Shown here: piece by piece, positions 1 to 38,348 of the stretch | Layout: the number at the start of each line of letters is the position of its first letter | Position numbering within the stretch: position 1 is the first letter of the stretch | IMG/VR virus record: IMGVR_UViG_2609459797_000003 | DNA: 38,348 bases | Reading direction: 5' to 3' (one strand) | From: a virus | Lineage: Duplodnaviria; Heunggongvirae; Uroviricota; Caudoviricetes | Position numbers and translations under genes: made by a program | Notes under the pieces: model-generated | The model's database searches: none | What the model saw: only the letters and a program-made list of their open reading frames with translations | What the model was told of the DNA's origin: nothing

Positions 1-1254
1 ATGCTGGAACAAATGGGCATTGCCGCGAAGCAAGCCTCGTATAAATTAGCGCAACTCTCCAGCCGCGAAAAAAATCGCGTGCTGGAAAAAATCGCCGATG
101 AACTGGAAGCACAAAGCGAAATCATCCTCAACGCTAACGCCCAGGATGTTGCTGACGCGCGAGCCAATGGCCTTAGCGAAGCGATGCTTGACCGTCTGGC
201 ACTGACGCCCGCACGGCTGAAAGGCATTGCCGACGATGTACGTCAGGTGTGCAACCTCGCCGATCCGGTGGGGCAGGTAATCGATGGCGGCGTACTGGAC
301 AGCGGCCTGCGTCTTGAGCGTCGTCGCGTACCGCTGGGGGTTATTGGCGTGATTTATGAAGCGCGCCCGAACGTGACGGTTGATGTCGCTTCGCTGTGCC
401 TGAAAACCGGTAATGCGGTGATCCTGCGCGGTGGCAAAGAAACGTGTCGCACTAACGCTGCAACGGTGGCGGTGATTCAGGACGCCCTGAAATCCTGCGG
501 CTTACCGGCGGGTGCCGTGCAGGCGATTGATAATCCTGACCGTGCGCTGGTCAGTGAAATGCTGCGTATGGATAAATACATCGACATGCTGATCCCGCGT
601 GGTGGCGCTGGTTTGCATAAACTGTGCCGTGAACAGTCGACAATCCCGGTGATCACAGGTGGTATAGGCGTATGCCATATTTACGTTGATGAAAGTGTAG
701 AGATCGCTGAAGCATTAAAAGTGATCGTCAACGCGAAAACTCAGCGTCCGAGCACATGTAATACGGTTGAAACGTTGCTGGTGAATAAAAACATCGCCGA
801 TAGCTTCCTGCCCGCATTAAGCAAACAAATGGCGGAAAGCGGCGTGACATTACACGCAGATGCAGCTGCACTGGCGCAGTTGCAGGCAGGCCCTGCGAAG
901 GTGGTTGCTGTTAAAGCCGAAGAGTATGACGATGAGTTTCTGTCATTAGATTTGAACGTCAAAATCGTCAGCGATCTTGACGATGCCATCGCCCATATTC
1001 GTGAACACGGCACACAACACTCCGATGCGATCCTGACCCGCGATATGCGCAACGCCCAGCGTTTTGTTAACGAAGTGGATTCGTCCGCTGTTTACGTTAA
1101 CGCCTCTACGCGTTTTACCGACGGCGGCCAGTTTGGTCTGGGTGCGGAAGTGGCGGTAAGCACACAAAAACTCCACGCGCGTGGCCCAATGGGGCTGGAA
1201 GCACTGACCACTTACAAGTGGATCGGCATTGGTGATTACACCATTCGTGCGTAA
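1..1254 (+). CDS. proA: gamma-glutamyl phosphate reductase (complete, 417 aa)
   Basis: Full-length ORF whose translation I recognise as E. coli ProA; stop TAA at 1252-1254. Confidence 0.95.
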
Positions 1255-1368
1255 ATAAAACCGGGTGATGCAAAAGTAGCCATTTGATTCACAAGGCCAT
1301 TGACGCATCGCCCGGTTAGTTTTAACCTTGTCCACCGTGATTCACGTTCGTGAACATGTCCTTTCAGG

Positions 1369-1444
1369 GCCGATATAGCTCAGTTGGTAGAGCAGCGCAT
1401 TCGTAATGCGAAGGTCGTAGGTTCGACTCCTATTATCGGCACCA
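1369..1444 (+). tRNA. thrW: tRNA-Thr (anticodon CGU)
   Basis: 76 nt 'GCCGATATAGCTCAGTTGGTAGAGCAGCGCATTCGTAATGCG...GGTTCGACTCCTATTATCGGCACCA': D-loop, T-loop GGTTCGA, CCA end, anticodon CGT in 'TTCGTAATG'. Confidence 0.95.
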
Positions 1445-1458
1445 TTTAAATCAATAAG

Positions 1459-2622
1459 TTACACATCATTAGTACCTTCCTTATTTTTTGACTGGGACAA
1501 ATTTGGGACCGATGGGTTCAGGATCGAGTCTATTTGCCGTGCGTGTTCGGTAAGGTGATTAGGTGCAAGGTGAGCATATCGACGAACCATTTCGATAGAC
1601 TCCCAGCCTCCCATTTCCTGTAACACTGACAACGGGACTCCGGCTTGAACCAGCCAACTTGCCCAGGTGTGTCTCAAGTCGTGAAATCTGAAATCATCAA
1701 TACCAGCCCGTCTCAGCGCCGCTTTCCAGGCTGTGTTTGCGTCATACCGCATCTTCCTTACTGTTGGCGCTTTCGTTCCGTCTGGTTTGGTACAGCTTTC
1801 CTTGTACACAAATACCCAACGGTGATGATTCCCGATTTGTTTTTTCAAAACGCGACATGCAGTATCATTCAGCGCAACGCCGATTGCGCGGTTTGATTTA
1901 CTCTCTTCTGGGTTTATCCATGCCACCCGGCGCTGCATATCTATTTGTTGCCATTCAAGGTTGATGATGTTCGAGCGTCTTAAGCCTGTTGCCAGTGCAA
2001 ATTCAACAACAGACTTTAATGGCTCCGGACATTCATCAATCAGCCTTTGTGCTTCATGGGGCTCCAGCCAGCGGATCCGTTTATTCTTTGGTTGAGGCAC
2101 TTTAATAATTGGTGCCTTATCCAGCATTTTCCATTCACGCTCTGCGGCTCTTAGTAGGGCCTTTATAAATGAAAGATGCGTAGCCTTCGTTGCAACGGAC
2201 GCTGGTTTTGGCGTGTATTCTGGAACAGGTTTCCCTTTTTTTCTGCATGCTTCTGCCCTGAGTTTCCAGTTTTCCTCATGACGCCGGTTCGTCATTTTCT
2301 GCATTGCTGAATAAATTTTTGATTCAGTAATGTCTCTTAGTTGCATTCCTGCGAAATGTTGAAGCCAGAATCCGATCCGGCTTTTGTCATCGTCCAGTGA
2401 TTTTTTATGTGCTTTCTCTTCAAGCCACCTGACACACGCTTCCTCGAACGTTATATCAGGTATTTCACCAAGTTTGCTGACCCGCCATGCTTCAGCCTTT
2501 AGCTTGTCATGGAGTTCTGTCGCCTGCCTTTTGTCCTTTGTTCCAAGAGACTGTTTAAATCTTTTACCGTTCGGCAATGTGAAACTGGCGTACCATATTT
2601 CACCTCTGCGGAAGAGTGACAT
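1459..2622 (-). CDS. phage tyrosine integrase
   Basis: 387 aa; N-terminus '[14 protein letters not shown]...' typical of prophage integrases; C-terminal '[39 protein letters not shown]' carries the R..H..R..Y catalytic signature; stop lies 14 bp from the tRNA 3' end. Confidence 0.9.
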
Positions 2623-2852
2623 TTTCTTTCCTCTGTTATGCCATCACCCGCGCTCACCTGGACAGTATGCAGCGGAGACTGAAGCGCCGCAATGCAGGCT
2701 TGTCGTGTTGTGAGGTAAGGAGATTTATTCTTAGTGGGATCTTTGCGTGTTGCCTGAAGACGCCCTGTGCGTATCCAGTTAATGGCAGTCGGTCTGGATA
2801 TCTTGAGAAAATGACAGGCCTCATCGAGTGTGAGGCTGTATGGCTCCATTAT
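2499..2852 (-). CDS. excisionase-like HTH DNA-binding protein (Xis/AlpA-like)
   Basis: Internal start '[31 protein letters not shown]' is a classic excisionase-type HTH; position directly upstream of int. Its 3' end overlaps the int start by ~120 nt in another frame, so the true C-terminus is uncertain. Confidence 0.6.
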
Positions 2853-3154
2853 TTCACCTCTTGCTGTGACATTGTTGAAAAATGGATACCAGCTCGTTGC
2901 TGCCAGACGATCCAACCGAGAGTCATATCCCATGCCATGTATTCGTTATCGCCGTTTTTTGCTCTCCGACGATCTACTAAGTCACCGAAACGCTTTTCCA
3001 TGAATAATTCATAAGCTTCGCGTTCATCTGGTTCTACTTCCAGAGATAGGAGTGCGATTTCATAAGCACGGCGCTCAATATCGTCTCGCACGTCAAGGCT
3101 GCTGATACGCTCTTTAATTTCTTTAATCAGTTCTTTGTCGGTAAAAGTGGTCAT
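2849..3154 (-). CDS. hypothetical early-left phage protein (YfdT-like position)
   Basis: 101 aa ORF, ATGA overlap with xis start, co-oriented in early-left operon; acidic small protein, no recognised domain. Confidence 0.5.
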   Translation of the reverse strand: MTTFTDKELIKEIKERISSLDVRDDIERRAYEIALLSLEVEPDEREAYELFMEKRFGDLVDRRRAKNGDNEYMAWDMTLGWIVWQQRAGIHFSTMSQQEVK

Positions 3155-3516
3155 TATGCTCCAGCCTCCGGTGCTTTTGGCATTACTGCCCAGTGAGTGA
3201 TATTGACGTTTTCAAGGTCCCCGACCTGAAATGTCCACTGCCATTCTCCGGTTTCTTTTTGTCCCCAGGTGTACCAGAGAGAACGCCAGCCAATTAGCCA
3301 GCCTTCTCCGTTAGCATCGAATAACAAAACACTTTCATTTGCTGGTGGCAGTTCAGTTGACACTGGTATTACTTTGTTTTCCTGTGCTGCACATTTAGCT
3401 TCAAGCGCATCGAATTTACGCACCAGGTATTCAGCATCTGTTTCATTTACTTTCAGATCTCGCGGTACACATCTCCCACGAAGAAACCCTTCCATTTCGA
3501 AAACATTCATGCGCAT
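3154..3516 (-). CDS. hypothetical phage protein (Trp-rich C-terminus, DUF551-like)
   Basis: 120 aa ORF tightly packed in operon; 'GWLIGWRSLWYTWGQKETGEWQW' Trp-rich tail seen in prophage DUF551-type proteins. Confidence 0.5.
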   Translation of the reverse strand: MRMNVFEMEGFLRGRCVPRDLKVNETDAEYLVRKFDALEAKCAAQENKVIPVSTELPPANESVLLFDANGEGWLIGWRSLWYTWGQKETGEWQWTFQVGDLENVNITHWAVMPKAPEAGA

Positions 3517-4043
3517 TTGCGTAACTCCGATAACTCGTTAAAGCGTTCCATAAACATCCCGTAGGCATGGCCCGGTGCCAGTGGAATCACGTTGAACATT
3601 TCTGTTGCCGGGATACCTTCCAGTACAGGCCAGAAAGAGCCATCATCAAGCCCGAGATCGCGGCGTTCGGTTGCCAGCATGATGAGATCGGCATATTTCA
3701 CGGGCGTACTCATAACCGGGGGTAACCCGTATTTCTCACGGATTACGGCGTCTATTTTTTCTTCCATTTGTTTATAGTCAGGAAGAAGGCGTTTCAGTGG
3801 TGCGGGAATGTCCTGGCAATACGCTTCTGTTGCATCATGCATTAACGCTTCAAAAGCAAATTCCTGCGGCACCAGCTGGCTGCAAAGAACCGCATGTTGG
3901 GCGACGCTGTAGAAGTGCGAAAGATGACCGGCAAAGCGACAGATATTTGAAAGGGAAACCGCGATATCGTTAATATCGATGTCGTCTTTATTTATCCTGT
4001 CATAATAAAAATGCTTCCCGGAAAAAGTTTTAATAAATGACAT
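3507..4043 (-). CDS. HD-domain phosphohydrolase, 5'-deoxynucleotidase-like (YfdR/YfbR family)
   Basis: Start chosen at 'MSFIKTF' (GGAG Shine-Dalgarno 6 nt upstream on the minus strand). Motifs 'SVAQHA' and 'HDATEAY' match the H...HD metal-binding signature of HD-domain nucleotidases. Confidence 0.7.
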   Translation of the reverse strand: MSFIKTFSGKHFYYDRINKDDIDINDIAVSLSNICRFAGHLSHFYSVAQHAVLCSQLVPQEFAFEALMHDATEAYCQDIPAPLKRLLPDYKQMEEKIDAVIREKYGLPPVMSTPVKYADLIMLATERRDLGLDDGSFWPVLEGIPATEMFNVIPLAPGHAYGMFMERFNELSELRKCA

Positions 4044-4170
4044 TTTGTTCTCCACGTATATGCGCTGCACCGCGCTGAATTCTGGTAAAAAGAATCCCTC
4101 ACCATCCGGCGATTATTGAGTAAATTACGTTTCCATAAATGCCCCCGCAGGGGCATTTGCAGTAATGAAA

Positions 4171-4995
4171 TCAGGCGGTGAAAGTACCAATAAAGGTTTC
4201 TACTTTGCTGTCCTTGAATTTCTCAACAAGCAGATCACGAAATTCGTTAGCCATTTCTTCCTGCACCGCCTCCAGCTGAATAATGCGCAGAACCAGTACA
4301 GGACGATCGCCAGTGATAATACTGAGGCGTAATTTAAACGGACGTTCTTTCAGACCTTCAAACGGAACGCATTTAAATTCAAATGCCACTGGCATAATGT
4401 CTTTGGTCTTCGCTTCGACAGACTCCATCAGGGAGCGTTTGCCGCTGAAGTCATTATCTTCAAAATCAGCGGTATGGTTTGCTTCAATCGTGATTTTACG
4501 GACAGCCGCAGCCGCTTTTGTTGCCTGAATAGCGTCACCATTAGCATCAAAGCCCACAAGATAGTCGGCCCAGTCTTCAATCCATTCTGCCAGTGACTTC
4601 TGGGAGTTACGCTCGCCGTTAACAGTCAACAGAGCAGAGAACGGTGCTGTCTTTTTCAGTTTGAGTGTGGCGGTGTTATCTGCGTGACCTGGTTCATCAA
4701 TAGTACCCAGGTTAAGCACACTGACGGCACGCATATTATCAGCATCGATAAAGCAGCGGGTGCCTTCATCTGCAAGATCTTTAGAATAACGGGTAAAGTC
4801 ATCGATGCTGGCAGTGGAAAGCGCACCACGGAAACGGAAGCGATTTAAATTAAATTTTTCCAGATCATGAATGCGGAAATTCTCAGGCAATGCCACAGCA
4901 TCGGCACCAATCTTACTGATAATTTCATTAACACTCTGAGCAGAAATAAGGGCATGGATTTGATTAATTGCGGTTGCGTCTAAGTTCTGAGACAT
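4171..4995 (-). CDS. DUF2303-family phage protein (YfdQ-like)
   Basis: 274 aa; size and position next to the HD nucleotidase match the yfdQ-yfdR pair of KplE1-type prophages (recollection, not searched). Confidence 0.6.
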
Positions 4996-5060
4996 AATAA
5001 GTCCTCACTATATAAAGATATTCAGTGATGAGATAAATAATCAGTTAATTAAAAACGATA

Positions 5061-5423
5061 TTAACGACCTGCTGCGCGGAGTTTTCCGTCAGGTTCACCG
5101 GCAAGAGTCAGTAACTGTCCCTGGTCTTCCTGCAGAATAGTCAGGCGACCACCGCGATTGACATACATCGGCGTTTCGGTGGTGTCTTCTTCGGAAATTT
5201 TCCCGCGGTTAGTCGGGCGAACATATGAGAGTTTGTGTTTGATTTTCACACGGTTCTCATCAAATGGTTCGATTTCCAGGTTGAGTGAGACCTTACCTTT
5301 GGTTTTCGTGTTCATCACACCGGAAGCGACTTCACTGAGAACTGCGCCGATTTTGGTTTCAAATACGCCGCCGTCCAGCTCCCCGATAAATGCCTGCACA
5401 TCAGTACTGCGTTCGCTAGCCAT
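5061..5423 (-). CDS. hypothetical phage protein (YfdP-like)
   Basis: Start chosen at 'MASERSTDVQAF' because of GAGGAG Shine-Dalgarno upstream ('gaggagcagcaaaATG' on the minus strand); the longer ORF in the track (to 5741) runs into a structured non-coding region. Confidence 0.55.
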   Translation of the reverse strand: MASERSTDVQAFIGELDGGVFETKIGAVLSEVASGVMNTKTKGKVSLNLEIEPFDENRVKIKHKLSYVRPTNRGKISEEDTTETPMYVNRGGRLTILQEDQGQLLTLAGEPDGKLRAAGR

Positions 5424-5860
5424 TTTGCTGCTCCTCATCATATCGACCCTGCAAGGCCGATTAGTTTCTCCACAAAACAGAGAAGAACACCTGCGGTGGC
5501 AGCCGCCCGGATGGATTGGGTTATGAGCCCGTCGTCCGGTGATGCTCTTCTCTGTTTTGTAAAAAGGACGGTACCAGCCGGAAGCAAGGGTACAAGCTGG
5601 TACCGCCAGGACTACACACAGCATAAAGTTGTGGTGCCGGGTGCCTCCCGGTGCCTGGCGAAGGTTGCACACCAGGCGGGTGGGTATCCACAGAAGGTCG
5701 ACTGTCAGCCTCAACCTTAACCCGCGTGCGCTGAGCCGCATTCACCACAACGCTAAGGATTCTCTTTGGTTGAAAATACTTAGCTGTTATGTGCCTGTCT
5801 TTTCACCACTTCAGGCTCGGTGGTATCCTTTTAAGCCCGTATACATAAAAGGAAAATCAA

Positions 5861-6106
5861 ATGACTTTTGATGAAAAAGAACTTGATAATGCAATTAATA
5901 AAATCATCGTAACGTCGCTCTTTTCCTGTCTCAGCGACACTCAGCAGAAACAGTTCTACGAATCGGCTTTCAACATGATCGAGCGTTGTTGTTTCTGCGA
6001 TGCCGACGAGTTACCTGAAAAAATCAGGAAACAGTTGGCTGATGCTCTTCGAGTGCGACTTTCTGACCAATTTTCTGAAATGTGCTCTCCGAATTTGGAC
6101 AAATAG
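5861..6106 (+). CDS. hypothetical 81-aa protein transcribed rightward, opposite to the early-left operon
   Basis: ATG preceded by 'aaaaggaaaatcaa' (AAGGA Shine-Dalgarno, ~7 nt spacing); Cys-rich 'ERCCFCDADELPEKIRKQLADALRVRL'. Confidence 0.45.
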   Translation: MTFDEKELDNAINKIIVTSLFSCLSDTQQKQFYESAFNMIERCCFCDADELPEKIRKQLADALRVRLSDQFSEMCSPNLDK

Positions 6107-6320
6107 AAAAAGGCCATTTCCATTCAGGGTCTGATGGAAATACTTCAGCCTGTTCCAAAGCACGGCGTAAAGAGAACACAACTCCAGCCATAATCTGATG
6201 TTTCCCATTGGTCCAGCTATCGCCGCTCTGATCTACAGGGGCGGCTATGTCGTATGACCAAACGACTTCACAGTTATTGTTTAAAATCTGGACTTTCATT
6301 TCATACACCTGCTTTAACAT
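6024..6320 (-). CDS. hypothetical first gene of early-left operon (uncertain)
   Basis: 98 aa ORF downstream of the putative OL/PL region; 3' end overlaps the convergent + strand gene by ~80 nt and contains a hairpin, so at least part may be non-coding. Confidence 0.3.
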   Translation of the reverse strand: MLKQVYEMKVQILNNNCEVVWSYDIAAPVDQSGDSWTNGKHQIMAGVVFSLRRALEQAEVFPSDPEWKWPFSICPNSESTFQKIGQKVALEEHQPTVS

Positions 6321-6416
6321 GAGTGCCTAGTGGCACAACATGACTCAACGAATCATCCTGGACTTCATATGCCCCAGGCGGCTACTTCGTGGGCGTCCTG
6401 CCTGTTCGTTGTTTCG

Positions 6417-6454
6417 CTTGGGTACATTATGTATCTCAAAGGTACATTGTCAAG
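6417..6454. promoter_or_regulatory. putative OL operator region (repeated GGTACA half-sites)
   Basis: 'cttgGGTACAttatgtatctcaaagGTACAttgtcaag' shares the GTACA half-site with the palindrome between repressor and cro. Confidence 0.4.
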
Positions 6455-6455
6455 T

Positions 6456-6479
6456 ATAAAAAAACCTGCCGAAGCAGGT
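6456..6479 (-). terminator. rho-independent terminator downstream of repressor gene
   Basis: Stem 'acctgc'/'gcaggt' with 'cgaa' tetraloop; the A-run 6456-6463 on + gives a U-tract on the minus-strand transcript immediately after the stem; 14 bp past the repressor stop. Confidence 0.55.
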
Positions 6480-6492
6480 TCATAAACATTGA

Positions 6493-7167
6493 TTAGGCTT
6501 TGATTTTGTATCTTCTTGGTTTTCCTGAGAAAATCACTGTACCAATTATAGAGCAATTACCGTTGATCTTAATGTAAGGCTCAGGCCAGTTTGGGTTTAA
6601 CGCTTTGAGATAACGCTGTGTCCCATCTTCTATCAACCTTTTGAAGGTGGTTTCACCTGTATCGTGCATCAATGCAATAACGTCGTCACCGTGGCAGGCA
6701 GGTACTTCAGGATCGACAAAAATCATGTCTCCCGGGCGGTACTCATCAATCATTGAATCACCTATCACCCGCAAGATATAAGTCATTTCCCCACAGGGTA
6801 CAGGGCAGGGATACGTTTCTGCTGTGCTCAAATCAACCTCAGAATATCCAACTTCTTTCCATGCTCCGGCCTGTACCCATGATATGACAGGGACTAATGT
6901 GATTTGTTTATTAGTGATTGAAACATCAGGTTTTTTTGTGATGTTCGTTGTCTGGTGTTCTTGATCGAGCCATCCGACAGGCAGGTCGAAACATTTTTCG
7001 ATGTGTCGTGCCATGCTGTCACCGATATTTTTAGTAGCACCATCTCCCATAAACCTGCTGGTCTGGGTTGGCTCGCGATCAATCATAGTGGCAAAGGAAG
7101 AATTCCCGCCAACACCATCTCTCAGTTTTCTGGCGTTAGACCGCCGGATGTCATGGATTGTTTTCAT
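6493..7167 (-). CDS. CI-like prophage repressor (HTH + S24 LexA-type peptidase domain)
   Basis: 224 aa; C-terminal 'ILRVIGDSMIDEYRPGDMIFVDPE...ALMHDTGETTFKRL' is the Ser/Lys autopeptidase signature of CI/LexA; divergent from a Cro-like gene. Confidence 0.85.
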   Translation of the reverse strand: MKTIHDIRRSNARKLRDGVGGNSSFATMIDREPTQTSRFMGDGATKNIGDSMARHIEKCFDLPVGWLDQEHQTTNITKKPDVSITNKQITLVPVISWVQAGAWKEVGYSEVDLSTAETYPCPVPCGEMTYILRVIGDSMIDEYRPGDMIFVDPEVPACHGDDVIALMHDTGETTFKRLIEDGTQRYLKALNPNWPEPYIKINGNCSIIGTVIFSGKPRRYKIKA

Positions 7168-7182
7168 AACGAAATTAAAACC

Positions 7183-7252
7183 CTTGTACCGTTAAGGTAC
7201 AAGTATCTTGAAGGTTCATTTCAATCATGTAATATGTACACCGGAGGTACAT
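7183..7252. promoter_or_regulatory. OR/PR region: operator palindrome plus sigma70-like promoter for cro
   Basis: Palindrome 'CTTGTACCgttaaGGTACAAG' (7183-7203, 8-bp arms); candidate -35 TTGAAG (7208-7213), 16-nt spacer, -10 TAATAT (7230-7235); second 'GTACAccggagGTACA' overlapping the GGAGG ribosome-binding site. Confidence 0.55.
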
Positions 7253-7257
7253 ATTGT

Positions 7258-7458
7258 ATGAAAGCGTATTGGGACTCTTTAACCAAAGAACAGCAGGGCG
7301 AGTTGGCCGGAAAAGTTGGCTCAACACCTGGCTACTTACGGCTGGTTTTCAATGGCTATAAAAAAGCCAGTTTTGTGCTGGCTAAAAAACTTGAGCAATG
7401 CACGTCAGGTGCAATTACGAAATCTGACTTAAGACCGGATATCTATCCGAAAGATTAG
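7258..7458 (+). CDS. Cro-like HTH regulator (YdaS-like)
   Basis: 66 aa from ATG with GGAGGT Shine-Dalgarno; 'LAGKVGSTPGYLRLVFNG' HTH and C-terminal 'LRPD' motif; divergent from repressor. Confidence 0.75.
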   Translation: MKAYWDSLTKEQQGELAGKVGSTPGYLRLVFNGYKKASFVLAKKLEQCTSGAITKSDLRPDIYPKD

Positions 7459-7489
7459 CAGAACACTTTCAATTTTTAACCACAGAACG

Positions 7490-8059
7490 ATGAGGCTAAT
7501 CGTGGGTAAGCATCACTGGAAAATAGAAAAACAGCCTGAGTGGTACGTGAAAGCTGTCAGAAAAACTATCGCGGCGTTGCCGGGTGGTTACGCTGAAGCG
7601 GCTGACTGGCTCGATGTAACAGAAAACGCTTTATTCAACCGCCTTCGTGCAGATGGCGATCAGATTTTCCCGCTGGGATGGGCAATGGTTTTACAGCGTG
7701 CTGGTGGCACTCACTTCATTGCTGATGCTGTGGCGCAGTCTGCAAATGGCGTCTTTGTGTCTCTTCCTGACGTCGAGGATGTGGACAACGCCGATATTAA
7801 CCAGCGTCTGCTGGAAGTCATTGAACAGATCGGCAGTTATTCAAAACAGATTCGTTCAGCAATCGAAGACGGTGTAGTGGAACCGCATGAGAAGACAGCA
7901 ATTAACGACGAGCTGTATCTCTCAATTTCGAAGCTGCAGGAGCATGCAGCACTTGTCTACAAAATTTTTTGCATTTCAGAAAGTAATGACGCCCGCGAGT
8001 GTGCAGCTCCGGGCGTCGTGGCGTCGATTGCTTCTGGTTGTGGAGAAACTAACGCATGA
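7490..8059 (+). CDS. early regulatory protein, YdaT-like/CII-like (tentative)
   Basis: 189 aa directly after the Cro-like gene, the position CII/YdaT-type proteins occupy in lambdoid prophages; family assignment from memory only. Confidence 0.5.
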
Positions 8060-8394
8060 ACAGTTTAACAACACACTACCGTCGCTCGCAACTGATTGCG
8101 CTTCCTGTACCGGGTGGAAAAGCGAAGGTGGAATATTGCTATGCAGTGAATGTACCAGGTGACAGGGAAATTGTAACCCACAGCTTTGCAGAGTGGGCTG
8201 TGGGTGATTTCAACCGGCAGAAGGAGACAGTCCTTTGCGACAAGTTAACCGCTGGTTCAAAGATCACTACGGAGTGCCCGTCAGAGTCATTCGTTGGGAG
8301 CCGGAAACACAACGAGTTATCTACCTCCGCGAAGGCTATGAGCATGAGTGCTTCAGCCCGCTCGAACAGTTTCGTCGTAAATTCAGGGAAATAG
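8056..8394 (+). CDS. hypothetical protein; C-terminal half of uncertain frame
   Basis: N-terminal ~55 aa read as a plausible protein; the Ser-rich low-complexity tail reads like out-of-frame sequence, while an alternative frame (8235..8414) reads as protein. Confidence 0.35.
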
Positions 8395-8403
8395 AGGTCG
8401 GTC

Positions 8404-9345
8404 ATGAGCACTAAATTAACCGGCTATGTATGGGATGGTTGCGCTGCATCAGGCATGAAATTATCCAGCGTGGCAATTATGGCCCGCCTGGCTGATTTCA
8501 GTAATGACGAAGGTGTGTGCTGGCCATCAATTGAAACTATTGCCCGTCAGATTGGCGCGGGGATGAGTACCGTCAGGACGGCTATCGCACGGCTGGAAGC
8601 AGAAGGCTGGTTAACGCGTAAGGCGCGTCGCCAGGGTAACCGCAATGCGTCGAATGTTTATCAGCTTAACGTTGCGAAGCTTCAGGCAGCGGCATTTTCT
8701 CAACTGTCAGATTCTGACCCGTCAAAATCTGACGCATCAAAATCTGACCCGTCAAAATTTGATGCGTCGAAATCTGGCAAAAAAGCGGGTTTTCACCCGT
8801 CAGAATCTGGCGGGGATCCGTCAGTAAAATCAAAACATGATCCGTCAGATAAAAAACCTTCTCGTCCGGACGCTTCGCAACCGGACACGCAGACGGATGA
8901 ACAGGATTTTTTAACTCGCCATCCTGATGCGGTTGTATTCAGCCCTAAAAAGCGCCAGTGGGGAACGCAGGATGATTTGACCTGCGCACAGTGGCTCTGG
9001 AAAAAAATCATCGCCCTGTACGAGCAAGCCGCCGAATGTGACGGCGAGGTGGTTCGTCCCAAAGAACCGAACTGGACAGCCTGGGCAAACGAAATTCGCC
9101 TGATGTGTGTGCAGGATGGTCGTACTCACAAACAAATCTGCGAGATGTACAGCCGCGTCAGCCGCGATCCGTTCTGGTGCCGTAACGTGCTCAGCCCGTC
9201 GAAGTTGCGGGAAAAATGGGATGAGCTTTCCCTGCGCTTATCACCGTCCGTCAGCACGTACACCGAAAAACGCGAAGACCCGTACTTCAAATCCAGTTAC
9301 GACAACGTGGACTACAGCCAGATCCCGGCAGGATTCAGGGGGTGA
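8404..9345 (+). CDS. replication initiator (O-like, winged-helix N-domain) with internal iterons
   Basis: N-terminal 'LTGYVWDGCAASGMKLSSVAIMARLADFSNDEGVCWPSIETIARQIGAGMSTVRTAIARLEAEGWL' is the prophage replication-protein HTH; internal 15-bp tandem repeats encode 'SDPSKSDASKSDPSKFDASKS'. Confidence 0.6.
   Translation: MSTKLTGYVWDGCAASGMKLSSVAIMARLADFSNDEGVCWPSIETIARQIGAGMSTVRTAIARLEAEGWLTRKARRQGNRNASNVYQLNVAKLQAAAFSQLSDSDPSKSDASKSDPSKFDASKSGKKAGFHPSESGGDPSVKSKHDPSDKKPSRPDASQPDTQTDEQDFLTRHPDAVVFSPKKRQWGTQDDLTCAQWLWKKIIALYEQAAECDGEVVRPKEPNWTAWANEIRLMCVQDGRTHKQICEMYSRVSRDPFWCRNVLSPSKLREKWDELSLRLSPSVSTYTEKREDPYFKSSYDNVDYSQIPAGFRG
8707..8850. repeat. iteron-like tandem 15-bp repeats (putative ori) inside replication gene
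   Basis: Five consecutive in-frame units 'TCAgATtCTGACCCG / TCAAAATCTGACgCa / TCAAAATCTGACCCG / TCAAAATtTGAtgCG / TCgAAATCTGgCaaa' at 8707-8781 plus degenerate copies to ~8850. Confidence 0.6.
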
Positions 9346-9347
9346 TC

Positions 9348-9836
9348 ATGAGTCTTTTGAATGAAGTTCAGAAATTCATTGAAGCCCATCCGGGATGTAC
9401 TTCCGGAGACATTGCGGATGCTTTTGCAGGTTACTCACGGCAGCGCGTTCTGCAGTCAGCAAGCAAGTTACGTCAGAGTGGGCGTGTGGCTCACCGTTGT
9501 GAAGGAGATACACGCAGACATTTCCCGCGCCTGACTGAGAGAGCGCAGGAACCGGAACCACAACCAGTTCGAGAAACCAGACCTGTGCGCAATTTCTATG
9601 TCGGCACTAACGATCCCCGTGTGATTTTGTGCCTGACCCGCCAGGCGGAAGAACTGGAGTCCAGGGGCTTATACCGTCGTGCTGCAACCGTGTGGATGGC
9701 GGCATTCCGTGAAAGCCACTCCCAGCCAGAACGAAACAATTTTCTGGCGCGTCGTGAGCGGTGCTTACGGAAAAGCAGCAAGCGCGCTGCATCGGGTGAA
9801 GAGTGGTATCTGTCAGGGAATTACGTGGGGGCTTAA
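9348..9836 (+). CDS. PerC-like regulator domain protein (YfdN-like, tentative)
   Basis: C-terminal 'LTRQAEELESRGLYRRAATVWMAAF' resembles the PerC/Pch family core motif; ATG 2 nt after the upstream stop. Confidence 0.45.
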   Translation: MSLLNEVQKFIEAHPGCTSGDIADAFAGYSRQRVLQSASKLRQSGRVAHRCEGDTRRHFPRLTERAQEPEPQPVRETRPVRNFYVGTNDPRVILCLTRQAEELESRGLYRRAATVWMAAFRESHSQPERNNFLARRERCLRKSSKRAASGEEWYLSGNYVGA

Positions 9837-10489
9837 TGAGTAATAAATATTGCCAGGCGCTGGTGGAACTGCGGAACAAACCAGCCCATGAACTGAAGGA
9901 AGTGGGCGATCAGTGGCGCACGCCGGACAACATTTTCTGGGGAATTAACACCCTGTTTGGCCCGTTTGTTCTGGATCTGTTCACTGACGGTGATAACGCC
10001 AAATGTGCCGCGTATTACACGGCGGAAGACAACGCGCTGGCGCATGACTGGTCAGAACGTCTTGCGGAGCTTAAAGGTGCTGCCTTTGGTAATCCCCCAT
10101 ACAGCCGCGCCAGTCAGCATGAGGGGCAATACATCACCGGCATGCGTTACATCATGAAACATGCCAGTGCCATGCGTGATAAGGGCGGGCGCTATGTTTT
10201 CCTGATCAAAGCTGCCACCAGCGAAGTGTGGTGGCCGGAAGATGCAGATCATATTGCTTTTATTCGCGGGCGTATTGGTTTTGAACTGCCTGTCTGGTTT
10301 ATCCCGAAAGACGAGAAGCAGGTACCGACAGGAGCTTTTTTCGCTGGTGCTATTGCTGTTTTTGACAAGACCTGGAAGGGACCGGCAATCAGCTACATCG
10401 GGCGCGATGAACTTGAGGCATGTGGTGAGGCGTTTCTGGCGCAGGTTCGCCAGCAGGCGGAAAAACTGGTCAGGGAGATGGCGGCATGA
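9836..10489 (+). CDS. phage DNA N6-adenine methyltransferase (Dam-like)
   Basis: 'GNPPYS' is the (D/N)PPY catalytic motif of N6-adenine methyltransferases; TAATG overlap with the upstream gene. Confidence 0.8.
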   Translation: MSNKYCQALVELRNKPAHELKEVGDQWRTPDNIFWGINTLFGPFVLDLFTDGDNAKCAAYYTAEDNALAHDWSERLAELKGAAFGNPPYSRASQHEGQYITGMRYIMKHASAMRDKGGRYVFLIKAATSEVWWPEDADHIAFIRGRIGFELPVWFIPKDEKQVPTGAFFAGAIAVFDKTWKGPAISYIGRDELEACGEAFLAQVRQQAEKLVREMAA

Positions 10490-10812
10490 CGACGTTAACT
10501 CAATGCCAGCAGCAGGTGCTGGATATGCTGATTTCTTATCAGAAAGAACGTGGCTTCCCGCCAACCAATCAGGAGGTGGCAACCATGCTGGGATACCGTT
10601 CGGTGAATGCAGCGGTGGAGCATCTTCGCGCACTGGAGAAAAAAGGCGTCATCACGATAAAGCGTGGCGTGGCCCGGGGGATAACGCTTCATACCGCGGT
10701 GAAGGACGACGACAGCGAGGCGGTCGGGATTATCCGCGCACTGCTTGCCGGTGAGGAAAACGCAAGGCTGCGTGCAACCCACTGGTTACATGAGAGGGAC
10801 CTGAAAGTATGA
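10486..10812 (+). CDS. LexA N-terminal DNA-binding domain protein (no peptidase domain)
   Basis: 'QQQVLDMLISYQKERGFPPTNQEVATMLGYRSVNAAVEHLRALEKKGVI' aligns with the LexA winged-helix domain; ORF ends at 108 aa without an S24 domain. Confidence 0.7.
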   Translation: MTTLTQCQQQVLDMLISYQKERGFPPTNQEVATMLGYRSVNAAVEHLRALEKKGVITIKRGVARGITLHTAVKDDDSEAVGIIRALLAGEENARLRATHWLHERDLKV

Positions 10813-11198
10813 AGCTGATCCTGCCTTTTCCGCCCAGCGTGAACACGTACTGGCGACACCCCAACAAAGGGGCGTTTGCTGGTAAGAGCCTGATAAGCGC
10901 GGCGGGGCGAAAATTCCAGAGCGCGGCGTGCGCAGCAATAGTTGAGCAGTTACGTCGTCTGCCGAAACCAACGTCGGCACCTGCTTCAGTGGAGATCGTG
11001 TTGTTTCCTCCGGATAACCGGATCCGCGATCTGGACAACTATAACAAGGCTCTGTTTGACGCCCTGACCCACGCGGGTGTGTGGGAAGACGACAGACAGG
11101 TGAAAAGAATGCTGGTGGAGTGGGGACCGGTTATCCCGAAAGGGAAGGTCGAGATCACTATCAGTAAGTATGAGAAACCGGCGGGGGCAGCCGCCTGA
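10809..11198 (+). CDS. rusA: Holliday junction resolvase RusA
   Basis: 129 aa; 'PPSVNTYWRH...' and 'DLDNYNKALFDALTHAGVWEDDRQV' match the RusA pattern; typical position upstream of Q. Confidence 0.85.
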   Translation: MKLILPFPPSVNTYWRHPNKGAFAGKSLISAAGRKFQSAACAAIVEQLRRLPKPTSAPASVEIVLFPPDNRIRDLDNYNKALFDALTHAGVWEDDRQVKRMLVEWGPVIPKGKVEITISKYEKPAGAAA

Positions 11199-11217
11199 TT
11201 AAGAGGAGAAACGAAGT

Positions 11218-12015
11218 ATGAATAATCTGATGGTCATTGATGGTATTGAAGTTCGTCGTGATGCTTATGGGCGTTACAGCCTGAACGATCTGCACAGGGC
11301 TGCCGGTTCTCAGGATAAGCATAAGCCTGCATTCTGGCTCCGCAATGAGCAAACCGAACGTTTAATAAGCGAGTTGCAGATTTGCAACTCGGTCAATATA
11401 GAGCCAGTTAACGTTAGTCGTGGCGGAAATAACCAGGGGACGTATGTCTGCAAAGAACTGGTGTATGCCTATGCAATGTGGATCAGCCCGTCATTCCATC
11501 TGAAGGTGATCCGTACTTTCGATATGGTAACCAGCGCACCGGAAAAATTATCCGGGCAGGCTGCTGACAAGATGCAGGCTGGCGTGATTCTGCTGGACTT
11601 TATGCGCCGGGAGTTAAACCTGTCTAACTCATCTGTGCTTGGGGCCTGTCAGAAACTCCAGGAGGCTGTTGGCTTACCGAATCTGGCACCACGCTATGCC
11701 ATTGATGCTCCTGCTGACGCGCCTGATGGCTCAAGTCGCCCTACGCTGTCGCTGAGTGCACTGCTGAAACAGTATGGTATCCGCCTGACAGCTAATCAGG
11801 CATATCACCAGATGGCGAAGCTGGGGATCGTTGAACAACGCGAACGATACAGCCGTACCGCGATTAACAACATCAAAAAATTCTGGTCGCTGACGGCGAA
11901 AGGCTGCATGTTCGGCAAGAACATTACCAGTCCTGCAAATCCGCGCGAGACGCAGCCGCATTTCTTCGAATCCCGATTCCCTGAGCTGTTAAAGCTGCTC
12001 GATACCGTTCATTGA
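11218..12015 (+). CDS. KilA-N domain protein (antirepressor-like)
   Basis: N-terminal 'MVIDGIEVRRDAYGRYSLNDLHRAAG...KPAFWLRNEQTERL' is a KilA-N DNA-binding domain; AAGAGGAG Shine-Dalgarno. Confidence 0.7.
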   Translation: MNNLMVIDGIEVRRDAYGRYSLNDLHRAAGSQDKHKPAFWLRNEQTERLISELQICNSVNIEPVNVSRGGNNQGTYVCKELVYAYAMWISPSFHLKVIRTFDMVTSAPEKLSGQAADKMQAGVILLDFMRRELNLSNSSVLGACQKLQEAVGLPNLAPRYAIDAPADAPDGSSRPTLSLSALLKQYGIRLTANQAYHQMAKLGIVEQRERYSRTAINNIKKFWSLTAKGCMFGKNITSPANPRETQPHFFESRFPELLKLLDTVH

Positions 12016-12016
12016 G

Positions 12017-13012
12017 GTGACCGTGAGAGCACTACTGACCCCTGAAATTGCCCCGCGTATGGGGATCGTATTGTTCAGACCAGGTTCAGAGCTGATGCCC
12101 CTGTTTATGCAGGGGCGTGTACTGCTGGAGCCTGAGCCGGAACGTTATTCATCTTTCGCCAGTGGTGCCGTTCCCGCGGCATCACAACCGCTGGCGGATG
12201 ATCCTGCTGTTCGGGCCGTGTTCCGCAATGAGGCAGTGATCCGTCGTGCTGGTGGCGTGGAATGTCTTGAAAGCTGGTTACTTCGTGAAAAAGGCTGCCA
12301 GTGGCCTCATTCCGACTGGCACAGCGAGAACATGACCACAATGCGACACGCTCCGGGCGCAATCCGTCTGTGCTGGCACTGTGATAACCAGCTGCGCGAT
12401 CAGTTCACGGAACGGCTGGAATCAATGGCAACGGATAACTGTGCCCGCTGGGTGTTGTCTGTTGTGCGTCGGGATCTCGGTTTTGATGATAGTCACGTTG
12501 TGACAATGCCGGAACTGTGCTGGTGGCTGATTCGTAATGACCTGGCGGATGCCTTACCGGAAAGTGCAGCCCGTAAGGCACTGAGATTACCAAAGCCTGT
12601 TGTGCCGTCTGTCACCCGGGAAAGTGACCTTGTGCCTTCGGTTCCTGCCACCAGCATCATCCAGGATAAAGCGAAAAAGGTGCTGGCGCTGAAAGTGGAT
12701 CCGGAGTCGCCGGAGTCTTTTATGTTACGCCCTAAACGTCGCCGCTGGGTTAACGAAAAGTACACGCGCTGGGTTAAGACGCAGCCGTGTGCATGTTGTG
12801 GAAAGCCTGCTGATGATCCCCACCACCTGATAGGTCACGGTCAGGGTGGAATGGGTACAAAAGCGCATGACCTCTTTGTGTTGCCTTTGTGCAGAAAGCA
12901 TCACGACGAGCTGCATGCGGATACTGTGGCATTTGAAGATAAATATGGCTCTCAACTGGAGCTGATATTTCGTTTTATCGATCGTGCGCTGGCAACTGGC
13001 GTGCTGGCCTGA
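12017..13012 (+). CDS. DUF968-family protein (YdfU-like) with C-terminal Cys/His motif
   Basis: 331 aa; C-terminal '[18 protein letters not shown]...[10 protein letters not shown]' looks like an HNH/zinc-binding motif. Start is GTG at 12017 in the track; first in-frame ATG is at 12059. Confidence 0.5.
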
Positions 13013-13029
13013 TTTTGTGGAGAAAGTTG

Positions 13030-13401
13030 ATGCGTGATATTCAAATGGTTCTTGAACGTTGGGGTGCATGGGTGGCAAATAATCACGAGGATGTCACTTG
13101 GTCGTCTATTGCTGCAGGATTTAAAGGACTAATCCCTTCAAAAGTAAAATCCCGCCCGCAATGTTGTGACGATGACGCGATGATCATTTGTGGGTGTATG
13201 GCTCGCCTGAAAAAGAACAACAGCGATTTGCACGATTTATTAGTGGATTACTATGTAGGAGGTATGACATTTATGGCGCTTGCCCGTAAACATGGGCGTT
13301 CTGATTGCTGGGTTGGGCGTTTATTGCAAAAAGCGGAAGGAGTAGTTGATGGTATGTTGATAATGCTAGATATTGAATTGGAAATGGAACGTAAAATTTA
13401 G
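13030..13401 (+). CDS. late-gene antiterminator Q (QuuD-type)
   Basis: '[34 protein letters not shown]...[30 protein letters not shown]' matches my recollection of DLP12 QuuD; position immediately upstream of the lysis module. Confidence 0.7.
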
Positions 13402-13630
13402 TTATGTTATGAATAAATAAATGCTAATGATTTTTGTAAGATAGCTCATTTTATGTCCATAGGTGATGTATGCATTAATATGATTAATTTGTCTCCTTAT
13501 AAAAATAAGATTATGTAAATAATAACAAAGGGTGACATTATTAAGTGTTGCTTTTTCTTAGTAAGTTGTTATCCTACTTAAGGTTGAATGATATTGTATC
13601 GAATAAAGTTGCTTATATAGAATTATTTTT

Positions 13631-14158
13631 ATGTTATGGCTTATTGAGTTAGTTAATAGGATGATTGAATCAATGCTTTCAAATGTAATTTTAAGTGGAG
13701 CTATGTCCACGTTATTGGCTGCATTTCTAATTTTTGTGTTTAAGGAGTATATAAAAAGGCCACCTAATTTTTCAGGGGTGTTTGAGATCGAGTGTAAAAC
13801 GCTAAAATCATCATATAATTCATATGTAAACCTAACTACATTCTATACATTAGTGTTGATTTGTGATAATAACACTATAGAAGGACATATTGAAAAAATA
13901 AAAGATATCGAAAATGATGGGAATGAAAGAAAATATATTGGCGTGCATCGCAATATTGGCGATGTCAATGGTGTAATTAAAAGAAATTACTTAAGACCTA
14001 ACCATGCTTCGTTGAATATAAAAATGCATGGTGATAAGAGGGATTATACTATTATGCTATATTTTAAGAAGGTGAATACGAAAAATATGAAAGGAACTTT
14101 TTTATCTACTGCTGCAGATTCTTCTGGAGATGTTAAGTGGCAGCGAAAAAATTTTTAA
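13631..14158 (+). CDS. AT-rich cassette gene 1: membrane-anchored protein of unknown function
   Basis: 175 aa; hydrophobic helix 'VILSGAMSTLLAAFLIFVF' near the N-terminus followed by 'KEYIKRPP'; Lys/Asn-rich low-GC codon usage. Start uncertain (ATG at 13631, 13661 or 13673). Confidence 0.55.
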   Translation: MLWLIELVNRMIESMLSNVILSGAMSTLLAAFLIFVFKEYIKRPPNFSGVFEIECKTLKSSYNSYVNLTTFYTLVLICDNNTIEGHIEKIKDIENDGNERKYIGVHRNIGDVNGVIKRNYLRPNHASLNIKMHGDKRDYTIMLYFKKVNTKNMKGTFLSTAADSSGDVKWQRKNF

Positions 14159-14781
14159 TTTATTTACTGTCGTTGCCATATTTAATAATGGCTTCGATTA
14201 TCATAAAGCTTAAAGTTAAAAGTATAATTGATGATTATGAGAAATGTACTACTTATATTTACTGTAACTCGAAGAAATATAATAACATTTCTCCTGTTAT
14301 GATTGATATATTAAGGTTAGCAGAGGATCATCGACAATTATTGCATAGAGGGATTGACCCCATTGCAATCATTAGAACTTTTTATCTGAGGATATTTAAA
14401 AATATACACCAAGGAGCGAGCACTATAGAACAGCAGTTTGTGAGAACTATAACTAAAAGATACGAAAAAACAATACGTAGAAAGATAAGAGAGCAGATAT
14501 TGGCTATATTGATTAGAAATGTATCAACTCCAGATGATATATGTAAGTGTTATCTTTCTTGTTGTTACTATGGCTATGGAACTTATGGGATAGATAATCT
14601 TTTAAAAAAGAAACAAAATATCAGTGATTTTGATATTGTTGCAATGATTAAATATCCATTCAGGGGAGAAGTTGTTTCAGTTACAGAGGAACGATTTAAA
14701 CATAGGTCGCTCTATCTTTCCACTTTATATAAATTAAATGCACAAAGGGATATGATTTTTTTGCGAAAATATAGTGGGTGA
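14137..14781 (+). CDS. AT-rich cassette gene 2: membrane-anchored GT51 (MtgA-like) peptidoglycan glycosyltransferase homolog
   Basis: GTG start with GGAGA Shine-Dalgarno 6 nt upstream, overlapping gene 1 by 22 nt. N-terminal hydrophobic 'FLIYLLSLPYLIMASIII'; then 'AEDHRQLLHRGID' (EDxxFxxHxG-like), 'GASTIEQQ' (GxSTxTQQ-like) and 'RRKIREQ' (RKxxE), with both candidate catalytic Glu present. Confidence 0.6.
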   Translation: MAAKKFLIYLLSLPYLIMASIIIKLKVKSIIDDYEKCTTYIYCNSKKYNNISPVMIDILRLAEDHRQLLHRGIDPIAIIRTFYLRIFKNIHQGASTIEQQFVRTITKRYEKTIRRKIREQILAILIRNVSTPDDICKCYLSCCYYGYGTYGIDNLLKKKQNISDFDIVAMIKYPFRGEVVSVTEERFKHRSLYLSTLYKLNAQRDMIFLRKYSG

Positions 14782-14978
14782 TTATGTTAAGTGTATTTTA
14801 TTATGTGTCAAAAAGTTTAGTCATCTCTGCTTAATGTATAATCGTGAATGTTTTTATTCAGATTTTATGCATGTCAAGTTGATGAGTGCCGTCGACATAA
14901 GATATGGGGATAATGAATAGTTTACAATCGTAAATAATAGAATATCCTGTTAAAAGTGGTTACTTCTCCACGCAGCTT

Positions 14979-15008
14979 AAACCCGCCGTCGAGCGGGTTT
15001 TGTCGTTT
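14979..15008 (+). terminator. rho-independent terminator between cassette and holin (tR'-like position)
   Basis: 'aaACCCGCcgtcgaGCGGGTtttgtcgtttc': 6-8 bp GC stem, 6-nt loop, U-rich tail. Confidence 0.6.
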
Positions 15009-15152
15009 CTGGGTCTGGGGATTCCTTGGTCCTAGCCTATCCCGCAGTTATCCATTAACTCGGCTTCTTTGACGTTTCCGCTTCTGATTTGCGGTACATG
15101 ATGTTTCCTCAATTTGCACCTGCTGTATCAGCGAGGTGAGAGATAACTACAA

Positions 15153-15479
15153 ATGCCTCATAACCCAAATACCTGGCTGGAGTTGGTCCAGAGCTGGTGG
15201 CGTGGAGACACACCGCTGGGCGCAGTGATTATGTCGATCGTTATGGCTGGTTTACGTATTGCCTATTTTGGCGGCGGGGGCGGCTGGAAACGAAAAACAC
15301 TCGAAATTTTGCTCTGTGGCGCTCTGACGCTGACATTTGCATCCGCTCTTGAGTATGTCGGATGGCCTAAATCACTTTCTGTTGCCATTGGTGGTGGTGT
15401 TGGGCTGATCGGTGTCGATGCTATTCGTGGGGCAGCAATGCGAGTAATCGGTAACAAATTTGGTAGCTCGAAGGAGTAA
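15153..15479 (+). CDS. holin, lambda S family (class I)
   Basis: 108 aa; hydrophobic segments and charged C-terminus align with lambda S ('AYLRGRYNGG...' versus 'AGLRIAYFGGGGG...'); two Met near the N-terminus suggest a dual-start motif. Confidence 0.8.
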   Translation: MPHNPNTWLELVQSWWRGDTPLGAVIMSIVMAGLRIAYFGGGGGWKRKTLEILLCGALTLTFASALEYVGWPKSLSVAIGGGVGLIGVDAIRGAAMRVIGNKFGSSKE

Positions 15480-15482
15480 TTT

Positions 15483-15959
15483 ATGCAGGCACTAAATTCC
15501 CAGCGTAAAGCTTTCCTTGATATGGTGGCATGGTCAGAAGGAACGGAGAACGGGCGACAACCGACACGTAACCACGGTTATGACGTTATTGTTGGTGGTG
15601 AACTGTTTACTGATTACTCCGATCACCCTCGCAAACTTGTCACGCTAAACCCCAAACTCAAATCAACAGCCGCCGGACGTTATCAGCTTCTTTCACGCTG
15701 GTGGGATGCTTACCGTAAGCAGCTTGCTCTGAAAGACTTCTCTCCGAAAAGCCAGGATGCTGTGGCATTGCAGCAGATTAAGGAGCGTGGCGCTTTACCG
15801 ATGATTGATCGCGGTGATATTCGTCAGGCAATTGACCGTTGCAGCAATATCTGGGCTTCACTGCCGGGCGCTGGTTATGGTCAGTTCGAGCATAAGGCTG
15901 ACAGCCTGATTGCAAAATTCAAAGAAGCAGGCGGAACGGTCAGAGAGATTGAGGTATGA
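15483..15959 (+). CDS. endolysin, lambda R-type lytic transglycosylase
   Basis: 158 aa nearly identical over most of its length to lambda R as I recall it ('[55 protein letters not shown]...'). Confidence 0.95.
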
Positions 15960-16417
15960 GCAGAGTAACCGCGATTATTTCCGCTCTGGTTATCTGCATC
16001 ATCGTTTGCTTGTCATGGGCTGTTAATCATTACCGCGATAACGCCATTACCTACAAAGCCCAGCGCGACAAAAATGCCAGAGAACTGAAGCTGGCGAACT
16101 CGACAATTACTGACATGCAGATGCGTCAGCGTGATGTTGCTGCGCTCGATGCAAAATACACGAAGGAGTTAGCTGATGCGAAAGCTGAAAATGATGCTCT
16201 GCGTGATGATGTTGCCGCTGGTCGTCGTCGGTTGCACATCAAAGCAGTCTGTCAGTCAGTGCGTGAAGCCACCACCGCCTCCGGCGTGGATAATGCAGCC
16301 TCCCCCCGACTGGCAGACACCGCTGAACGGGATTATTTCACCCTCAGAGAGAGGCTGATCACTATGCAAAAACAACTGGAAGGAACCCAGAAGTATATTA
16401 ATGAGCAGTGCAGATAG
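15956..16417 (+). CDS. i-spanin Rz
   Basis: 153 aa, N-terminal membrane anchor, coiled-coil periplasmic domain; ATGA overlap with R; Rz1 embedded in +1 frame. Confidence 0.9.
16176..16358 (+). CDS. o-spanin Rz1 (lipoprotein embedded in Rz)
   Basis: '[24 protein letters not shown]...[23 protein letters not shown]': lipobox VVGC and Pro-rich body, as lambda Rz1. Confidence 0.85.
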
Positions 16418-16448
16418 CGCTGCCCATATCGATGGGCAACTCATGCAA

Positions 16449-16742
16449 TTATTGTGAGCAATACACCCGCGCTTCCAGCGGAGTATAAATGCCTAAAGTA
16501 ATAAAACCGAGCAATCCATTTACGAATGTTTGCTGGGTTTCTGTTTTAACCACATTTTCTGCGCCGCCACAAATTTTGGCTGCATCAACAGTTTTCTCCT
16601 GTCCAATTCCCGAAACGAAGAAATGATGGGTGATGGTTTCCTTTGGTGTTACTGCTGTCGGTTTGTTTCCAACAGTAAACGTCTGTTGAGCACATCCTGT
16701 AATAAGCATTGCCAGAGCGGCAGAAAACAACATTTTTTTCAT
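16449..16742 (-). CDS. bor: Bor lipoprotein (serum-resistance protein)
   Basis: From internal Met 'MKKMLFSAALAMLITGCAQQTFTV...' the 97-aa product closely matches lambda Bor; lipobox ITGC. Confidence 0.9.
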   Translation of the reverse strand: MKKMLFSAALAMLITGCAQQTFTVGNKPTAVTPKETITHHFFVSGIGQEKTVDAAKICGGAENVVKTETQQTFVNGLLGFITLGIYTPLEARVYCSQ

Positions 16743-16922
16743 CTTATTATCCTGCATTGTTAAAAACGGCAGAATCCTATGTGACAACAATTAAACGATA
16801 GTTAAATGGATTGATGAAAATTAAAACTATATAGGTGTACGGTCAGACTATTGGAGGTAGTCAGGATTTGAATGTCAGTCTGTTGTCGGCATTCTGGCAA
16901 TGCAATTTGGATAAAGCGGGGA

Positions 16923-17045
16923 TTAAAAAGATAGAGGCGAGCCGGTCAGGTAGAAATGAATCAGGCTCAAAGTGAAGCGGAAAAGGTCTGTGGCACAAGC
17001 TGATGCAGCCATAATTACAGCCTGATGATTTGTGGAATGAAACAT
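16923..17045 (-). CDS. small hydrophobic ORF (40 aa) with consensus Shine-Dalgarno (tentative)
   Basis: Minus-strand 'tAAGGAGGttcaacATG' gives a perfect ribosome-binding site at 6-nt spacing; product MFHSTNHQAVIMAASACATDLFRFTLSLIHFYLTGSPLSF. Below the ORF-track length cutoff. Confidence 0.35.
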   Translation of the reverse strand: MFHSTNHQAVIMAASACATDLFRFTLSLIHFYLTGSPLSF

Positions 17046-17267
17046 GTTGAACCTCCTTAATTGATGTTATTCGAGTGATGAAGGCATTCTGTCCTTCTAT
17101 AGTGTCCAGTAAATCAAACAGGAAACTTGTCCAACGTGTTGGACAAGCCTCTCCATTAGTGAGTTGTATTGATCACAACTCTACAAAGAATTCATTACTG
17201 GGTAGATGAAAATAGTTTCACGATGAATGGAGGAGGCTATGTCGGTGGCTTCTTCATTGGAGTACAT

Positions 17268-17618
17268 ATGCCATCACGAATCCCAAAAGCCTGCCGCGTT
17301 CGCGGTTGCCGCAATACCACTACTGACCCGTCAGGCTATTGTGAAAGCCATAAAAGCGAAGGCTGGAAGCAATACAAGCCAGGACAATCTCGTCATCAGC
17401 GCGGTTATGGTTCGAAGTGGGATGTTATCCGCGTGCGTGTCCTGAAGCGTGACAAAGGCCTGTGTCAGCTATGTCTGCGTGCTGGTGTGGTGCGTGAGGC
17501 GAAAACTGTTGACCACATCATCCCTAAAGCGCATGGCGGCACAGATGCCGACAACAATCTGCAGAGCCTGTGCTGGCCGTGCCATAAGGCGAAGACGGCC
17601 CGTGAACGGCTAAAGTGA
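17268..17618 (+). CDS. HNH endonuclease (terminase-associated)
   Basis: 'CRVRGCRNTT...GYCESH' zinc knuckle and 'VDHIIPKAHGGTDADNNLQSLCWPCHKAKT' HNH motif; directly upstream of terS as in HK97-type cos phages. Confidence 0.8.
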   Translation: MPSRIPKACRVRGCRNTTTDPSGYCESHKSEGWKQYKPGQSRHQRGYGSKWDVIRVRVLKRDKGLCQLCLRAGVVREAKTVDHIIPKAHGGTDADNNLQSLCWPCHKAKTARERLK

Positions 17619-17640
17619 TCATAATTCTCAACTGTCTGAG

Positions 17641-17710
17641 GGGAGGGGCGGGGCAAATCCCTGTGACCTGACGTCTTCCGGACTGCCCGCCCCATCGTTT
17701 TTTTATACCC
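17641..17710 (+). terminator. GC-rich hairpin plus U-tract between HNH and terS
   Basis: 'GGGGCGGG' (17645-17652) pairs with 'CCCGCCCC' (17686-17693) across a ~33-nt loop, followed by 'cgtttttttat'. Confidence 0.4.
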
Positions 17711-17743
17711 GCGAAAAATGAAATTTAACCAGGAGTGCCGCAT

Positions 17744-18238
17744 ATGGCTGGAACGGCGGGGCGTTCCGGGCGTCGCCCCAAGCCAACGGCGCGCAAGGCG
17801 CTGGCCGGAAACCCCGGCAAGCGAGCCCTGAATAAAGATGAACCTGTTTTTACGCCCATCAAAGGTGTTGAGCCACCGGAGTGGTTCGCTGAAGAAGATC
17901 TCCCTCTCGCCACGATCATGTGGCAACTGACAACCAAAGAACTCTGCGGTCAGGGCCTGCTGTGCGTGACTGACCTCGCGGTGCTTGAGCGGTGGTGCGT
18001 GGCCTACGAGTTCTGGCGGCGTGCCGTGAAAAATATTGCCAGACAGGGCAACACCATCACCGGTGCAATGGGTGGCATGGTCAAAAATCCGGAGCTGACC
18101 GCCAAGAAAGAACAGGAGTCCGAGATGAGCAGCACGGGGGCAATGCTCGGACTCGACCCCAGCAGCCGCCAGCGTCTGATTGGCCTGGCGGGGCAGAAGA
18201 AAGCCACTAACCAGTTTCTGAAAATCATCGAATCATGA
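17744..18238 (+). CDS. terminase small subunit (P27 family)
   Basis: '[30 protein letters not shown]' is the P27-family N-terminus; AGGAG Shine-Dalgarno; overlaps terL start. Confidence 0.8.
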
Positions 18239-19968
18239 GCCGGAAATCTTACCCCAACGTAAATGCTGCCAATCAGTATGCCCGTGATGTCGTGCGCGGA
18301 AAGATTGTGGCCTGCCAGTTTGTGATTCAGGCCTGCCAGCGCCATCTTGATGACCTGATGGCGGAAAAAAGTAAGTCGTTTCGTTACCGCTTCGACAAGG
18401 ACCTGGCTGAACGGGCCGCGAAATTTATTCAGCTGTTGCCACACACCAAGGGGGAGTGGGCATTCAAGAGGATGCCCATCACGCTGGAACCGTGGCAGCT
18501 CTTTGTGATCTGCTGTGCGTTTGGCTGGGTCAATAAAGGCTCCCGGCTGCGCCGCTTCAGGGAGGGGTATACCGAAATCCCCCGTAAGAACGGCAAATCG
18601 GCAATCTCTGCCGGTGTTGCCCTGTATTGTTTTGCCTGTGATAACGAGTTTGGCGCGGAAGTGTATTCCGGTGCCACGACAGAGAAACAGGCGTGGGAAG
18701 TCTTTCGCCCGGCGCGACTGATGTGTAAACGCACACCCATGCTGACGGAAGCGTTCGGGATTGAGGTTAACGCCTCAAACATGAACCGTCCGGAGGATGG
18801 CGCGCGGTTTGAACCGCTGATCGGTAACCCCGGTGATGGTTCATCACCCCACTGTGCCGTGGTGGATGAATATCACGAGCACGCCACCGATGCGCTTTAT
18901 ACCACGATGCTTACCGGGATGGGCGCGCGACGTCAGCCACTGATGTGGGCCATCACCACCGCCGGGTACAACATTGAGGGGCCGTGCTACGACAAGCGGC
19001 GGGAAGTTATCGAGATGCTCAACGGTTCGGTACCCAACGATGAACTGTTCGGGATCATCTATACCGTTGACGAAGGCGATGACTGGACCGACCCGCAGGT
19101 GCTGGAAAAAGCTAACCCGAATATTGGCGTGTCGGTTTATCGCGAATTTTTGTTAAGTCAGCAGCAGCGTGCGAAAAATAACGCCCGTCTGGCAAACGTC
19201 TTTAAAACAAAACACCTCAATATCTGGGTGTCGGCGCGTTCGGCGTATTTCAACCTGGTGAGCTGGCAGAGCTGCGAGGATAAATCACTGACCCTTGAAC
19301 AGTTCGAGGGGCAACCGTGCATTCTGGCCTTTGACCTGGCGCGTAAGCTGGATATGAACAGCATGGCGCGACTTTATACCCGCGAGATTGACGGTAAAAC
19401 GCATTACTACAGTGTGGCTCCGCGCTTCTGGGTACCGTATGACACGGTGTACAGCGTCGAGAAAAATGAAGATCGCCGGACAGCCGAACGCTTTCAGAAA
19501 TGGGTGGAAATGGGCGTTCTGACCGTTACCGATGGTGCGGAGGTGGATTATCGCTACATCCTCGAGGAGGCCAAAGCGGCGAACAAAATCAGCCCGGTCA
19601 GTGAGTCACCCATCGACCCCTTCGGGGCGACCGGGTTGTCACATGACCTTGCTGATGAAGACCTGAATCCCGTCACTATCATTCAGAACTACACCAACAT
19701 GTCCGACCCGATGAAAGAGCTGGAAGCGGCAATTGAATCGGGGCGCTTTCATCATGATGGCAATCCCATCATGACCTGGTGTATCGGCAATGTGGTCGGC
19801 AAAACCATTCCGGGTAACGATGATGTGGTGAAACCCGTCAAAGAGCAGGCGGAAAACAAAATTGACGGTGCAGTTGCGCTGATTATGGCGGTTGGCAGAG
19901 CCATGCTGTACGAGAAAGAAGACACGCTGTCTGACCACATTGAGTCCTATGGGATCCGCTCGCTTTAA
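18235..19968 (+). CDS. terminase large subunit (HK97-type)
   Basis: 577 aa; size and position between terS and portal; ATPase and nuclease regions typical of this family. Confidence 0.9.
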
Positions 19969-19979
19969 CTGAGGTAATT

Positions 19980-20162
19980 ATGATCATGCTGATTCTCGCG
20001 CCTCTGGTGGGCGTGCTGGGGGCGCTTTTGCTGGCGTATGGTGCCTGGCTGATTTATCCCCCGGCGGGGTTTGTTGTTGCCGGGGCGTTGTGCCTGTTCT
20101 GGTCGTGGCTGGTGGCGCGATATCTCGACCGTACACAGTCGTCTGTCGGCGGAGGTAAATAG
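19980..20162 (+). CDS. small two-helix membrane protein between terL and portal
   Basis: 60 aa; GAGGT Shine-Dalgarno 4 nt upstream; hydrophobic '[24 protein letters not shown]' and '[17 protein letters not shown]'; host-like GC content. Confidence 0.4.
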
Positions 20163-21403
20163 TGTTCTTTTCGGGATTATTTCAACGAAAAAGTGACGCA
20201 CCGGTGACCACGCCAGCAGAGCTGGCGGATGCTATCGGGTTGTCCTACGACACCTATACCGGAAAGCAGATCAGCAGCCAGCGGGCCATGCGACTGACGG
20301 CGGTTTTTTCCTGCGTCAGGGTGCTGGCAGAGTCGGTCGGGATGTTGCCCTGCAATCTGTATCACCTGAACGGCAGCCTGAAACAGAGAGCCACCGGCGA
20401 GCGTCTGCATAAGCTGATCTCCACGCATCCCAATGGCTATATGACGCCGCAGGAGTTCTGGGAGCTGGTGGTCACCTGTCTGTGCCTGCGGGGAAACTTT
20501 TACGCCTACAAAGTGAAAGCATTTGGCGAAGTGGCTGAACTGCTGCCCGTCGATCCCGGCTGTGTGGTACCGAAGCTTAACAGTAGCTGGGAGCCGGTCT
20601 ATCAGGTCACATTCCCGGACGGCTCTACGGATGTACTGAGCCAGGAAGATATCTGGCATGTGCGCACGCTGACGCTGGACGGTCTGGTGGGGCTGAATCC
20701 CATCGCCTATGCCCGCGAGGCAATATCGCTGGCAGCTGCGACCGAAGAGCACGGGGCCAGACTGTTCAGCAATGGCGCGGTGACGTCGGGTGTGTTGCGT
20801 ACAGAGCAGACGCTGTCAGATCAGGCTTATGAGCGCCTGAAGAAAGATTTTGAGGAGCGTCACACCGGGCTTGGCAATGCTCACCGCCCGATGATCCTTG
20901 AGATGGGGCTGGACTGGAAGTCGATGGCGCTGAACGCCGAGGACAGCCAGTTCCTGGAAACCCGCAAGTTTCAGCTTGAAGAAATCTGTCGTCTGTTCCG
21001 GGTGCCGTTGCACATGGTGCAGAACACCGATCGCGCCACCTTCAACAATATCGAAGAGCTGGGGCTGGGATTTATCAACTATTCACTGGTGCCGTATCTG
21101 ACCCGCATTGAGCAGCGGATCAACACCGGACTGGTACGAAAAAGTAAGCAGGGCGTTTATTACGCCAAATTTAACGCCGGGGCCTTACTGCGCGGGGATA
21201 TGAAGTCCCGTTTTGAAGCCTACGCTACCGGGATCAATTGGGGAATTTACTCTCCCAATGACTGCCGCGACCTGGAAGATATGAATCCGCGTCCCGGTGG
21301 TGATGTCTATCTCACACCGATGAACATGACCACGAAACCCTCCGATGGCAGTAAAGCCGGTAAGCAGAAGGATAACGCCAATGCAGACGAAACAACGTCT
21401 TGA
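20162..21403 (+). CDS. portal protein (HK97 family)
   Basis: 413 aa following terminase; GTG start with GGAGG Shine-Dalgarno; portal-family central region. Confidence 0.85.
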   Translation: MFFSGLFQRKSDAPVTTPAELADAIGLSYDTYTGKQISSQRAMRLTAVFSCVRVLAESVGMLPCNLYHLNGSLKQRATGERLHKLISTHPNGYMTPQEFWELVVTCLCLRGNFYAYKVKAFGEVAELLPVDPGCVVPKLNSSWEPVYQVTFPDGSTDVLSQEDIWHVRTLTLDGLVGLNPIAYAREAISLAAATEEHGARLFSNGAVTSGVLRTEQTLSDQAYERLKKDFEERHTGLGNAHRPMILEMGLDWKSMALNAEDSQFLETRKFQLEEICRLFRVPLHMVQNTDRATFNNIEELGLGFINYSLVPYLTRIEQRINTGLVRKSKQGVYYAKFNAGALLRGDMKSRFEAYATGINWGIYSPNDCRDLEDMNPRPGGDVYLTPMNMTTKPSDGSKAGKQKDNANADETTS

Positions 21404-22031
21404 TGTACCGCTGAGTCTGAAATCTGTCAGTGACTCCGGTGAGTTTGAAGGGTATGGCTCCGTCTTTGGTGTAAAGGACAGCCACGATGATGTGGTGATG
21501 TCAGGGGCATTTGCCGCTTCCCTGCGGGCGTGGAGTGACAGAAAAGCGTTACCTGCGCTGCTCTGGCAGCACCGCATGGATGAACCCATCGGTGTTTACA
21601 CCGAAATGAAGGAAGACAATGTCGGGCTTTACGTCAGGGGACGGTTGCTTATTGATGATGATCCCCTCGCAAAACGCGCACATGCACACATGAAGGCCGG
21701 TTCGTTAACCGGCCTTTCTATTGGGTACGTCCTGAAAGACTGGGAATACGACCGGAGCAAAGAAGCCTTTCTGCTGAAAGAAATCGACCTCTGGGAAGTC
21801 AGCCTGGTGACGTTCCCGTCTAACGACGAGGCGCGGATCAGCGACGTCAAGAACGCACTGGCCCGCGGGGAAATCCCCGAACAGAAAAAAATCGAAAGAG
21901 TCCTGCGTGATGTCGGACTCTCCCGTACCCAGGCCAAAGCATTCATGGCCGGGGGCTATGGCGCACTGTCCCTGCGCGACGCTGAGGATGTGGGCTCTGC
22001 ACTGAATGCACTGAAAAATCTGAACTTCTAA
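21381..22031 (+). CDS. prohead protease (HK97 family, S78)
   Basis: Start chosen at 'MQTKQRL' (track start 21345 lies inside the portal gene); 'EGYGSVFGVKDSHDDVVMSGAF' protease-family region. Confidence 0.8.
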   Translation: MQTKQRLDVPLSLKSVSDSGEFEGYGSVFGVKDSHDDVVMSGAFAASLRAWSDRKALPALLWQHRMDEPIGVYTEMKEDNVGLYVRGRLLIDDDPLAKRAHAHMKAGSLTGLSIGYVLKDWEYDRSKEAFLLKEIDLWEVSLVTFPSNDEARISDVKNALARGEIPEQKKIERVLRDVGLSRTQAKAFMAGGYGALSLRDAEDVGSALNALKNLNF

Positions 22032-22045
22032 TCAGGAGAAATACG

Positions 22046-23251
22046 ATGGCGGTTGATATTAAAGATGTCGAACAGGTCGCGCAGGAGCTGCAGCAGAAGT
22101 TTGACGACTTCAAAGCAAAGAACGACAAGCGCGTTGAGGCGATTGAGCAGGAAAAAGGCAAACTTGCCGGGCAGGTGGAAACCCTGAACGGAAAACTCAG
22201 CGAGCTGGAAAATCTCAAAAGCGACCTTGAAAAAGAGCTGCTTGAGCTGAAACGTCCGGCAGGTGGAGCGCAAAATAAACTGGCCACCGAGCATAAAGAG
22301 GCGTTTGTGGGCTTCCTGCGTAAAGGCCGTGAAGACGGTCTGCGCGATCTGGAGCGTAAGGCATTGCAGGTGGGCACCGATGAAGACGGTGGCTACGCCG
22401 TGCCGGAAGAACTGGATCGCAACATTCTTAACCTGCTGAAAGATGAAGTGGTGATGCGTCAGGAAGCCACGGTGATCACCGTTGGCGGTTCCGACTACAA
22501 AAAACTGGTGAATCTGGGCGGTACGGCTTCCGGATGGGTGGGGGAAACGGATACGCGATCCCAGACTGCCACCTCCAGACTGGAGCTGATTGAACCTCTC
22601 ATGGGGGAAATCTACGGCAACCCGCAGGCTACCCAGAAAATGCTGGACGATGCCTTCTTCAACGTGGAGGCCTGGATCAACAGCGAGCTGGCAACCGAAT
22701 TTGCCGAACAGGAAGAAATTGCCTTTACCTCCGGCGATGGCACCAAGAAGCCGAAAGGGTTCCTGGCGTATGAGTCCACTGATGAAACCGATAAGGTCCG
22801 GGCGTTCGGCAAACTTCAGCATATTGTATCCGGCGACGCGACTGCGGTGACCGCAGACGCCATTATCAAACTGATTTACACGCTGCGAAAGGCACACCGC
22901 ACTGGCGCGAAGTTCATGATGAACAACAACAGCCTGTTTGCCATCCGTCTGCTGAAAGACACCGAGGGTAACTATCTGTGGCGTCCTGGGCTGGAACTGG
23001 GGCAGCCGTCCTCTCTGGCGGGTTACGGTATCGCTGAAAACGAACAGATGCCGGATATCGCCGCTGATGCGAAAGCCATTGCATTTGGTAACTTCAAACG
23101 GGGTTACACCATCGTTGACCGTATCGGCACCCGCATTCTGCGTGACCCGTACACCAATAAACCGTTTGTCGGTTTTTATACCACCAAGCGCACCGGCGGG
23201 ATGCTGGTCGATTCGCAGGCCATCAAACTGCTGAAGATTGCAGCGGCGTAA
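22046..23251 (+). CDS. major capsid protein (HK97 fold, with N-terminal delta/scaffold domain)
   Basis: 401 aa; coiled-coil N-terminal ~100 aa then capsid domain; AGGAG Shine-Dalgarno; follows the protease. Confidence 0.85.
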   Translation: MAVDIKDVEQVAQELQQKFDDFKAKNDKRVEAIEQEKGKLAGQVETLNGKLSELENLKSDLEKELLELKRPAGGAQNKLATEHKEAFVGFLRKGREDGLRDLERKALQVGTDEDGGYAVPEELDRNILNLLKDEVVMRQEATVITVGGSDYKKLVNLGGTASGWVGETDTRSQTATSRLELIEPLMGEIYGNPQATQKMLDDAFFNVEAWINSELATEFAEQEEIAFTSGDGTKKPKGFLAYESTDETDKVRAFGKLQHIVSGDATAVTADAIIKLIYTLRKAHRTGAKFMMNNNSLFAIRLLKDTEGNYLWRPGLELGQPSSLAGYGIAENEQMPDIAADAKAIAFGNFKRGYTIVDRIGTRILRDPYTNKPFVGFYTTKRTGGMLVDSQAIKLLKIAAA

Positions 23252-23258
23252 TCACTCA

Positions 23259-23286
23259 GGGGCGCGGAACCGCGCCCCCTGTTCTG
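23259..23286 (+). terminator. GC hairpin after capsid gene (weak U-tract)
   Basis: 'GGGGCGCggaaccGCGCCCC' followed by 'ctgttctg'. Confidence 0.4.
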
Positions 23287-23300
23287 ACGGGGGAAGAATC

Positions 23301-23501
23301 ATGATCCTGAAACAAGATCTGAAATGGTCACCGGACGGTATGCGTGTTGAGGTCATTCGGGCCGGTGAGTATGACGACGGGGCGCTTCCTGCCCGGGTGC
23401 AGGAGATTGCACTTCAGGCCGGGTTAGCAGAGCGCGGAACCAGTGCAAAAAGCAGTAAAGCGACAAAAGAGAAAAAAGCCACGACCAGTAAAGAGGGCTG
23501 A
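23301..23501 (+). CDS. small hypothetical head-module protein
   Basis: 66 aa from 'MILKQDLKWSPDG'; Lys-rich C-terminus; between capsid and connector. Confidence 0.4.
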   Translation: MILKQDLKWSPDGMRVEVIRAGEYDDGALPARVQEIALQAGLAERGTSAKSSKATKEKKATTSKEG

Positions 23502-23503
23502 GT

Positions 23504-23827
23504 ATGCTTCTGACAATGGAAGAGATTAAAGCCCAACTCCGGCTGGATGAGGATTTCGATGCTGATGACCGCCATCTGCAACTGCTGGCCTGTGCGGCAC
23601 AAAAGCGGACGGAAACGTATCTGAACCGGAAGCTCTATGCACCGGATGAAACCATTCCGGACAGCGATCCGGACGGGCTGCACCTGCCGGATGATATTCG
23701 TCTGGGGATGCTGATGCTTATCAGCCATTTTTACGAAAACCGCTCGTCGGTTACGGAAGTGGAGAAACTCGACATGCCGCAGAGTTTTGGCTGGCTTGTC
23801 GGCCCGTACAGGTACTTTCCGCAATGA
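23504..23827 (+). CDS. head-tail connector/adaptor (HK97 gp6-like)
   Basis: 107 aa immediately after the capsid module; 'EEIKAQLRLDEDFDADDRHLQLL' N-terminus typical of gp6-type adaptors. Confidence 0.7.
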   Translation: MLLTMEEIKAQLRLDEDFDADDRHLQLLACAAQKRTETYLNRKLYAPDETIPDSDPDGLHLPDDIRLGMLMLISHFYENRSSVTEVEKLDMPQSFGWLVGPYRYFPQ

Positions 23828-24234
23828 AAATTCGTCAGGCGCAGACCAGCGCAACCTACATTCTGCCGGACCCCGGTGAACTGAATAAACGCGTCCTGAT
23901 CCGCCAGCGGGTGGATATGCCCGCGGATAACTTTGGCGTGGAGTCTCAATACCCGGTTACGTTCCGGACATGGGCGAAGGTTATCCAGACCAGTGCCACC
24001 ACCTGGCAGGAAACCGCGCAGACCGGGGACGCCATCACCCATTACATCACCATTCGTTACCGCCGGGGGATCACTGCTGATTATGAGGTGGTCTGTGATG
24101 ACAGTGTGTACCGGGTGAAACGTCAGCGTGATCTGAACGGGGCGCGGCGCTTTCTGCTGCTGGAGTGTACGGAGCTGGGCGAATGTAGGCAGAGTCACGG
24201 AGGCAGCAATGGCGACTCCCTTTTTTCACGTTGA
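23824..24234 (+). CDS. head closure / head-tail joining protein
   Basis: 136 aa, ATGA-coupled to the connector; size and order consistent with HK97 gp7/gp9-type proteins. Confidence 0.55.
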   Translation: MKIRQAQTSATYILPDPGELNKRVLIRQRVDMPADNFGVESQYPVTFRTWAKVIQTSATTWQETAQTGDAITHYITIRYRRGITADYEVVCDDSVYRVKRQRDLNGARRFLLLECTELGECRQSHGGSNGDSLFSR

Positions 24235-24715
24235 TGTTCAGCAGCCCGCCGAGATGCGCTTTAACCGCGCCCGTGTCCGGCGGGCGTTTGTCACGATTGG
24301 GCAGCGTCATATGCGTGATGCCCGTCGGCTGGTGATGCGCCGTGCGCGGTCGGCACCGGGTGAAAACCCCGGTTATCAGACCGGACGCCTGGCTCGTTCG
24401 ATTGGTTATATGGTGCCGAGAGCCAGTAAAAAGCGAGCCGGTTTTATGACACGCATTGCCCCTAACCAGCGCAACGGGAAGGGGAACCGGATGATCTCTG
24501 GTGACTTCTATCCGGCGTTTCTGTTTTTTGGTGTCCGGGGAGGAGCAAAACGTCGTCGTAGTCATCATCGTGGTGCATCCGGTGGCAGCGGCTGGCGACT
24601 GGCTCCACGTAATAACTTCATGGTGGAAACGCTTGAAAAGAACCGCAGCTGGACACGCTATTTTCTGGCGCGGGAATTGCGTAAATCACTGAAGCCGGAG
24701 CGACGACACAGATGA
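24209..24715 (+). CDS. HK97 gp10-like neck protein
   Basis: 168 aa basic protein with 'GRLARSIGY' motif recalled from gp10-family proteins. Confidence 0.55.
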   Translation: MATPFFHVDVQQPAEMRFNRARVRRAFVTIGQRHMRDARRLVMRRARSAPGENPGYQTGRLARSIGYMVPRASKKRAGFMTRIAPNQRNGKGNRMISGDFYPAFLFFGVRGGAKRRRSHHRGASGGSGWRLAPRNNFMVETLEKNRSWTRYFLARELRKSLKPERRHR

Positions 24716-25272
24716 AACTGACGCCTGTTATTGCTGCGCTGCGTGCCCGCTGCCCGTATTTTGAAAACCGGGTGGCAGGCGCGGCACAGTTCAAAAATCT
24801 GCCGGAGGTCGGAAAGCTGAGACTCCCGGCGGCGTATGTGGTACCGGGTGATGACTCTCCGGGAGAAAACAAAAGCCAGACCGACTACTGGCAGGAGCTG
24901 AAAGAGGGCTTCTCCGTGGTTGTCATACTGAGTAACGGGCGTGATGAGCGCGGTCAGTTTTCCTCGTATGATGTGGTGGACGATGTCCGGCAAATGCTCT
25001 TTAAGGCCCTGCTGGGCTGGAACCCGGAAGCGTGCGGTAACCCGATTACCTATGACGGCGGCACGCTGCTGGATCTGAATCGTCATGAGCTGATTTATCA
25101 GTTCGATTTTTCGGTCATCAGCGAGCTGACTGAAGACGATACCCGCCAGCAGGATGATCTGAACAGTCTGGGTGAACTGCAAACGCTGGCGATTGATGTT
25201 GATTATCTCGAGCCCGGTAACGGGCCTGACGGCGATATCGAACATCACACCGAAATAACCCTTCCTTCCTGA
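24712..25272 (+). CDS. Mu-like tail-neck protein (tail terminator/sheath stabiliser candidate)
   Basis: 186 aa, ATGA-coupled, immediately upstream of the sheath gene; no specific motif recognised. Confidence 0.45.
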   Translation: MKLTPVIAALRARCPYFENRVAGAAQFKNLPEVGKLRLPAAYVVPGDDSPGENKSQTDYWQELKEGFSVVVILSNGRDERGQFSSYDVVDDVRQMLFKALLGWNPEACGNPITYDGGTLLDLNRHELIYQFDFSVISELTEDDTRQQDDLNSLGELQTLAIDVDYLEPGNGPDGDIEHHTEITLPS

Positions 25273-25280
25273 GGATCCTC

Positions 25281-25451
25281 ATGTTTGTCAAACCTGTTAA
25301 AGGGCGGTCAGTGCCTGACCCTGCCCGCGGCGACCTTTTGCCCGCCGAAGGGCGAAATGTTGACGAGAACAACTACTGGCTGCGCCGTGAAGCAGCGGGT
25401 GATATCCGGCGCGTGAATAAAAAGGTGAACACCGATGACGATAAGCTTTAA
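25281..25451 (+). CDS. small protein preceding tail sheath (56 aa)
   Basis: 'MFVKPVKGRSVPDPARGDLLPAEGRNVDENNYWLRREAAGDIRRVNKKVNTDDDKL'; overlaps the sheath start; below the ORF-track cutoff. Confidence 0.4.
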   Translation: MFVKPVKGRSVPDPARGDLLPAEGRNVDENNYWLRREAAGDIRRVNKKVNTDDDKL

Positions 25452-26931
25452 CACCATTCCGTCGAATACGCTGGTTCCGCTGTTTTATGCGGAAATGGAT
25501 AACCAGGCTGCGAATACTGCACAGGACAGCGGAGCATCGCTGCTGATTGGTCATGCCAATAACGGTGCAGAGATTGTTGCCAACAGTCTGGTGCTGATGC
25601 CGTCGGCAGACTATGCACGCCAGATTTGTGGTGCGGGAAGTCAGCTGGCGCGTATGGTCGAGGCTTATCGCCAGACAGACCCGTTTGGTGAGCTGTATGT
25701 GATTGCCGTTCCGGAAGCCACAGGCGCGGCGGCAACGGTTACGCTGGCGGTGACCGGGGAAGCAACCGAAAGCGGCACGGTGAATGTCTATGTGGGACGT
25801 ACCCGCGTGCAGGCTCCGGTGACCAACGGCGATAACGTCACGACGATTGCCAGCAGTATCAAAGATGCCATCAATGCCGTTCCGGCCCTGCCGTTTACGG
25901 CTTCATCTTCGGCAGGCGTGGTCACACTTACCGCGCGTCATAAGGGGCTTTGCGGGAATGAAATTCCTGTCAGCCTCAATTACTACGGCTTTGGTGGGGG
26001 CGAAGTGCTGCCAGCGGGCGTACAGATTGCCGTGGCGACGGGTACCGCCGGAACGGGTGCTCCGGTTCTCACCGGCGCGGTGGCTGCAATGGCGGATGAG
26101 CCGTTTGATTATATCGGCCTGCCGTTCAACGACACGGCCTCCGTTAACACGCTGGTGACCGAGATGAACGATACCAGCGGTCGCTGGAGCTATGCGCGTC
26201 AGCTGTATGGTCATGTGTATACGGCAAAGATCGGCACGCTGTCAGAACTGGTGACCGCAGGTGACCAGTTTAACCAGCAGCACATTACCCTGGCAGGGTA
26301 CGAAAAAGAGACCCAGACGCCTGCCGACGAACTTGCGGCAAGCCGTACCGCCCGCGCAGCGGTGTTTATCCGCAACGATCCGGCACGTCCCACGCAGACC
26401 GGTGAGCTGGTGGGTATGCTGCCTGCGCCGAAGGGGAAACGGTTCACGATGACCGAACAACAGACCCTGCTGTCTCATGGCGTGGCAACGGCGTATGTCG
26501 AAAGCGGGGTACTGCGCATTCAGCGTGATGTCACCACGTACAGGAAAAACGCTTACGGGGTTGCGGATAACAGCTACCTCGACAGTGAGACACTGCATAC
26601 CAGCGCGTATGTACTGCGCAAACTGAAATCCGTCATTACCAGTAAGTACGGGCGTCACAAGCTTGCCAGTGACGGTACCCGCTTTGGTCCCGGTCAGGCG
26701 ATTGTCACCCCGGCGGTGATCAAAGGGGAACTGCTGGCAACCTACCGTCAGCTTGAGCGTGCGGGGATCGTGGAAAACTACGAACTGTTTAAGCAGTACC
26801 TGGTTGTGGAGCGTGATGCCAGCGATCCGAACCGCCTGAACACGCTGTTCCCGCCTGACTATGTTAACCAGTTGCGTGTCTTTGCCGTGGTTAACCAGTT
26901 CCGTCTTCAGTATTCAGAGGAGTCTGCATAA
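25435..26931 (+). CDS. contractile tail sheath protein (Mu gpL-like)
   Basis: 498 aa; 'FNTIPSNTLVPLFYAEMDN' N-terminus typical of Mu-like sheath proteins; followed by the tube gene. Confidence 0.85.
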   Translation: MTISFNTIPSNTLVPLFYAEMDNQAANTAQDSGASLLIGHANNGAEIVANSLVLMPSADYARQICGAGSQLARMVEAYRQTDPFGELYVIAVPEATGAAATVTLAVTGEATESGTVNVYVGRTRVQAPVTNGDNVTTIASSIKDAINAVPALPFTASSSAGVVTLTARHKGLCGNEIPVSLNYYGFGGGEVLPAGVQIAVATGTAGTGAPVLTGAVAAMADEPFDYIGLPFNDTASVNTLVTEMNDTSGRWSYARQLYGHVYTAKIGTLSELVTAGDQFNQQHITLAGYEKETQTPADELAASRTARAAVFIRNDPARPTQTGELVGMLPAPKGKRFTMTEQQTLLSHGVATAYVESGVLRIQRDVTTYRKNAYGVADNSYLDSETLHTSAYVLRKLKSVITSKYGRHKLASDGTRFGPGQAIVTPAVIKGELLATYRQLERAGIVENYELFKQYLVVERDASDPNRLNTLFPPDYVNQLRVFAVVNQFRLQYSEESA

Positions 26932-27287
26932 TGGCCCGTATCGGGGGAACCTGTTATTTCAAAATTGACGGTCAGCAGCTATCGCTGACCGGCGGCATTG
27001 AGGTGCCCATGAACAGGACGGTCAATGATGACATCATCGGCCTGGACGGTTCAGTGGACCGCAAGGAAACTCACCGTGCGCCTTATGTCAAAGGGACCTT
27101 CAAGGTGCCGAAGAATTTTCCGGTGAGCAAAATCACCTCGTCTGATGAGATGACCATCACTGCCGAGCTGGCGAACGGTCAGGTCTATGTACTGTCGTCT
27201 GCCTGGCTGCACGGCGAAGCGAACCATAATGCCGAAGAAGGCACGGTTGATCTTGAGTTCCACGGTGAAGAAGGGGATTACCAGTAA
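26931..27287 (+). CDS. tail tube protein (Mu gpM-like)
   Basis: 118 aa, TAATG-coupled to the sheath gene; canonical sheath-tube pair. Confidence 0.8.
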   Translation: MARIGGTCYFKIDGQQLSLTGGIEVPMNRTVNDDIIGLDGSVDRKETHRAPYVKGTFKVPKNFPVSKITSSDEMTITAELANGQVYVLSSAWLHGEANHNAEEGTVDLEFHGEEGDYQ

Positions 27288-27556
27288 TGAAAGAGCTTGA
27301 GTTAAAGAAACCGATTACTGCTCATGGCGAGACACTCTCCGTACTTGAGTTTGATGAGCCCACCGGGAAAGATGTCCGCGAGCTGGGGTATCCCTACCAG
27401 ATGAATCAGGATGAGTCAGTCAGACTTCTGGCGCATGTGGTATCGAAATACATTGTGCGGCTGGCGAAAGTGCCGCAAAACTCTGTCGACCAGATGTCTC
27501 CGGCAGACCTGAATGCTGCGGCGTGGCTTGTGGCTGGGTTTTTCCTCCAGGCCTGA
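27287..27556 (+). CDS. tail assembly chaperone
   Basis: 89 aa between tube and tape measure; an overlapping -1 frame ORF continues to the tape-measure start. Confidence 0.6.
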   Translation: MKELELKKPITAHGETLSVLEFDEPTGKDVRELGYPYQMNQDESVRLLAHVVSKYIVRLAKVPQNSVDQMSPADLNAAAWLVAGFFLQA

Positions 27557-27697
27557 CGGCTGAATACCTCACTGATCGCTTCTTTGACTGCGCCAGTTAC
27601 TGGCGCATTAATCCCTTCGAATTGCTGAATATGCCGATCAGTGAAATTCCCTTGCTGGTCAGTCAGGCAAACAGGATAGAGCAGGAGAAACGCACAC

Positions 27698-29530
27698 ATG
27701 GCTGAATTTGAGCTTAAGGCGTTGATCACCGGTGTCGACAGACTTTCTCCCGCGCTGTCGAAAATGCAAAAGAAAATCCGGGGATTTAAACGCCAGGCGG
27801 AAGAAGCATCACAGGGTGGGCTGGCGCTTGGTGGCGGACTGGCAGCGGGTCTGACGCTTTCCCTGAAATCTTATGCCGATCAGGAAAACGCCGCCACCGG
27901 GCTGAAAGTCGCCATGATGGATGCGAACGGCGAGGTCGGAAAGAGCTTTCAGGGCATCAATAAACTGGCTATTGGCCTGGGTAACCAGCTACCCGGTACA
28001 ACGGCTGATTTCCAGAACATGATGCAGATGCTGGTGCGTCAGGGGATCCCGGCAGAAAATATTCTTGGCGGTGTGGGTAAAGCGACAGCTTATCTTGCGG
28101 TACAACTAAAAAAAACACCGGAAGCGGCTGCTGAGTTTGCTGCAAAGATGCAGGATGCTACCGGAACGGCGTCAGAAGACATGATGGGGCTGTTCGACAC
28201 TATCCAGAAGGCGTTTTATCTGGGCGTTGACGATACCAACATGTTGTCCTTCTTCACTAAAACCAGTTCTGTTCTGAAGATGGTGAACAAGGACGGTCTT
28301 CAGGCTGCACAGAGCCTTGCCCCCATCAGCGTCATGATGGATCAGATGGGGATGAACGGGGAGTCGGCAGGTAATGCCCTGCGAAAAGTTATCCAGTCCG
28401 GATTAAGCGTTAAGAAAATCAGGGACGTCAATAAAGTTATGGCCCGTCAGAAACTCGGGGTACAGCTCGATTTTACTGACGGCAAAGGAAGTTTTGGCGG
28501 TCTTGATAACATGTTTAAGCAACTGGCAAAGCTGCGAAAACTTACCGACGTTAAGCGAACAGGTGTACTTAAGGCAATATTTGGTGATGATGCCGAAACC
28601 CTTCAGGTGGTCAATGCGCTGATCGATAAAGGAAAGGATGGTTACGATCAGATCCAGCAAAAGATGAATAAACAGGCCAGCCTGAATAAACGTGTTCAGG
28701 CACAGCTTGGTACGCTGTCCAACCTGTGGGAGGCAATGACGGGGACCGCAACTAACGGCCTTGCGGCTATTGGCGGCGCATTTTCTGGTGACGCCAAAAA
28801 TATCACGCAATGGCTGGGGGAGTTGGGGGAAAAATTCACGAAGTTTGCGGATGAAAATCCCCGGGTTATTCGCGCCGTCGTCGGGCTTGCTGCCGGTCTT
28901 GCGATTCTGAAACTGGGATTGATGGGCGTGGGCAGTGCCATCAGCATTGTCAGCAGGATCATGTCGATGACGCCGATTGGCATGATTGCGACGGCGATAG
29001 CCCTGGCTGCGGGATTAATTATCACTAACTGGGATGTTGTCGGACCTTATTTCAAGAAGCTCTGGGAAACCATTGGTCCTTATTTTGAGGCTGGCTGGGA
29101 ACTCCTTAAGAAAGTTTTTGCCTGGTCGCCGCTGGGGATGGTGATCAATAACTGGGGGCCGGTTGTTAAGTGGTTTCAGGATATGTGGGACAAGCTGAAG
29201 CCAATTATTGAGTGGTTTACCGACAGTTCCGGTGACACGGTCGATGCCATTAACTCTGCGCAGTGGGGCGCGGGTGCTTATGATGCTTATGGGACGGGAA
29301 TACCGGCACGGGGATACACTCCTTATCCGGCGGTGGATCCGGCTCAGGCAAACAACGCCTCCGATGCCACAGGCTCGAATCCCTTCATGATTAATAAAGC
29401 TACCGCGCCAAAAGTTGATGGTGAGATCAAGGTATCATTTATAAATATGCCACCAGGTATGCGGGTTACGGAAACACGCTCCAGTGGCATTGATATAAAT
29501 CACGATGTTGGCTATACCCGATTTTGGTAG
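27698..29530 (+). CDS. tail tape measure protein
   Basis: 610 aa; Ala/Gly-rich with hydrophobic central segment; tape-measure position. Confidence 0.85.
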   Translation: MAEFELKALITGVDRLSPALSKMQKKIRGFKRQAEEASQGGLALGGGLAAGLTLSLKSYADQENAATGLKVAMMDANGEVGKSFQGINKLAIGLGNQLPGTTADFQNMMQMLVRQGIPAENILGGVGKATAYLAVQLKKTPEAAAEFAAKMQDATGTASEDMMGLFDTIQKAFYLGVDDTNMLSFFTKTSSVLKMVNKDGLQAAQSLAPISVMMDQMGMNGESAGNALRKVIQSGLSVKKIRDVNKVMARQKLGVQLDFTDGKGSFGGLDNMFKQLAKLRKLTDVKRTGVLKAIFGDDAETLQVVNALIDKGKDGYDQIQQKMNKQASLNKRVQAQLGTLSNLWEAMTGTATNGLAAIGGAFSGDAKNITQWLGELGEKFTKFADENPRVIRAVVGLAAGLAILKLGLMGVGSAISIVSRIMSMTPIGMIATAIALAAGLIITNWDVVGPYFKKLWETIGPYFEAGWELLKKVFAWSPLGMVINNWGPVVKWFQDMWDKLKPIIEWFTDSSGDTVDAINSAQWGAGAYDAYGTGIPARGYTPYPAVDPAQANNASDATGSNPFMINKATAPKVDGEIKVSFINMPPGMRVTETRSSGIDINHDVGYTRFW

Positions 29531-29558
29531 CCAGGATTCCCCTCACATGTATTGCTGG

Positions 29559-29586
29559 TTGTAAGTCATAAATAGAGTGATAGAAT
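29559..29586 (+). promoter_or_regulatory. sigma70-like promoter for tail-operon moron
   Basis: -35 TTGTAA (29559-29564), 16-nt spacer, -10 TAGAAT (29581-29586), ~35 nt upstream of the ATG at 29622. Confidence 0.45.
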
Positions 29587-29621
29587 TAATGCACATTTAG
29601 AAAAATGTTAATAGGCGAAAA

Positions 29622-30152
29622 ATGAAAGGCTATATCACAGCAAGTGTAATTCTTGGAGCAGCGGCTATTTTTTCATCTCTCATAATCTCTGGCAACATCT
29701 CCTTTAAAGATGAACATATTATTCAGTTATCTGGAGGAGCCATAAAACTTGGTGATGTTTATAAAGAAAATAAATTGATAAGTGCAAAGATTATTTTTCC
29801 AGATAATCAGGGTGAACAGATTCTTGTTGTCGACGGCAATCCTGAAAACTTTAAGGAGGATTTTCAGGAGAAATTAAATAAAGTAATAAAAACTTTAAAT
29901 GCGTCAAAGAAAAAAGATGAAGAGAAAGTTAGCCTGGATAATTTAAGTGTTATTGAAGAGTCTAAACTAGAGCTCGTTTCTGCGGTGCGTTACTCTGCTC
30001 AGTATGTTCCTATGTTTACTCTGACGCTGGACAAAAAAGAAATTACCATGCCTAAAAATACGGTAATATTTCCATTTGCCAGCGATGAAACAGCTAAGTA
30101 TTTAAATGAACAACAGCAAAAGTATAAAGATTCGTTGTTTCTGACCCGCTAA
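29622..30152 (+). CDS. AT-rich moron: secreted or membrane-anchored protein of unknown function
   Basis: 176 aa; N-terminal 'MKGYITASVILGAAAIFSSLIISG' signal or anchor; Lys/Asn/Glu-rich; flanked by its own promoter-like sequence and terminator. Confidence 0.55.
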   Translation: MKGYITASVILGAAAIFSSLIISGNISFKDEHIIQLSGGAIKLGDVYKENKLISAKIIFPDNQGEQILVVDGNPENFKEDFQEKLNKVIKTLNASKKKDEEKVSLDNLSVIEESKLELVSAVRYSAQYVPMFTLTLDKKEITMPKNTVIFPFASDETAKYLNEQQQKYKDSLFLTR

Positions 30153-30170
30153 TTAATAAAATTCATTACA

Positions 30171-30204
30171 AGGCCACCTTCTAATAGGTGGCTTTTTTAT
30201 TTTC
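30171..30204 (+). terminator. rho-independent terminator after moron
   Basis: 'AGGCCACCttctaatAGGTGGCTTTTTTATTTT': ~8-bp stem plus long U-tract. Confidence 0.75.
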
Positions 30205-30213
30205 GGAGTGTAT

Positions 30214-31542
30214 ATGACGTGGAAAGACAGGCTTCAGGATGCGTCATTTCGAGGTGTGCCGTTTAAGGTTGAAGAAGAAAGTGCGGGAACCGGTCGCCGT
30301 GTGGAAACACATGAATACCCGAACCGCGACAAGCCCTATACCGAAGATCTGGGAAAAGTCACTTTCCGCCCGTCCATCACAGCTTATGTGGTGGGAGATG
30401 ACTGCTTTGACCAGCGCGATCGCCTGATTGAAGCGCTGAATAAACCCGGTCCCGGCACGCTTGTCCACCCGACATATGGTGAGCTGAAAGTCTGTGTTGA
30501 CGGGGAAGTTCGGGTCAGCACATCGAAAAGTGAAGGGCGTATTGTCCGCTTTGACCTGAAGTTTGTCGAAGCAGGAGAACTCTCTTACCCCACATCAGGT
30601 GCGGCGACGGCGCAGACGCTGATGTCATCCTGTTCTGCACTGGATGACTGCATCAGTGACAGCTTCAGCGGTTTCAGTATCGATGGTGTGGCGGATTTCG
30701 TGCAGAACGACGTTATCGGTAATGCCAGCATAATGCTGGGGTATGTTTCTGATGCGATGAAAGTGGTGGATTCTGCCGTATCGGATGCCGCCAGGCTGTT
30801 GCAGGGGGATATCTCGGTACTTCTGCCGCCGCCATCGTCAGGCAAAAATTTCGTTGAGCAGGTGCAGAAAATGTGGCGTACCGGGAAACGCCTTTATGGT
30901 AACGCCAGCGACCTGGTCACCATGATCAAAACGCTTTCCGGTGTCAGCCTCGGCAGCGATCTGCAACCGCGCGGCGTCTGGAAAACGGACAGTAAAACCA
31001 CCGCCACGGCGACGCAGCAGCGTAACGTGGTTGCCAGCACCCTTCGTACGACCGCAATCAGCGAAGCGGCGTATGCCGTCACCCGATTGCCTGCGCCAAC
31101 AACTTCCGCGGTGATGCAGAATGCCGCAGTGGGGCAGGCAACAACAGCTGCGCAGAGCACCGGCTGGCCTTCCGTCACGCATCCGGCACTGAACAATGCA
31201 CCGGCGGTGAAAAACACGGTTGATCTGCCGACGTGGGAAGAACTGACTGACATTCGCGACACACTGAATACGGCAATTGATAAGGAGTTGTCCCGTACAA
31301 CCAGTGATGCGCTGTTTCTGGCGCTGCGCCGGGTGAAAGCAGATCTGAATGCGGATATCAACACGCGCCTTGAACAGTCTGCACGGATCATTCAGCGCAC
31401 ACCGGATGAGGTTTTACCCGCGCTGGTGCTGGCGGCGACCTGGTTTGATAACGCGGCGCGTGACGCGGACATTATCCGGCGTAATGCCATTACGCATCCC
31501 GGCTTTGTGCCGGTGATCCCTCTGAAGGTGCCAGTGCAATGA
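30214..31542 (+). CDS. DNA circulation protein (Mu gpN-like)
   Basis: 'MTWKDRLQDASFRGVPFKVEEESAGTGRRVETHEYPNRDKPYTEDLG' is the Mu N-family N-terminus; GGAG Shine-Dalgarno. Confidence 0.8.
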   Translation: MTWKDRLQDASFRGVPFKVEEESAGTGRRVETHEYPNRDKPYTEDLGKVTFRPSITAYVVGDDCFDQRDRLIEALNKPGPGTLVHPTYGELKVCVDGEVRVSTSKSEGRIVRFDLKFVEAGELSYPTSGAATAQTLMSSCSALDDCISDSFSGFSIDGVADFVQNDVIGNASIMLGYVSDAMKVVDSAVSDAARLLQGDISVLLPPPSSGKNFVEQVQKMWRTGKRLYGNASDLVTMIKTLSGVSLGSDLQPRGVWKTDSKTTATATQQRNVVASTLRTTAISEAAYAVTRLPAPTTSAVMQNAAVGQATTAAQSTGWPSVTHPALNNAPAVKNTVDLPTWEELTDIRDTLNTAIDKELSRTTSDALFLALRRVKADLNADINTRLEQSARIIQRTPDEVLPALVLAATWFDNAARDADIIRRNAITHPGFVPVIPLKVPVQ

Positions 31543-32618
31543 ACGACAATGTCACGCTACGGGTAAATGGCCGGGAGTGGAATGGCTGGACATCGGTGCG
31601 CATCGGTGCCGGTATTGAACGGCTGGCGCGGGATTTCAGTGTGGAGATCCCCCGCCAGTGGCCGGGAGATGAGGGTATCACCACGCTTCAGCCGCGCATT
31701 AAAAATGGTTCAAAAGTGGAAGTGCTGATTGGTGATGAGCTGGTGATCACCGGCTGGGTGGAGGCGACGCCCGTTCGTTACGATGCCCGTTCGGTCAGCA
31801 CCGGTATTGCCGGACGTAGTCTGACGGCAGACCTGATTGACTGTGCAGCCGAACCGACACAGTTTAACGGACGCTCGCTGGTGCAGATTGCGCAGGCGCT
31901 TGCTGCGCCTTTCGGTATTGAGGTGGTGAACAGCGGTGCGCCGTCGGGTGTTATTCCTGATGTTCAGCCTGATCACGGTGAAACGGTGATTGAGGTAATC
32001 AACAAAATACTCGGTCAGCAGCAGGCACTGGCTTACGACGACCCGCACGGCAGGCTGGTGATTGGCGGTATTGGCTCAACGCGGGCACATACTGCGCTGG
32101 TACTCGGGGAAAACATCCTTTCCTGCGATACGGAGAAGAGTATCCGGGAGCGATTTTCTGTTTACCAGGTGGCGGGGCAGCGTGCCGGAAACGACGATGA
32201 TTTCGGTGAGACCACCACCACCGCGCTGCGGGCCCGCACAGAGGACGCATTTATTGCCCGTTACCGTCCGATGTATATCAGGCAGACAGGGCAGGCCACG
32301 GGGGCAGGCTGTATCGCGCGTGCTGACTTTGAAGCCCGGCAACGGGCGGCGCGGACGGATGAAACCACCTATGTGGTGCAGGGCTGGCGACAGGGTAACG
32401 GTACGCTGTGGCAGCCCAACCAGCGGGTGATTGTCTTCGATCCGGTCTGTGGTTTCGACAATACCGAACTGCTTGTCTCGGAAGTCACGTTTACTCAGGA
32501 CCAGAACGGCACCCTGACGGAAATCCGTGTCGGCCCACCTGATGCTTATCTGCCTGAACCCGAAGCCCCCGGCGCGCGGAAAAAGAAAAAAGCCAGAGTA
32601 CAGGAGGACCCGTTCTGA
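31539..32618 (+). CDS. baseplate hub protein (Mu gpP / P2 gpD-like)
   Basis: 359 aa; 'VTLRVNGREWNGWTSVRIGAGIERLARDFSVEI' matches the family N-terminus. Confidence 0.8.
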   Translation: MNDNVTLRVNGREWNGWTSVRIGAGIERLARDFSVEIPRQWPGDEGITTLQPRIKNGSKVEVLIGDELVITGWVEATPVRYDARSVSTGIAGRSLTADLIDCAAEPTQFNGRSLVQIAQALAAPFGIEVVNSGAPSGVIPDVQPDHGETVIEVINKILGQQQALAYDDPHGRLVIGGIGSTRAHTALVLGENILSCDTEKSIRERFSVYQVAGQRAGNDDDFGETTTTALRARTEDAFIARYRPMYIRQTGQATGAGCIARADFEARQRAARTDETTYVVQGWRQGNGTLWQPNQRVIVFDPVCGFDNTELLVSEVTFTQDQNGTLTEIRVGPPDAYLPEPEAPGARKKKKARVQEDPF

Positions 32619-33166
32619 TGAGGACGATTGAAGCCATGCAGCGACAACTCCTCGGCCTGATTGGGCGGGCAGTGGTGAAAAGTATCAGTGCCGCCACGAA
32701 ATGTCAGACCGTGGATGTGTCCCTGATTGCCGGTGAACCCAAAGCCGGGGTTGAACATCTTGAACCCTACGGTTTTACCGCAAGGGCAAACAGCGGTGCG
32801 GAAGCGGTGGTGTTGTTTCCGGATGGCGACCGTTCTCATGCGGTGGTTGTTACGGTGTCGGACCGGCGCTACCGCCTGAAAGGGCTGCAGACGGGTGAGG
32901 TGGCTGTCTATGACGATCAGGGGCAGTCCGTGACGCTGACCCGGGAGGGGATTGTGGTGGACGGTGCAGGTAAAACGATCACGTTTCGCAATTCACCTAA
33001 AGCGCGTTTTGAAATGGACCTGGAAGTGACAGGACAGGTGAAAGACCTGTGCGACTCCGGCGGCACCACCATGTCAGCGATGCGGCTTGCCTATAATGGG
33101 CATCGTCACAGAGAGAACGGTCAGGGCAGTAACACCGACAAACCTGATAAAGCGATGGAGGCATGA
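32618..33166 (+). CDS. baseplate spike/assembly protein V (Mu gp45-like)
   Basis: 182 aa; 'EPYGFTARANSGAEAVVLFPDGDRSHAVVV' OB-fold region typical of gpV. Confidence 0.75.
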   Translation: MRTIEAMQRQLLGLIGRAVVKSISAATKCQTVDVSLIAGEPKAGVEHLEPYGFTARANSGAEAVVLFPDGDRSHAVVVTVSDRRYRLKGLQTGEVAVYDDQGQSVTLTREGIVVDGAGKTITFRNSPKARFEMDLEVTGQVKDLCDSGGTTMSAMRLAYNGHRHRENGQGSNTDKPDKAMEA

Positions 33167-33591
33167 TGGAACTGTGGCTGACGGTGAACGGTAAACGCAC
33201 CTGCGCCAGCGCACCGCTGGATCCGCTGACCCGCGCCGTGGTGATTTCCCTGTTTACCTGGCGGCGGGCGGAGCCTGATGACAACGCCGACGTCCCGATG
33301 GGATGGTGGGGGGATACCTGGCCTGCGGTACAGAATGACCGTTACGGCTCCCGACTGTGGCTGCTTCAGCGCAGCAAACTGACCAATCAGCTGGTGCAGA
33401 CGGTAAGGGGGTATATCCGCGAATGCCTGCAATGGATGACTGATGACGGCGTGGTGTCCCGTATTGATCTGGATATCCGCCGCACCGGGATTAATGAACT
33501 GGGTAACAGTATCACTCTCTGGCGTCGTGACGGACCGGTAATGATTTCTTTTGATGATCTGTGGAGTGCGATAACGCATGGCGGACAGTGA
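33163..33591 (+). CDS. baseplate protein (Mu gp46-like)
   Basis: 142 aa; ATGA coupling; position between gpV and baseplate J. Confidence 0.65.
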   Translation: MMELWLTVNGKRTCASAPLDPLTRAVVISLFTWRRAEPDDNADVPMGWWGDTWPAVQNDRYGSRLWLLQRSKLTNQLVQTVRGYIRECLQWMTDDGVVSRIDLDIRRTGINELGNSITLWRRDGPVMISFDDLWSAITHGGQ

Positions 33592-34636
33592 ATTTCAGCG
33601 CCCGACGCTGGCAGAAAATATCAGTATGCTCCGTAACGATTTATTCGCCAGGCTGGACGTCAGCGACACGCTCCGGCGCATGGATGAAGACGTGCGGGCA
33701 AAGGTGTATGCGGCGGCGCTGCATACGGTTTACGGGTACATCGATTATCTGGCAATGAACATGCTGCCTGACCTGTGCGATGAGTCCTGGCTGGCGCGAC
33801 ATGCTGCGATGAAACGGTGTCCGCGCAAGGGGGCCACGGCTGCCAGCGGGTATATGCGCTGGGAAGGTGTCAGCGATGGCCTGAAGGTGACCGCCGGGAG
33901 TGTTATTCAGCGCGATGACCTGGTTCAGTACACGGCAACTGCCGATGCAACCAGCTCCAGTGGTGTCCTGCGCGTGCCGATCGCCTGCTCAAGTGCAGGC
34001 GCGGTCGGTAACGCTGACGACGGTACGTCATTAATCCTGGTCACGCCGGTGAATGGTCTGCCGTCTTCCGGCGTGGCAGATACCCTGACAGGTGGATTTG
34101 ATACTGAAGAGCTGGAAACGTGGCGCGCCCGCGTCATTGAGCGGTATTACTGGACGCCTCAGGGCGGGGCTGACGGGGACTATGTCGTCTGGGCTAAAGA
34201 AGTGCCCGGCATTACCCGCGCATGGACATACCGTCACTGGATGGGAACGGGAACTGTCGGTGTGATGATTGCCAGCAGTGACCTGATTAATCCCATTCCG
34301 GAAGAATCAACGGAAACGGCAGCAAGACAACATATCGGGCCACTGGCCCCGGTGGCAGGCTCTGATTTGTATGTATTCAGGCCGGTGGCACATACGGTGG
34401 ATTTTCATATCCGCGTGACGCCGGACACACCGGAAATACGGGCTGCCATTACCGCGGAGTTGCGTTCGTTCCTGCTGCGTGATGGTTATCCGCAGGGAGA
34501 ACTGAAGGTATCGCGTATCAGTGAGGCGATTTCCGGTGCGAACGGGGAATACAGCCATCAGTTGCTTGCACCGGTGGACAATATCTCCATTGCAAAAAAT
34601 GAACTGGCGGTACTGGGGACGATTTCATGGACGTGA
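33578..34636 (+). CDS. baseplate J-like protein (Mu gp47-like)
   Basis: 352 aa; conserved order after gp46. Confidence 0.8.
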
Positions 34637-35211
34637 CAAACGATGATTATATCCGTCTGTTGTCGGCACTGTTGCCGCCCGGTCCGGCGTGGTCAGTCAG
34701 CGATCCGGCGATTGCCGGTGCGGCACCGTCATTAACCCGCGTTCATCAGCGTGCGGATGCCCTGATGCGGGAGCTGGATCCGCGCACCACCACTGAACTG
34801 ATAAACCGCTGGGAGCGTCTGTGCGGTCTGCCGGATGAATGTATTCCCGCAGGGACACAGACCCTTCGCCAGCGTCAGCAACGGCTGGATGCGAAGGTTA
34901 ATCTGGCGGGCGGCATCAATGAGGATTTTTATCTTGCACAGCTTGCTGCCCTGGGCAGACCAGACGCCACTATCACGCGATACGATAAAAGCACGTTCAC
35001 CTGCTCATCGGCCTGTACTGACGCAGTGAATGCGCCGGAATGGCGTTATTACTGGCAGGTCAACATGCCAGCCGCCACCAACACCACCTGGATGACATGT
35101 GGCGATCCCTGTGATTCCGCACTGCGTATCTGGGGCGACACCGTTGTCGAGTGCGTGCTTAACAAACTCTGCCCTTCGCATACCTACGTAATTTTTAAAT
35201 ATCCGGAGTAA
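34627..35211 (+). CDS. tail protein, Mu gp48-like (YmfQ-like)
   Basis: 194 aa; precedes the tail fibre as in Mu-like tails and e14. Confidence 0.65.
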
Positions 35212-35214
35212 TCC

Positions 35215-35952
35215 ATGCATCGTATAGACACGAAAACCGCGCAGAAGGATAAGTTCGGCGCGGGTAAGAACGGTTTTACCCGTGGTAACCCCCAGACCGG
35301 CACGCCTGCCACCGATCTGGATGATGACTACTTTGACATGTTGCAGGAGGAGCTTTGCAGCGTTGTGGAGGCGTCCGGTGCCAGCCTGGATAAGGGGCGG
35401 CACGACCAGCTACTTACCGCGCTTCGCGCGCTGCTGTTAAGCCGCAAGAATCCGTTTGGCGATATCAAATCGGATGGCACGGTGAAAACGGCTCTCGAAA
35501 ACCTTGGATTAACCAACGCGATAATTGGTGATACCTGTAAAGAAGCAGGGTTCTACTTAGGAAGTGAACTTGCCCCTTATCTTATGCATGAGGACACTCA
35601 CACAGCCATCCGCCTGGTAACGTTGGATAGCGTCCGTCGAGTAACAACCACTACTTACACTATTAATTATTACGCGAATGGCTTAATTCAGATTTTAGGT
35701 ATGACCCCAACAGTAAGCTCTTTGACTCCCCAGACCATGACATTCCCAGTGGCGTTCCCAAATGCTTGTGTTCGGTTTGCATTGCACAACCAAGAAAGTG
35801 GCGTCCCATCCTACAACATGGCGATGTATTCTAATTTAAGCAGAACGGGCGTGAAGATATGGGGAGTGGCGAACATTCTTGGCAACGGTGGAAGCCCGTC
35901 GCTGGGCGCGCTACCGAACGCTGAAATCTCTTATGAAGCATGGGGTTACTGA
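35215..35952 (+). CDS. tail fibre protein (constant N-terminus + invertible variable C-terminus)
   Basis: 'MHRIDTKTAQKDKFGAGKNGFTRGNPQTGTPATDLDDDYFDMLQEEL' is the conserved tail-fibre N-terminus; composition becomes AT-richer after ~aa 97, where a hix/gix-like site lies. Confidence 0.75.
   Translation: MHRIDTKTAQKDKFGAGKNGFTRGNPQTGTPATDLDDDYFDMLQEELCSVVEASGASLDKGRHDQLLTALRALLLSRKNPFGDIKSDGTVKTALENLGLTNAIIGDTCKEAGFYLGSELAPYLMHEDTHTAIRLVTLDSVRRVTTTTYTINYYANGLIQILGMTPTVSSLTPQTMTFPVAFPNACVRFALHNQESGVPSYNMAMYSNLSRTGVKIWGVANILGNGGSPSLGALPNAEISYEAWGY
35492..35516. promoter_or_regulatory. candidate invertase crossover site (hix/gix/pix-like) inside tail-fibre gene
   Basis: 'CTCTCGAAAACCttGGATTAACCAA': left half-site matches the hixL half 'TTCTTGAAAACC' at 10 of 12 positions as I recall it, right half partially; at the constant/variable boundary. 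Confidence 0.45.
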
Positions 35953-35953
35953 T

Positions 35954-36391
35954 ATGACATTTTTCTACAGTGCAGCACATAATATTTTTGTTTCAGATAT
36001 TAACAAAGAGAGCTATGAGGATGCTGGATCGTGGCCAGCAGATGCAAAAGAAGTTTCAGATGAATTATTTTATCAATATTCGCAAAATCCACCGAAAGGC
36101 AAAATTCGCTCCCATGCAGATGGCCTGCCCATCTGGGAAGATGCCCCGCCTATGACTGAAGAAGAACTTATTCTGAAAAATAAGAATGAAAAACAAATTC
36201 GTATCGATGAAGCCAATAATTATATGCACGGTAAGCAATGGCCAGGTAAAGCGGCTATTGGTCGTCTGAAAGGTGAGGAACTGGCGCAATATAATTTGTG
36301 GCTGGATTATCTGGACGCACTGGAGCTGGTCGATACTTCCGGTGCGCCAGATATTGAATGGCCTACGCCTCCGGCAGTTCAGGCCAGATGA
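35954..36391 (+). CDS. tail fibre assembly protein (Tfa)
   Basis: 145 aa; C-terminal 'LWLDYLDALELVDTSGAPDIEWPTP' is the conserved Tfa C-terminus. Confidence 0.75.
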   Translation: MTFFYSAAHNIFVSDINKESYEDAGSWPADAKEVSDELFYQYSQNPPKGKIRSHADGLPIWEDAPPMTEEELILKNKNEKQIRIDEANNYMHGKQWPGKAAIGRLKGEELAQYNLWLDYLDALELVDTSGAPDIEWPTPPAVQAR

Positions 36392-36956
36392 CATCCGGCG
36401 CGGTGCTGGTATCTGTTACCGTCACCGCGTCAATGTAATCCAGCACGGCGTTAAGTCGGGTTGTTTCTGCCTGAGTCAGCTTCCGTCCGGCCTGTAATTT
36501 CAGTTGAATCAGACTGATGGAAGCCATTGCAGCATCAATCAGCGACTGGCGCTGTGCTTCTGCTGCGTCTACTGCGGCACTATGCTGTGCCTCAGTATCT
36601 GTCACCCATTTCTCACCATCCCATTTATCGTATGGCGTTAACGGTGAAAGCGTGACATAACCGTCTTTGATGGCACCGATATAATCCACTGTAACAGCTG
36701 CGCCATTTTCGATTGAGTAAACAGTCTCATTGCGGTGGTCTTCTTCATGGCGCCATCCCTTACCCGTAAATACTGCCACTTTCCCCGGAATGTATTCGCC
36801 CGGGTCAATACCAGTGGAACAGGCGGGCATACTTACGCCAGTATTAATATATTCATCAGACCAGCCCGTATACTCAGATGTTTCAGCATCATAATAAAAA
36901 CAACGCATATCGCCCGGCACTGTAGCCAGCCCATTTTCATCAAAAACAGGTTTCAT
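36363..36956 (-). CDS. alternate tail fibre assembly protein (Tfa', inverted orientation)
   Basis: 197 aa; C-terminal 'LNAVLDYIDAVTVTDTSTAPDVIWPELP' matches the same Tfa motif; convergent with and overlapping tfa by ~29 nt, as in Mu G / e14 P segments. Confidence 0.75.
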   Translation of the reverse strand: MKPVFDENGLATVPGDMRCFYYDAETSEYTGWSDEYINTGVSMPACSTGIDPGEYIPGKVAVFTGKGWRHEEDHRNETVYSIENGAAVTVDYIGAIKDGYVTLSPLTPYDKWDGEKWVTDTEAQHSAAVDAAEAQRQSLIDAAMASISLIQLKLQAGRKLTQAETTRLNAVLDYIDAVTVTDTSTAPDVIWPELPEA

Positions 36957-37389
36957 TATTTAGCCCTCACCAGAAAGTTAAATGCAATATTTCGCGGTCT
37001 GACAGCAACAAAATTCACACCATCACCCACAGAGTTACTGGTGAAATTAAATCGTGAAAATCCTGGCTGATTTCCGGCGATGCCATCATGAAAGTTAATT
37101 GCGTGTCCCGCACCTCCGCCTATATTCCCGGCAAACTGAGAAAAGTTTGTAGCTTCCTGCCAGCTTAATAATTCGCGACCACCATCGGCACCTCGCCCGT
37201 CATCCCAGATACGAATGAAATCACCGCGGGCTTCAGGTAATACCAGTGAAGGAAACACTTTCGCCAGCACAGGGTAATCAGAGGCAGAAAATTTCGCCCC
37301 GTTGAACTTCAAAAACACCATACTGGACCAGCTGTCGATTACAGTATTTGGCATTGCAGCGGACGGCCAGAAGAACGGAACGCCAATAG
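36956..37389 (-). pseudogene. alternate tail-fibre variable exon, 5'-truncated by IS5
   Basis: Minus-strand frame upstream of Tfa' encodes a fibre-tip-like Gly-rich region; the frame runs without its own start into the IS5 terminal repeat at 37390. Confidence 0.6.

Positions 37390-38348
<959 letters not shown>

Follow-up and report, generated by a model that had tools for sequence, protein, structure and literature searches.

What is encoded in the GC-rich gap upstream of yfdP, for which the initial annotation found no convincing reading frame, in an SfV-like prophage? The window analyzed here (IMG/VR record IMGVR_UViG_2609459797_000003, 38,348 nucleotides) is such a prophage, with 99.5% identity to phage SfV and a site at tRNA-Thr, and is of the N-less type. 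The gap (positions 5,424 to 5,860) forms the untranslated stretch that separates orf33 from yfdP in its leftward PL (early-left) operon. Pfam, annotation and reading-frame evidence all agreed with a non-coding region. A Pfam search of the ORFs inside it returned zero matches, and the only PGAP annotation was a "frameshifted hypothetical". Because of 1-nt indels, homologous nucleotides of the window and ST64B do not share a reading frame, and the copy found in the e14 element of Escherichia coli K-12 carries a 1-nt deletion. A 226-codon ORF (5061-5741) stays open through the region in the yfdP frame.

The three inverted repeats reported in the initial annotation were all recovered, either exactly or within 1-2 nt. 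The first has a perfect core of 15 bp within 25-nt arms (5472-5496 and 5536-5560) of 84% complementarity, and its arms are separated by 39 nt rather than by the proposed 47 or so. The longest perfect inverted repeat thus measures 15 bp, a length reached in 0 of 300 dinucleotide shuffles (mean 7.4, maximum 11). The second repeat (GGTACCAGC...GCTGGTACC, placed at about 5571-5604) consists of perfect 10-bp arms (5569-5578 and 5596-5605) with 17 nt between them, and we reinterpret it as an intrinsic terminator on the minus strand. For the third, the sequences GCCAGG (5606-5611) and CCTGGC (5654-5659) are present but their pairing is probably not native, since comparative data pair 5653-5660 better with 5670-5677 (P4 hairpin) than with 5606-5611.

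Both strands were then folded, giving -181.7 kcal/mol for the minus strand (z = -6.3 to -6.75) and -159.5 kcal/mol for the plus strand (z = -3.5). Because of the G.U pairs, this strand asymmetry of 22 kcal/mol, the orientation of the Rfam model and the U-run of the terminator, we consider the minus strand to be the functional one. A structured domain, a linker with a terminator and a long hairpin were found (Table 1), which is indeed more than a simple promoter or terminator would need. The suggestion of a protein-binding or recombination site at the DNA level received no support, as covariation preserves RNA pairs, including wobble pairs that are mismatched in the other strand. Of the remaining proposals, a structured 5'-UTR and an sRNA are the two that survive, and serving the rightward small ORF as a leader is not the element's primary role.

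Table 1. Features of the orf33-yfdP spacer and of the upstream PL region, in window coordinates.
Feature	Position	Strand	Description and evidence
Core structured domain, B-type STnc100/PasD-like fold	5628..5751	-	~125 nt; Rfam RF02076 match, covariation, independent K-12 copies
P1 closing helix	5743-5751 with 5628-5636	-	Perfect 9-bp repeat; covaries
H1 hairpin	5724-5739	-	
Pseudoknot	AAGGUUG 5712-5718 with CAACCUU 5661-5667	-	Covaries across the family
P4 hairpin	5670-5677 with 5653-5660	-	
H5	CCGGG-AGGCA-CCCGG 5637-5651	-	
5' flanking hairpin GCUAAGUAUUUUC...GAGAAUCCUUAGC	5752..5784	-	Inverted repeat, 13-nt arms, 85%; in MFE fold
Weak sigma-70 promoter candidate	5774..5802	-	AAGACA, 17-nt spacer, TATTTT; read from sequence
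Single-stranded linker UUUAUGCUGUGUGUAGUCCU	5608..5627	-	Candidate seed or Hfq-contact region
Intrinsic terminator (predicted)	5561..5607	-	12-bp stem GGCGGUACCAGC/GCUGGUACCGUC, ~17-nt loop, C-UUUUU; inverted repeat and folds
Long hairpin	5472..5560	-	~20-bp stem, conserved 39-nt apical region; inverted repeat and fold
yfdP ribosome-binding site and start codon	5423..5440	-	GAGGAG, ATG (5423-5421); sequence, annotation
PL-leader RNA motif (context), conserved	6346..6411	-	Closing helix CAACGAA/UUCGUUG, invariant AGGCAGGACGCCCACGAAGUAGCCGC, covarying hairpin, GAUGA
PL promoter (context)	6426..6453	-	TTGACA-16-CATAAT, 11/12 match; overlapped by operator ATGTACC..GATACAT

The Rfam scan matched STnc100 (RF02076) on the minus strand over the full length of the model (positions 1-206 against 5773-5558), with 41.4 bits against a gathering score of 47 (E = 2e-7 when 901 nt were searched, 8.5e-6 over the whole window). 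All B-type copies, as we call those resembling the window element, scored between 34 and 42 bits with this model, and an A-type copy (L083) scored 72 bits. The architecture is that of STnc100, with P1 (GGUGAAU...CACC), H1, an internal hairpin, the CCGGGAGGCACCCGG hairpin of the core domain stacked on P1 and a 3' intrinsic terminator, and the same elements are present across 211 unique family copies. The setting in an enterobacterial prophage also fits, the motif being present on over 120 IMG/VR contigs and across many Enterobacterales genera. Judged by sequence and predicted fold, the domain belongs to the prophage STnc100/PasD RNA family, as a promoter-less and divergent "B-type" member. RIL-seq identified PasD1 and PasD2 as Hfq-dependent sRNAs, and Northern blots validated them (PMC8550237); PasD and STnc100 were reported as related prophage sRNAs (bioRxiv 10.64898/2026.05.13.724894). 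A literature search for the exact hairpin sequence, in either strand, returned nothing.

Across the homologous copies, compensatory pairs were observed in P1 and in the pseudoknot. Alignment of the B-type copies with MAFFT/RNAalifold recovered only P1, H1 and H5 because the middle of the domain varies in length, and the pseudoknot was therefore analyzed with a custom script. A pseudoknot of at least 6 bp was present in 79-84% of the domains, compared with 26-41% in null comparisons, and was formed by 93 distinct sequence pairs. H5 reads CCGGG/CCCGG in the window and CCUGG/CCAGG in Qin, and P1 of the Qin copy extends to 18 bp, G.U pairs included. A terminator lies at most 160 nt away in approximately 70% of the 211 unique copies. 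Strong promoters (at least a 9/12 match adjoining P1) that place P1 at +1 precede 34 of 177 A-type copies and none of the 34 B-type copies, the rate at control positions being 0.75%. Twelve of the 34 B-type copies have no terminator and stand directly before a start codon (dicB, tciA and others). B-type copies were found in the early-left operons of ST64B, phiES15, AH07 and the P1-like SJ46.

The core domain has a G+C content of 0.63. On its 5' side, the 3' arm of the flanking hairpin contains a degenerate boxA-like stretch, at a position where other B-type copies carry UGCUCU(U/C). The candidate promoter scores 8/12, under the scan threshold of 9/12, and is conserved in K-12 e14; read from its sequence, it could possibly start an RNA near 5767-5773, and the Rfam alignment begins at 5773. 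On the 3' side, UGCUGUGU in the linker is conserved in the SfV, ST64B, phiES15, L019, L066 and L078 types. The predicted terminator has the anatomy of an intrinsic terminator on the minus strand (12-bp stem at 5567-5607, UUUUU at 5561-5565), lines up with the STnc100 model's own terminator and recurs after divergent copies in mEp460 and Stx2 phages; the automated terminator scan missed it because its loop is longer than 8 nt. The long hairpin is placed between this terminator and the yfdP ribosome-binding site and is conserved in ST64B, with one compensatory change from G-C to A-U and several wobble changes. It may be an RNase III element or a leader, and a role in RNase III processing is one that we infer. 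Module boundaries coincide with the points, at about 5608 and about 5825, where homology between phages breaks off.

Using our own model R1, we found independent copies of the element in E. coli K-12, in Qin (88 bits) and e14 (94 bits). The Qin copy (NC_000913, about 1,649,451-1,649,583) lies between dicF and dicB and the e14 copy (NC_000913, 1,201,259-1,201,386) under a doubtful CDS, ymfH, which is how K-12 annotation records it. Both copies were unannotated as RNA. Their presence in K-12 makes the function of the element directly testable in the best-studied bacterium, and ymfH may need re-annotation. In the yfdO-yfdP spacer of K-12 CPS-53 the element is absent: homology begins only at the yfdP ribosome-binding site, from which the K-12 and window yfdP sequences are identical. 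No sequence similarity was found between ORF81/orf33 and YmfI/YmfJ, though the convergent layout is the same.

The structured element lies approximately 650 nt downstream of PL. This promoter is located directly past the cI terminator (6462-6481), and its operator half-sites match those of the OR region (7183-7253). At a distance of 400-1000 nt, the conserved PL-leader motif precedes 18 of the 34 B-type copies, compared with 1 of 200 A-type copies. Phages SfV, SfII and SfIV are missing N, cII and cIII (PMC3851460), so a terminator within the PL operon of SfV-type phages needs handling by something other than N. For its passage, two concrete RNA candidates are now available, the PL-leader motif and the spacer element.

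Our preferred reading, which we hold with slightly less than even confidence, is that the spacer specifies a minus-strand RNA composed of the B-type pseudoknotted domain, a weakly DicF-like linker and terminator, and the ~20-bp yfdP leader hairpin, and that it acts as an RNA and terminator checkpoint embedded in the operon. Transcripts from PL, or from the weak local promoter, would fold the domain and then stop at the terminator. Initiation at the local promoter would release a structured RNA of approximately 200 nt, which, by analogy with its relatives PasD and STnc100, may be Hfq-associated, terminator-ended and able to base-pair with targets in trans. The terminator would silence the early-left genes (yfdPQR... 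xis, int) until induction makes RNA polymerase termination-resistant. As no B-type copy has a convincing promoter (8/12 in the window), a free-standing sRNA gene is doubtful, and the terminator-less copies before start codons look like a cis-acting leader rather than an sRNA. A conserved, pseudoknotted fold of 125 nt also goes far beyond the needs of an Hfq sRNA, leaving the real molecular partner unexplained.

The alternative that survives best, although we consider it unlikely, is that the element works in cis as a sensor or leader, either riboswitch-like or binding a factor, and that its aptamer state would set termination (window, phiES15) or translation (dicB, tciA) and thereby gate toxic or accessory prophage genes. 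On this view, the PasD and STnc100 "sRNAs" would be leader transcripts that have been terminated, as has proved to be the case for other RNAs initially listed as sRNAs. Consistent with this, the domain is joined to differing platforms: a terminator follows about 20 nt on in the window, ST64B and phiES15, and Qin dicB, SJ46 tciA and two further copies (L140, L141) are terminator-less and lead within 25-66 nt to a ribosome-binding site and start codon. In every copy the element has the orientation of the next ORF and precedes it, no B-type copy has its own promoter, and A-type copies are found between a promoter and holin or esterase genes. Moreover, junctions and loops are strongly conserved in sequence and helices covary. 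In the window, CGCCAGG (5654-5660) can alternatively pair with CCUGGCG (5606-5612) in the base of the terminator stem and form a possible antiterminator, but we rejected this riboswitch-style pairing, which is present in the SfV type and not conserved in ST64B or phiES15. The downstream genes (yfdP, kil, dicB, tciA, holin, esterase) also have no common function, P1 does not sequester the ribosome-binding site in the translational cases, no ligand or factor is known, and read-through into lysis genes, if constitutive, would kill lysogens. The general form of the proposal, that the ~125-nt domain of STnc100, PasD and B-type copies senses in cis a conserved host factor or metabolite to gate toxic genes across hundreds of enterobacterial prophages, appears marginally less likely still. 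If the sensor reading were true, kil, dicB, holins and early-left genes would be gated by attenuation or translation, K-12 would have two unrecognised copies (the dicB leader and "ymfH"), and the reported ability of over-expressed ymfH to trigger a retron toxin, in the retron-Sen2 RcaT system, would be owed to the RNA.

We regard as improbable, and less so only than what follows, a module for RNA processing or stability, in which the P1-closed domain and the 20-bp hairpin would serve as 5' protection or as RNase III/RNase E determinants. Once the long polycistronic PL transcript has been cleaved, they would define and stabilise the termini of an sRNA or of the mRNA downstream (yfdP..., dicB, tciA). 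P1 starts at +1 in the promoter-associated A-type copies and reaches 18-22 bp in Qin, L140 and L141, the length of an RNase III substrate. The 20-bp duplex at 5472-5560 points in the same direction, as does the location of the SJ46 element after tRNA genes that need processing. However, a simple hairpin suffices for 5' protection, and the pseudoknot and the loops that are near-invariant across genera would be left unexplained.

Returning to the passage of the terminator, a processive antitermination site of the nut or put kind seems quite improbable. Here, the boxA-like sequence and the domain would load Nus factors or bind RNA polymerase, allowing it to pass the downstream terminator and the long early-left operon without N, which SfV-type phages lack. 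In lambda, promoter, first gene, nut element, terminator and operon follow one another as PR-cro-nutR-tR1, and the order in the window is the same. Directly 5' of P1, many B-type copies have a UGCUCU(U/C) resembling rrn/lambda boxA, among them SJ46 (UGCUCUUUCC), mEp460, L041, L078, L099 and L210. The corresponding stretch of the window is nevertheless degenerate and buried in a hairpin, the element has no sequence similarity to HK022/HK639 put RNAs, and the PL-proximal motif at 6346-6411 is a better-placed candidate. Constitutive antitermination would also be lethal where A-type copies lie just upstream of holin genes, as some do, and A-type relatives end at their own terminators and appear as discrete sRNAs in lysogens (PMC8550237).

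Finally, a DNA-level role (recombination, mosaic-boundary or protein-binding site) or a genuine ORF (one resembling YmfH, or one extending YfdP at its N terminus) is very improbable, since the match between module boundaries and homology breakpoints, the ymfH annotation in e14 and the open 226-codon frame are set against the G.U pairs and strand asymmetry indicative of RNA, helices that covary as DNA sites do not require, and the Pfam, PGAP and frame evidence given above.

Among known systems, nut sites of lambda and rrn share with many B-type copies a boxA-like pyrimidine stretch directly 5' of a stem-closed structure that precedes a terminator. They differ in that a boxA of the form CGCUCUUA or UGCUCUUUAACAA is expected and the window has AAUCCUUAGC, the "boxB" would be a 125-nt pseudoknotted domain, and the phage has no N protein. 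Mimicry of rRNA or of a ribosomal-protein site was rejected, as the rrnH operon gave chance 9-mer matches only. Like the element, the put RNAs of HK022 and HK639 are structured, precede terminators and belong to the early operon of a lambdoid phage that lacks N. In contrast, put is approximately 70 nt long, with two stems, at +1 of PL, and its signature (..UAAACCAUGCGUCGG..CGGCAAU) is absent from the element. A further hallmark of put is antitermination dependent on the beta' zinc-binding domain. We found no convincing likeness, in sequence or topology, of the domain to HK022 putL/putR or to the annotated HK639 putL-like RNA, and assignment to that family was rejected. The only sequences that these RNAs have in common with the window, ACGAAC and GGAUGA, fall in the PL-leader motif, a separate element.

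DicF, an sRNA that arises by processing of the early-left dicBF operon RNA (bioRxiv 10.1101/2023.04.14.536235), is likewise an RNA within the early-left operon of a lambdoid prophage, ends at an intrinsic terminator and lies upstream of accessory or toxic genes; the B-type domain of K-12 Qin comes immediately after it. The linker and terminator have UGGCGGUA(U/C)CAG(U/C)UU..UAC in common with DicF, and their local alignment score of 39, the best site in the window, was reached by 2 of 2,000 shuffles (18.7 +/- 3.8). This resemblance is only local, the Rfam DicF model (RF00039) giving 15.9 bits (E = 1.5) against a gathering score of 48. The pairing partners within the terminator differ, and DicF lacks the 125-nt domain. 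RNAduplex energies for pairing with ftsZ were no better than those of shuffles, a test that was uninformative because the DicF positive control was not significant either.

The closest counterpart is STnc100/PasD, with which the element shares its fold and order of elements (P1 with GGUGAAU, H1, a hairpin whose loop pairs upstream, the CCGGGAGGCACCCGG hairpin and the terminator), an Rfam alignment spanning the model from end to end and a home in enterobacterial prophages. The differences are that H1 is GCGGCUCAGCGCACGC in the window element and CCCCCUGUGCGGAGGGG in STnc100/PasD, that the window element is without a strong promoter of its own, and that it resides in the early-left (PL) operon, whereas STnc100/PasD belong to the late region, close to Q, stx, esterase or holin genes. 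Half of the B-type copies lie downstream of the PL-leader motif, which A-type copies lack but for the one counted above. These results extend the STnc100/PasD family well past what the Rfam threshold recovers and add to it a covarying pseudoknot, none being seen marked in the nested structure line printed by Rfam. They also give the fold a second niche, promoter-less in early-left operons, before kil-, dicB- and yfdP-type genes.

The minus strand carries, in order, cI, the cI terminator, a promoter, orf33, the GC-rich region at approximately 5424-5860, yfdP, yfdQ and yfdR, onward to xis and int; the region is therefore the untranslated orf33-yfdP spacer, about 600 nt long, of the leftward operon of the early-left promoter PL. 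Identity with Shigella phage SfV across it is 99.5%, and of 5426 complete E. coli genomes, 2786 contain its 437 bases at ≥90% identity. N, cII and cIII are reportedly missing from SfV, SfII and SfIV (PMC3851460). The initial annotation saw no convincing ORF here, and the region is indeed non-coding: a Pfam search of the ORFs inside it gave no match, PGAP calls a frameshifted pseudogene at most, and nucleotides homologous between the window and ST64B lie in different reading frames. A 226-codon ORF (5061-5741, minus strand) stays open in the yfdP frame across the whole structured region, but this is apparently a chance effect of GC-rich sequence since this frame is kept in neither ST64B nor e14.

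The three inverted repeats described previously are all present. The largest has 25-nt arms (5472-5496 and 5536-5560; 84% complementary, 39 nt apart) with a 15-bp perfect core, a length reached in 0 of 300 dinucleotide shuffles (maximum 11). The second has perfect 10-bp arms (5569-5578 and 5596-5605), and the third consists of GCCAGG (5606-5611) and CCTGGC (5654-5659). When both strands were folded as RNA, as had been proposed, the minus strand proved markedly structured (-181.7 kcal/mol, z about -6.3 to -6.75) compared with the plus strand (-159.5 kcal/mol, z = -3.5). A scan against Rfam gave one relevant match, to the prophage small RNA STnc100 (RF02076), covering the whole 206-position model (5773-5558) at 41.4 bits (E = 2e-7), below the gathering score of 47. 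We assigned the parts of the RNA from this alignment, the folds and comparative data. It follows from this anatomy that the GGTACCAGC repeat exists but is in reality a terminator on the minus strand, while the proposed GCCAGG/CCTGGC pairing, for which both motifs are present, competes with helix P4.

Features of the minus-strand RNA and of its surroundings in the prophage
Feature	Coordinates	Strand	Description
tRNA-Thr	1369-1441		carried by the window
yfdP	5061-5423	minus
Long hairpin	5560-5472	minus	~20 bp; yfdP ribosome-binding site next
Terminator	5607-5561	minus	12-bp stem + U5
Linker		minus	20-nt single-stranded stretch UUUAUGCUGUGUGUAGUCCU between domain and terminator
H5	5651-5637	minus	CCGGG-AGGCA-CCCGG; stacks on P1
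P4 hairpin	5677-5670 with 5660-5653	minus	loop holds CAACCUU of the pseudoknot
Pseudoknot	5718-5712 with 5667-5661	minus	AAGGUUG with CAACCUU
H1	5739-5724	minus	inside the P1-closed domain
P1	5751-5743 with 5636-5628	minus	GUUGUGGUG with CACCACAAC; closing helix of the domain
5' hairpin	5784-5752	minus
orf33	6024-6320	minus
Promoter	6453-6426	minus	near-consensus TTGACA-16-CATAAT; overlapping operator, half-sites match those at OR
cI terminator	6462-6481	minus
cI	6493-7167	minus

The 19-mer CCGGGAGGCACCCGGCACC matched >120 IMG/VR contigs, and the 20-mer ACCGGGAGGCACCCGGCACC occurs in many genera of Enterobacterales, including Escherichia, Salmonella, Klebsiella, Enterobacter, Kosakonia, Pantoea, Erwinia and Rahnella. 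Copies often number two to three per contig. Among 211 unique copies, which we divided by their H1 sequence, approximately 70% have an intrinsic terminator no more than 160 nt away. The A-type (GAAUCCCCC...) is classical STnc100, as in locus L083 (72 bits with the Rfam model), and occupies late regions, one example being the interval between Q and holin genes; a 1.4-kb non-coding stretch of L017 (2161-3544, minus strand) consists of three tandem A-type copies upstream of a sialate-esterase-like gene. In HK639 (L257, 44807-44925, plus strand), an A-type copy lies between annotated late-region terminators. A promoter (≥9/12) placing +1 at P1 precedes 34 of 177 A-type copies, against 0.75% of control positions, and none of the 34 B-type copies. 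The B-type (GAAUGCGGCUCAGCGCACGCGG), to which the window belongs, scores only 34-42 bits and is placed downstream of cI, in the same orientation, ahead of early-left genes. It precedes the yfdP homologue in ST64B and kil in phiES15, has the early-left setting downstream of cI in Pantoea AH07, and in mEp460 and Stx2 phages is more divergent, with the same terminator behind. In P1-like SJ46 (L005), it follows two tRNA genes and lies 36 nt before tciA. Rfam predicts three tRNA genes in SJ46 (2051-2201 and 3357-3429), two of them under "hypothetical protein" CDSs just upstream of the element and tciA. Many B-type copies (for example L005, L041, L078, L099, L210, L249) carry a boxA-like UGCUCU(U/C) 3-4 nt upstream of P1; this stretch is degenerate in the window (AAUCCUUAGC) and replaced by a P1 extension in copies with an extended P1. 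ST64B also encodes an isrK/C4-type RNA in its immunity-right region (L007:19-95, minus strand; 64 bits, above the gathering score).

E. coli K-12 has two copies, both unannotated. The Qin copy (L251:2452-2584, plus strand) is B-type and fills the spacer from the dicF terminator to dicB, its 18-bp P1 (including two G.U pairs) ending about 25 nt ahead of the dicB start codon. The e14 copy (L259:5260-5387, minus strand; NC_000913 1,201,259-1,201,386) holds the whole module of domain, linker, terminator and long hairpin; one nucleotide is deleted from its H5. The CDS ymfH (b1142) is annotated over this copy, with the GUG start inside a P1 strand, and ymfH probably does not encode a protein. A genome-wide screen listed ymfH over-expression among the triggers of the retron-Sen2 RcaT toxin (bioRxiv 10.1101/2020.06.22.160242). 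As far as we could find, three points are new: a pseudoknot throughout the family, the niche of the B-type within early-left operons, and both K-12 copies, with ymfH likely mis-annotated.

The covariation analysis suggested by the initial annotation revealed compensatory changes in three columns of P1 (GC/AU, UA/GC/UG and UA/CG) among 20 B-type sequences. The pseudoknot partners also change together, for example AAGGUUG/CAACCUU, AAGGCUG/CAGCCUU, UGGUUAU/AUAACCA, AGACUGACAA/UUGUCAGUCU, CAGUUAA/UUAACUG and CCAGUC/GACUGG. At least six contiguous pseudoknot pairs form in 84% of 173 distinct domains, with 93 distinct sequence pairs, versus 34-41% in two null comparisons; for 80 clusters non-redundant at 80% similarity, the value is 79% versus 26% and 36%. 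The invariance of H5 in the collected set is partly artificial because H5 served as search query, but the independently found Qin copy has CCUGG/CCAGG, a compensatory change. Finally, R1, a covariance model seeded with B-type sequences only, recovered Qin (88 bits) and e14 (93.9 bits) from outside its seed. P1, the pseudoknot, H5 and this independent recovery are evidence that the structure is selected, and the conserved pseudoknotted fold implies some specific partner.

A second conserved RNA motif lies 400-1000 nt upstream of 18 of 34 B-type copies versus 1 of 200 A-type copies. In the window, it is located where the PL transcript begins (6346-6411, minus strand), with a closing helix CAACGAA/UUCGUUG, an invariant stretch AGGCAGGACGCCCACGAAGUAGCCGC, GAUGA and a hairpin with five covarying pairs. 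Yersinia YeP2, Pantoea AH07, Pectobacterium ZF40 and Salmonella SPN3UB and ST64B also carry the motif, again just downstream of cI/PL, and it has no match in Rfam. Sequence comparison rejected its identity as the antitermination site put; it may serve as a leader or in antitermination independent of N. Nearby, an 81-aa rightward ORF (phrog_3311; 5861-6106, plus strand), unannotated by SfV and PGAP, converges with orf33 (phrog_3195), overlapping it by 83 nt, a layout shared with ymfI/ymfJ of e14 without sequence similarity. A promoter search for this ORF found none. About 30 nt upstream of it, a hairpin ACCACTTCAGGCTCGGTGGT followed by ATCCTTTTAA (5805-5834, plus strand) looks like a plus-strand terminator; it is near the end of homology with SfII, SfIV and PhiR29 (~5825).

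We propose that the region gives rise to a structured RNA from the minus strand. RNA polymerase from PL or a weak local promoter (candidate AAGACA-17-TATTTT, 8/12, kept in e14) would transcribe the domain and stop at the terminator, yielding an RNA with a hairpin and U-tail end and a conserved single-stranded linker, which may bind Hfq and act on targets. The same terminator would keep the genes from yfdP to int silent, and presumably only a polymerase resistant to termination would get past it. A cis-acting sensor or leader is an unlikely but serious alternative, which fits better the third of B-type copies that lack a terminator and stand directly ahead of a start codon. An element for processing or stability is somewhat less probable. 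A nut/put-like antitermination site is improbable, given that the boxA-like stretch is degenerate in the window, similarity to put is absent from the element, and relatives do stop at their own terminators; in addition, some relatives lie just upstream of holin genes.

The proposed small RNA would share its hairpin/U-tail end and single-stranded linker with Hfq-bound relatives. In EPEC, the sRNAs PasD1 and PasD2 are abundant and depend on Hfq; both were validated by Northern blot and have targets from RIL-seq (PMC8550237). Structure links PasD to STnc100 in a 2026 preprint, according to which no function has been elucidated for the Pas sRNAs (10.64898/2026.05.13.724894). Copies of STnc100 occur shortly after stx2B in Stx2 phages (PMC12370729). 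The linker and terminator of the window locally resemble DicF, the sRNA of Qin (alignment score 39, the best site in the window; shuffles 18.7 ± 3.8), but the Rfam DicF model gives only 15.9 bits. With STnc100/PasD, the element has fold and context in common, but it falls below the Rfam threshold, lacks the promoter and occupies another genomic niche, and for these reasons we file it as a subfamily of STnc100/PasD rather than as a plain member.

Follow-up and report, generated by a model that had tools for sequence, protein, structure and literature searches.

In phage lambda, N ends at position 35037 and the convergent sieB gene at 35036, and the two genes abut below PL and nutL. In prophage Rac the genes ydaG-ydaF meet sieB with a 4-nt overlap, and the kilS small RNA and then kilR lie beyond. 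The sieB genes are 555 nt (lambda) and 489 nt (Rac) in length; SieB, a membrane protein larger than the plus-strand product described below, is expressed in lysogens. Prophage e14 carries the convergent genes ymfI and ymfJ, which overlap by 63 nt. Both ymfI-ymfJ and sieB-ydaF are among the convergent excludons that ExcludonFinder reports from E. coli K-12 RNA-seq data (PMC12288877). Late in the SOS response, e14 ymfJ is up by ~4.8 log2 units vs ~2 for ymfI (PMC11002266).

The DNA analysed here, termed the window, is 38,348 nucleotides in length and is an SfV/e14-like lambdoid prophage. Over positions 5700..6500 it shares 99.3% identity with Shigella phage SfV, and with prophages in many E. coli genomes the identity reaches 100%. 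Two small convergent genes are found in this region, one on the plus strand (5861..6106) and one on the minus strand (6024..6299), and they occupy the lambdoid-prophage slot that in lambda is filled by N and sieB. We favor the reading, at a probability of about 0.6, that the two genes constitute a mobile cassette in which a minus-strand gene that is transcribed first from PL is set against an accessory plus-strand gene with its own promoter, with antisense interference between the two.

The repressor gene, which is cI/YmfK-like (6493..7167, minus strand), lies to the right of the cassette and is followed on its right by a cro homologue (about 7259..7459, plus strand). A terminator scan places the intrinsic terminator of cI at 6481..6462 on the minus strand. 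It adjoins a PL-like minus-strand promoter at 6453..6426, TTGACA-16-CATAAT, which matches the consensus at 11 of 12 positions and has GGTACATT operator-like repeats on its flanks. This near-consensus promoter is expected to be PL. It is directly upstream of the gene pair, in agreement with an earlier sequence-only reading of the window that located the pair close below PL.

The minus-strand gene comes first on the leftward early transcript and corresponds to SfV orf33 (phrog_3195). The sequence-only reading described it as a 98-aa ORF, and 6024..6320 does encode 98 aa as an ORF. The proposed start at 6320, however, has to be revised. No Shine-Dalgarno sequence is present there, whereas AGGTG (6306..6310, minus strand) is found 6 nt upstream of an ATG at 6299. 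ATG 6320 is the start of the SfV annotation and ATG 6299 is the start picked by NCBI PGAP; all diverged homologues begin at the equivalent of 6299, every one with MKVQIL. Since the Shine-Dalgarno sequence, the PGAP choice and the homologue starts agree, the gene is most likely 6024..6299 and encodes 91 aa. The in-frame extension upstream (6300..6320, minus strand) is probably 5′ UTR that contains the Shine-Dalgarno sequence. A mosaic junction is also found here, in that homology to phages vB_EcoM-720R4 and SKA5, which have another immunity region, ends at ~6301. This is 2 bases beyond the ATG, and therefore the recombination boundary coincides with the gene start.

Conservation of the minus-strand protein is good over residues 1-66 (6102..6299, through W-x-W-P-F-S). 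The tail beyond, residues 67-91, overlaps the plus-strand gene and is variable in length, with homologues of 91, 93, 107 or 122 aa. The protein is acidic and soluble. Lambda N-type antiterminators have an N-terminal arginine-rich motif. In a comparison with this type, the minus-strand protein, with the N-terminus MKVQILNNNCEVVW, is found to have no arginine in its first 44 residues and no Pfam match.

The plus-strand gene (phrog_3311) encodes 81 aa. Its ORF had been noted earlier as having a good Shine-Dalgarno sequence, and this is borne out by AAGGA at 5849..5853, 7 nt before the ATG; AAGGAAA is kept in the alignment of upstream regions. The protein is acidic and soluble (pI 4.56, GRAVY -0.40). 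Its AlphaFold2 model shows three helices with a mean pLDDT of 83.7, and a soluble three-helix fold is predicted with confidence. Residues 75-81 are missing in some lineages and carry non-synonymous polymorphisms, and pLDDT is <50 from residue 78. Fold searches with the plus-strand protein gave generic helical matches only, and a search against GTDB species representatives gave no match. A Cys-Cys-x-Cys metal site was considered and rejected, as the cysteines are not kept in distant homologues.

Are both open reading frames genes? The sequence-only reading offered as one of its two explanations that one ORF is spurious, i.e. that a single ORF is the gene and the other a chance open frame opposite coding sequence. 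Chance antisense ORFs of some length are frequent. Existing annotations also differ: the SfV record and the RefSeq/PGAP records inspected call the minus-strand ORF alone and leave out the plus-strand gene, and RAST calls the plus-strand gene alone in phage vB_EcoM-720R4. The absence of the plus-strand gene from the former records can be attributed to gene callers, which retain a single ORF where two overlap.

Diverged copies of the cassette, recovered by protein and contig searches, provide an answer. Six lineages are distinguished: the window type, L004/L091/L183, L177/L180 (L177 is from Salmonella enterica), L179, L182 and L189. Both ORFs are open in all six at 66-78% DNA identity; homologues that keep a single open frame, which the sequence-only reading had named as the sign of a chance ORF, are not present among them. 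The distance from the plus-strand ATG to the minus-strand ATG is exactly 439 nt in all six lineages, with zero indels. Of 5,426 complete E. coli genomes, about 425 have the cassette; a megablast search of E. coli genomes with the lineage B locus gave no match.

The register of the two frames is such that codon position 2 of the plus frame is position 3 of the minus frame, and position 3 of the plus frame is position 2 of the minus frame. The codon position that varies thus reveals which frame is selected. Between the window and lineage B, the part that belongs to the plus-strand gene alone (5861..6023) has 15, 4 and 30 differences at plus positions 1, 2 and 3 (binomial P 6e-6). In 6107..6299 the counts are 17, 37 and 7 in the plus frame, equivalent to 17, 7 and 37 in the minus frame (binomial P 5e-6), and the contrast between the two regions has a Fisher P = 9e-11. 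Nei-Gojobori estimates against lineage B are pS 0.83 and pN 0.18 for the plus-strand gene over 5861..6023, and pS 0.87 and pN 0.18 for the minus-strand gene over 6102..6299. For each gene outside the overlap pN is well below pS, which is the outcome of the per-frame dN/dS comparison across homologues that was suggested earlier. If either region is read in the opposite frame, the signal inverts and omega becomes 3.7-7 (A-B and A-B′ comparisons). The same selection pattern is seen in the closer B/B′ pair and in the average over eight sequences. Within the window type, 152 gapless copies fall into 35 haplotypes, and common SNPs are synonymous in the frame that owns the site; the plus-strand gene is frameshifted in three copies and the minus-strand gene in three. 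Both ORFs are protein-coding genes under purifying selection. The explanation that one ORF is spurious is refuted by the open frames of the six lineages and by the third-position bias that each non-overlapping part has of its own.

The 3′ ends of the two genes overlap at 6024..6106 by 83 nt, close to the ~80 nt first estimated. The plus frame dominates within the overlap: over 6023..6088 it has pS 0.59 and pN 0.33, and the minus frame over 6027..6101 has pS 0.32 and pN 0.46. In a sliding window, selection passes from the plus frame to the minus frame at 6071..6100, with the change placed at about 6086-6100, and polymorphisms at 6084-6099 are synonymous in the minus frame and non-synonymous in the disordered plus-strand tail. 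The third-position rate of the plus frame is 0.36 in the overlap vs 0.46 outside, which leaves room for weak dual constraint on the minus-strand tail. The overlap appears to be mostly an unconstrained C-terminal read-through of the minus-strand gene and not true dual coding, and the functional proteins essentially abut near 6090-6100. Because the minus-strand tail varies in length and looks unconstrained, the overlap can be looked at as largely a by-product of abutting genes. The functional minus-strand protein would end near residue 66, and its frame would run on through the end of the plus-strand gene to a chance stop.

An unconstrained minus side is also what one would find if both genes were real but independent, their convergent packing reflecting genome compaction with no regulatory or protein link. 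Two further observations point in that direction, i.e. distant homologues of the plus-strand protein without any partner, and the many unrelated cassettes that share the slot. The distant homologues P0064, P0065 and P0067 have 38-41% identity and stand alone without the minus-strand partner. However, both families are inherited together in all six lineages and in two genomic contexts, and the distance of 439 nt is invariant. In L189, the plus-strand homologue P0062 is 50% identical and is again paired with a minus-strand homologue at the 439-nt geometry, and this copy is located not below PL but upstream of a lysis cassette. The presence of the pair in another genomic context argues that it moves as a unit.

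The slot itself provides further evidence. At least seven further, mutually unrelated cassettes were found in it in a survey of contigs with the PL leader element (described below) and in Kati; the sources are L010 (e14), L192 (SfII), L193 (SfIV), L195 (Kati), L216/L284, L294/L303, L262, L217 and L249/L315. Most of these have a small plus-strand gene that starts 54-63 nt after the promoter-like motif discussed below, and a convergent minus-strand ORF. Overlapping 3′ ends are seen in several, by 23-39 nt in the surveyed contigs and by 63 nt in e14, and some of the minus-strand ORFs may be spurious. What recurs in the slot is the convergent geometry, not the gene content. That at least seven unrelated cassettes have the same convergent layout, several of them with a 3′ overlap, suggests that the arrangement itself is selected, and makes independence of the two genes unlikely, though it is an explanation to be taken seriously.

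Two contigs have additional genes in this region. In L177 from Salmonella enterica, a gene at 2552..3706 separates the repressor gene from the cassette. Its 384-aa product contains HSDR_N (restriction-endonuclease-like) domains, and the gene is a candidate for prophage defence. In lineage B, an additional 105-aa ORF (L004, 3664..3981) is found between PL and the minus-strand gene.

Upstream of the plus-strand gene is a putative sigma-70 promoter at 5802..5829 on the plus strand, with a -35 hexamer TTCACC (5802..5807), a 16-nt spacer and a -10 hexamer TATCCT (5824..5829). It was recognized by alignment of 14 upstream sources, which include solo homologues and the unrelated genes e14 ymfI, SfII_36 and SfIV_36 of the same slot. 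The motif ends 31 nt before the ATG (31-35 nt across aligned sequences), and the pattern TT(A/C)ACC, 15-16 nt, TAnnnT is present in 12 of the 14. Variant -35 hexamers are TTTGCC in two Salmonella-type lineages and TTCCCA in SfIV, and L188 shows no similar motif. The motif also precedes the unrelated plus-strand slot genes ymfI (e14), SfII_36 (SfII) and SfIV_36 (SfIV). Its agreement with the sigma-70 consensus extends to only 8 of 12 positions, and a consensus scan did not detect it; we take it as a putative promoter of the plus-strand gene of modest or weak strength.

The spacer contains an inverted repeat, ACCAC (5805..5809) and GTGGT (5820..5824), with a loop that varies in length and a stem that shows compensatory changes in L182, L185, L189 and L179. 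Slot variants without the plus-strand gene keep the hairpin but have TAGGTA in place of TAnnnT. In Rac (L196, about 2078..2100) an ACCAC/GTGGT hairpin is found ~85 nt upstream of sieB, also without TAnnnT. Its presence in Rac and in slots that lack the plus-strand gene indicates a role beyond that of a putative promoter spacer, and conservation of the motif may partly reflect the hairpin.

It should be pointed out that the SfV record has a 'putative terminator' at a position equivalent to ~5841..5873 of the window. No terminator is found there in the scan, and the plus-strand gene starts inside this interval, at 5861.

On its left, the cassette is bounded by an STnc100-like small RNA region at 5558..5773 on the minus strand, which belongs to the PL transcript and separates the cassette from yfdP. 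The match to RF02076 is full-length and scores 41.4 bits vs a gathering score of 47 (E 6e-07). At its 3′ end the region has a long GC-rich hairpin with a T5 run behind it near 5560, and its 3′ part shows similarity to the KilS small-RNA region of Rac. PGAP labels ~5438..5748 as a 'frameshifted hypothetical protein' pseudogene; this is probably a region of non-coding RNA that was mistaken for a broken gene.

The 5′ end of the PL transcript, upstream of the minus-strand gene, has a structured leader element at 6337..6412 (minus strand) with a core AGGCAGGACGCCCACGAAGTAGC at 6381..6403. The element is present in >100 distinct lambdoid contigs that have different immunity regions, among phages of Escherichia, Salmonella, Klebsiella, Yersinia, Pantoea, Citrobacter and Pectobacterium, and it starts ~15-30 nt, as judged by eye, downstream of PL-like promoters. 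A 26-nt core is invariant, and the outer stem and a second hairpin covary strongly, with 2-6 pair types and 76-100% of sequences paired. Comparison with Rfam gave no match. The element resembles HK022 put in being a structured RNA of ~70 nt directly downstream of PL with covarying stems. Identity with put was nevertheless rejected, as there is no sequence similarity and the window has a single copy; an nhmmer profile built from 100 leader elements has no match in HK022 24000-32000. The element could be a cis-acting PL leader RNA, possibly an antiterminator or processing signal.

The minus-strand gene contains a hairpin at 6112..6150 (dG -14.2 kcal/mol, z -2.6), followed by UUUUUCUAUUUG, with a U-tract at 6100..6111. 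The sequence-only reading had pointed out a hairpin at ~6114-6143 with a T-rich tract on the minus side only. The hairpin is indeed there and is terminator-like on the minus strand only, but it is specific to the window lineage. In eight other lineages the equivalent segment has no fold better than shuffled sequence (z -1.3 to +1.1), and a conserved terminator or attenuator was rejected for this reason. The U-tract is made up of the conserved W-P-F-S codons. In the window lineage, the hairpin and U-tract might attenuate PL transcription inside orf33, or may be accidental.

What we infer from this is an expression programme, antisense interference and, should there be one, a role in exclusion or defence. 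The minus-strand gene would be the first cistron of the early-left PL operon, behind the leader RNA, and would be made only after loss of the repressor or on infection. The plus-strand gene would be moron-like, with a weak sigma-70-type promoter and its own ribosome-binding site, and could be expressed from the repressed prophage. No conserved terminator is found between the genes, and with no terminator each transcript would run antisense into the other gene. On induction, strong PL transcription would shut the plus-strand gene off through collision and RNA duplex formation; in the lysogen, transcription of the plus-strand gene would damp leaky expression of the minus-strand gene, an excludon-type logic.

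The second explanation offered by the sequence-only reading, an antisense-regulated pair in which a lysogen-expressed gene is silenced by PL transcription, thus fits the anatomy and is plausible by analogy. It fits because of the promoter-like motif, the lack of a terminator between the genes, the match to the lambda/Rac layout and the antisense position of solo homologues. One of the latter, in L185, lies between the Q gene and a holin (lysis) gene and is antisense to both, and the solo homologues of L185 and L186 are bracketed by opposing-strand terminators inside late operons. An accessory gene that is expressible as long as the lytic operons stay silent, and that is overrun once these are antiterminated, would be expected to have such a layout. 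Antisense coupling would be the most economical mechanism.

The functions of the two proteins may be approached by positional analogy. On this view the plus-strand protein might have a role in exclusion or defence, and the minus-strand protein one in the early lytic phase or as an antidote. Searches of both against Pfam, PHROGs, PADLOC and NCBIfam gave only PHROG families of unknown function, and profile searches against PDB sequences were uninformative for both. In a literature search on SfV orf33, ymfI/ymfJ, KilS and HK639, functional studies of these proteins were not found. The pair does not resemble a type II toxin-antitoxin system, as the genes are convergent and not co-directional, with no Pfam or PADLOC match.

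Perhaps the two proteins are functional partners. The plus-strand protein, made in the lysogen, would be an exclusion, abortive-infection or toxic effector, and the PL-made minus-strand protein would provide the antidote or self-immunity, with convergent transcription enforcing the switch. Exclusion is combined with self-immunity in P22 sieB/esc and in BstA/aba. The two families strictly co-occur and move together, and the slot is that of the exclusion gene sieB. On the other hand, there is no match in PADLOC, Pfam or NCBIfam, solo homologues of the plus-strand gene do without the partner, and the AlphaFold2 model of the minus-strand protein is poor (pLDDT 52). We regard a partnership of this type in the window as quite improbable. 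A broader proposal is somewhat speculative and also on the unlikely side, though less so: that the cassette belongs to an undescribed class of mobile convergent two-gene modules situated in many lambdoid prophages between the PL leader RNA and an STnc100/KilS-type RNA, whose small-protein partners, one prophage-expressed and one PL-expressed, e.g. an exclusion effector and a lytic-phase antidote, have a fixed 3′ overlap that would act as a switch to mutually exclusive expression.

The reading as a mobile cassette with antisense interference provides a compact system in which one can ask whether convergent transcription couples the lysogenic and lytic programmes. The slot, in which the lambda N/sieB layout recurs, is possibly a source of new prophage accessory functions, e.g. 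exclusion or defence. At the level of annotation, a strongly conserved 81-aa gene is missing from SfV and from the RefSeq/PGAP E. coli records inspected and calls for correction, and this holds even if the two genes are independent.

The cassette can now be compared with the known systems. As in lambda and Rac, it has the same position relative to the repressor gene and PL, and the first PL gene(s) face a convergent gene; the STnc100-like region can be compared with kilS of Rac. The plus-strand gene has the position of the SieB family, being antisense in the PL operon and convergent with the first PL gene. The proteins are different, however. The plus-strand protein is unlike SieB: it has no match to this family in Pfam at E <= 1 or in NCBIfam, its PHROG is one of unknown function, and at 81 aa and with a predicted soluble fold it has neither the size nor the membrane character of SieB. 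The minus-strand protein is unlike N, YdaF and YdaG. The overlap is longer than in lambda or Rac, and the pair travels as one cassette, even outside the PL operon (L189).

With e14 ymfI/ymfJ the cassette shares the slot, the convergent orientation and the conserved flanks, i.e. the hairpin/promoter motif and the PL leader; yet the proteins are unrelated, which indicates a cassette swap and not orthology. The likeness to excludons, which are convergent genes whose transcripts overlap and whose expression is mutually exclusive, lies in the lack of a terminator between the genes, the transcript overlap in the window being deduced from gene layout; the difference is that in the cassette even the coding regions overlap. 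The plus-strand gene resembles a moron in that it is small, has its own promoter-like motif and runs against the surrounding operon, with solo homologues that are bracketed by terminators. It differs in that the paired gene has no downstream terminator and ends inside its partner. The arrangement, an accessory gene facing the first PL gene as in lambda N/sieB, is thus a known one, and what is new is that it is formed here by two uncharacterised, co-inherited families.

Follow-up and report, generated by a model that had tools for sequence, protein, structure and literature searches.

Evidence for a nested gene pair, ymfM and an independently started DUF4222 gene, upstream of the replication gene of an e14-like prophage

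Two real genes very probably share the stretch that separates the CII-like gene from the replication gene in the early region of a lambdoid E. coli prophage of the e14 type, the window analysed here (38,348 nucleotides, IMG/VR record IMGVR_UViG_2609459797_000003). The first, ymfM (ORF A), would start at the ATGA junction with ymfL, encode a conserved domain of about 59 aa and continue through the second gene, in the +1 frame of the latter, to a Ser/Thr-rich, disordered and fast-drifting tail of 53 aa. The second, ORF B, belongs to the DUF4222/RgdR family and would be translated independently from the TTG at 8235, behind its own AAGGAG; its 59-aa, predicted beta-barrel product would be what selection preserves within the overlap. 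Both reading frames terminate where the replication gene begins. The features concerned, all on the + strand, are the following.

7490..8059, +: ymfL, CII-like early regulator (Pfam Phage_CP76, E=1.3e-13; annotated as ymfL in RefSeq)
8057-8059, +: TGA stop of ymfL, overlapping the ATG of ORF A in an ATGA junction
8056..8394, +: ORF A (ymfM), 112 aa, ATG start; conserved N-terminal domain and read-through tail
8056..8234, +: segment of ORF A for the conserved N-terminal domain of ~59 aa; no selection in the other frames
8205..8207, +: TGA closing frame B upstream of the B start, from translation
8221..8226, +: AAGGAG, Shine-Dalgarno sequence of ORF B, with an 8-nt spacer to the TTG at 8235-8237
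8235..8414, +: ORF B, 59-aa protein of the DUF4222 (RgdR) family, TTG start, frame -1 relative to ORF A
8235..8394, +: putative dual-coding overlap, 160 nt, where frame A gives a Ser-rich, predicted-disordered tail (residues 60-112)
8392..8394, +: ORF A stop (TAG), adjoining the replication-gene Shine-Dalgarno GAGG (8394-8397), 10 nt before its ATG
8404..9345, +: replication initiator (O-like; Pfam HTH_36, E=4.3e-11; 'DNA replication protein O' in phage records)

Both ORFs lie where a previous reading, made from the sequence alone, had placed them, and they form a conserved nested gene pair, from which two proteins would be read. The third position of B codons corresponds to the second position of A codons, and the ATG of the replication gene falls within the last codons of ORF B.

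Identity and separability of the two frames

ORF A is 97% identical (109/112 residues) to K-12 b1148, 'cell division inhibitor YmfM', and the neighbours ymfK-ymfT-ymfL are common to the window and to K-12 e14, a synteny which supports orthology. The whole ORF matches phrog_1170 (E=3.8e-70) and its N-terminal domain phrog_20047 in the PHROG collection, and 92 homologues were found. Comparison with Pfam and NCBIfam profiles gave no match to ORF A, and a PDB sequence search detected relatives of neither the ORF A nor the ORF B protein. The N-terminal part and the tail are clearly different in composition: Ser accounts for 12/53 residues in the tail (residues 60-112) vs 3/59 before it, and AlphaFold pLDDT is about 30 in the tail vs 54-73 for residues 1-66. 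The earlier description of a plausible protein followed by a Ser-rich stretch was thus borne out. The AF2 model of the N-terminal domain, at pLDDT 54-73, is of too low confidence for a fold search.

The N-terminal domain also occurs as a stand-alone gene of 57-78 aa in Morganella, Entomohabitans and Atlantibacter, adjoining either DUF4222 or the replication gene; in Entomohabitans and Atlantibacter it is present without DUF4222. In loci of the Morganella and Proteus types, the stop of the N-terminal-domain ORF and the start of DUF4222 overlap as ATGA, and 1-4 stops interrupt the +1 frame of B. Judging from these arrangements, the N-terminal domain and DUF4222 are separable modules.

ORF B matches Pfam PF13973 (DUF4222) with 67.3 bits (E=8.6e-19; cut-off 27 bits), its residues 2-53 covering positions 3-52 of the 53-position profile, so that its protein-like appearance, also pointed out previously, is not due to chance. 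PGAP annotates exactly 8235-8414 in RefSeq as the DUF4222 protein WP_001250269.1, to which ORF B is identical. Its homologues range from 55 to 70 aa, and at least 139 clusters across Enterobacterales are named DUF4222. The AF2 model (pLDDT 82.6) predicts a small beta-barrel.

Several observations support an independent start. The AAGGAG noticed in the sequence-only reading is present, separated from the TTG by 8 nt rather than by the 9 nt reported there, and frame B has no ATG, as stated in that reading, and no GTG either, from the TGA at 8205-8207 to the TTG at 8235. In 12 diverged loci the homologous codon is ATG, GTG or TTG with a Shine-Dalgarno sequence, and GGAGG-like motifs occur in homologues at the equivalent place before the B start. 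In three homologues (L091, L095, L099) B-frame stops lie 1-5 codons upstream of the B start. The option of a separate, TTG-initiated small gene, one of those formerly listed, is the one favoured by the PGAP coordinates, by the conserved start and Shine-Dalgarno sequence and by the purifying selection described below. Entries for ymfM and ymfL are absent from a small-ORF ribosome-profiling supplementary dataset; e14 is repressed in normal growth.

A second option on that list was a programmed -1 frameshift, by which ribosomes translating ymfM would slip into B and produce a fusion of the N-terminal domain to DUF4222, as in lambda G/GT or dnaX. ORF B does lie in the -1 frame of A, with an AAGGAG upstream as in dnaX, and rare in-frame fusions generated by 1-nt indels exist in nature (P0059, P0065 with 14 members, P0030 and P0052), which indicates that such a fusion is tolerated. 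However, the TGA at 8205-8207 would permit slippage only between 8208 and about 8240, and this stretch, read codon by codon in frame A (TTC AAC CGG CAG AAG GAG ACA GTC CTT TGC GAC), contains no X XXY YYZ heptamer, nor was a frameshift element found in Rfam. The upstream B-frame stops of the three homologues, the conservation of a start codon at the same codon of B, and the Morganella-type loci, which give two separate proteins from an ATGA junction, also speak against this explanation, which is regarded as very improbable. The resemblance to lambda G/GT and dnaX is limited to the -1 frame relation and to the upstream Shine-Dalgarno-like element, whereas the slippery heptamer is missing and the downstream frame has its own conserved start.

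Selection in the two frames

The frame under selection changes at about position 8235. In 8056-8234, dN/dS is 0.34 for frame A vs 0.92 and 1.28 for the other two frames; within the N-terminal-domain stretch, close variants show 13 substitutions, 12 of them silent in A, and substitutions are biased toward the third codon position. In the overlap the relation is reversed, dN/dS being 0.23 for frame B vs 0.94 for frame A. Among 30 close variants, 25 of the 34 overlap substitutions alter the A residue and leave that of B unchanged, and most of the changes hit the second position of A codons. The same holds for the comparison of the window to K-12, in which the overlap shows three differences, all silent in B and all altering A; the K-12 counterpart of ORF B, which is unannotated there, is 100% identical to it. 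The substitution pattern thus indicates purifying selection on frame B, that of the inner gene. No amino-acid conservation was detected for the ORF A tail within the overlap (dN/dS 0.94), so that the locus does not display true dual constraint. Frame A is kept open from end to end, its tail is unconserved and frame B is conserved; the sequence-only reading had named the converse, a selected Ser-rich tail and an unselected alternative frame, as the outcome contrary to it. That ORF A is also real, and that its read-through across B is conserved, was not foreseen in that reading.

These values also bear on a view implicit in the PGAP annotation, according to which ORF B would be the only gene, ymfM being spurious and 8056-8234 an untranslated leader. 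In its favour, PGAP leaves 8060-8234 unannotated, and Pfam and NCBIfam profiles fail to match ORF A. Against it stand the dN/dS of the N-terminal domain, its third-position bias and its almost exclusively silent changes, along with the existence of homologous stand-alone genes, the ATGA junction with ymfL and the matches to PHROG 20047 and 1170; there is very little chance that this view is correct.

The abrupt change in composition at about codon 60 of ORF A might also result from an indel, a sequencing error or the decay to a pseudogene, a single ancestral ORF having been broken by a frameshift mutation, and the sequence-only reading had mentioned an indel or pseudogene among its options. 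About 2,000 complete E. coli genomes, however, carry the layout at 95-100% identity. It recurs in mEp390, PhiR49_1 and other functional phages, and every diverged lineage examined has it, even at protein identities of only 40-60%; in addition, both frames are intact in 30/30 unique close variants. This explanation can be practically dismissed.

Conservation of the open outer frame

In the form of the locus found in Enterobacteriaceae, an adenine never opens the second codon of B, and the TGA of the junction is replaced by TGC, TGT or TGG, which gives a nearly invariant Cys61 or, in the beta type, a Trp. ymfM would thus read on through B because the ancestral junction stop is missing. A search of IMG/VR with ORF A gave near-identical copies only, and diverged loci were obtained by exact-protein look-ups and by a DUF4222-anchored scan. 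Read-through was evaluated on diverged lineages, at least 16 in number, whose mutual pS is 0.45 or more. Frame A is free of stops over all of B in all 16, the probability of being open by chance ranging from 0.008 to 0.086 for each. The joint chance corresponds to a sum of log10 P of -25.6, or of -6.8 by a conservative within-gene permutation, figures which overstate independence, the 16 lineages being related. A full-length frame A was found in 41/41 unique read-through loci and in 71/71 beta-type loci anchored on the N-terminal domain, and in neither set does any ORF A end within B: the ends are strictly bimodal, falling either at the junction with B or at the start of the replication gene.

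Codon usage provides a further indication. When a Val, Leu or Ile codon precedes a codon starting with A, it ends with a purine in 0/122 cases, yet varies between T and C; at harmless sites the same amino acids take ATA, GTG and GTA (Fisher p=2e-5, lineage representatives). In addition, the ORF A tail is less hydrophobic than synonymous recodings in 16/16 lineages, a signal which could derive in part from a mild preference for C-ending codons. Stop-avoidance tests within close populations gave p=0.14 and 0.29, and were underpowered. Taken across lineages, these comparisons indicate that the outer frame A is maintained open across B beyond chance.

The main competing account of the tail is a neutral accident: both genes would be real, the junction stop would have been lost once, and the read-through would have been inherited with no selection on either the tail or its end. 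The free drift of the tail amino-acid sequence and the lack of significance of the population-level tests agree with it, as does the fact that class IV DUF4222 genes, without an upstream N-terminal domain, also have an open +1 frame, which is probably due to recent shared ancestry. The open frame in all 16 lineages, whose joint chance is at most 10^-6.8, the strictly bimodal ends, the risk-site codons varying between T and C but never taking a purine, and the uniform depletion of hydrophobic residues argue against it, and we consider it unlikely, though less so than the alternatives discussed above.

Two sets of sequences were evaluated and set aside. Database clusters of truncated ymfM, potential counter-examples, proved to derive from contig ends, from junctions with adaptors or IS elements, or from deletions and frameshifts, and none carried a nonsense mutation in the tail. 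Loci such as L143 and L181, where a +1 frame open for over 1,400 nt suggested a fusion of an A-like ORF to a downstream gene, have no N-terminal domain upstream and owe this frame to a coincidence of antisense frames and a Rha gene.

The window and most loci have 10 nt between the stop of ORF A and the replication ATG, others showing +4, -7 or -10; this proximity, always within about 10 nt, holds across at least three replication-gene families. In the nested arrangement proposed here, we infer that read-through may be kept in order to deliver ymfM ribosomes to the start of the replication gene (translational coupling), for the usefulness of a harmless polar tail, or for both reasons; ribosomes crossing the B start may also modulate initiation on B. 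Structure predictions gave a non-significant hairpin pairing the B Shine-Dalgarno with the start region (z=-0.96) and no RNA structure sequestering the ribosome-binding site of the replication gene (z=+0.92), and hence no structural support for coupling by unmasking. The replication gene having its own Shine-Dalgarno and no sequestering structure, coupling is not obviously required. Rfam, promoter and terminator scans of 7000-9500 found nothing relevant; the sole match was a chance miRNA match on iteron-like repeats.

Comparison with known systems and consequences for annotation

The only characterised DUF4222 protein is RgdR (ECs1581) of E. coli O157:H7, which activates LEE1 and the T3SS, represses motility and binds DNA non-specifically, its RGD motif at residues 20-22 being important for T3SS activation (Flockhart et al. 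2012, PMC3378721). The DUF4222 domain is found at RgdR residues 17-68 (E=2e-23), with 41% identity to ORF B over 49 residues; both proteins are prophage-borne, small and basic, and each gene directly precedes a replication gene, which for RgdR in Sp7 encodes a primase. RgdR differs in its length of 99 aa, vs 59 aa for ORF B, with N- and C-terminal extensions, in its location within a P4-like element and in having no overlapping upstream ORF, ECs_1580 ending before it. At the place of the RGD motif ORF B has V4-N5-R6, in an alignment extended by eye, and the RGD tripeptide is absent from the whole of ORF B. The ORF B product probably acts, like RgdR, as a small regulator or cofactor.

Nested, overprinted gene pairs of phages include Rz/Rz1 of lambda and D/E of phiX174; both products of Rz/Rz1 are conserved in sequence and act together. 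As in these pairs, one gene is embedded out of frame in another, with one mRNA and separate starts, here predicted; in L097, L099 and L100 the whole of B is contained in A. Unlike in Rz/Rz1, the outer gene apparently keeps only its open frame, end point and polar composition within the overlap. With the ATGA coupled junctions of the Morganella/Proteus form the locus shares module order and relative frame, but in the Enterobacteriaceae form A runs on past the junction; in the window, ATGA is still found between ymfL and A. The locus would thus represent a clean natural case of an overprinted extension, for which the open frame, the end point and the polarity are kept and the sequence is not. 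Since the Morganella/Proteus sister clade retains the ancestral ATGA junction, the pair of forms should be useful for studying the origin and maintenance of overlapping genes.

What SfiC is has been a question for 35 years, and its identification with ymfM is based on a clone and a deletion which both cover the two genes. In the published work (Ansari et al., bioRxiv 10.1101/2020.11.19.390815), YmfM/SfiC of K-12 e14 is handled as a single 112-aa product, credited with filamentation and loss of FtsZ rings on expression. The ymfM clone used there includes the B Shine-Dalgarno, the TTG and DUF4222 residues 1-53, and the ymfM deletion takes out both A and B; the division phenotype can thus be attributed to neither frame in particular. 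Three single-base changes, checked in silico, would separate A from B: 8235 T>C turns the TTG of B into CTG and is silent in A (CTT to CTC), 8241 C>T replaces Gln3 of B by a stop and is silent in A (GAC to GAT), and 8246 T>A introduces a stop at codon 64 of A and is silent in B. We tentatively suggest, as a bolder and rather doubtful extension of the nested-pair reading, that the SOS-inducible SfiC block of e14 might derive wholly or partly from the nested DUF4222 protein, or require both products, and that the ymfM tail might be a selected translational device, carrying ribosomes past the DUF4222 start to the replication start and so setting the ratio of the three proteins. If this were the case, an overprinted extension would be retained for its end point and not for its encoded sequence.

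The two genes are listed separately by current annotations. The K-12 reference and most GenBank phage records report ymfM only, and RefSeq genomes annotated by PGAP report the DUF4222 gene only, leaving blank the stretch coding for the N-terminal domain; the earlier description of the inner frame as unannotated is thus right for the former and wrong for the latter. Each annotation listing one of the two, each would miss a real gene, and pangenome and orthologue tables will score one locus as two unrelated genes. The RgdR family would also gain a second and very widespread context, directly upstream of prophage replication genes.

Layout and annotation of the two reading frames

The protein-like alternative frame noticed in the sequence-only reading is present at 8235-8414, its peptide being exactly the one written there. 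The features concerned are:

8056-8394, + strand: ORF A (ymfM), ATG start, 112 aa
8205-8207, + strand: TGA closing frame B upstream of the ORF B start, from translation
8221-8226, + strand: AAGGAG, Shine-Dalgarno sequence of ORF B, 8 nt before the TTG
8235-8414, + strand: ORF B, TTG start, 59 aa, in the -1 frame of ORF A

No ATG or GTG start is found for frame B from the upstream TGA to the TTG. The AAGGAG motif had been correctly recognized, although at a distance of 9 rather than 8 nt. The second part of ORF A had also been described as Ser-rich, in agreement with a count of 12 Ser in the 53 residues of the tail (60-112), versus 3 in the 59 residues of the N-terminal part.

Matches to this stretch were found in 2,671 records of complete E. 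coli genomes, most of them with identities of 95-100%. It covers the early genes of an e14-like lambdoid prophage, in which ymfK (cI-like), ymfT (cro-like) and ymfL (CII-like, Pfam Phage_CP76) are followed by ORF A/ORF B and by an O-like replication gene. E. coli O128:H27 strain 90-9281 carries 8000-8460 at 100% identity, and by tblastn the 112 aa ORF A product is 100% identical to that of Shigella flexneri SFBU0723. The replication gene is intact (313 aa) in the window, unlike in K-12 e14, so that the prophage may represent a less degraded e14 relative. Within this gene, a 15-nt tandem repeat, TCTGACCCGTCAAAA, present in 4.3 copies at 8713-8776, encodes the 'SDPSKSDASKSDPSK' stretch of the replication protein, and probably represents iterons of a lambda-type origin located inside the initiator gene. 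An Rfam miRNA match at the same position was discarded as a chance product of the repeats.

ORF A is 97% identical to K-12 b1148, which the curated MG1655 record names 'cell division inhibitor YmfM' while giving no feature in frame B; read in that frame, the K-12 sequence has 100% identity to ORF B. The ORF B gene is already annotated in RefSeq, as WP_001250269.1 ('DUF4222 domain-containing protein') is a PGAP CDS with the exact ORF B coordinates. In PGAP-annotated RefSeq genomes ORF A is unannotated, and a conserved coding stretch of about 175 nt (8060-8234) is left blank; in the GenBank records of phages PhiR49_1, vB_EcoM-720R4 and mEp390, ORF A is annotated and ORF B is not. The alternative frame is therefore recognized by one annotation system and missed by the others. 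These conflicting public annotations concern 8056-8414 and loci L001, L002, L003, L104, L266 and L267.

Coding status of the two frames

ORF A is a real gene, whose first half alone looks like a normal protein. Its homologues form 92 clusters, in which the N-terminal 60 residues or so are well conserved and the tail poorly conserved. In the non-overlapping part, dN/dS in frame A is 0.34 for the alpha type and 0.36 for the beta type of the domain, both other frames giving 0.92 or more. In the AlphaFold model, residues 1-66 have a pLDDT of 54-73 and residues 68-112 one of about 30.

At the start of ORF B, sequence comparison indicates that selection changes from frame A to frame B. In the overlap, dN/dS is 0.23 in frame B versus 0.94 in frame A, and the window differs there from K-12 at three nucleotides, each leaving the B protein unchanged and altering A. 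In a set of 30 unique close variants, 12 of the 13 substitutions located in the N-terminal-domain part are synonymous in A; of the 34 in the overlap, 25 are synonymous in B but nonsynonymous in A, and only 3 have the opposite effect.

An indel, one of three options left by the sequence-only reading, was rejected, both frames being intact and uninterrupted in every close variant and diverged lineage examined. A programmed A to B frameshift compatible with an intact DUF4222 domain is limited to 8208 to ~8240, where no X XXY YYZ heptamer occurs; in three loci (L091, L095, L099) frame B has stops 1-5 codons 5' of the ORF B start, and this option was likewise discarded. The third, a separate TTG-initiated small gene, proved to be the right one: in 12 diverged loci the codon homologous to 8235 is ATG, GTG or TTG, following a GGAGG-type motif. 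In four related protein clusters (P0059, P0065, P0030, P0052), one with 14 member sequences, a 1-nt indel joins the N-terminal domain of ymfM and DUF4222 into a single frame. These fusions are rare exceptions, and may result from sequencing errors, since most of the sequences come from read-archive assemblies.

Open frame A across ORF B and a possible role in translation

A stop in frame A requires a B codon xTA or xTG with A or G as the first base of the next codon; calculated from each B protein and its local codon usage, the probability of a stop-free frame is 0.008-0.086. Frame A is open in each of the 41 unique loci of Enterobacteriaceae type and in all 71 unique loci anchored on a beta-type N-terminal domain; open-frame loci include 16 lineages that differ from one another by 0.45 or more at synonymous sites. 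The log10 probabilities add up to -25.6, or to -6.8 in a conservative permutation keeping each gene's own codon composition, both values overstating independence because the lineages are related. At risk sites, Val, Leu and Ile codons end in a purine in 0 of 122 cases, yet T/C variation is present; at harmless sites of the same genes, ATA is used in 23/64 and GTG or GTA in 10/47. In the Morganella/Proteus clade, lacking read-through, GTG occupies 22 of 42 corresponding Val sites, and the +1 frame of B contains 1-4 stops. This conservation of the read-through of frame A was unexpected.

The ends of ORF A-type frames are bimodal, either at an ATGA junction or at the replication-gene start, with none in between. 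In most loci the ORF A stop lies exactly 10 nt before the replication ATG (+4 to -10 nt otherwise), and this placement is shared by three or more unrelated replication-gene families; the ORF B stop varies from -3 to -43. The Cys found almost invariably at YmfM residue 61 (Trp in beta-type proteins) is read from the NTG of the B start and the base that follows; when this base is A, a TGA codon results and the frame ends there. In 16 of 16 lineages the tail is less hydrophobic than synonymous recodings predict, to which a mild preference for C-ending codons may contribute.

The N-terminal domain occurs in several diverged types, which match the same PHROGs, 20047 and 1170, and in three settings it forms a gene of its own, 57-78 aa long. 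In Entomohabitans (L008) and Atlantibacter (L009) it is a 75-78 aa ORF (2501-2740) adjoining the replication gene, without a DUF4222 gene, hence the two modules are separable. In Morganella/Proteus-type phages it adjoins DUF4222, ending in an ATGA overlap with its start.

The layout and selection pattern of the nested pair are established, and the most likely mechanism is the following. Many enterobacterial temperate phages carry, between the CII-like and replication genes, a two-gene module for an N-terminal-domain protein and an RgdR-family protein. In the putative ancestral form, ATGA junctions would chain the three genes; in the Enterobacteriaceae form, the stop of the first junction is missing. 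Ribosomes starting at ymfM would then traverse the DUF4222 gene out of frame, producing a disordered polar tail, and terminate on the Shine-Dalgarno sequence of the replication gene, the DUF4222 protein being made from its own Shine-Dalgarno and often non-ATG start. We infer that read-through is kept for translational coupling or control of product ratio. Predictions around the starts of ORF B and the replication gene revealed no RNA structure making coupling obligatory. A small hairpin is predicted at 8219-8237, in which UCCUUU, located at the TTG start, pairs with the B Shine-Dalgarno (GAAGGA). Compared with shuffled sequences it is not significant (z=-0.96); if formed, it would make B initiation dependent on ribosomes translating ORF A.

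Relation to RgdR and to SfiC

One member of the DUF4222 family, RgdR (ECs1581) of E. coli O157:H7, has been studied: this prophage regulator acts as an activator of LEE1 and type III secretion and as a repressor of motility, and its binding to DNA is non-specific (PMC3378721; PMC10877973). In prophage Sp7 of strain Sakai (ECs_1581; L185, 23304-23603) the presence of DUF4222 was confirmed, at residues 17-68 (E=2e-23). ORF B is 41% identical to RgdR over 49 residues but lacks its RGD motif. Both lie directly upstream of a replication gene (a primase for RgdR), a position which may thus be general for the family. In a group of Rha-associated DUF4222 loci (L143, L145, L147, L179, L181, L182; ~1300-3130), the +1 frame contains no stop over 1.3-1.8 kb, passing antisense across two minus-strand genes into a Rha-like gene; although unusually long, it was judged a coincidence of frames.

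The ymfM/DUF4222 pair is an overprinted, or nested, phage gene pair; no description of this conserved arrangement with ymfM, or of its frame ambiguity, was found in the literature searched. Ansari et al. (bioRxiv 10.1101/2020.11.19.390815) cloned ymfM, 'the open reading frame', in pBAD24, also deleted it, and concluded that ymfM is SfiC, the e14 cell-division inhibitor. The cloned fragment includes the B Shine-Dalgarno, the TTG and DUF4222 residues 1-53, i.e. the whole Pfam domain, and the deletion takes out both ORFs together, so that neither experiment separates the two frames as the source of the SfiC phenotype. Three single-base changes, each altering one frame and silent in the other, were designed and verified in silico.

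Follow-up and report, generated by a model that had tools for sequence, protein, structure and literature searches.

An iteron array embedded in an O-like initiator gene as the probable replication origin of an SfII/SfIV-type lambdoid prophage

Within the replication initiator gene of the prophage studied here, 15-bp units are repeated in tandem and in frame, which raises the question of whether they mark the replication origin or serve only the peptide that they encode. The initial annotation had favored an origin in the lambda O/ori-lambda arrangement and had allowed for the peptide repeat being a flexible linker between domains; it had also named what would speak against an origin, namely a repeat conserved among homologs as peptide but not as DNA. 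Comparison of the gene with its homologs makes it quite likely that the 15-bp repeats make up the iterons of the prophage replication origin, embedded in the gene of its own initiator.

The initiator gene and its repeat array

The window, i.e. the whole stretch of 38,348 nt that was analysed, is an SfII/SfIV-type lambdoid prophage. The product of its reading frame 8404-9345 matches PHROG 391, 'replication initiation O-like', over the full length (E 1e-135). At the DNA level, the gene is 98-99.9% identical to genes in the Shigella phages SfII and SfIV and in several E. coli phages, vB_EcoM-689R6 also being among the matches; these counterparts are annotated as 'replication protein O' or 'primosomal protein'. 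It is 100% identical to a copy in a Shigella flexneri chromosome (locus L001). The features of the locus are:

6493-7167, minus strand: cI-like repressor, upstream of the initiator gene
7490-8059: CII/CP76-like gene, upstream of the initiator gene
8235-8414: DUF4222 gene, upstream of the initiator gene
8404-9345, plus strand: O-like replication initiator gene, 313 aa (reading frame, PHROG 391 match, identity to SfII/SfIV/vB_EcoM-689R6)
8404-8703, plus strand: N-terminal winged helix-turn-helix (wHTH) domain, residues 1-100, presumed to bind the iterons (Pfam HTH_36, AF2 model)
8706-8778: five tandem 15-bp iterons with 13-bp dyad cores at 8706-8718, 8721-8733, 8736-8748, 8751-8763 and 8766-8778 (repeat and motif searches, synonymous-site conservation)
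8799-8811: sixth iteron, GTCAGAATCTGGC, at a fixed position 33 bp after iteron 5 (motif match, invariant wobble bases)
8791-8856: block conserved at the DNA level, TTT CAC CCG TCA GAA TCT GGC GGG GAT CCG TCA GTA AAA TCA AAA CAT GAT CCG TCA GAT AAA AAA
8815-8824 and 8839-8848: two GATCCGTCAG boxes, each with a Dam site and an iteron half-site
8820-8859: A-rich tract of low stability, candidate unwinding element (GC 0.325, AT skew +0.41)
8899-9246, plus strand: C-terminal domain, residues 166-281 (lambda O homology, well folded in the AF2 model)
9316-9342, plus strand: C-terminal tail SQIPAGFRG, eight of nine residues identical to the E. coli DnaT C-terminus
9342-9836: PerC-like gene, downstream of the initiator gene
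9803-10489: Dam methylase, downstream of the initiator gene, followed by a LexA-like gene and RusA

The five tandem units described in the initial annotation are borne out by several searches. Tandem Repeats Finder reports a repeat of period 15 at 8713-8776 (4.3 copies, 81% matches) and also one of period 30 (88% matches); a repeat search places one 15-bp register at 8707, 8722, 8737 and 8752, running to 8781, with an extra copy at 8785-8814. The 13-bp dyad core GTCARAWTCTGAC recurs at 8706, 8721, 8736, 8751 and 8766, with a sixth copy at 8799, and these six positions are the only ones in the 38 kb, on either strand, at which the core GTCAAAATCTGAC is matched with at most two mismatches. With up to three mismatches allowed, 21 matches are found versus 10.8 +/- 3.3 expected, a number that none of 100 shuffled sequences reaches. 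The units lie in frame in the gene, as had been recognized, and encode SDPSK or SDASK; what had been missed is that each of them is a dyad, GTCAGA-N-TCTGAC, so that the array is a continuous alternation of inverted half-sites. Adjacent cores are 2 bases apart, and the inverted half-sites follow each other at alternating 7- and 8-bp spacing. The further degenerate copies that had been mentioned correspond to genuine half-sites, GTCAGT at 8820 and GTCAGA at 8844, inside the two GATCCGTCAG boxes. Tandem Repeats Finder found no second repeat cluster fit to serve as an origin in the 38-kb window. There are no DnaA boxes within the gene, the nearest one-mismatch matches being at 7780 and 8039. The short overlapping reading frames 8645-8827 (plus strand) and 8666-8833 (minus strand) are by-products of the repeats.

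The iterons occupy codons 101-136 of 313, between the N-terminal and C-terminal domains. In the AF2 model, residues 102-163 have pLDDT values below 50, with confident folds on both sides; the array-encoded peptide is thus a predicted disordered interdomain linker, in line with the flexible linker suggested earlier, and it is in this segment that the length differences among homologs (274-338 aa) fall. An origin placed in a disordered linker could impose its codons on the protein at tolerable cost. On the C-terminal side, residues 166-281 align with lambda O residues 171-274 (hhalign probability 99.6%, E 5e-24, 41% identity), in the domain that in lambda interacts with P; a Foldseek search of the PDB gave nothing for this domain. 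On the N-terminal side, residues 23-70 match Pfam HTH_36 (E 4e-11), and the AF2 model has helices at 43-50 and 54-66, a wing at 70-88 and a further helix at 90-102. The closest structures found by Foldseek in the PDB are generic winged helices of the MarR/ArsR/TFE kind, and sequence searches of NCBIfam and the PDB yielded nothing beyond wHTH regulators below threshold. Many members of the MarR and ArsR families bind palindromic sites as dimers.

Conservation of the array as DNA

A homolog scan with one genome per species yielded 80 loci, of which 64-66 belong to the N-terminal subfamily of the window; they come from Escherichia, Citrobacter, Enterobacter, Kluyvera, Pantoea, Providencia, Proteus, Yersinia, Rahnella, Tatumella and other genera. 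For a comparison of peptide and DNA, only the peptide pattern x-S-[KEN]-x-[DEGV] served to define units, which gave 292 units in 66 loci, and codon use elsewhere in the same genes was taken as background:

First Ser codon TCA: 92% in units, 22% elsewhere in the same genes
Lys codon AAA: 100% in units, 68% elsewhere in the same genes
Second Ser codon TCT: 86% in units, 12% elsewhere in the same genes
Asp codon GAC: 79% in units, 45% elsewhere in the same genes

The spacer codon, in the same 292 units, is free to change its residue (A, P, T, G, L, R or V), and its first and third bases carry only ~0.45 bit of information, whereas the three core wobble positions carry 1.3-1.5 bit. Silent positions are hence more conserved than replacement positions, which indicates selection on the nucleotide sequence. 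The motif RTCARAWTCTGAY, with at most one mismatch, is present in 2-6 copies (median 4) in 64 of 64 loci; the distance between copies is exactly 15 bp in 158 of 198 cases, and the matches are concentrated in the linker (262 in 10.4 kb, versus 6 in the remaining 401 kb of locus sequence). The N-terminal domain that flanks the array is saturated at synonymous sites. The observation that had been named as speaking against an origin is therefore reversed: among homologs, the repeats are better conserved as DNA than as peptide.

The constraint extends beyond the tandem units. In the block 8791-8856, wobble positions carry a mean of 1.80 bit versus 0.64 bit in the N-terminal domain, the latter value being taken from conserved-residue columns of the same 64 loci (Mann-Whitney p = 5.5e-11); restricted to four- and six-fold degenerate sites, the comparison gives 1.66 versus 0.41 bit. 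Of the residues identical to those of the window, a fraction of 0.88 in the block also shares the codon, compared with 0.43 in the N-terminal domain, and 63 of 63 loci have the higher value in the block. The wobble information of the C-terminal domain, 0.95 bit, stems from a smaller and more redundant set. Iteron 6 lies within the block, and the wobble bases of its codons TCA GAA TCT are invariant in 64-65 loci. Further to the right, the two GATCCGTCAG boxes, which lie 24 bp from each other, are retained by each of the three N-terminal subfamilies described below, regardless of the iteron type. After the array comes the most A/T-rich part of the gene; the 40 bp that follow the last iteron have a GC content of 32.5% and are A-rich on the top strand, and the wobble bases of the region 8820-8859 are invariant. 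The least stable 30-mer of the gene (8825-8854) is located here, directly after the array; its instability is moderate, ranking only in the top 4.4% of the window. Judged from these alignments, purifying selection acts strongly on the DNA of the array and of the next 66 bp, regardless of the peptide encoded.

The tandem units themselves are variable in number. Close relatives have from one up to about ten SDxSK units, and the lengths of two variants, 287 and 282 aa, are accounted for exactly by the loss of 78 bp between iterons 2 and 6 and of 93 bp between iterons 1 and 6, respectively; iteron 6 is the right-hand recombination partner in these deletion variants (P0015 and P0018). This plasticity suggests that no fixed number of tandem units is required, and that the fixed iteron 6 together with the conserved block may be the core of the element, the tandem units constituting a module for affinity or cooperativity.

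Pairing of repeat type and initiator domain, and competing explanations

The homologs with a 15-bp period fall into three N-terminal subfamilies, which differ in the recognition helix and wing of the wHTH domain and in the half-sites of their arrays:

Subfamily A (window): helix ST[VI]R, wing GNRN, half-sites GTCAGA/TCTGAC, all ~64 loci
Subfamily B: helix STVI, wing GQR, half-sites TTCAGA/TCTGAA, 3 loci
Subfamily C: helix T[TS]V[SKT], wing GGR, half-sites GTCAA-N3-TTGAC, 10 loci

The 15-bp period is common to all three. From A to B, the two half-sites change symmetrically, which fits the expectation for a dimer bound to a dyad; the subfamily B arrays share the DNA motif CAGAnnCTGAACGT, and their peptides differ (PETER in an E. 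coli prophage, SERSA and SECST in Klebsiella). By this comparison, the repeat sequence changes in step with the N-terminal winged-helix subfamily, a covariation that rests on three clades and thus on about two independent events, not on 77. Exchange of the C-terminal domain points in the same direction. Many loci combine the same N-terminal domain, array and block with another C-terminal domain, the junction lying after '..QPD' at ~8885. Conversely, unrelated N-terminal domains joined to the same C-terminal domain have arrays of their own at the same place: five 23-nt palindromic units in L066, 23-nt units in L015 and seven units at 21-24 nt in L067. A period of 23 bp cannot encode a peptide repeat. 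As far as the aligned loci tell, the array travels with the N-terminal domain when the C-terminal domain is exchanged. The three subfamilies provide three naturally matched initiator-iteron specificities in which site recognition by a single winged-helix domain can be studied.

The reading as an origin in the lambda O/ori-lambda arrangement, which had been put forward as probable, gains support from the DNA-level conservation, the PHROG 391 match, the lambda O homology of the C-terminal domain, the position of the array between the domains and its covariation with the N-terminal domain. It has to be weighed against explanations that dispense with selection on a DNA site. If the repeats were only a low-complexity peptide linker generated by slippage, with the DNA similarity of the units due to recent duplication or concerted evolution, then the predicted disorder, the copy numbers differing by whole units among close relatives and the two deletions, which fit recombination between repeats, would all find a ready explanation. 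This is nevertheless very unlikely: the synonymous sites are better conserved than the spacer replacement sites across genera in which the flanking domain is saturated, the DNA motif is kept in subfamily B where the peptides differ, the non-repeated block 8791-8856 is equally constrained, and related initiators have 23-bp arrays that run out of codon phase. Phage mosaicism is well known, and the domain-swap junction lies just to the right of the conserved DNA, which might accordingly be a linker at a module boundary, homogenized by repeated recombination between mosaic genomes and not selected. The N-terminal domain, however, is contiguous in all loci and yet saturated at synonymous sites, so that recent transfer would need to have been confined to ~150 bp in 63 of 63 lineages; moreover, the motif differs by N-terminal subfamily, a difference that homogenization would erase. 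We consider this explanation hardly credible.

Other explanations accept that the nucleotide sequence matters and assign it a different role. The inverted half-sites could form a structure in the mRNA that regulates translation or stability of the initiator transcript, and the RNA fold of 8690-8870 indeed has a z-score of -4.96 versus shuffled sequences. This value is uninformative because any array of palindromes would give it and because the number of units varies: a range from 2 to 6 and more units would destroy a specific long-range fold. Single hairpins would have stems of 4-6 bp and loops of 1-5 nt, and the conserved positions follow a motif per unit instead of pair-wise covariation, which renders a function at the RNA level extremely improbable. 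A cis-acting site with a non-origin role, such as an operator for autoregulation or roadblocking of the initiator, a site for titration or incompatibility, or a binding target for some other protein of phage or host, is an unlikely alternative of a different kind: the constraint on the DNA and the covariation with the wHTH domain reveal selection as on a binding site and not what the binding does, and plasmid iterons commonly serve control as well as initiation (review PMC4980987). Against such a role stand the match in position to the lambda origin, in a protein whose C-terminal domain is homologous to that of lambda O, the A-rich tract of low stability that adjoins the array, the lack of another candidate repeat cluster in the 38-kb window and the recurrence of the same layout in every N-terminal variant of the family.

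The embedded origin could then operate in the following manner: After rightward early transcription, the N-terminal wHTH domain would bind to the alternating GTCAGA/TCTGAC half-sites and to the fixed iteron 6, probably as dimers because each site is a dyad. A nucleoprotein complex resembling the O-some would be built over about 105 bp and may strain the adjacent A-rich tract 8820-8859, leading to its opening. The C-terminal domain and the tail would bring in the host replicative helicase; the steps downstream of binding are conjectural, as the locus has no gene for a helicase-loader partner. Points against the origin reading are the 15-bp centre-to-centre distance, which is much tighter than the 20-24 bp of lambda and for which the packing of dimers is not obvious, the variable copy number, the moderate instability of the A-rich tract, the small number of independent changes behind the covariation and the missing loader gene.

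Relation to known origins and helicase loading

The embedded origin layout has been described for lambda and the Stx phages, and in lambda, two iterons together with the A/T tract suffice in vitro (PMC7466680). The window resembles lambda, as well as the Stx phages 933W and P27, in that the iterons are located inside the initiator reading frame between the N-terminal DNA-binding domain and the C-terminal domain. As in lambda, the iterons have imperfect dyad symmetry and the initiator gene is situated in the early rightward operon after cII; the A-rich candidate unwinding tract is found on the side where lambda has its A/T-rich tract. The four annotated lambda iterons (39034-39118) span codons 117-145 of 299, a position comparable to codons 101-136 of 313; the Stx phages have six copies and the window has five plus one. 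There are also differences. The N-terminal domain of the window is of the HTH_36 type and has no match to Phage_rep_O (PF04492) at E <= 0.01, whereas lambda O matches PF04492 with E 6e-36. Lambda iterons of 18-19 bp are spaced at 20-24 bp, whereas the window has a 13-bp core with a 15-bp period in codon phase. Finally, the A-rich tract is weaker, a P gene is lacking, and the protein ends in a DnaT-like tail as opposed to the ...TDWIYGVDL of lambda O.

Similar relations hold for other phages. The embedded repeats in gene 18 of P22 and L, with a sequence of their own in each phage type, have been read as the origin from the sequence alone (PMC8022706). They share with the window the location inside an O-like initiator gene, but P22 has four ~20-bp repeats and L has six 11-bp repeats, both of other sequence, and in both phages a gene for a DnaB-type helicase (gene 12) adjoins the initiator gene, a neighbor that is lacking in the window. 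Initiators of the SfV/mEp460 type and other O-like initiators (L066, L015 and L067) have the lambda-O-like C-terminal domain, the GFRG tail and, immediately before this domain, an array with an A-rich stretch after it; unlike the window, they have unrelated N-terminal domains and other array sequences with periods of 21-24 bp, which in L066 and L015 are not multiples of 3. The iteron plasmids (F RepE, R6K pi, pPS10 RepA) likewise combine tandem initiator-binding repeats beside an A/T-rich unwinding region with a winged-helix initiator (review PMC4980987). Their direct repeats of 17-22 bp are, however, located outside the rep gene and are bound by monomers with two winged-helix domains, as opposed to the single wHTH domain, the dyad-symmetric sites and the repeats inside the reading frame of the window. 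The window protein has no Rep_3-type Pfam match, the only related one being a weak, sub-threshold match to RP-C (E 0.005).

The window origin is thus a well-delimited example of the known lambdoid class of origins embedded in the initiator gene, with its own type of N-terminal domain, its own iteron and an unusually tight 15-bp in-frame period. The layout as such is textbook lambda biology and will not surprise a specialist. In literature searches, neither a published description of this particular origin nor a binding or replication assay of this initiator type was found: queries for the SfII, SfIV and SfV origins, for the 12-13-mer motif and for embedded iterons in HTH-type initiators gave nothing on this initiator type, and matches to the 12-13-mer motif were all unrelated papers on animal or human genes. 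The present analysis provides a precise origin annotation, with iterons, a conserved core and a candidate unwinding tract, for the SfII/SfIV/SfV-type serotype-converting prophages of Shigella and E. coli and for their many relatives among enterobacterial prophages. It also shows that conserved synonymous sites within a disordered linker are a practical guide to origins embedded in genes. A Pantoea homolog named 'Replication protein 15' had suggested a relation to phi80 gene 15; this lead was dropped, there being no phi80 record among the matches listed (60 of 147 phage protein records). Matches in a plasmid collection are prophages in mis-labelled chromosomes or megaplasmids, with one exception, a 16-kb circular fragment with cI, cro, O-like, loader and lysis genes and a different initiator subtype; this fragment, which may be either a lambda-dv-like replicon or an artefact of assembly, was left out of the evidence.

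The tail of the initiator bears on the recruitment of the helicase. In a BLASTP comparison, SQIPAGFRG shares 8 of 9 residues with DnaT residues 171-179, and hhalign aligns only this tail to DnaT (E 1e-4); within the family, P308, G310, F311 and R312 vary hardly or not at all. There is no lambda-P, DnaC or DnaB-like gene after the initiator gene, the next genes being the PerC-like gene, Dam, the LexA-like gene and RusA. Across the fetched loci, the tail type tracks the neighboring loader gene. All seven loci with a tail of the W-acidic-L type, as in lambda O (...TDWIYGVDL), have a lambda-P homolog directly after the gene (in L007, for example, with 39% identity and E 7e-45) and none has a DnaC homolog. 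Among the 55 loci with a ..GFR(G) tail, a lambda-P homolog within 3 kb downstream is found in none and a DnaC homolog in one, immediately after the gene; the other 54 have neither within this distance. The one locus with a DnaC homolog echoes the host dnaT-dnaC operon. The lack of a lambda-P-type gene together with the DnaT C-terminal motif suggests that host DnaB-DnaC is probably recruited directly. How DnaT recruits DnaB-DnaC has been described as unknown (PMC5778457; PMC13377028, a 2026 structural paper). The combination of a lambda-O-like C-terminal domain and a DnaT-like tail, with no loader gene, thus presents a testable route to DnaB-DnaC recruitment, a lead and not a conclusion.

A more far-reaching and rather doubtful proposal is that the locus represents a distinct design of lambdoid origin, in which half-sites at alternating 7 and 8 bp (15-bp period) would be coated by a continuous filament of wHTH dimers, and in which a loader would be dispensable because a disordered tail that copies the last nine residues of DnaT captures DnaB-DnaC. 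If this were true, the tail would mark the surface of DnaT that recruits DnaB-DnaC in replication restart.

Repeat number and arrays in related initiators

In natural length variants of the initiator, the O-like replication protein encoded in the window, the differences correspond to whole repeat units. With 5414 member sequences, the cluster of the 313-aa form is much the largest; among its relatives, P0015 (287 aa) has a 78-bp deletion that fuses iteron 2 to iteron 6, and P0018 (282 aa) a 93-bp deletion that fuses iteron 1 to iteron 6, while P0007 and P0048 have 303 aa and 337 aa, respectively. In other relatives the SDxSK units, the peptide encoded by the iterons, reach approximately 10. 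Repeats are also a feature of O-like initiators in which the same C-terminal domain is joined to different N-terminal domains; these carry arrays of their own at the equivalent position, as in three loci:

L066, 3147-3262: five palindromic 23-nt units
L015, 3116-3273: 23-nt units
L067, 3222-3381: seven units, period 21-24 nt

The array of L066 is followed by an A-rich stretch.

Elements flanking iteron 6 and candidate origin control

Iteron 6 of the window with its flank (8795-8817) reads CCCGTCAGAATCTGGCGGGGATCC, encodes PSESGGD and is similar to the lambda sequence immediately to the right of the A/T-rich ori tract (39160-39184, corresponding to 661-685 of lambda locus L085), which reads TTCGTCAGAGAATTCTGGCGAATCC and encodes SSENSGES. 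The likeness extends to both the peptide and the codons, and it may reflect common descent, either at the level of a DNA element or at that of the peptide. Two further features of the window concern Dam methylation:

8815-8848: two GATCCGTCAG boxes, 24 bp apart, with a Dam site within each
9803-10489: phage-encoded Dam methylase

The GATCCGTCAG boxes are kept in all three N-terminal subfamilies, independent of iteron type. Control of the origin via methylation or SeqA is possible. DnaA-box-like 9-mers (TTATCCACA, at most one mismatch) number 18 in the whole window versus 7.7 +/- 2.6 expected, a total reached by no shuffle of the window; none lies within the initiator gene.

Neighbouring genes and helicase recruitment

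The initiator gene is accompanied upstream by another gene, and the initiator itself ends in a distinctive tail:

8235-8414: DUF4222 gene, sharing 11 bases with the beginning of the initiator gene
9316-9342 (+): initiator tail SQIPAGFRG, which is identical to the E. coli DnaT C-terminus at eight of nine positions

Many related records, from E. coli, Klebsiella, Rahnella and Pantoea, have DUF4222 annotated beside the initiator, and because this pairing is constant, a part in replication or its control is suggested. Downstream of the window's initiator (9342-11198), no P, DnaC or DnaB-type gene was found. Among the homologous loci L001-L084, a lambda-P homolog follows in none of the 55 with a ..GFR(G) tail, one of which (L067) has a DnaC homolog directly after the initiator; where the tail is of the W-acidic-L type, a lambda-P homolog comes next (7/7 loci). 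The DnaT-like tail may enable the initiator to capture host DnaB-DnaC.

A circular record of 15,977 bp deposited as an E. coli plasmid (NZ_CP148542.1, L087) contains only a lambdoid early-right and lysis segment, comprising cI-like, cro, O-like (1675-2634, 52% identity) and ATP-binding loader-like genes, RusA, Q and lysis genes. The record, which states no plasmid replicon type, could represent a replicon of the lambda-dv kind or have arisen as an artefact of assembly.

Follow-up and report, generated by a model that had tools for sequence, protein, structure and literature searches.

Introduction

Audmula is a validated anti-phage gene that encodes a membrane protein with a GT51-like domain; its effects are a thicker cell wall and delayed lysis, phages escape it through mutations in their endolysin, and the proposed mechanism is a modification of the wall that slows this endolysin (PMC11381338, PMC12184496). 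It is the only precedent that we found for the pair of genes described here, ORF1 and ORF2, which occupy an AT-rich block of a thrW prophage (IMG/VR record IMGVR_UViG_2609459797_000003; the whole stretch of 38,348 nucleotides that was analysed is called the window). Compared by description, Audmula, which comes from the Lactococcus plasmid pUCCL630, resembles the pair in lying on a mobile element, in being membrane-anchored and in having a GT51-type transglycosylase domain. However, Audmula is a single 392-aa gene with 4–5 membrane helices from Gram-positive hosts, whereas here there are two genes and ORF2 has one helix. It also has no beta-barrel partner, and the natural fusions of the families described here carry the barrel rather than a bundle of 4–5 helices. 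A relaxed tblastn search with ORF2 against a plasmid collection returned no Lactococcus among the leading organisms or in 60 sampled rows.

ORF1 invites comparison with Cap15 of CBASS and OptE of Panoptes, which are membrane-disrupting effectors (PMC12657218). These S-2TM-beta proteins share with ORF1 an arrangement of N-terminal membrane helices followed by an eight-stranded beta-barrel of ~125 residues, and they too are encoded in a two-gene operon with an enzyme. In CBASS and Panoptes that enzyme is a nucleotide cyclase, whereas the partner of ORF1 is a predicted wall polymerase.

The Sp (spackle) protein of phage T4 blocks the wall-cutting step in the entry of superinfecting phage. As a small, membrane-associated, phage-encoded protein that shields the wall from incoming lysozyme, Sp is an analogy for how such a module might work, and in that respect only: it is an inhibitor protein and not an enzyme, and the analogy is without homology. 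The genomic setting of the pair recalls the morons of lambdoid phages, such as stx between Q and the lysis genes and bor and lom elsewhere, in its deviant GC content, variable presence, Q–lysis position and apparent possession of its own regulatory DNA. stx lies downstream of the late promoter PR' and the terminator tR' and depends on Q.

An AT-rich two-gene block between Q and the lysis genes

The block and its surroundings contain the following features, numbered from the first letter of the window.

13015..13401, + strand: antiterminator Q (PF06530, E=2.9e-51; the match of the Q allele stops at 13392)
13393..14947, no strand: AT-rich foreign block, the whole cargo segment (GC profile and prophage comparison)
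13402..13630, + strand: non-coding leader, 23.6% GC, with a putative cassette promoter inside
13631..14158, + strand: ORF1, 175 aa (ORF list)
14126..14130, + strand: GGAGA Shine-Dalgarno sequence of ORF2, within the 3' end of ORF1 (read from the sequence)
14137..14158, + strand: ORF1/ORF2 overlap of 22 nt, consistent with translational coupling
14137..14781, + strand: ORF2, 214 aa, GTG start (ORF list)
14782..14947, no strand: AT-rich 3' non-coding tail of the block
14915..14950, + strand: candidate for the late promoter PR' at the block's right edge (promoter scan and position)
14979..15000, + strand: intrinsic terminator, probably tR' (terminator scan; 150 nt upstream of the holin gene)
15153..15479, + strand: lambda-family holin, first gene of the lysis cassette (PF05106)

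By composition count, the 1,555 nt from 13393 to 14947 have 29.0% GC, more than 5 sd below all other windows of 1,555 nt in the 38-kb window (mean 52.1%, sd 4.4, minimum 43.3). A profile in 300-nt windows stays at 27–31% from ~13300 to 14950, with 45–58% on both sides, and so bears out the drop near the Q stop codon and the recovery near 14950 that the initial annotation had described; its hand count of 14 G+C for positions 13501–13560 is corrected to 13. Comparison with other prophages places the edges of the block. On the left, many other E. coli prophages have the Q allele (94% identity); their match to it stops at 13392, and the block begins at ~13393. The match ends 9 nt 5' of the Q stop codon, so the last ~3 codons of Q derive from the AT-rich block. 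On the right, sequence common to the sibling prophages begins again at 14943–14948. The ends of the block (13393..14947) bear no direct or inverted repeats and therefore no trace of a transposon or of a site-specific insertion scar. We found no Rfam family in 13200–15300 and no tRNA in the gap between Q and the lysis genes. A 48-aa ORF at 14774–14920 matches no family and is probably spurious.

The ORF list and the sequence confirm two co-oriented genes with a 22-nt overlap and a GGAGA before the GTG of the second, as first annotated. The GGAGA stands 6 nt from this GTG, and the start of ORF2 is backed by the aligned N-termini of homologues. Other enterobacterial genera have homologues of both proteins at 56–76% identity in the same overlapping layout, and the length of the overlap among relatives is 22 nt (loci L005, L016 and L014), 35 nt (L009) or 64 nt (L012). 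Translational coupling, suggested from the outset, gains support from this retention of the overlap in other genera and from natural fusions of the two proteins. Chance open reading frames in AT-rich DNA are ruled out because both proteins are conserved across phyla. The hydrophobic N-termini noted for both proteins were also recovered, in the hydropathy of ORF2 and in the modelled helices of ORF1.

ORF2 carries a GT51 glycosyltransferase domain

The initial annotation had seen in neither protein a defence or toxin family that it could name. For the second gene this is mistaken, as ORF2 has a clear GT51 domain: residues 46–154 match Pfam PF00912 with 83.4 bits against a cut-off of 27 (E=1.6e-23). 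In an alignment of 51 family members from several phyla, E63 (in AEDHR) and E119 (in RRKIRE) are invariant, as are G93, S95, T96, Q99, Q100, R115 and K116. Sequence matches to the PDB align E63 and E119 with the catalytic glutamates in the ED and RK..E motifs of solved GT51 domains (5u2g, 2oqo). In E. coli PBP1b numbering, the two catalytic glutamates of GT51 are E233 and E290. The AlphaFold2 model of ORF2 (pLDDT 90.9) has one N-terminal membrane helix followed by the GT51 domain, and Foldseek matches it to 3nb6, 2oqo, 3d3h and 3vmt with probability 1.0 and a TM-score of 0.6–0.7 (target-normalised up to 0.70); the glycosyltransferase domain of Aquifex PBP1a and S. aureus MtgA are among these fold matches. 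The N-terminal segment, FLIYLLSLPYLIMASIII, has a mean Kyte-Doolittle hydropathy of 2.34 over 18 residues. Across the family the N-tail carries a charge of +1.67 compared with +0.55 on the far side of the helix, which favours an N-in, C-out topology for ORF2. However, relatives that are fused or stand alone have no clear membrane helix.

With MtgA and the class A PBPs, ORF2 shares the Pfam domain, the fold, both catalytic glutamates, the order and spacing of the motifs and the N-terminal membrane helix, and its 214 aa are similar to the overall size of MtgA. It is nonetheless set apart from them in several ways. The subfamily motifs are EDHR..H.G.D, QGASTIEQQ, RRKIRE and KYP, with EDHR in place of ED..F and TIEQQ in place of TITQQ. 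Against the NCBIfam model of MtgA, TIGR02070, ORF2 scores 44.9 bits, under the equivalog cut-off of 182.65, and it is likewise far under every NCBIfam PBP equivalog cut-off, so it is no orthologue of MtgA, MrcA, MrcB or PbpC. Unlike those enzymes, ORF2 is accessory, low in GC and carried on mobile elements, and its family is mostly paired or fused with the ORF1 family (63 of the 80 best loci). From sequence and model, we regard ORF2 as a membrane-anchored GT51 glycosyltransferase with intact catalytic residues, for which lipid II polymerisation is predicted.

ORF1 combines membrane helices with a beta-barrel

The model of ORF1 has N-terminal helices at residues 2–17 and 19–40 and then an eight-stranded beta-barrel whose strands span residues 47–172. 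ORF1 is the founding member of its family, which comprises at least 296 clusters at 50% identity. Strong membrane helices number one in 75 of 85 scored members and two in 7, so that the family has mostly one strongly hydrophobic helix, in contrast to the 2TM build of Cap15 and OptE.

The best natural structural match of ORF1 is Cap15, but the likeness is confined to the fold: scores against the ORF1 barrel are about as high for designed barrels, outer-membrane proteins and avidins. Foldseek gave no match of the model to the PDB at E≤1e-3, and we therefore claim no homology to Cap15. ORF1 alone had no Pfam match at E≤1, nor did a 16-member alignment of its family at E≤10, and none of 110 family members matched PF18153 at E≤0.01. 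Scans of NCBIfam, PHROGs and PADLOC left ORF1 unmatched, and sequence profile searches of the PDB with the 16- and 110-sequence alignments gave chance matches only, Cap15 not among them. In its lack of a PF18153, PADLOC or PDB-profile match, ORF1 differs from Cap15 and OptE. One homologue bears the UniRef name 'SMODS-associating 2TM beta-strand rich effector'. On the strength of the model, ORF1 appears Cap15-like in architecture, at fold level only, and to this extent the first gene, too, resembles a family that can be named. No synthase of nucleotide second messengers (CD-NTase, mCpol or DAC) was found in the window or in the annotated loci, and none is among the 25 commonest Pfam families of 149 neighbouring proteins.

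The two families form a unit across phyla

No stretch of the ORF1 family is conserved well enough for scans of genome collections. The GT51 signature [QE]G[AG]STIEQQ, used in its place, occurs at 578 or more loci in a collection of one genome per species. In the best 80 of these loci, a gene of the ORF1 family lies directly upstream on the same strand in 61 and is fused in 2. Among sampled members of the ORF1 family, three also have a GT51 domain and one has an Amidase_3 domain, a cell-wall amidase that is joined to the ORF1 part with no intervening membrane helix. The ORF1 and ORF2 families pair or fuse across phyla as a conserved unit. The GC content of the pair is below that of its flanks in 56 of 61 loci, and no third gene is common to the loci. 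Neither protein matched a PADLOC model, and our literature search, which included large defence-discovery papers, found no report of the pair. An assembly collection indexes the identical ORF2 protein in 1,268 blocks.

A variable cargo site

Of 5,426 complete E. coli genomes, only 3 have the cassette, but parts of a 2.5-kb query are matched in 3,944, for the most part in the Q and lysis genes that flank the cassette. Sibling prophages fill this site with other cargo: a DUF6650 protein, which the PADLOC candidate PDC-M68A and endonuclease effector models match; two hypothetical genes; or a hypothetical gene of 339 aa. Where the Q allele is the same, unknown genes and an orphan DNA methyltransferase stand in front of a different lysis cassette. 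The rare cassette, the common flanks and these alternative cargos agree with the earlier proposal that the space between Q and the lysis genes is a hotspot for variably present cargo. Two decayed remnants keep the cassette: L109 consists of an integrase, a Q fragment and the cassette, and in L106 the lysis region is truncated by IS1.

Elsewhere, the pair lies in the cargo region of a P4-like satellite beside PhD/ParE and AbiE, beside a P2/186-like integrase at one locus, on an IncF plasmid, and in lone chromosomal islets. Some neighbours are HerA, NERD-UvrD, restriction-modification genes and PDC-S23. The neighbourhoods of 37 loci are mixed, with many ordinary metabolic genes, and for this reason enrichment in defence islands is not established. 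In IMG/VR, the pair occurs in only 7 of 2.9 million viral contigs, and no phage in INPHARED matches ORF1 or has a close homologue of ORF2. As with other morons, the composition deviates, prophages that are otherwise similar may or may not have the pair, and the phage can do without it. The block, acquired horizontally, is a self-contained membrane module of two genes in a variable cargo slot of a thrW prophage.

The parallel with stx that the initial annotation had drawn holds for the use of the Q–lysis interval as a cargo site and is inexact for the position within it, since the pair apparently lies upstream of PR' and tR' and not downstream. The elements of the candidate PR' are TTTACA, a 16-nt spacer and TATCCT at 14921–14948 (promoter scan), and it was placed by reference to a conserved block that follows it in four prophages. 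The hairpin at 14979–15000 is near-invariant in the alignment of sibling prophages, and the terminator scan found no terminator between ORF2 and this hairpin. The cargo appears to be positioned between Q and PR', upstream of the late promoter and terminator and outside the late operon, so it would not belong to the late genes that depend on Q. Within the leader, an alignment with L005, L016 and L015 shows ~13573–13612 to be partly conserved ahead of the homologous pairs of other genera. AT-rich DNA like that of the cassette may be silenced by H-NS in E. coli.

Discussion

Our leading reading, which we hold tentatively, is that the pair is an anti-phage module for superinfection defence that acts on the cell wall. 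In this proposal, whose defence role, assignment of sensor and actor, topology and wall effect we infer, ORF2 would be the enzymatic arm, as a membrane-anchored GT51 glycosyltransferase. The barrel of ORF1 would face the cytoplasm and, made in step with ORF2, would serve as its sensor or gate. Once switched on, or perhaps constitutively, an extra, uncoupled glycan polymerase could remodel the wall or deplete lipid II, and the wall-cutting steps of the phage, at entry or at endolysin-driven release, would then be mistimed or blocked, as proposed for Audmula. The status of the block as cargo, the alternative cargo with its PDC-M68A match, the mobile carriage of the pair and the precedent of Audmula make a role in defence plausible. 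On the other hand, a constitutive wall-modifying enzyme would need no cytoplasmic sensor partner, and thickening of the wall is less obvious as a defence in the thin sacculus of Gram-negatives. The enzyme may also be on the cytoplasmic side in fused forms, which counts against a simple periplasmic polymerase. The possible silencing by H-NS, the mixed neighbourhoods, the lack of PADLOC matches and a likeness to Cap15 that is confined to the fold weigh on the same side.

It is also conceivable, if unlikely, that a cytoplasmic, ligand-binding barrel of Cap15 build gates a lipid II polymerase whose runaway or misplaced glycan polymerisation would itself be the abortive-infection effector, possibly at the inner leaflet in the fused and solo forms. 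We know of no described defence system that kills or arrests by consuming wall precursor.

The fusion of the ORF1 family to Amidase_3 would fit a barrel that opens the membrane for a wall hydrolase, much as a holin does for an endolysin, and would agree with an abortive infection in which the roles are reversed. ORF1 would then kill by oligomerising and breaching the inner membrane, and the GT51 protein would sense a disturbance of lipid II or glycan strands, such as that caused by the tail lysozymes of a phage or by its arrest of wall synthesis, and release ORF1. Helices followed by a barrel are also the build of the effectors Cap15 and OptE (PMC12657218), and AbiE and ParE adjoin the pair in the P4-like satellite. 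Still, we judge this reversal unlikely. The pair of catalytic glutamates and the pyrophosphate-binding R/K of ORF2 are invariant across phyla, which argues for catalysis over mere ligand sensing, and ORF1 has neither sequence homology to the Cap15 and OptE families nor, in most members of its family, a second strongly hydrophobic helix.

The sporadic, low-GC distribution of the pair over distant phyla and its place in the cargo slots of satellites, prophages and plasmids speak against a lysogenic conversion that has nothing to do with phages, in which ORF2 would be an auxiliary, regulated peptidoglycan polymerase that aids the host under envelope stress, for example in tolerance of antibiotics that hit class A PBPs or in growth in particular niches. 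ORF2 does have all the hallmarks of a GT51 enzyme at the size of MtgA, at many loci the pair stands alone in an islet between metabolic genes, with neither mobile nor defence genes beside it, and the cassette is kept in decayed prophages. However, its partner is a Cap15-like barrel protein and no known PBP activator, and the score of ORF2 against MtgA falls well short of the cut-off, and we find such a role improbable.

A compact, overlapping two-gene operon of low GC and patchy distribution, carried on a plasmid and on a satellite where classical toxin-antitoxin genes adjoin it, might also be a selfish addiction module, with a toxic GT51 activity or barrel, a neutralising partner and post-segregational killing. 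The fusions into a single polypeptide are difficult to square with a labile antitoxin, and neither protein is like a known toxin or antitoxin, which leaves this very unlikely. We give scarcely any credence to a lysis accessory that adjusts the wall or the moment at which the prophage lyses its host, even though the pair is directly upstream of the lysis cassette and GT51 enzymes share with lambda-type lysozymes the glycan bond on which they act. We reject this reading because most occurrences of the pair are away from lysis genes: outside E. coli it has none nearby (islets, satellite, plasmid), and it persists in remnants that have lost lysis genes. The pair is also rare in IMG/VR and absent from INPHARED as described above, it apparently lies outside the late operon, before PR' and tR', and sibling prophages whose cargo at this site is unrelated, or that have nothing of the sort there, still lyse.

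The pair looks like an undescribed anti-phage module, with defence as its candidate function. If it defends, immunity by a wall enzyme would extend from one lactococcal plasmid gene, Audmula, to Gram-negatives and to many phyla, and the coupling of a cell-wall enzyme to a Cap15-like barrel without a nucleotide cyclase would be a new pairing, which raises the question of what such barrels sense. Some members of the GT51 subfamily have no export signal and so may work inside the cell. As common accessory cargo of E. coli prophages (1,268 blocks), the pair could affect host range in phage therapy, the action of envelope-targeting antibiotics and the timing of lysis. The slot between Q and the late promoter in the thrW prophage family is a cargo hotspot, most of whose alleles are uncharacterised.

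A foreign block between Q and the holin gene

The DNA between the Q antiterminator gene and the lysis genes of this prophage is established as foreign, variable cargo. The abrupt drop and recovery in GC described in the initial annotation are borne out by the window profiles: in sliding 300-nt windows GC falls from 45-58% to 27-31% between about 13300 and 14950 before recovering, and the block at 13393-14947 has 29.0% GC, against a mean of 52.1% (sd 4.4, minimum 43.3) over all remaining 1,555-nt stretches of the 38-kb window. The line singled out there, 13501-13560, is indeed low, with 13 G+C rather than the 14 counted. On the left, many other prophages have the same Q allele at 94% identity, and the match stops at 13392; foreign DNA thus begins 9 nt before the end of Q and contributes the last codons of the gene (about three, 13393-13401), giving Q a cargo-specific C-terminal tail. 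On the right, DNA common to sibling prophages, the E. coli prophages that share the flanking DNA, resumes from 14943-14948. No flanking repeats of the block were found, and the Q-lysis gap holds no tRNA or Rfam element. The features of the region are as follows.

1369-1444: tRNA-Thr(CGT), adjoining the prophage
13015-13401: Q antiterminator (PF06530)
13393-14947: AT-rich foreign block, delimited by GC profile, Q-allele match and sibling prophages
13631-14158, plus strand: ORF1, 175 aa
14137-14781, plus strand: ORF2, 214 aa, GTG start
14921-14948: candidate promoter (TTTACA, 16-nt spacer, TATCCT)
14979-15000: terminator hairpin, about 150 nt before the holin gene, near-invariant in sibling prophages
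15153-15479: lambda-family holin (PF05106)

The integration site is thrW, since tRNA-Thr(CGT) adjoins the prophage and this tRNA site lies beside proA in a near-identical genome. Q is intact in the window (128 aa, full-length Pfam match); the annotation of strain FDAARGOS_1277 lists it as a pseudogene carrying an internal stop.

Comparison of the Q-holin junction across related prophages shows that the cassette is variably present, which supports the earlier reading of cargo in a hotspot. The cassette is rare in finished E. coli genomes and its flanks are common: a 2.5-kb Q-to-holin query is at least 80% covered in only 3 of 5,426 complete genomes, and parts of it are matched in 3,944 of them. 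The exact ORF2 protein is common in E. coli, being indexed in 1,268 blocks of an assembly collection; in all of the matches listed it comes immediately behind Q or a fragment of it, with the holin gene following where lysis genes survive, and these matches include decayed remnants that keep integrase, Q fragment and cassette. In sibling prophages the same slot holds a DUF6650 gene or two hypothetical genes, in both cases on the minus strand, or a 339-aa hypothetical gene, and where the same Q allele accompanies a different lysis cassette it holds unknown genes plus an orphan DNA methyltransferase. The DUF6650 protein (strain GCUET01, locus L003, 1944-2690, minus strand) matches the PADLOC candidate PDC-M68A (E=7.5e-27), a Shedu SduA model and models of endonuclease effectors, SAVED-HNH types among them; by these matches it is likely a defence nuclease at the allelic position. 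Because the siblings differ in cargo and the DUF6650 protein matches these models, the slot is a genuine variable-cargo site with at least one allele that resembles a defence gene.

The prophage varies elsewhere too. A second low-GC patch (29400-30152, 32-40%) directly follows the tape-measure gene (27698-29530) and carries a plus-strand ORF (29622-30152, 176 aa, hydrophobic N-terminus) with no Pfam or PADLOC match; the near-identical FDAARGOS_1277 prophage instead carries a minus-strand ‘OB-fold protein’ gene there, making this another variable cargo slot. The slot at 16449-17170, between the spanin and HNH/terminase genes, holds iss/bor (PF06291) in the window, and in sibling prophages DUF6236, a ClpP-like protease with a 182-aa ORF, DUF6979 or other unknown genes, none of which matches PADLOC.

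Gene architecture and candidate regulatory signals

The ORF list and the sequence agree with the initial annotation that the block carries two co-oriented genes with a 22-nt overlap and GGAGA before a GTG start, here 6 nt ahead of the GTG of ORF2. Ahead of ORF1 lies a stretch of ~40 nt (about 13573-13612) that shows partial conservation in front of homologous pairs in other genera, which suggests a promoter travelling with the cassette. In E. coli, H-NS may bind DNA of such low GC. Each prophage also has a promoter-like sequence in its variable part, just upstream of the shared DNA, and in the window the candidate promoter followed by the hairpin fits a lambdoid PR' followed by tR'. If this assignment holds, the cassette sits after Q but ahead of PR' and is not part of the Q-dependent late operon; in this it differs from stx, which lies downstream of tR'.

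ORF2 is a GT51 protein

The statement that neither protein resembles a nameable family fails for ORF2, which is a member of GT51 by profile, motifs and fold. It matches Pfam PF00912 (E=1.6e-23, 83 bits, cut-off 27) and the NCBIfam models for PBP1A, PBP1B, PBP1C and MtgA, all far below their equivalog cut-offs (44.9 bits against 182.65 for MtgA), so ORF2 is a GT51 domain and a housekeeping MtgA or PBP orthologue is ruled out. It aligns with solved GT51 domains (5u2g, 2oqo, 3vmq and others), and Foldseek pairs its AlphaFold2 model (pLDDT 90.9) with full-length S. aureus MtgA and with the glycosyltransferase domain of Aquifex PBP1a (probability 1.0, TM-score 0.6-0.7). Across 51 family members from several phyla, E63, D64, R66, H70, G72, D74, G93, S95, T96, I97, Q99, Q100, R103, R115, K116 and E119 are invariant; E63 and E119 are the counterparts of the two GT51 catalytic glutamates (E233 and E290 of E. 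coli PBP1b). Judged by this conservation, the active site is intact. The subfamily has signatures of its own, EDHR instead of ED..F and QGASTIEQQ instead of GGSTITQQ. The N-terminal helix is strongly hydrophobic, as first noted, and the N-tail is more positive than the far side across the family (+1.67 versus +0.55), which favours the usual N-in, C-out topology.

ORF1 is a membrane protein with a small beta-barrel

ORF1 is established as a membrane protein that contains a small beta-barrel. It matched nothing in Pfam, NCBIfam, PHROGs or PADLOC, and Foldseek gave no match at E<=1e-3. One homologue is named ‘SMODS-associating 2TM beta-strand rich effector’ in UniRef, and profile searches from the family did not reach Cap15 or PF18153. 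Since neither the Foldseek nor the profile test supports homology to Cap15, we call ORF1 Cap15-like by architecture alone and claim no homology. The S-2TM-beta proteins Cap15 (of CBASS) and OptE (of Panoptes) are inner-membrane-disrupting effectors controlled by nucleotide binding to the barrel (PMC12657218); ORF1 shares their architecture, but because it fails the sequence-profile test and has no cyclase partner we do not file it with them.

The barrel probably faces the cytoplasm, because K/R are enriched after the membrane helix (1.44 versus 0.61 per ten residues) and because the barrel comes to lie inside in variants that have two membrane helices or one such helix plus a signal-peptide-like segment. 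In a 287-aa homologue from Pseudomonas syringae (L014, 5159-6022) the membrane helix and barrel are preceded by a signal-peptide or lipoprotein-like segment at the N-terminus and by ~100 additional residues, a layout that would place the barrel in the cytoplasm.

The two genes travel together

Both proteins have homologues of 56-76% identity in Enterobacter, Leclercia, Citrobacter, Serratia, Rahnella and Cedecea, and the 22-nt overlap is kept in other genera where gene calls exist (loci L005 and L016). Distant GT51 relatives in Yersinia, Pectobacterium and P. syringae also have an overlapping upstream gene, whose product is homologous to ORF1 (BLASTP E 8e-17 to 8e-36). A profile search puts the ORF1 family at 296 clusters at 50% identity. 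Scanning a collection of one genome per species for [QE]G[AG]STIEQQ gave at least 578 loci. Among the best 80, an ORF1-family gene lies directly upstream on the same strand in 61 and the two are fused in 2. Acidobacteriota, Geobacter, Binatia, Fibrobacterota and Moraxellaceae are among the hosts. The pairing is established as obligate, and at times it becomes a fusion. No third gene common to the pair loci was found.

Carriage on mobile elements is likewise established. At 56 of 61 loci the pair is poorer in GC than the DNA on either side (means 42% versus 52%). Pairs occur among the cargo of a P4-like satellite, where PhD/ParE and AbiE are neighbours, adjacent to a P2/186-like prophage integrase, on an IncF NDM-4 plasmid and as lone islets amid metabolic genes. 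Nearest neighbours of 37 loci are mixed, some being HerA, NERD-UvrD, restriction-modification, PDC-S23 or IS110 and many housekeeping. The pair is present in only 7 of 2.9 million IMG/VR contigs, and INPHARED phages gave no ORF1 match and no close ORF2 homologue. Neither protein matches the PADLOC v2 models, and we found no description of the pair in the published literature.

Fusions bear on where the wall enzyme sits. Three of 110 sampled ORF1-family proteins also have a GT51 domain and one has an Amidase_3 domain. In the latter (P0257, 383 aa) the membrane helix and barrel are fused directly to an N-acetylmuramoyl-L-alanine amidase, with no membrane helix between barrel and amidase; the barrel module thus combines with more than one kind of wall enzyme. 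In the GT51 fusions the helix that links barrel and enzyme domain is only weakly hydrophobic. In these proteins, as in the amidase fusion, barrel and wall enzyme may both lie on the cytoplasmic side. A solo GT51-like gene without an ORF1 partner occurs at about 16 distant loci, chiefly of Bacteroidota and CPR bacteria. Proteins of this solo clade of the same GT51 subfamily (L072, L075, L078, L089-L092, L096-L099), some of them from Proteobacteria, have neither a hydrophobic N-terminus nor a signal peptide, and a cytoplasmic location, as predicted, is unexpected for a lipid II polymerase. Because the fusions may hold the enzyme in the cytoplasm and the solo clade has no export signal, there are two possibilities for this GT51 clade: activity at the inner leaflet, or access to the wall that depends on a prior breach of the membrane.

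A possible wall-directed defence

Foreign variable cargo, an intact GT51 domain, a membrane barrel, obligate pairing and mobile carriage together lead us to propose, tentatively, that the pair is a wall-directed anti-phage module; a defence function is plausible. ORF2 would be the enzymatic effector rather than a passive sensor, since its catalytic and pyrophosphate-binding residues are invariant, and ORF1, co-produced with it, would act as sensor or gate. Audmula offers the closest precedent. This lactococcal plasmid protein has a GT51-like domain and 4-5 membrane helices; it confers protection against ceduoviruses, makes the wall thicker and lysis later, and phages escape it through mutations in the muramidase domain of their endolysin (PMC11381338, PMC12184496). 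Compared by description, both place a membrane-bound GT51-type domain on a mobile element, but gene number, membrane topology, partner and host set the pair apart.

The roles could be reversed, with ORF1 a Cap15-like killer and the GT51 protein an envelope sensor; the same invariant residues argue that ORF2 catalyses, and we consider this reversal unlikely. A wall synthase that serves host fitness is slightly less likely again. An addiction module is improbable, and a lysis accessory the least probable of all. A predicted lipid II polymerase coupled to a Cap15-like barrel without a cyclase is an unexpected combination.

Follow-up and report, generated by a model that had tools for sequence, protein, structure and literature searches.

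The AT-Rich Cassette Between Antiterminator Q and the Holin

The stretch of DNA analysed here (38,348 nucleotides, below referred to as the window) is an Escherichia coli lambdoid prophage. An AT-rich accessory cassette (moron) is located on its plus strand at positions 13402–14940, between antiterminator Q and the promoter–terminator region upstream of the holin gene S (15153). The genes before the cassette encode RusA, a KilA-N protein, a DUF968/HNH protein, and antiterminator Q (13015–13401), and those after it encode the holin, GH24 lysozyme, Rz/Rz1, an iss-type lipoprotein, and terminase. Exactly two ORFs are present between Q and the holin, namely gene 1 (13631–14158) and gene 2 (14137–14781), which together form a two-gene module of 1.15 kb.

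The GC content of the cassette is 0.25–0.33 versus approximately 0.50 in its flanks. Homology to other lambdoid phages restarts to the right of the cassette, at about 14918–14943. The right boundary is marked by a terminator-like hairpin with a T-run on the plus strand (14979–15010, with the hairpin itself at 14979–15000), located in a segment common to SfII, SfIV, and other lambdoid phages, and thousands of prophages, as well as SfII and other phages, share the last ~200 bp before the holin. The cassette is carried by only 3 of the 5426 complete E. coli genomes (megablast search with the whole stretch). The low GC content, the rarity of the stretch, and the widespread lambdoid flank indicate that genes 1 and 2 constitute an accessory cassette inserted after Q. 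The iss gene of this prophage is situated 2 kb from the cassette.

Gene 1 and Its Start Codon

Gene 1 (13631–14158, plus strand) begins with ATG and encodes a 175 aa protein, predicted to be a membrane-anchored β-barrel protein and deposited in RefSeq as WP_126709910.1, 'hypothetical protein'. The ORF delimited in the initial annotation is present in the sequence, and the NCBI pipeline calls it identically in two RefSeq loci that are 99.9% identical. Identical gene 1 DNA has been annotated variously, with products of 151 to 175 aa.

The start codon had been described as ambiguous, and so it is: further ATGs are present at 13661 and 13673, and no Shine–Dalgarno sequence precedes the ATG at 13631. 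An in-frame TAA at 13604–13606 makes 13631 the most upstream possible start. A MAFFT alignment of the DNA places this ATG in the same columns as the start codons (ATG) of six homologues, whose leaders are A/T-rich too and contain no clear Shine–Dalgarno sequence. Since the leaders are alike, the absence of this signal is a trait of the family and not evidence against the gene.

It might be supposed that the E. coli copy of gene 1 is unexpressed or decaying, since its N-terminus, truncated by the TAA, is 7 aa shorter than that of the 182 aa homologues. The missing Shine–Dalgarno sequence and the scatter of the annotated lengths can be cited in favour of this assumption as well. It is nevertheless very improbable: the position of the ATG is kept in homologues that themselves lack the signal, the ORF is intact with a complete transmembrane (TM) helix and barrel, the exact protein sequence was found on 371 contigs, and the dN/dS values (0.09–0.18 for gene 1 and 0.11–0.26 for gene 2) point to purifying selection. 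By these sequence criteria, gene 1 is a real, conserved gene under purifying selection.

Family and Predicted Fold of the Gene 1 Protein

A word-indexed search revealed 15 full-length homologues of the gene 1 protein with 65–76% identity in Serratia, Rahnella, Leclercia, Enterobacter, and Citrobacter. The exhaustive profile search extended the family to 296 clusters (defined at 50% identity) at E ≤ 1e-3, 172 of them at E ≤ 1e-10; its members are mostly 160–200 aa in length. The 15 homologues, the 296 clusters, and the low dN/dS show that gene 1 is more than a chance ORF.

The initial annotation could assign no motif to this protein, and the sequence motif libraries recognise none either. Searches against Pfam, PHROGs, NCBIfam, and PADLOC gave no match to gene 1. 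When Pfam was applied to 16 close relatives (E ≤ 10), no domain was matched, and for 85 diverse relatives (E ≤ 0.01), only the partner domains of fusion proteins were detected. None of the deposited phage genomes was matched by gene 1 in a tblastn search. The family profile found no Cap15 chain among the PDB sequences at E ≤ 10; a match to SfiI in the same search (E = 1.7) was dismissed as chance.

The fold had been called unknown, but AlphaFold2 (AF2) confidently predicts two helices and a minimal eight-stranded β-barrel (pLDDT 95.4, with all five models at or above 94.5). The closest natural match of the predicted fold is Cap15. A Foldseek search of the model against the PDB gave no match at E ≤ 0.001, and Cap15 was outside the top 50.

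According to the AF2 secondary structure, the first N-terminal helix comprises aa 2–17 (13634–13681, plus strand) and is amphipathic or weakly hydrophobic; it is longer and more hydrophobic in the 182 aa homologues. The second helix is the one clear TM anchor of this small inner-membrane protein, at aa 19–37 (13685–13741, plus strand; VILSGAMSTLLAAFLIFVF). The hydrophobic helix followed by KEYIKRPP that had been noted earlier is found here: the Kyte–Doolittle maximum for a 19-residue window (KD19) is 2.40 at aa 19–37, AF2 extends the helix over aa 19–41, and the flank C-terminal to it is K/R-rich in the family. The predicted barrel domain occupies aa 47–172 (13769–14146, plus strand). A signature loop, GxFxSTAADSSG, is located between the last two strands at aa 155–166 (14093–14128, plus strand) and was recognised by its conservation in the 85 diverse relatives, across which it reads GxFxSTAADSxG. 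In the same set, G85, E88, G155, and G166 are invariant, and K89, R107, G114, G134, R137, and F157 are nearly so. The SSGD codons of the loop also carry the Shine–Dalgarno sequence of gene 2. An outer-membrane β-barrel was considered and rejected: the anchor is α-helical, there is no signal peptide, and the C-terminus WQRKNF is unlike a β-signal.

Gene 2 Encodes a Minimal GT51 Homologue

Gene 2 (14137–14781, plus strand; RefSeq WP_021564094.1) encodes a 214 aa minimal monofunctional homologue of GT51 peptidoglycan glycosyltransferases. Its Pfam Transgly match (E = 1.6e-23) scores 83.4 bits against a gathering cut-off of 27 and covers positions 17–126 of the 178 in the profile. The protein also matches the structures of PBP1a and MGT, and the NCBIfam model mono_pep_trsgly aligns to it from residue 25. 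The gene starts with GTG at 14137 and the stop codon of gene 1 is at 14156–14158, which gives the 22-nt overlap (14137–14158) reported in the initial annotation. Read from the sequence, a GGAG Shine–Dalgarno motif lies on the plus strand at 14126–14129, 7 nt before the GTG and inside gene 1.

The protein has an N-terminal hydrophobic helix with a conserved central proline at aa 6–24 (14152–14208, plus strand; FLIYLLSLPYLIMASIIIK; KD19 = 2.07), which is TM-grade in 69 of the 86 gene 2 relatives. The catalytic core, delimited by alignment to PBP1a and by conservation, corresponds to aa 46–154 (14272–14598, plus strand). Motif 1 is AEDHRQLLHRG (AEDHR..H.G), with E63 at 14323–14325, motif 2 is GASTIEQQ, and motif 3 is RKIRE, with E119 at 14491–14493. 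These correspond to the GT51 motifs EDxxFxxHxG, GxSTITQQ, and RKxxE, both glutamates included, and the Y and R of motifs 4 and 5 are present as well. In a set of 94 family members spanning 32–100% identity, residues E63, D64, H70, G72, G93, S95, T96, I97, Q100, R115, K116, E119, and R190 are conserved in 100% and Q99 and Y139 in 99% of the sequences. This conservation of motif residues suggests that catalysis, and not the fold alone, is under selection; judging by its motif residues, gene 2 encodes a catalytically intact GT51.

Gene 2 shares Transgly motifs 1–5, both catalytic glutamates, and the N-terminal hydrophobic helix with E. coli MtgA, S. aureus MGT, and the GT domains of class A PBPs. 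In contrast to them, it is shorter, its C-terminal third has diverged, and it is AT-rich, mobile, and obligately paired or fused with a β-barrel protein. It is also relatively Cys-rich (family mean 1.8%), and its charge distribution is not clearly N-in.

Linkage, Fusions, and Exchanged Partners

In all 12 distinct loci examined from the window's clade and its wider relatives, whose identity ranges from 100% to ~27%, gene 1 is followed by a GT51 gene: an ORF of the gene 1 family lies immediately upstream of, and overlaps, a Transgly gene. These loci are the window, loci of Enterobacter, Serratia, two further enterobacteria, Yersinia, Pectobacterium, Pseudomonas syringae, and Leclercia, a metagenome lineage, viral contigs, and an IncF plasmid. 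The close homologues L003, L008, and L011 likewise have an overlap of 22 nt, and the distant pairs overlap by 4 to 64 nt. No third conserved component of the module was found in these loci; an extra upstream gene is shared only by L003 and L036, and not all 12 loci are therefore independent. The pairwise identities of gene 1 and gene 2 correlate with r = 0.986 (12 pairs).

Fusions of the barrel and the Transgly domain in a single polypeptide exist in three lineages (P0088, P0154, and P0161). P0088 and P0161 have two members each on three contigs from independent assemblies, and P0154 is a single sequence. In another lineage (P0155, 12 members), the barrel is fused to an Amidase_3 domain. Since P0088, P0161, and the amidase fusion recur, the fusions cannot be regarded as frameshift artefacts.

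The coupling of a membrane-anchored protein to the GT51 gene, proposed in the initial annotation from the overlap, is borne out by the linkage in 12 of 12 loci, the correlated identities, and the recurrent natural fusions. As to whether the two genes are separable in other genomes, which had been named as a point that would speak against such coupling, they are not separated in the window's clade, and separation is confined to a distant sub-clade of high GC content. There, the barrel gene is followed by an F5/8-type-C-domain lipoprotein, by a trypsin-like protease (Trypsin_2), or by nothing; L031 is an example of a locus at which a distant gene 1 relative stands without a partner. Genes 1 and 2 are one horizontally mobile, two-gene, membrane-associated module. 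The barrel is its constant part, and its partners are enzymes or wall-binding proteins (GT51, Amidase_3, Trypsin_2, and the F5/8-type-C lipoprotein).

Membrane Topology

An N-in anchor with a periplasmic body had initially been proposed for the gene 1 protein, but the charge bias and the variants with two TM segments favour an N-out anchor or a hairpin. One TM segment was found in 126 and two in 15 of the 150 family representatives. In the 141 single-TM members, the 15 residues before the TM segment contain on average 0.65 K+R and those after it 2.04; the C-terminal flank is the richer one in 107 of these proteins and the N-terminal flank in 12. The extra N-terminal segment of the 15 two-TM representatives is either signal-peptide-like (MKK…, then a Ser/Thr-rich spacer) or part of a tight two-helix hairpin. 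Because of this additional hydrophobic segment, the barrel of these variants would be cytoplasmic in either arrangement. Thus, the gene 1 barrel is likely to face the cytoplasm, with the anchor N-out (or in a hairpin).

The location of the GT51 domain is less clear. The linker between the barrel and the GT51 or amidase domain in the fusions is not TM-grade (KD19 0.62–1.23 versus 2.07 for the N-terminal helix of gene 2), and the equivalent of the gene 2 helix has degenerated in natural fusions (KD19 0.79–1.23). Since the linker is not TM-grade, the soluble domains of the fusions should lie on the same side of the membrane. In addition, K/R residues are more numerous after than before the helix in 58 gene 2 relatives, with the reverse in 8. 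On balance, it is slightly more likely than not that the GT51 domain faces the cytoplasm too, because the charge bias, the variants with two TM segments, and the fusions without a TM linker all put the barrel on that side. Against this stands the TM-grade N-terminal helix of most gene 2 relatives, which resembles that of ordinary periplasmic GT51 enzymes. To our knowledge, cytoplasmic activity has not been described for any characterised GT51 or Amidase_3, and all known substrates of their characterised relatives are periplasmic. The high-GC sub-clade looks extracytoplasmic, with Arg-rich N-tails, Cys-rich C-tails, and a lipoprotein partner.

Topology bears directly on an alternative explanation, in which the module would remodel the cell wall without aborting the infection. 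The only experimentally validated GT51-type domain giving phage resistance that was found in the literature searched is Audmula, a GT51-like anti-phage protein encoded by a Lactococcus plasmid (PMC11381338, PMC12184496). Audmula is a 392 aa protein in which 4–5 TM helices are fused to a GT51-like domain (PMC11381338); it acts non-abortively, thickening the wall extracellularly, and phages escape through endolysin mutations (PMC12184496). By analogy, an N-in, periplasmic GT51 encoded by gene 2 would add or alter glycan strands so that the sacculus resists tail lysins or endolysins, and the gene 1 protein would be an activator or scaffold like LpoA/LpoB or an anchored barrel of the VtrC/ToxS type. 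The strict conservation of the GT51 catalytic residues, the similarity of the gene 2 N-terminus to an MtgA-type signal-anchor, and the fact that Amidase_3 and the lectin-like lipoprotein are normally extracytoplasmic agree with this explanation. VtrC (of VtrA/VtrC) and ToxS also have, like gene 1, an N-terminal TM helix and an eight-stranded barrel; they bind ligands and are functional only with a co-encoded membrane partner. The Foldseek match of the gene 1 model to periplasmic VtrC is weak (8dml_B, E = 0.12, probability 0.66).

However, the VtrC and ToxS barrels are periplasmic and paired with transcription factors, whereas the charge bias and the two-TM variants place the gene 1 barrel on the opposite side. 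The lack of a TM segment between barrel and GT51 in the fusions and the K/R-richer flank after the gene 2 helix (58 versus 8 proteins) likewise speak against wall remodelling. Audmula and gene 2 both provide a membrane-anchored GT51-like domain on a mobile element, but Audmula is a single protein of a Gram-positive host and has no β-barrel partner, while here there are two genes with one hydrophobic helix each; the comparison was made by description. Wall remodelling of this kind therefore seems unlikely.

Genomic Contexts of the Cassette

The cassette occurs in various mobile settings. In the window, it occupies the Q–S slot of a lambdoid prophage, whereas in a Serratia P2-like prophage it is located between the tail-fibre and sheath genes, a slot that we take to be the place of P2's own exclusion gene fun(Z). 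The concept of defence hotspots has been developed for P4 and P2, with the P2 hotspot being gpA–gpQ and not the tail-fibre slot (PMC9122126). At the end of a Yersinia P2/186-like prophage, the cassette adjoins the integrase, and it lies at prophage ends in viral contigs. One copy shares its island with genes for a P4-α-like primase, Phd/ParE, and AbiEi/AbiEii, and another has type I RM, HNH, and ParDE genes as neighbours. The island of fusion P0161 encodes two DNA methylases, TrwB, a kinase, a large HNH protein, and a GASH-domain protein. One cassette is carried by a conjugative NDM-4 IncF plasmid, and two chromosomal islets (one of them L003) have no telling defence neighbours. Related loci were found in only two species-representative genomes (search from a close alignment).

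A role in the lysis cassette of the prophage itself was rejected, as homologous cassettes occur at sites apart from lysis genes, namely in tail regions, on plasmids, and in chromosomal islands. Neither protein has a family match in PADLOC-DB v2.0.0 (2023) at E ≤ 1, and no description of the gene 1/gene 2 pair was found in the literature searched, including the text and supplements of DefensePredictor.

The distribution, rarity, and patchiness of the cassette form the pattern of defence genes, and it is rather probable that the module serves anti-phage (inter-element) defence. Published precedents for such a role are the GT51-like Audmula, whose anti-phage activity is validated (PMC11381338, PMC12184496), and the S-2TMβ barrels of CBASS and Panoptes (PMC12657218). 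It could also be a lysogenic-conversion or fitness module acting in envelope robustness, β-lactam or lysozyme tolerance, or competition, or else an addiction pair similar to toxin–antitoxin systems. Indeed, the same prophage slots also hold fitness and virulence genes such as iss/bor, the cassette is also found on the NDM-4 plasmid and in islet L003, where no defence neighbours are obvious, and a potentially toxic enzyme whose gene overlaps that of a small partner has a toxin–antitoxin-like layout. A non-defence role is, however, improbable in view of the recurrence of the cassette beside RM, Abi, ParE, and HNH genes and in phage or satellite accessory slots, and of its patchy, rare occurrence; moreover, the fusion of both proteins would be unusual for a toxin–antitoxin pair.

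Possible Roles of the Barrel and the Enzyme

The closest parallel to the predicted gene 1 fold is provided by the S-2TMβ proteins (PF18153), that is, Cap15 of CBASS and OptE of Panoptes, whose barrels are ligand-gated membrane proteins (PMC12657218). The model of gene 1 shares with them a C-terminal minimal eight-stranded β-barrel of ~110 aa. They differ in several respects: sequence homology is not detectable and the Foldseek comparison is not significant; S-2TMβ proteins have a two-pass TM element, whereas only aa 19–37 of the two predicted gene 1 helices are TM-grade. Furthermore, S-2TMβ proteins are encoded with an enzyme that makes nucleotide second messengers (CD-NTase, mCpol, or DAC), and gene 1 with GT51 (or an amidase or protease). 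No nucleotide cyclase was seen within 5–6 kb on either side of the examined loci.

Enzymes with conserved catalytic residues that are swapped around a constant module are usually effectors. We read the enzyme partner in this way because the catalytic residues of gene 2 are conserved and partners are exchanged around the constant barrel; on this reading, the barrel may be the regulator and GT51 the effector, an assignment held with less than even confidence. By analogy with the Cap15 and OptE barrels, the β-barrel protein could be a membrane-anchored sensing or regulatory subunit that binds a small ligand and/or oligomerises. GT51 would be the executing enzyme, acting on lipid II or peptidoglycan, and its control by the barrel would decide whether the metabolism of wall precursors is perturbed on phage infection.

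The same Cap15/OptE logic can be applied with the roles reversed. The gene 1 protein would then be the killer, with the barrel gating the oligomerisation of TM helices that disrupt the inner membrane, and GT51 would be a sensor or guard of the state of lipid II or peptidoglycan, or would make or consume the ligand of the barrel. TM helices combined with a minimal β-barrel are the S-2TMβ effector architecture (PMC12657218), and the UniRef name of one homologue begins with 'SMODS-associating 2TM beta-s…'. E88, K89, R107, and R137, which are charged and conserved, would suit a ligand pocket, and some distant relatives, as at L031, do without a partner. In contrast, the absence of sequence homology to S-2TMβ and of a nucleotide cyclase near any examined locus does not fit reversed roles; most members of the family have one TM segment and not a two-pass element, and the strict retention of catalytic (not merely binding) residues together with the swapping of enzyme partners suits effectors better than sensors. 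We give this reversal only a small probability.

The best overall explanation is a two-gene membrane module that is most likely anti-phage and acts on cell-wall precursors; taken as a whole, it is held with somewhat less than even confidence. If GT51 indeed faces the cytoplasm, it would meet lipid II before flipping. For other effectors of immunity, unflipped lipid II has been suggested as the target of attack (PMC12419801). A more specific and rather doubtful version is an abortive-infection system, in which a Cap15-like barrel sensor would restrain a cytoplasm-facing GT51 (Amidase_3 in sister lineages) that is freed, on infection, onto unflipped lipid II at the inner leaflet. With the precursor polymerised or stripped on this wrong face, undecaprenyl phosphate would be sequestered, and wall synthesis would collapse before the phage matures.

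The pair, as yet uncharacterised, brings together components of two known kinds. If it is anti-phage, it would join ligand-gated β-barrel membrane proteins (Cap15, OptE) with the peptidoglycan glycosyltransferases of immunity (Audmula), which have hitherto been separate, and it would provide a testable function for a family of ~300 clusters. If the abortive version is true, the module would represent a new effector chemistry in bacterial immunity, and no GT51 before it would have been shown to be active in the cytoplasm. All this raises the question of whether a GT51 or Amidase_3 enzyme can be turned against lipid II from the cytoplasmic side, which bears on phage defence, on cell-wall biology, and on antibiotic targets.

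Upstream Region of the Cassette

The antiterminator Q gene, which precedes the cassette, is represented in the window by an intact ORF (13015-13401). The Q copy of strain MINF_1D is also intact; the annotation of strain FDAARGOS_1277 marks its copy as a pseudogene interrupted by an internal stop. Upstream of the gene 1 homologues in four loci, L003 (an Enterobacter chromosomal islet, positions 5900-6000), L023, L029, and L036 (an E. coli IncF plasmid), a conserved element of ~70 nt can be noted (AAGTTGCTTTTT…AAAATGTAACATCATATAAAAAA). The cassette homologues that carry it are located in unrelated contexts, and this element probably serves as the cassette's own promoter. The matching region of the window (13540-13630) has diverged in sequence from these four homologues.

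An additional ORF encoding a very basic protein of 156-160 aa was found upstream of the cassette in L003 (5220-5702) and L036 (5502-5972). The level of identity between the chromosomal and the plasmid copies is 87%, and this ORF is missing from the window and the remaining loci compared.

Gene 2 Variants, Downstream Genes, and Alternative Partners

In the cassette's AT-rich tail, the ORF call revealed a 48-aa ORF on the plus strand (14774-14920), which overlaps the end of gene 2. The gene 2 ORF of a Pseudescherichia metagenome-assembled genome (L030, 6456-6782) is just 108 aa in length, which can be explained either by decay or by an assembly error. In two unrelated lineages, an HNH-domain protein is encoded directly 3' of the cassette (L018, 285 aa, 5710-6567) or of the fusion gene (L037, 507 aa, 7252-8775). 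This HNH gene could represent an optional third component, or else a defence gene that neighbours the cassette.

Distant relatives of gene 1 (24-31% identity) have partners that differ from GT51. These are a lipoprotein bearing an F5/8-type-C (NADase_transloc) domain in L033 (5630-6484) and a Trypsin_2 protease in L035 (5792-6382), while in the protein cluster P0155 (12 members) Amidase_3 is fused to the gene 1 relative. The distant relative in L031 (5001-5645) has no partner.

Lysis Genes and the Adjacent Slot

The Rz gene (15956-16417) contains, out of frame on the plus strand, an ORF encoding a 60-aa proline-rich lipoprotein with the …VVVGC… motif (16176-16358). It is an Rz1-type o-spanin, and this layout is ordinary for lambdoid phages.

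The ORF call also indicated a Bor/Iss-type lipoprotein on the minus strand (16449-16790; MKKMLFSAALAMLITGC…), annotated as "increased serum survival lipoprotein Iss" in a RefSeq locus with 99.9% identity. The sister prophage in strain MINF_1D carries a DUF6236 gene, rather than the Iss-type lipoprotein gene, in this slot following the lysis genes. Thus, the region after the lysis genes represents a second variable accessory slot.

Follow-up and report, generated by a model that had tools for sequence, protein, structure and literature searches.

The hairpin at 14979–15008 is very probably the tR′ of a compact Q-dependent late unit (14921–15008) lying wholly downstream of a two-gene cassette. 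It was analysed within the whole stretch of 38,348 nucleotides of a tailed virus (Caudoviricetes; IMG/VR record IMGVR_UViG_2609459797_000003), referred to here as the window. As such, it corresponds to the normal late-gene terminator found in prophages of the phage-21/DLP12 type, and the explanation is an ordinary one for this group of phages, namely the tR′ of a displaced but intact late unit. Its place after the cassette is explained by that of the late promoter it serves, which is located there too. The same gap holds cargo in DLP12, SfII and many E. coli prophages, so that the window is not peculiar in this respect. The features discussed below are collected in Table 1.

Table 1. Features of the Q-to-holin region, in positions of the window, with the evidence for each.
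Feature	Positions	Strand	Basis
Q antiterminator, 123 aa, QuuD-like short member of the Q21 family	13030..13401	+	PF06530
Low-GC cargo island	13393..14909	.	GC 0.25–0.33 versus 0.45–0.58 in the flanks; without homology to other Q–holin intervals
Candidate cassette promoter	13548..13575	+	TTGCTT 13548–13553, 16-nt spacer, TG 13567–13568, TATCCT 13570–13575
Cassette gene 1, 175-aa membrane protein	13631..14158	+	ORF list; without Pfam or PADLOC match
Cassette gene 2, 214 aa, N-terminal TM segment and GT51 transglycosylase domain	14137..14781	+	PF00912
PR′ -35, TTTACA (predicted)	14921..14926	+	Promoter scan; T.AC invariant across 9 loci
Candidate Q-binding element, imperfect palindrome TACAATCGTA	14923..14932	+	Association of Q helix and site, 87 loci
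PR′ -10, TATCCT (predicted)	14943..14948	+	T, A and final T invariant, middle varies (9 loci)
Second -10-like hexamer, AAAAGT, candidate sigma-dependent pause element	14952..14957	+	A2 and T6 kept in 25/26 units
Small 5′ stem-loop, GUGG...CCAC	14956..14971	+	Fold; paired-cell count
tR′ intrinsic terminator (very probable)	14979..15008	+	Scan, fold, kept in cassette-free loci
Leader, tR′ to holin	15009..15152	+	93–96% identical to SfII and several E. coli prophages with other cargo
Holin S, first late gene after tR′	15153..15479	+	PF05106, E = 5.7e-25

A consensus scan located the hairpin on the plus strand at 14979–15000, where it reads AAACCCGC-CGTCGA-GCGGGTTT and is followed by TGTCGTTTCT. 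The stem pairs 14979–14986 with 14993–15000 (8 pairs, 5 of them G-C) around a 6-nt loop (14987–14992), and a T-rich tail, TTTTGTCGTTT, in which the U-tract is interrupted, extends to 15008, giving the element the G+C-rich stem-loop and U-tract of an intrinsic terminator. The sequence quoted in the original prediction, ACCCGCcgtcgaGCGGGTtttgtcgttt, maps to 14981–15008. In the scan this hairpin ranks first among the terminator-like sites in 11500–17000 and is the sole such site on the plus strand from the Q stop (13401) to the holin start (15153). Sites of this kind are not rare under the loose criteria of the scan (8 sites versus 4.5 ± 2.2 in shuffled sequences), so that the count alone is weak evidence. 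A 58-nt RNA spanning 14955–15012 folds at -18.7 kcal/mol, compared with -12.9 ± 2.5 for shuffled sequences (z = -2.3). Stronger evidence comes from comparison across loci, for which BLAST searches of complete E. coli genomes and phage records were combined with 104 further loci encoding Q relatives, and it is this comparison, more than the scan count, that makes the terminator convincing. Of 28 distinct related units, 27 carry a hairpin with U-tract at approximately +25 to +55, counted from the predicted start. Among them at least 10 different hairpin sequences occupy this place, so that the position and structure of the terminator are kept while its sequence turns over. Scan and comparison therefore agree with the earlier claim that the only convincing terminator in the Q–holin interval lies after the cassette. 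An Rfam scan of 13300–15300 at E ≤ 1 matched no family; hence the short late RNA does not belong to a curated family.

The late unit spans 88 bp and comprises a -35, a palindrome, a -10, a leader of ∼25 nt and the terminator. TTTACA-16-TATCCT, with 9 of 12 consensus matches in the promoter scan, occupies 14921–14948 and suggests a sigma-70-type promoter directly upstream of the terminator. This is supported by an alignment of nine loci with different cargo, made with unanchored MAFFT, in which (G)TTTAC(A/G) or a CTAACG variant is followed by a variable spacer, TAnnnT, GTTAAGAGTGGTTACTTCGCCACAC, AGCTTA and the hairpin. The invariant T.AC, together with a hexamer whose T, A and final T are invariant and whose middle varies (TATGAT, TATGCT and TATTGT occur among related units), is the pattern that marks a -35 and a -10. 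In a set of 26 units collected by regular expression the invariance of the -10 is partly circular, as the pattern fixed T, A and T, and it is the MAFFT alignment on which the invariance rests. Transcription is predicted to start at ∼14955, which would place the terminator at about +25 to +54, upstream of the late genes, and would yield a terminated late RNA of ∼50 nt with its end at ∼15001–15008.

The predicted late RNA has no clean -10-like pause element at +1 to +8. The best candidate is AAAAGT (consensus AAGAGT), which sits 9 bp after the -10, overlaps the predicted start and resembles the sigma-dependent pause element (SDPE) of phage 21, TAAGCT; whether it acts as such an element from this unusual position is uncertain. 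TTACTT at 14960–14965, the other pause candidate, is not conserved in distant relatives. The small 5′ stem-loop at +2 to +17 is paired in 85% of cells versus 23–60% for slid controls and is kept in Xenorhabdus and Providencia relatives, where one pair changes from G-C to A-U with compensation, which suggests weak covariation support. Two other hexamers were considered as the true -10 and rejected, namely TAAGAG/TAAAAG and TAGAAT at 14938–14943; neither has a -35 at a workable distance and neither is conserved in the loci of Q class B (described below) or in distant relatives.

It is also conceivable, if unlikely, that the same location operates by another logic, with the -10 in the A-rich CGTAAATA (CGTAAA) and TAnnnT (14943–14948) as the pause element, or with an RpoE promoter. 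The homologous DLP12 promoter (essDp) is said to be used by RpoE, in work of Rueggeberg et al. from 2015. In the shifted register the palindrome and the -10 would be directly adjacent, like the Q-binding element (QBE) and -10 of phage 21, and the 12 bp from TAAATA (14931) to TATCCT (14943) are close to the 13 bp from -10 to SDPE in that phage. A claim of RpoE use for the DLP12 essD promoter is also cited in PMC7918800. However, the shifted register has no conserved -35 and its -10 has no final T, whereas TTTACA-16-TATCCT, with its invariant T.AC, is the better sigma-70 promoter. The shifted register would move the start ∼12 nt upstream and would leave the position of the unit relative to the cassette unchanged.

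The Q protein of the window belongs to the same family as that of phage 21. It matches PF06530 over the full profile (positions 1–118; E = 2.5e-51, 173 bits versus a 26-bit cutoff) and, in a phmmer search, shows a distant relationship to the phage 21 Q structures 6p18 and 6jnx (E = 8e-9). Structural comparison of an AlphaFold model (pLDDT 79, pTM 0.74) with the PDB placed Q21 chains in the first 11 ranks (TMq 0.52–0.70, probability 1.00; TM 0.6–0.7 for the best), followed by region 4 of an ECF sigma factor. The model contains a helix at 81–88, a 3-residue turn and a helix at 92–112, consistent with Q having the Q21 fold with a helix-turn-helix like that of sigma region 4. Residue 93 thus takes the second position in the predicted recognition helix, 92–112. 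Q is intact in the window, unlike in the near-identical prophage of E. coli FDAARGOS_1277 (NZ_CP070103.1; 3131–3502 of locus L001), which is 99.8% identical here and whose Q carries an internal stop and a pseudogene annotation. Locus L019, a contig with the label of a Candidatus Nanosynbacter MAG, is most likely a binning contaminant; its Q shares 93% identity with the E. coli type.

The promoter of the late unit also contains a predicted Q-binding element cognate to the Q allele. The palindrome TACAATCGTA lies within a class-specific 14-mer, TTTACAATCGTAAA (14921–14934), overlaps the downstream half of the -35, and the 14-mer occurs once on the plus strand of the window, at 14921. Among the 87 loci in which both the Q helix and the site are visible, the helix RSDCWVGR is found with TTTACAATCGTAAA in 65, including the window, across gaps of 592–3201 nt and at least 6 cargo types; CSDT[HY]IGK is found with TTTACGATCGTAAA in 7 loci and CSDG[YHN]IGK with TTTACGTACGTAAA in 15. 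The helix residue in SD-C/T/G pairs with AAT/GAT/GTA at the centre of the palindrome, with 0 exceptions in the 87 loci. The sites of these Q classes are palindromes or near-palindromes (TACGTACGTA, TACGATCGTA and TACAATCGTA), and two further, more divergent Q classes have other palindromes at the same place (GCGTACGC in SfII, GCGGTCCGC in loci L006 and L007). A matched comparison is provided by two Providencia loci, L026 and L028, in which the Q genes are ∼76% identical and the promoter blocks almost identical: in the -35/-10 interval they differ solely in the palindrome centre (TA to AT), and in the recognition helix solely in residue 93 (G93 to T93). Linkage could explain part of this covariation, as helix and site are ∼120 bp apart in empty sites. 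That the association spans many cargo insertions, and that residue and palindrome centre change one-for-one, argue for a functional pairing of Q and site. It is possible that these short QuuD-type Q proteins follow a one-residue specificity code, in which C/T/G may correspond to AAT/GAT/GTA in a palindromic TAC-NNNN-GTA site over the -35.

The window lacks the direct repeats of the phage 21 QBE. A search for TGAGCA NN TGAGCA with up to 3 mismatches gave 31 matches in the window versus 37.7 expected and 0 in promoter context within the Q-to-holin interval. In loci L076–L113 (for example L076, 8256–8330), a sister Q allele, RSDCWVGRM, keeps the -35 and TTTACAATCGTAAA and has a better -10, TATGAT; the leader there is unrelated, with a strong -10-like TATAAA at ∼+13 to +18 and only a weak AT-rich hairpin, and this looks like a variant late unit.

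The displacement of the unit from Q is evident from comparison with related prophages. In BLAST searches, homology stops at ∼13392 and resumes at 14910–14948, and the right-hand block includes the hairpin. Between these limits lies an island of ∼1.5 kb and 29% GC that carries the two-gene cassette. In cargo-free relatives the late block, which reads TTTACnnnCGTAAA, 8 nt, TAnnnT and then G(T/A)TAAGAGT, begins 5–28 nt after the Q stop, with an intrinsic terminator behind it. Such empty sites were found in E. coli and Shigella (L010/L011), Trabulsiella (L016/L017), Pantoea (L018), Citrobacter (L020/L021), Xenorhabdus (L024–L031) and Providencia (L026/L028/L032). In the window the gap from the Q stop to the unit is 1519 nt, and the unit is not adjacent to Q; adjacency is typical of late units and not mechanistically required, and it is lacking in K-12 DLP12 too. 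Judged by the empty sites, the unit normally neighbours Q; in the window the 1.5-kb island has separated the two. Wherever cargo is present, it lies between the Q stop and the block, and the distance from block to terminator is kept. The cargo, in gaps of 592–3201 nt, includes porins, a KAP NTPase, DUF6650, two SfII genes, a methyltransferase-linked set and several unknown proteins, and is mostly on the opposite strand; co-directional cargo also occurs (for example L076 and L081). The Q-to-PR′ gap may be a hotspot for cargo in general, in which accessory genes stay free of control by Q. The cassette itself occurs at this site in 3 of 5426 complete E. coli genomes. Similarity to other class-A Q genes is lost at ∼13392, which is 9 nt short of the stop codon, so that the last Q residues (...ERKI) are encoded by the cargo side of the junction; the C-terminal tails of Q differ between loci with different cargo.

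These comparisons bear on the first of two arrangements that the original prediction had left side by side, in which PR′ and a qut site directly follow Q (13402–13630) and the PR′–tR′ interval encloses the cassette, which would be read constitutively in the lysogen, as part of a long terminated leader. PR′ does directly follow Q in lambda and phage 21, and 13402–13630 is AT-rich with -10-like hexamers such as TAGAAT at 13618–13623. However, no promoter-like site on the plus strand of 13402–13630 passes the scan, this segment is without homology to the post-Q region of any relative, it contains neither the class-specific 14-mer, whose single plus-strand copy lies in the late unit, nor a phage-21-type QBE, and a PR′–tR′ distance of 1.6 kb would be unlike that of every characterised or related unit (∼50 nt). 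We therefore consider this arrangement very unlikely. A PR′–qut–tR′ unit entirely upstream of 13631, which would have overturned the earlier reading, was not found; instead, the predicted PR′–QBE–tR′ unit lies entirely downstream of 14781.

The cassette has the features of a mobile module. Gene 2 matches PF00912 (E = 1.6e-23, profile positions 17–126 of 178), retains the motifs ED..H.G, GASTIEQQ and RKIRE, and gives partial NCBIfam matches to PBP1 and mono_pep_trsgly; searches of the cassette against PHROGs and NCBIfam returned this partial transglycosylase domain only, and PADLOC returned no match for either protein. Homologues of gene 1 (∼182 aa) always have a gene with a transglycosylase domain directly after them (partner ∼211 aa), and one UniRef cluster of these homologues is named 'SMODS-associating 2TM beta-strand rich effector'. 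The pair, with ∼70% DNA identity over 13680–14771, recurs as a conserved module in at least 6 unrelated contexts, among them (loci among L115–L131) an Enterobacter chromosomal island, a Citrobacter island, the chromosome CP061719, the tail-fibre/sheath gap of a P2-like prophage and a Rahnella island beside bacteriocin immunity genes. We regard this module as a candidate accessory or defence system of prophages, as yet undescribed.

The second arrangement offered by the original prediction, with PR′ downstream of the cassette and a separate promoter for the cassette, agrees with these results in both respects, with a different cassette promoter from the one it had named. TTGTAT (13594) and TAGAAT (13618), the pair put forward at 13594–13623, are not conserved in cassette homologues, whereas a motif ∼45 nt upstream is. 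This motif, TTGCTT-16-TGnTATCCT (13548–13575), is kept in six unrelated contexts, where it precedes the first gene of the cassette by ∼55–85 nt (∼55 nt in the window), and we infer that it is an extended -10 promoter of the cassette, better supported than TTGTAT/TAGAAT. The scan found no terminator-like site on the plus strand between 14781 and 14978, and the cassette, a 2TM membrane protein with its GT51 partner, may borrow tR′ as terminator and insulator, in which case a single hairpin would gate two transcription units. That the hairpin instead arrived with a moron cassette as its own terminator, unrelated to Q, is the least probable explanation: it is the first terminator after gene 2, with no other after 14781, and morons classically carry their own terminator, but it lies outside the low-GC island, is 93–96% conserved in SfII and in E. 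coli prophages with different cargo or none, and was not found beside the cassette homologues in the six other contexts.

With the hairpin as tR′ of the displaced late unit, the following mode of operation can be proposed. In the lysogen, PR′ would fire and RNA polymerase would halt at tR′, so that the holin and other late genes would be off. As the cassette lies upstream of PR′, it could not be transcribed from PR′ and would most likely depend on the extended -10 promoter of its own. With no other terminator after the cassette, its transcripts should also end at tR′, which would then double as the cassette terminator and keep cassette transcription out of the lysis genes; since Q would load only on polymerase that starts at PR′, polymerase from the cassette promoter would reach tR′ unmodified by Q. 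After induction, Q would bind its site at PR′, load on polymerase paused just past the start and enable it to read through tR′ into S-R-Rz and beyond; the genes from 15153 onward encode holin, endolysin and spanins. A gene for a Bor/Iss-type lipoprotein, a classical lambdoid moron, lies downstream of the lysis genes on the minus strand (16449–16790) and is annotated 'increased serum survival lipoprotein Iss' in an identical prophage.

The result settles which genes are under Q control here, in that the cassette lies outside the late operon and is not driven by PR′, and its expression in the lysogen would rest on its own promoter. The placing of accessory genes upstream of PR′, as opposed to downstream of tR′ in Stx phages, bears on whether prophage accessory or defence genes are expressed in uninduced cells. 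The comparison also provides a testable Q-binding site and single-residue rule for the very common antiterminators of the QuuD/DLP12 type, which are present in most E. coli genomes. The predicted Q site with its one-residue rule, the cargo gap between Q and PR′ and a mobile cassette that also occupies a P2-type hotspot may each be of separate worth. Taken jointly, a one-residue QuuD code at the -35 palindrome, the Q–PR′ gap as a general cargo hotspot and a cassette that borrows tR′ form a proposal that we put forward tentatively, at somewhat under even chances of holding as a whole.

The late unit most closely resembles that of phage 21 (6P18/6P19/6JNX), in which two Q protomers bind direct TGAGCA repeats between the -35 and -10, and Q21 loads on sigma-paused polymerase and forms a ring at the RNA exit channel that blocks terminator hairpins (PMC6606751; bioRxiv 10.1101/651190). 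In the phage 21 record, the Q stop is at 600, the -35 at 607–612, the QBE at 615–630, the -10 at 630–635 and the start at 642, followed by the SDPE (TAAGCTG) at 643–649 (+2 to +8) and the terminator end at 691 (+50); the unit is 85 bp, with its -35 at 7 nt after the Q stop and a terminated RNA of ∼50 nt. The window shares with it the Pfam family and predicted fold of Q, the order of -35, Q site, -10, start and terminator, a unit of similar size (85 versus 88 bp), a predicted terminated RNA of ∼50 nt and a Q site placed between or over the promoter hexamers. The differences lie in Q, which has 162 aa in phage 21 and 123 aa here, without the long loop between the helices of the helix-turn-helix, and in the site, which consists of direct TGAGCA repeats in phage 21 (PMC6606751) and here would be the imperfect palindrome overlapping the -35. 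As the candidate site is a palindrome and is placed further upstream (-32 to -23, compared with -27 to -12 for the phage 21 QBE), the binding geometry may differ. Moreover, phage 21 has an annotated SDPE, whereas no pause element can be clearly identified in the window, and its unit is 7 nt from Q as opposed to 1.5 kb here.

DLP12 of E. coli K-12 has a Q of the same subfamily (QuuD); the window's protein is ∼84% identical to the QuuD cluster P0177. DLP12 has quuD, nmpC as cargo, and the conserved block with the same hairpin 169 nt upstream of essD. Its lysis operon (essD/rrrD/rzpD) is reported to be under Q-type antiterminator control (PMC7918800). A literature search found no sRNA or mapped start between nmpC and essD. 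DLP12 is of class B (CSDGYIGK with TACGTACGTA), whereas the window is of class A (RSDCWVGR with TACAATCGTA), and nmpC is on the opposite strand, whereas the cassette is co-directional with late transcription and without a terminator of its own. The cassette resembles a phage moron in being an AT-rich island between conserved phage functions, with a candidate promoter of its own, and in recurring at further mobile-element hotspots, for example the P2-like tail-fibre/sheath gap; it differs in that no terminator of its own is detectable and the next one is the phage tR′.

The proposed logic is also that of the lambda PR′–qut–tR′ region (6S RNA) and of Stx phages (StxS), where a constitutive late promoter is terminated at once in the lysogen and Q is needed for read-through; the by-product is a short RNA, StxS in the case of the Stx-phage PR′ (PMC7547250). 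These systems differ in their unrelated Q families (Q-lambda and Q82 types) and their longer terminated RNAs. In Stx phages, tRNAs and stx lie downstream of tR′ and are Q-dependent, whereas in the window the accessory genes lie upstream of PR′ and would be Q-independent.
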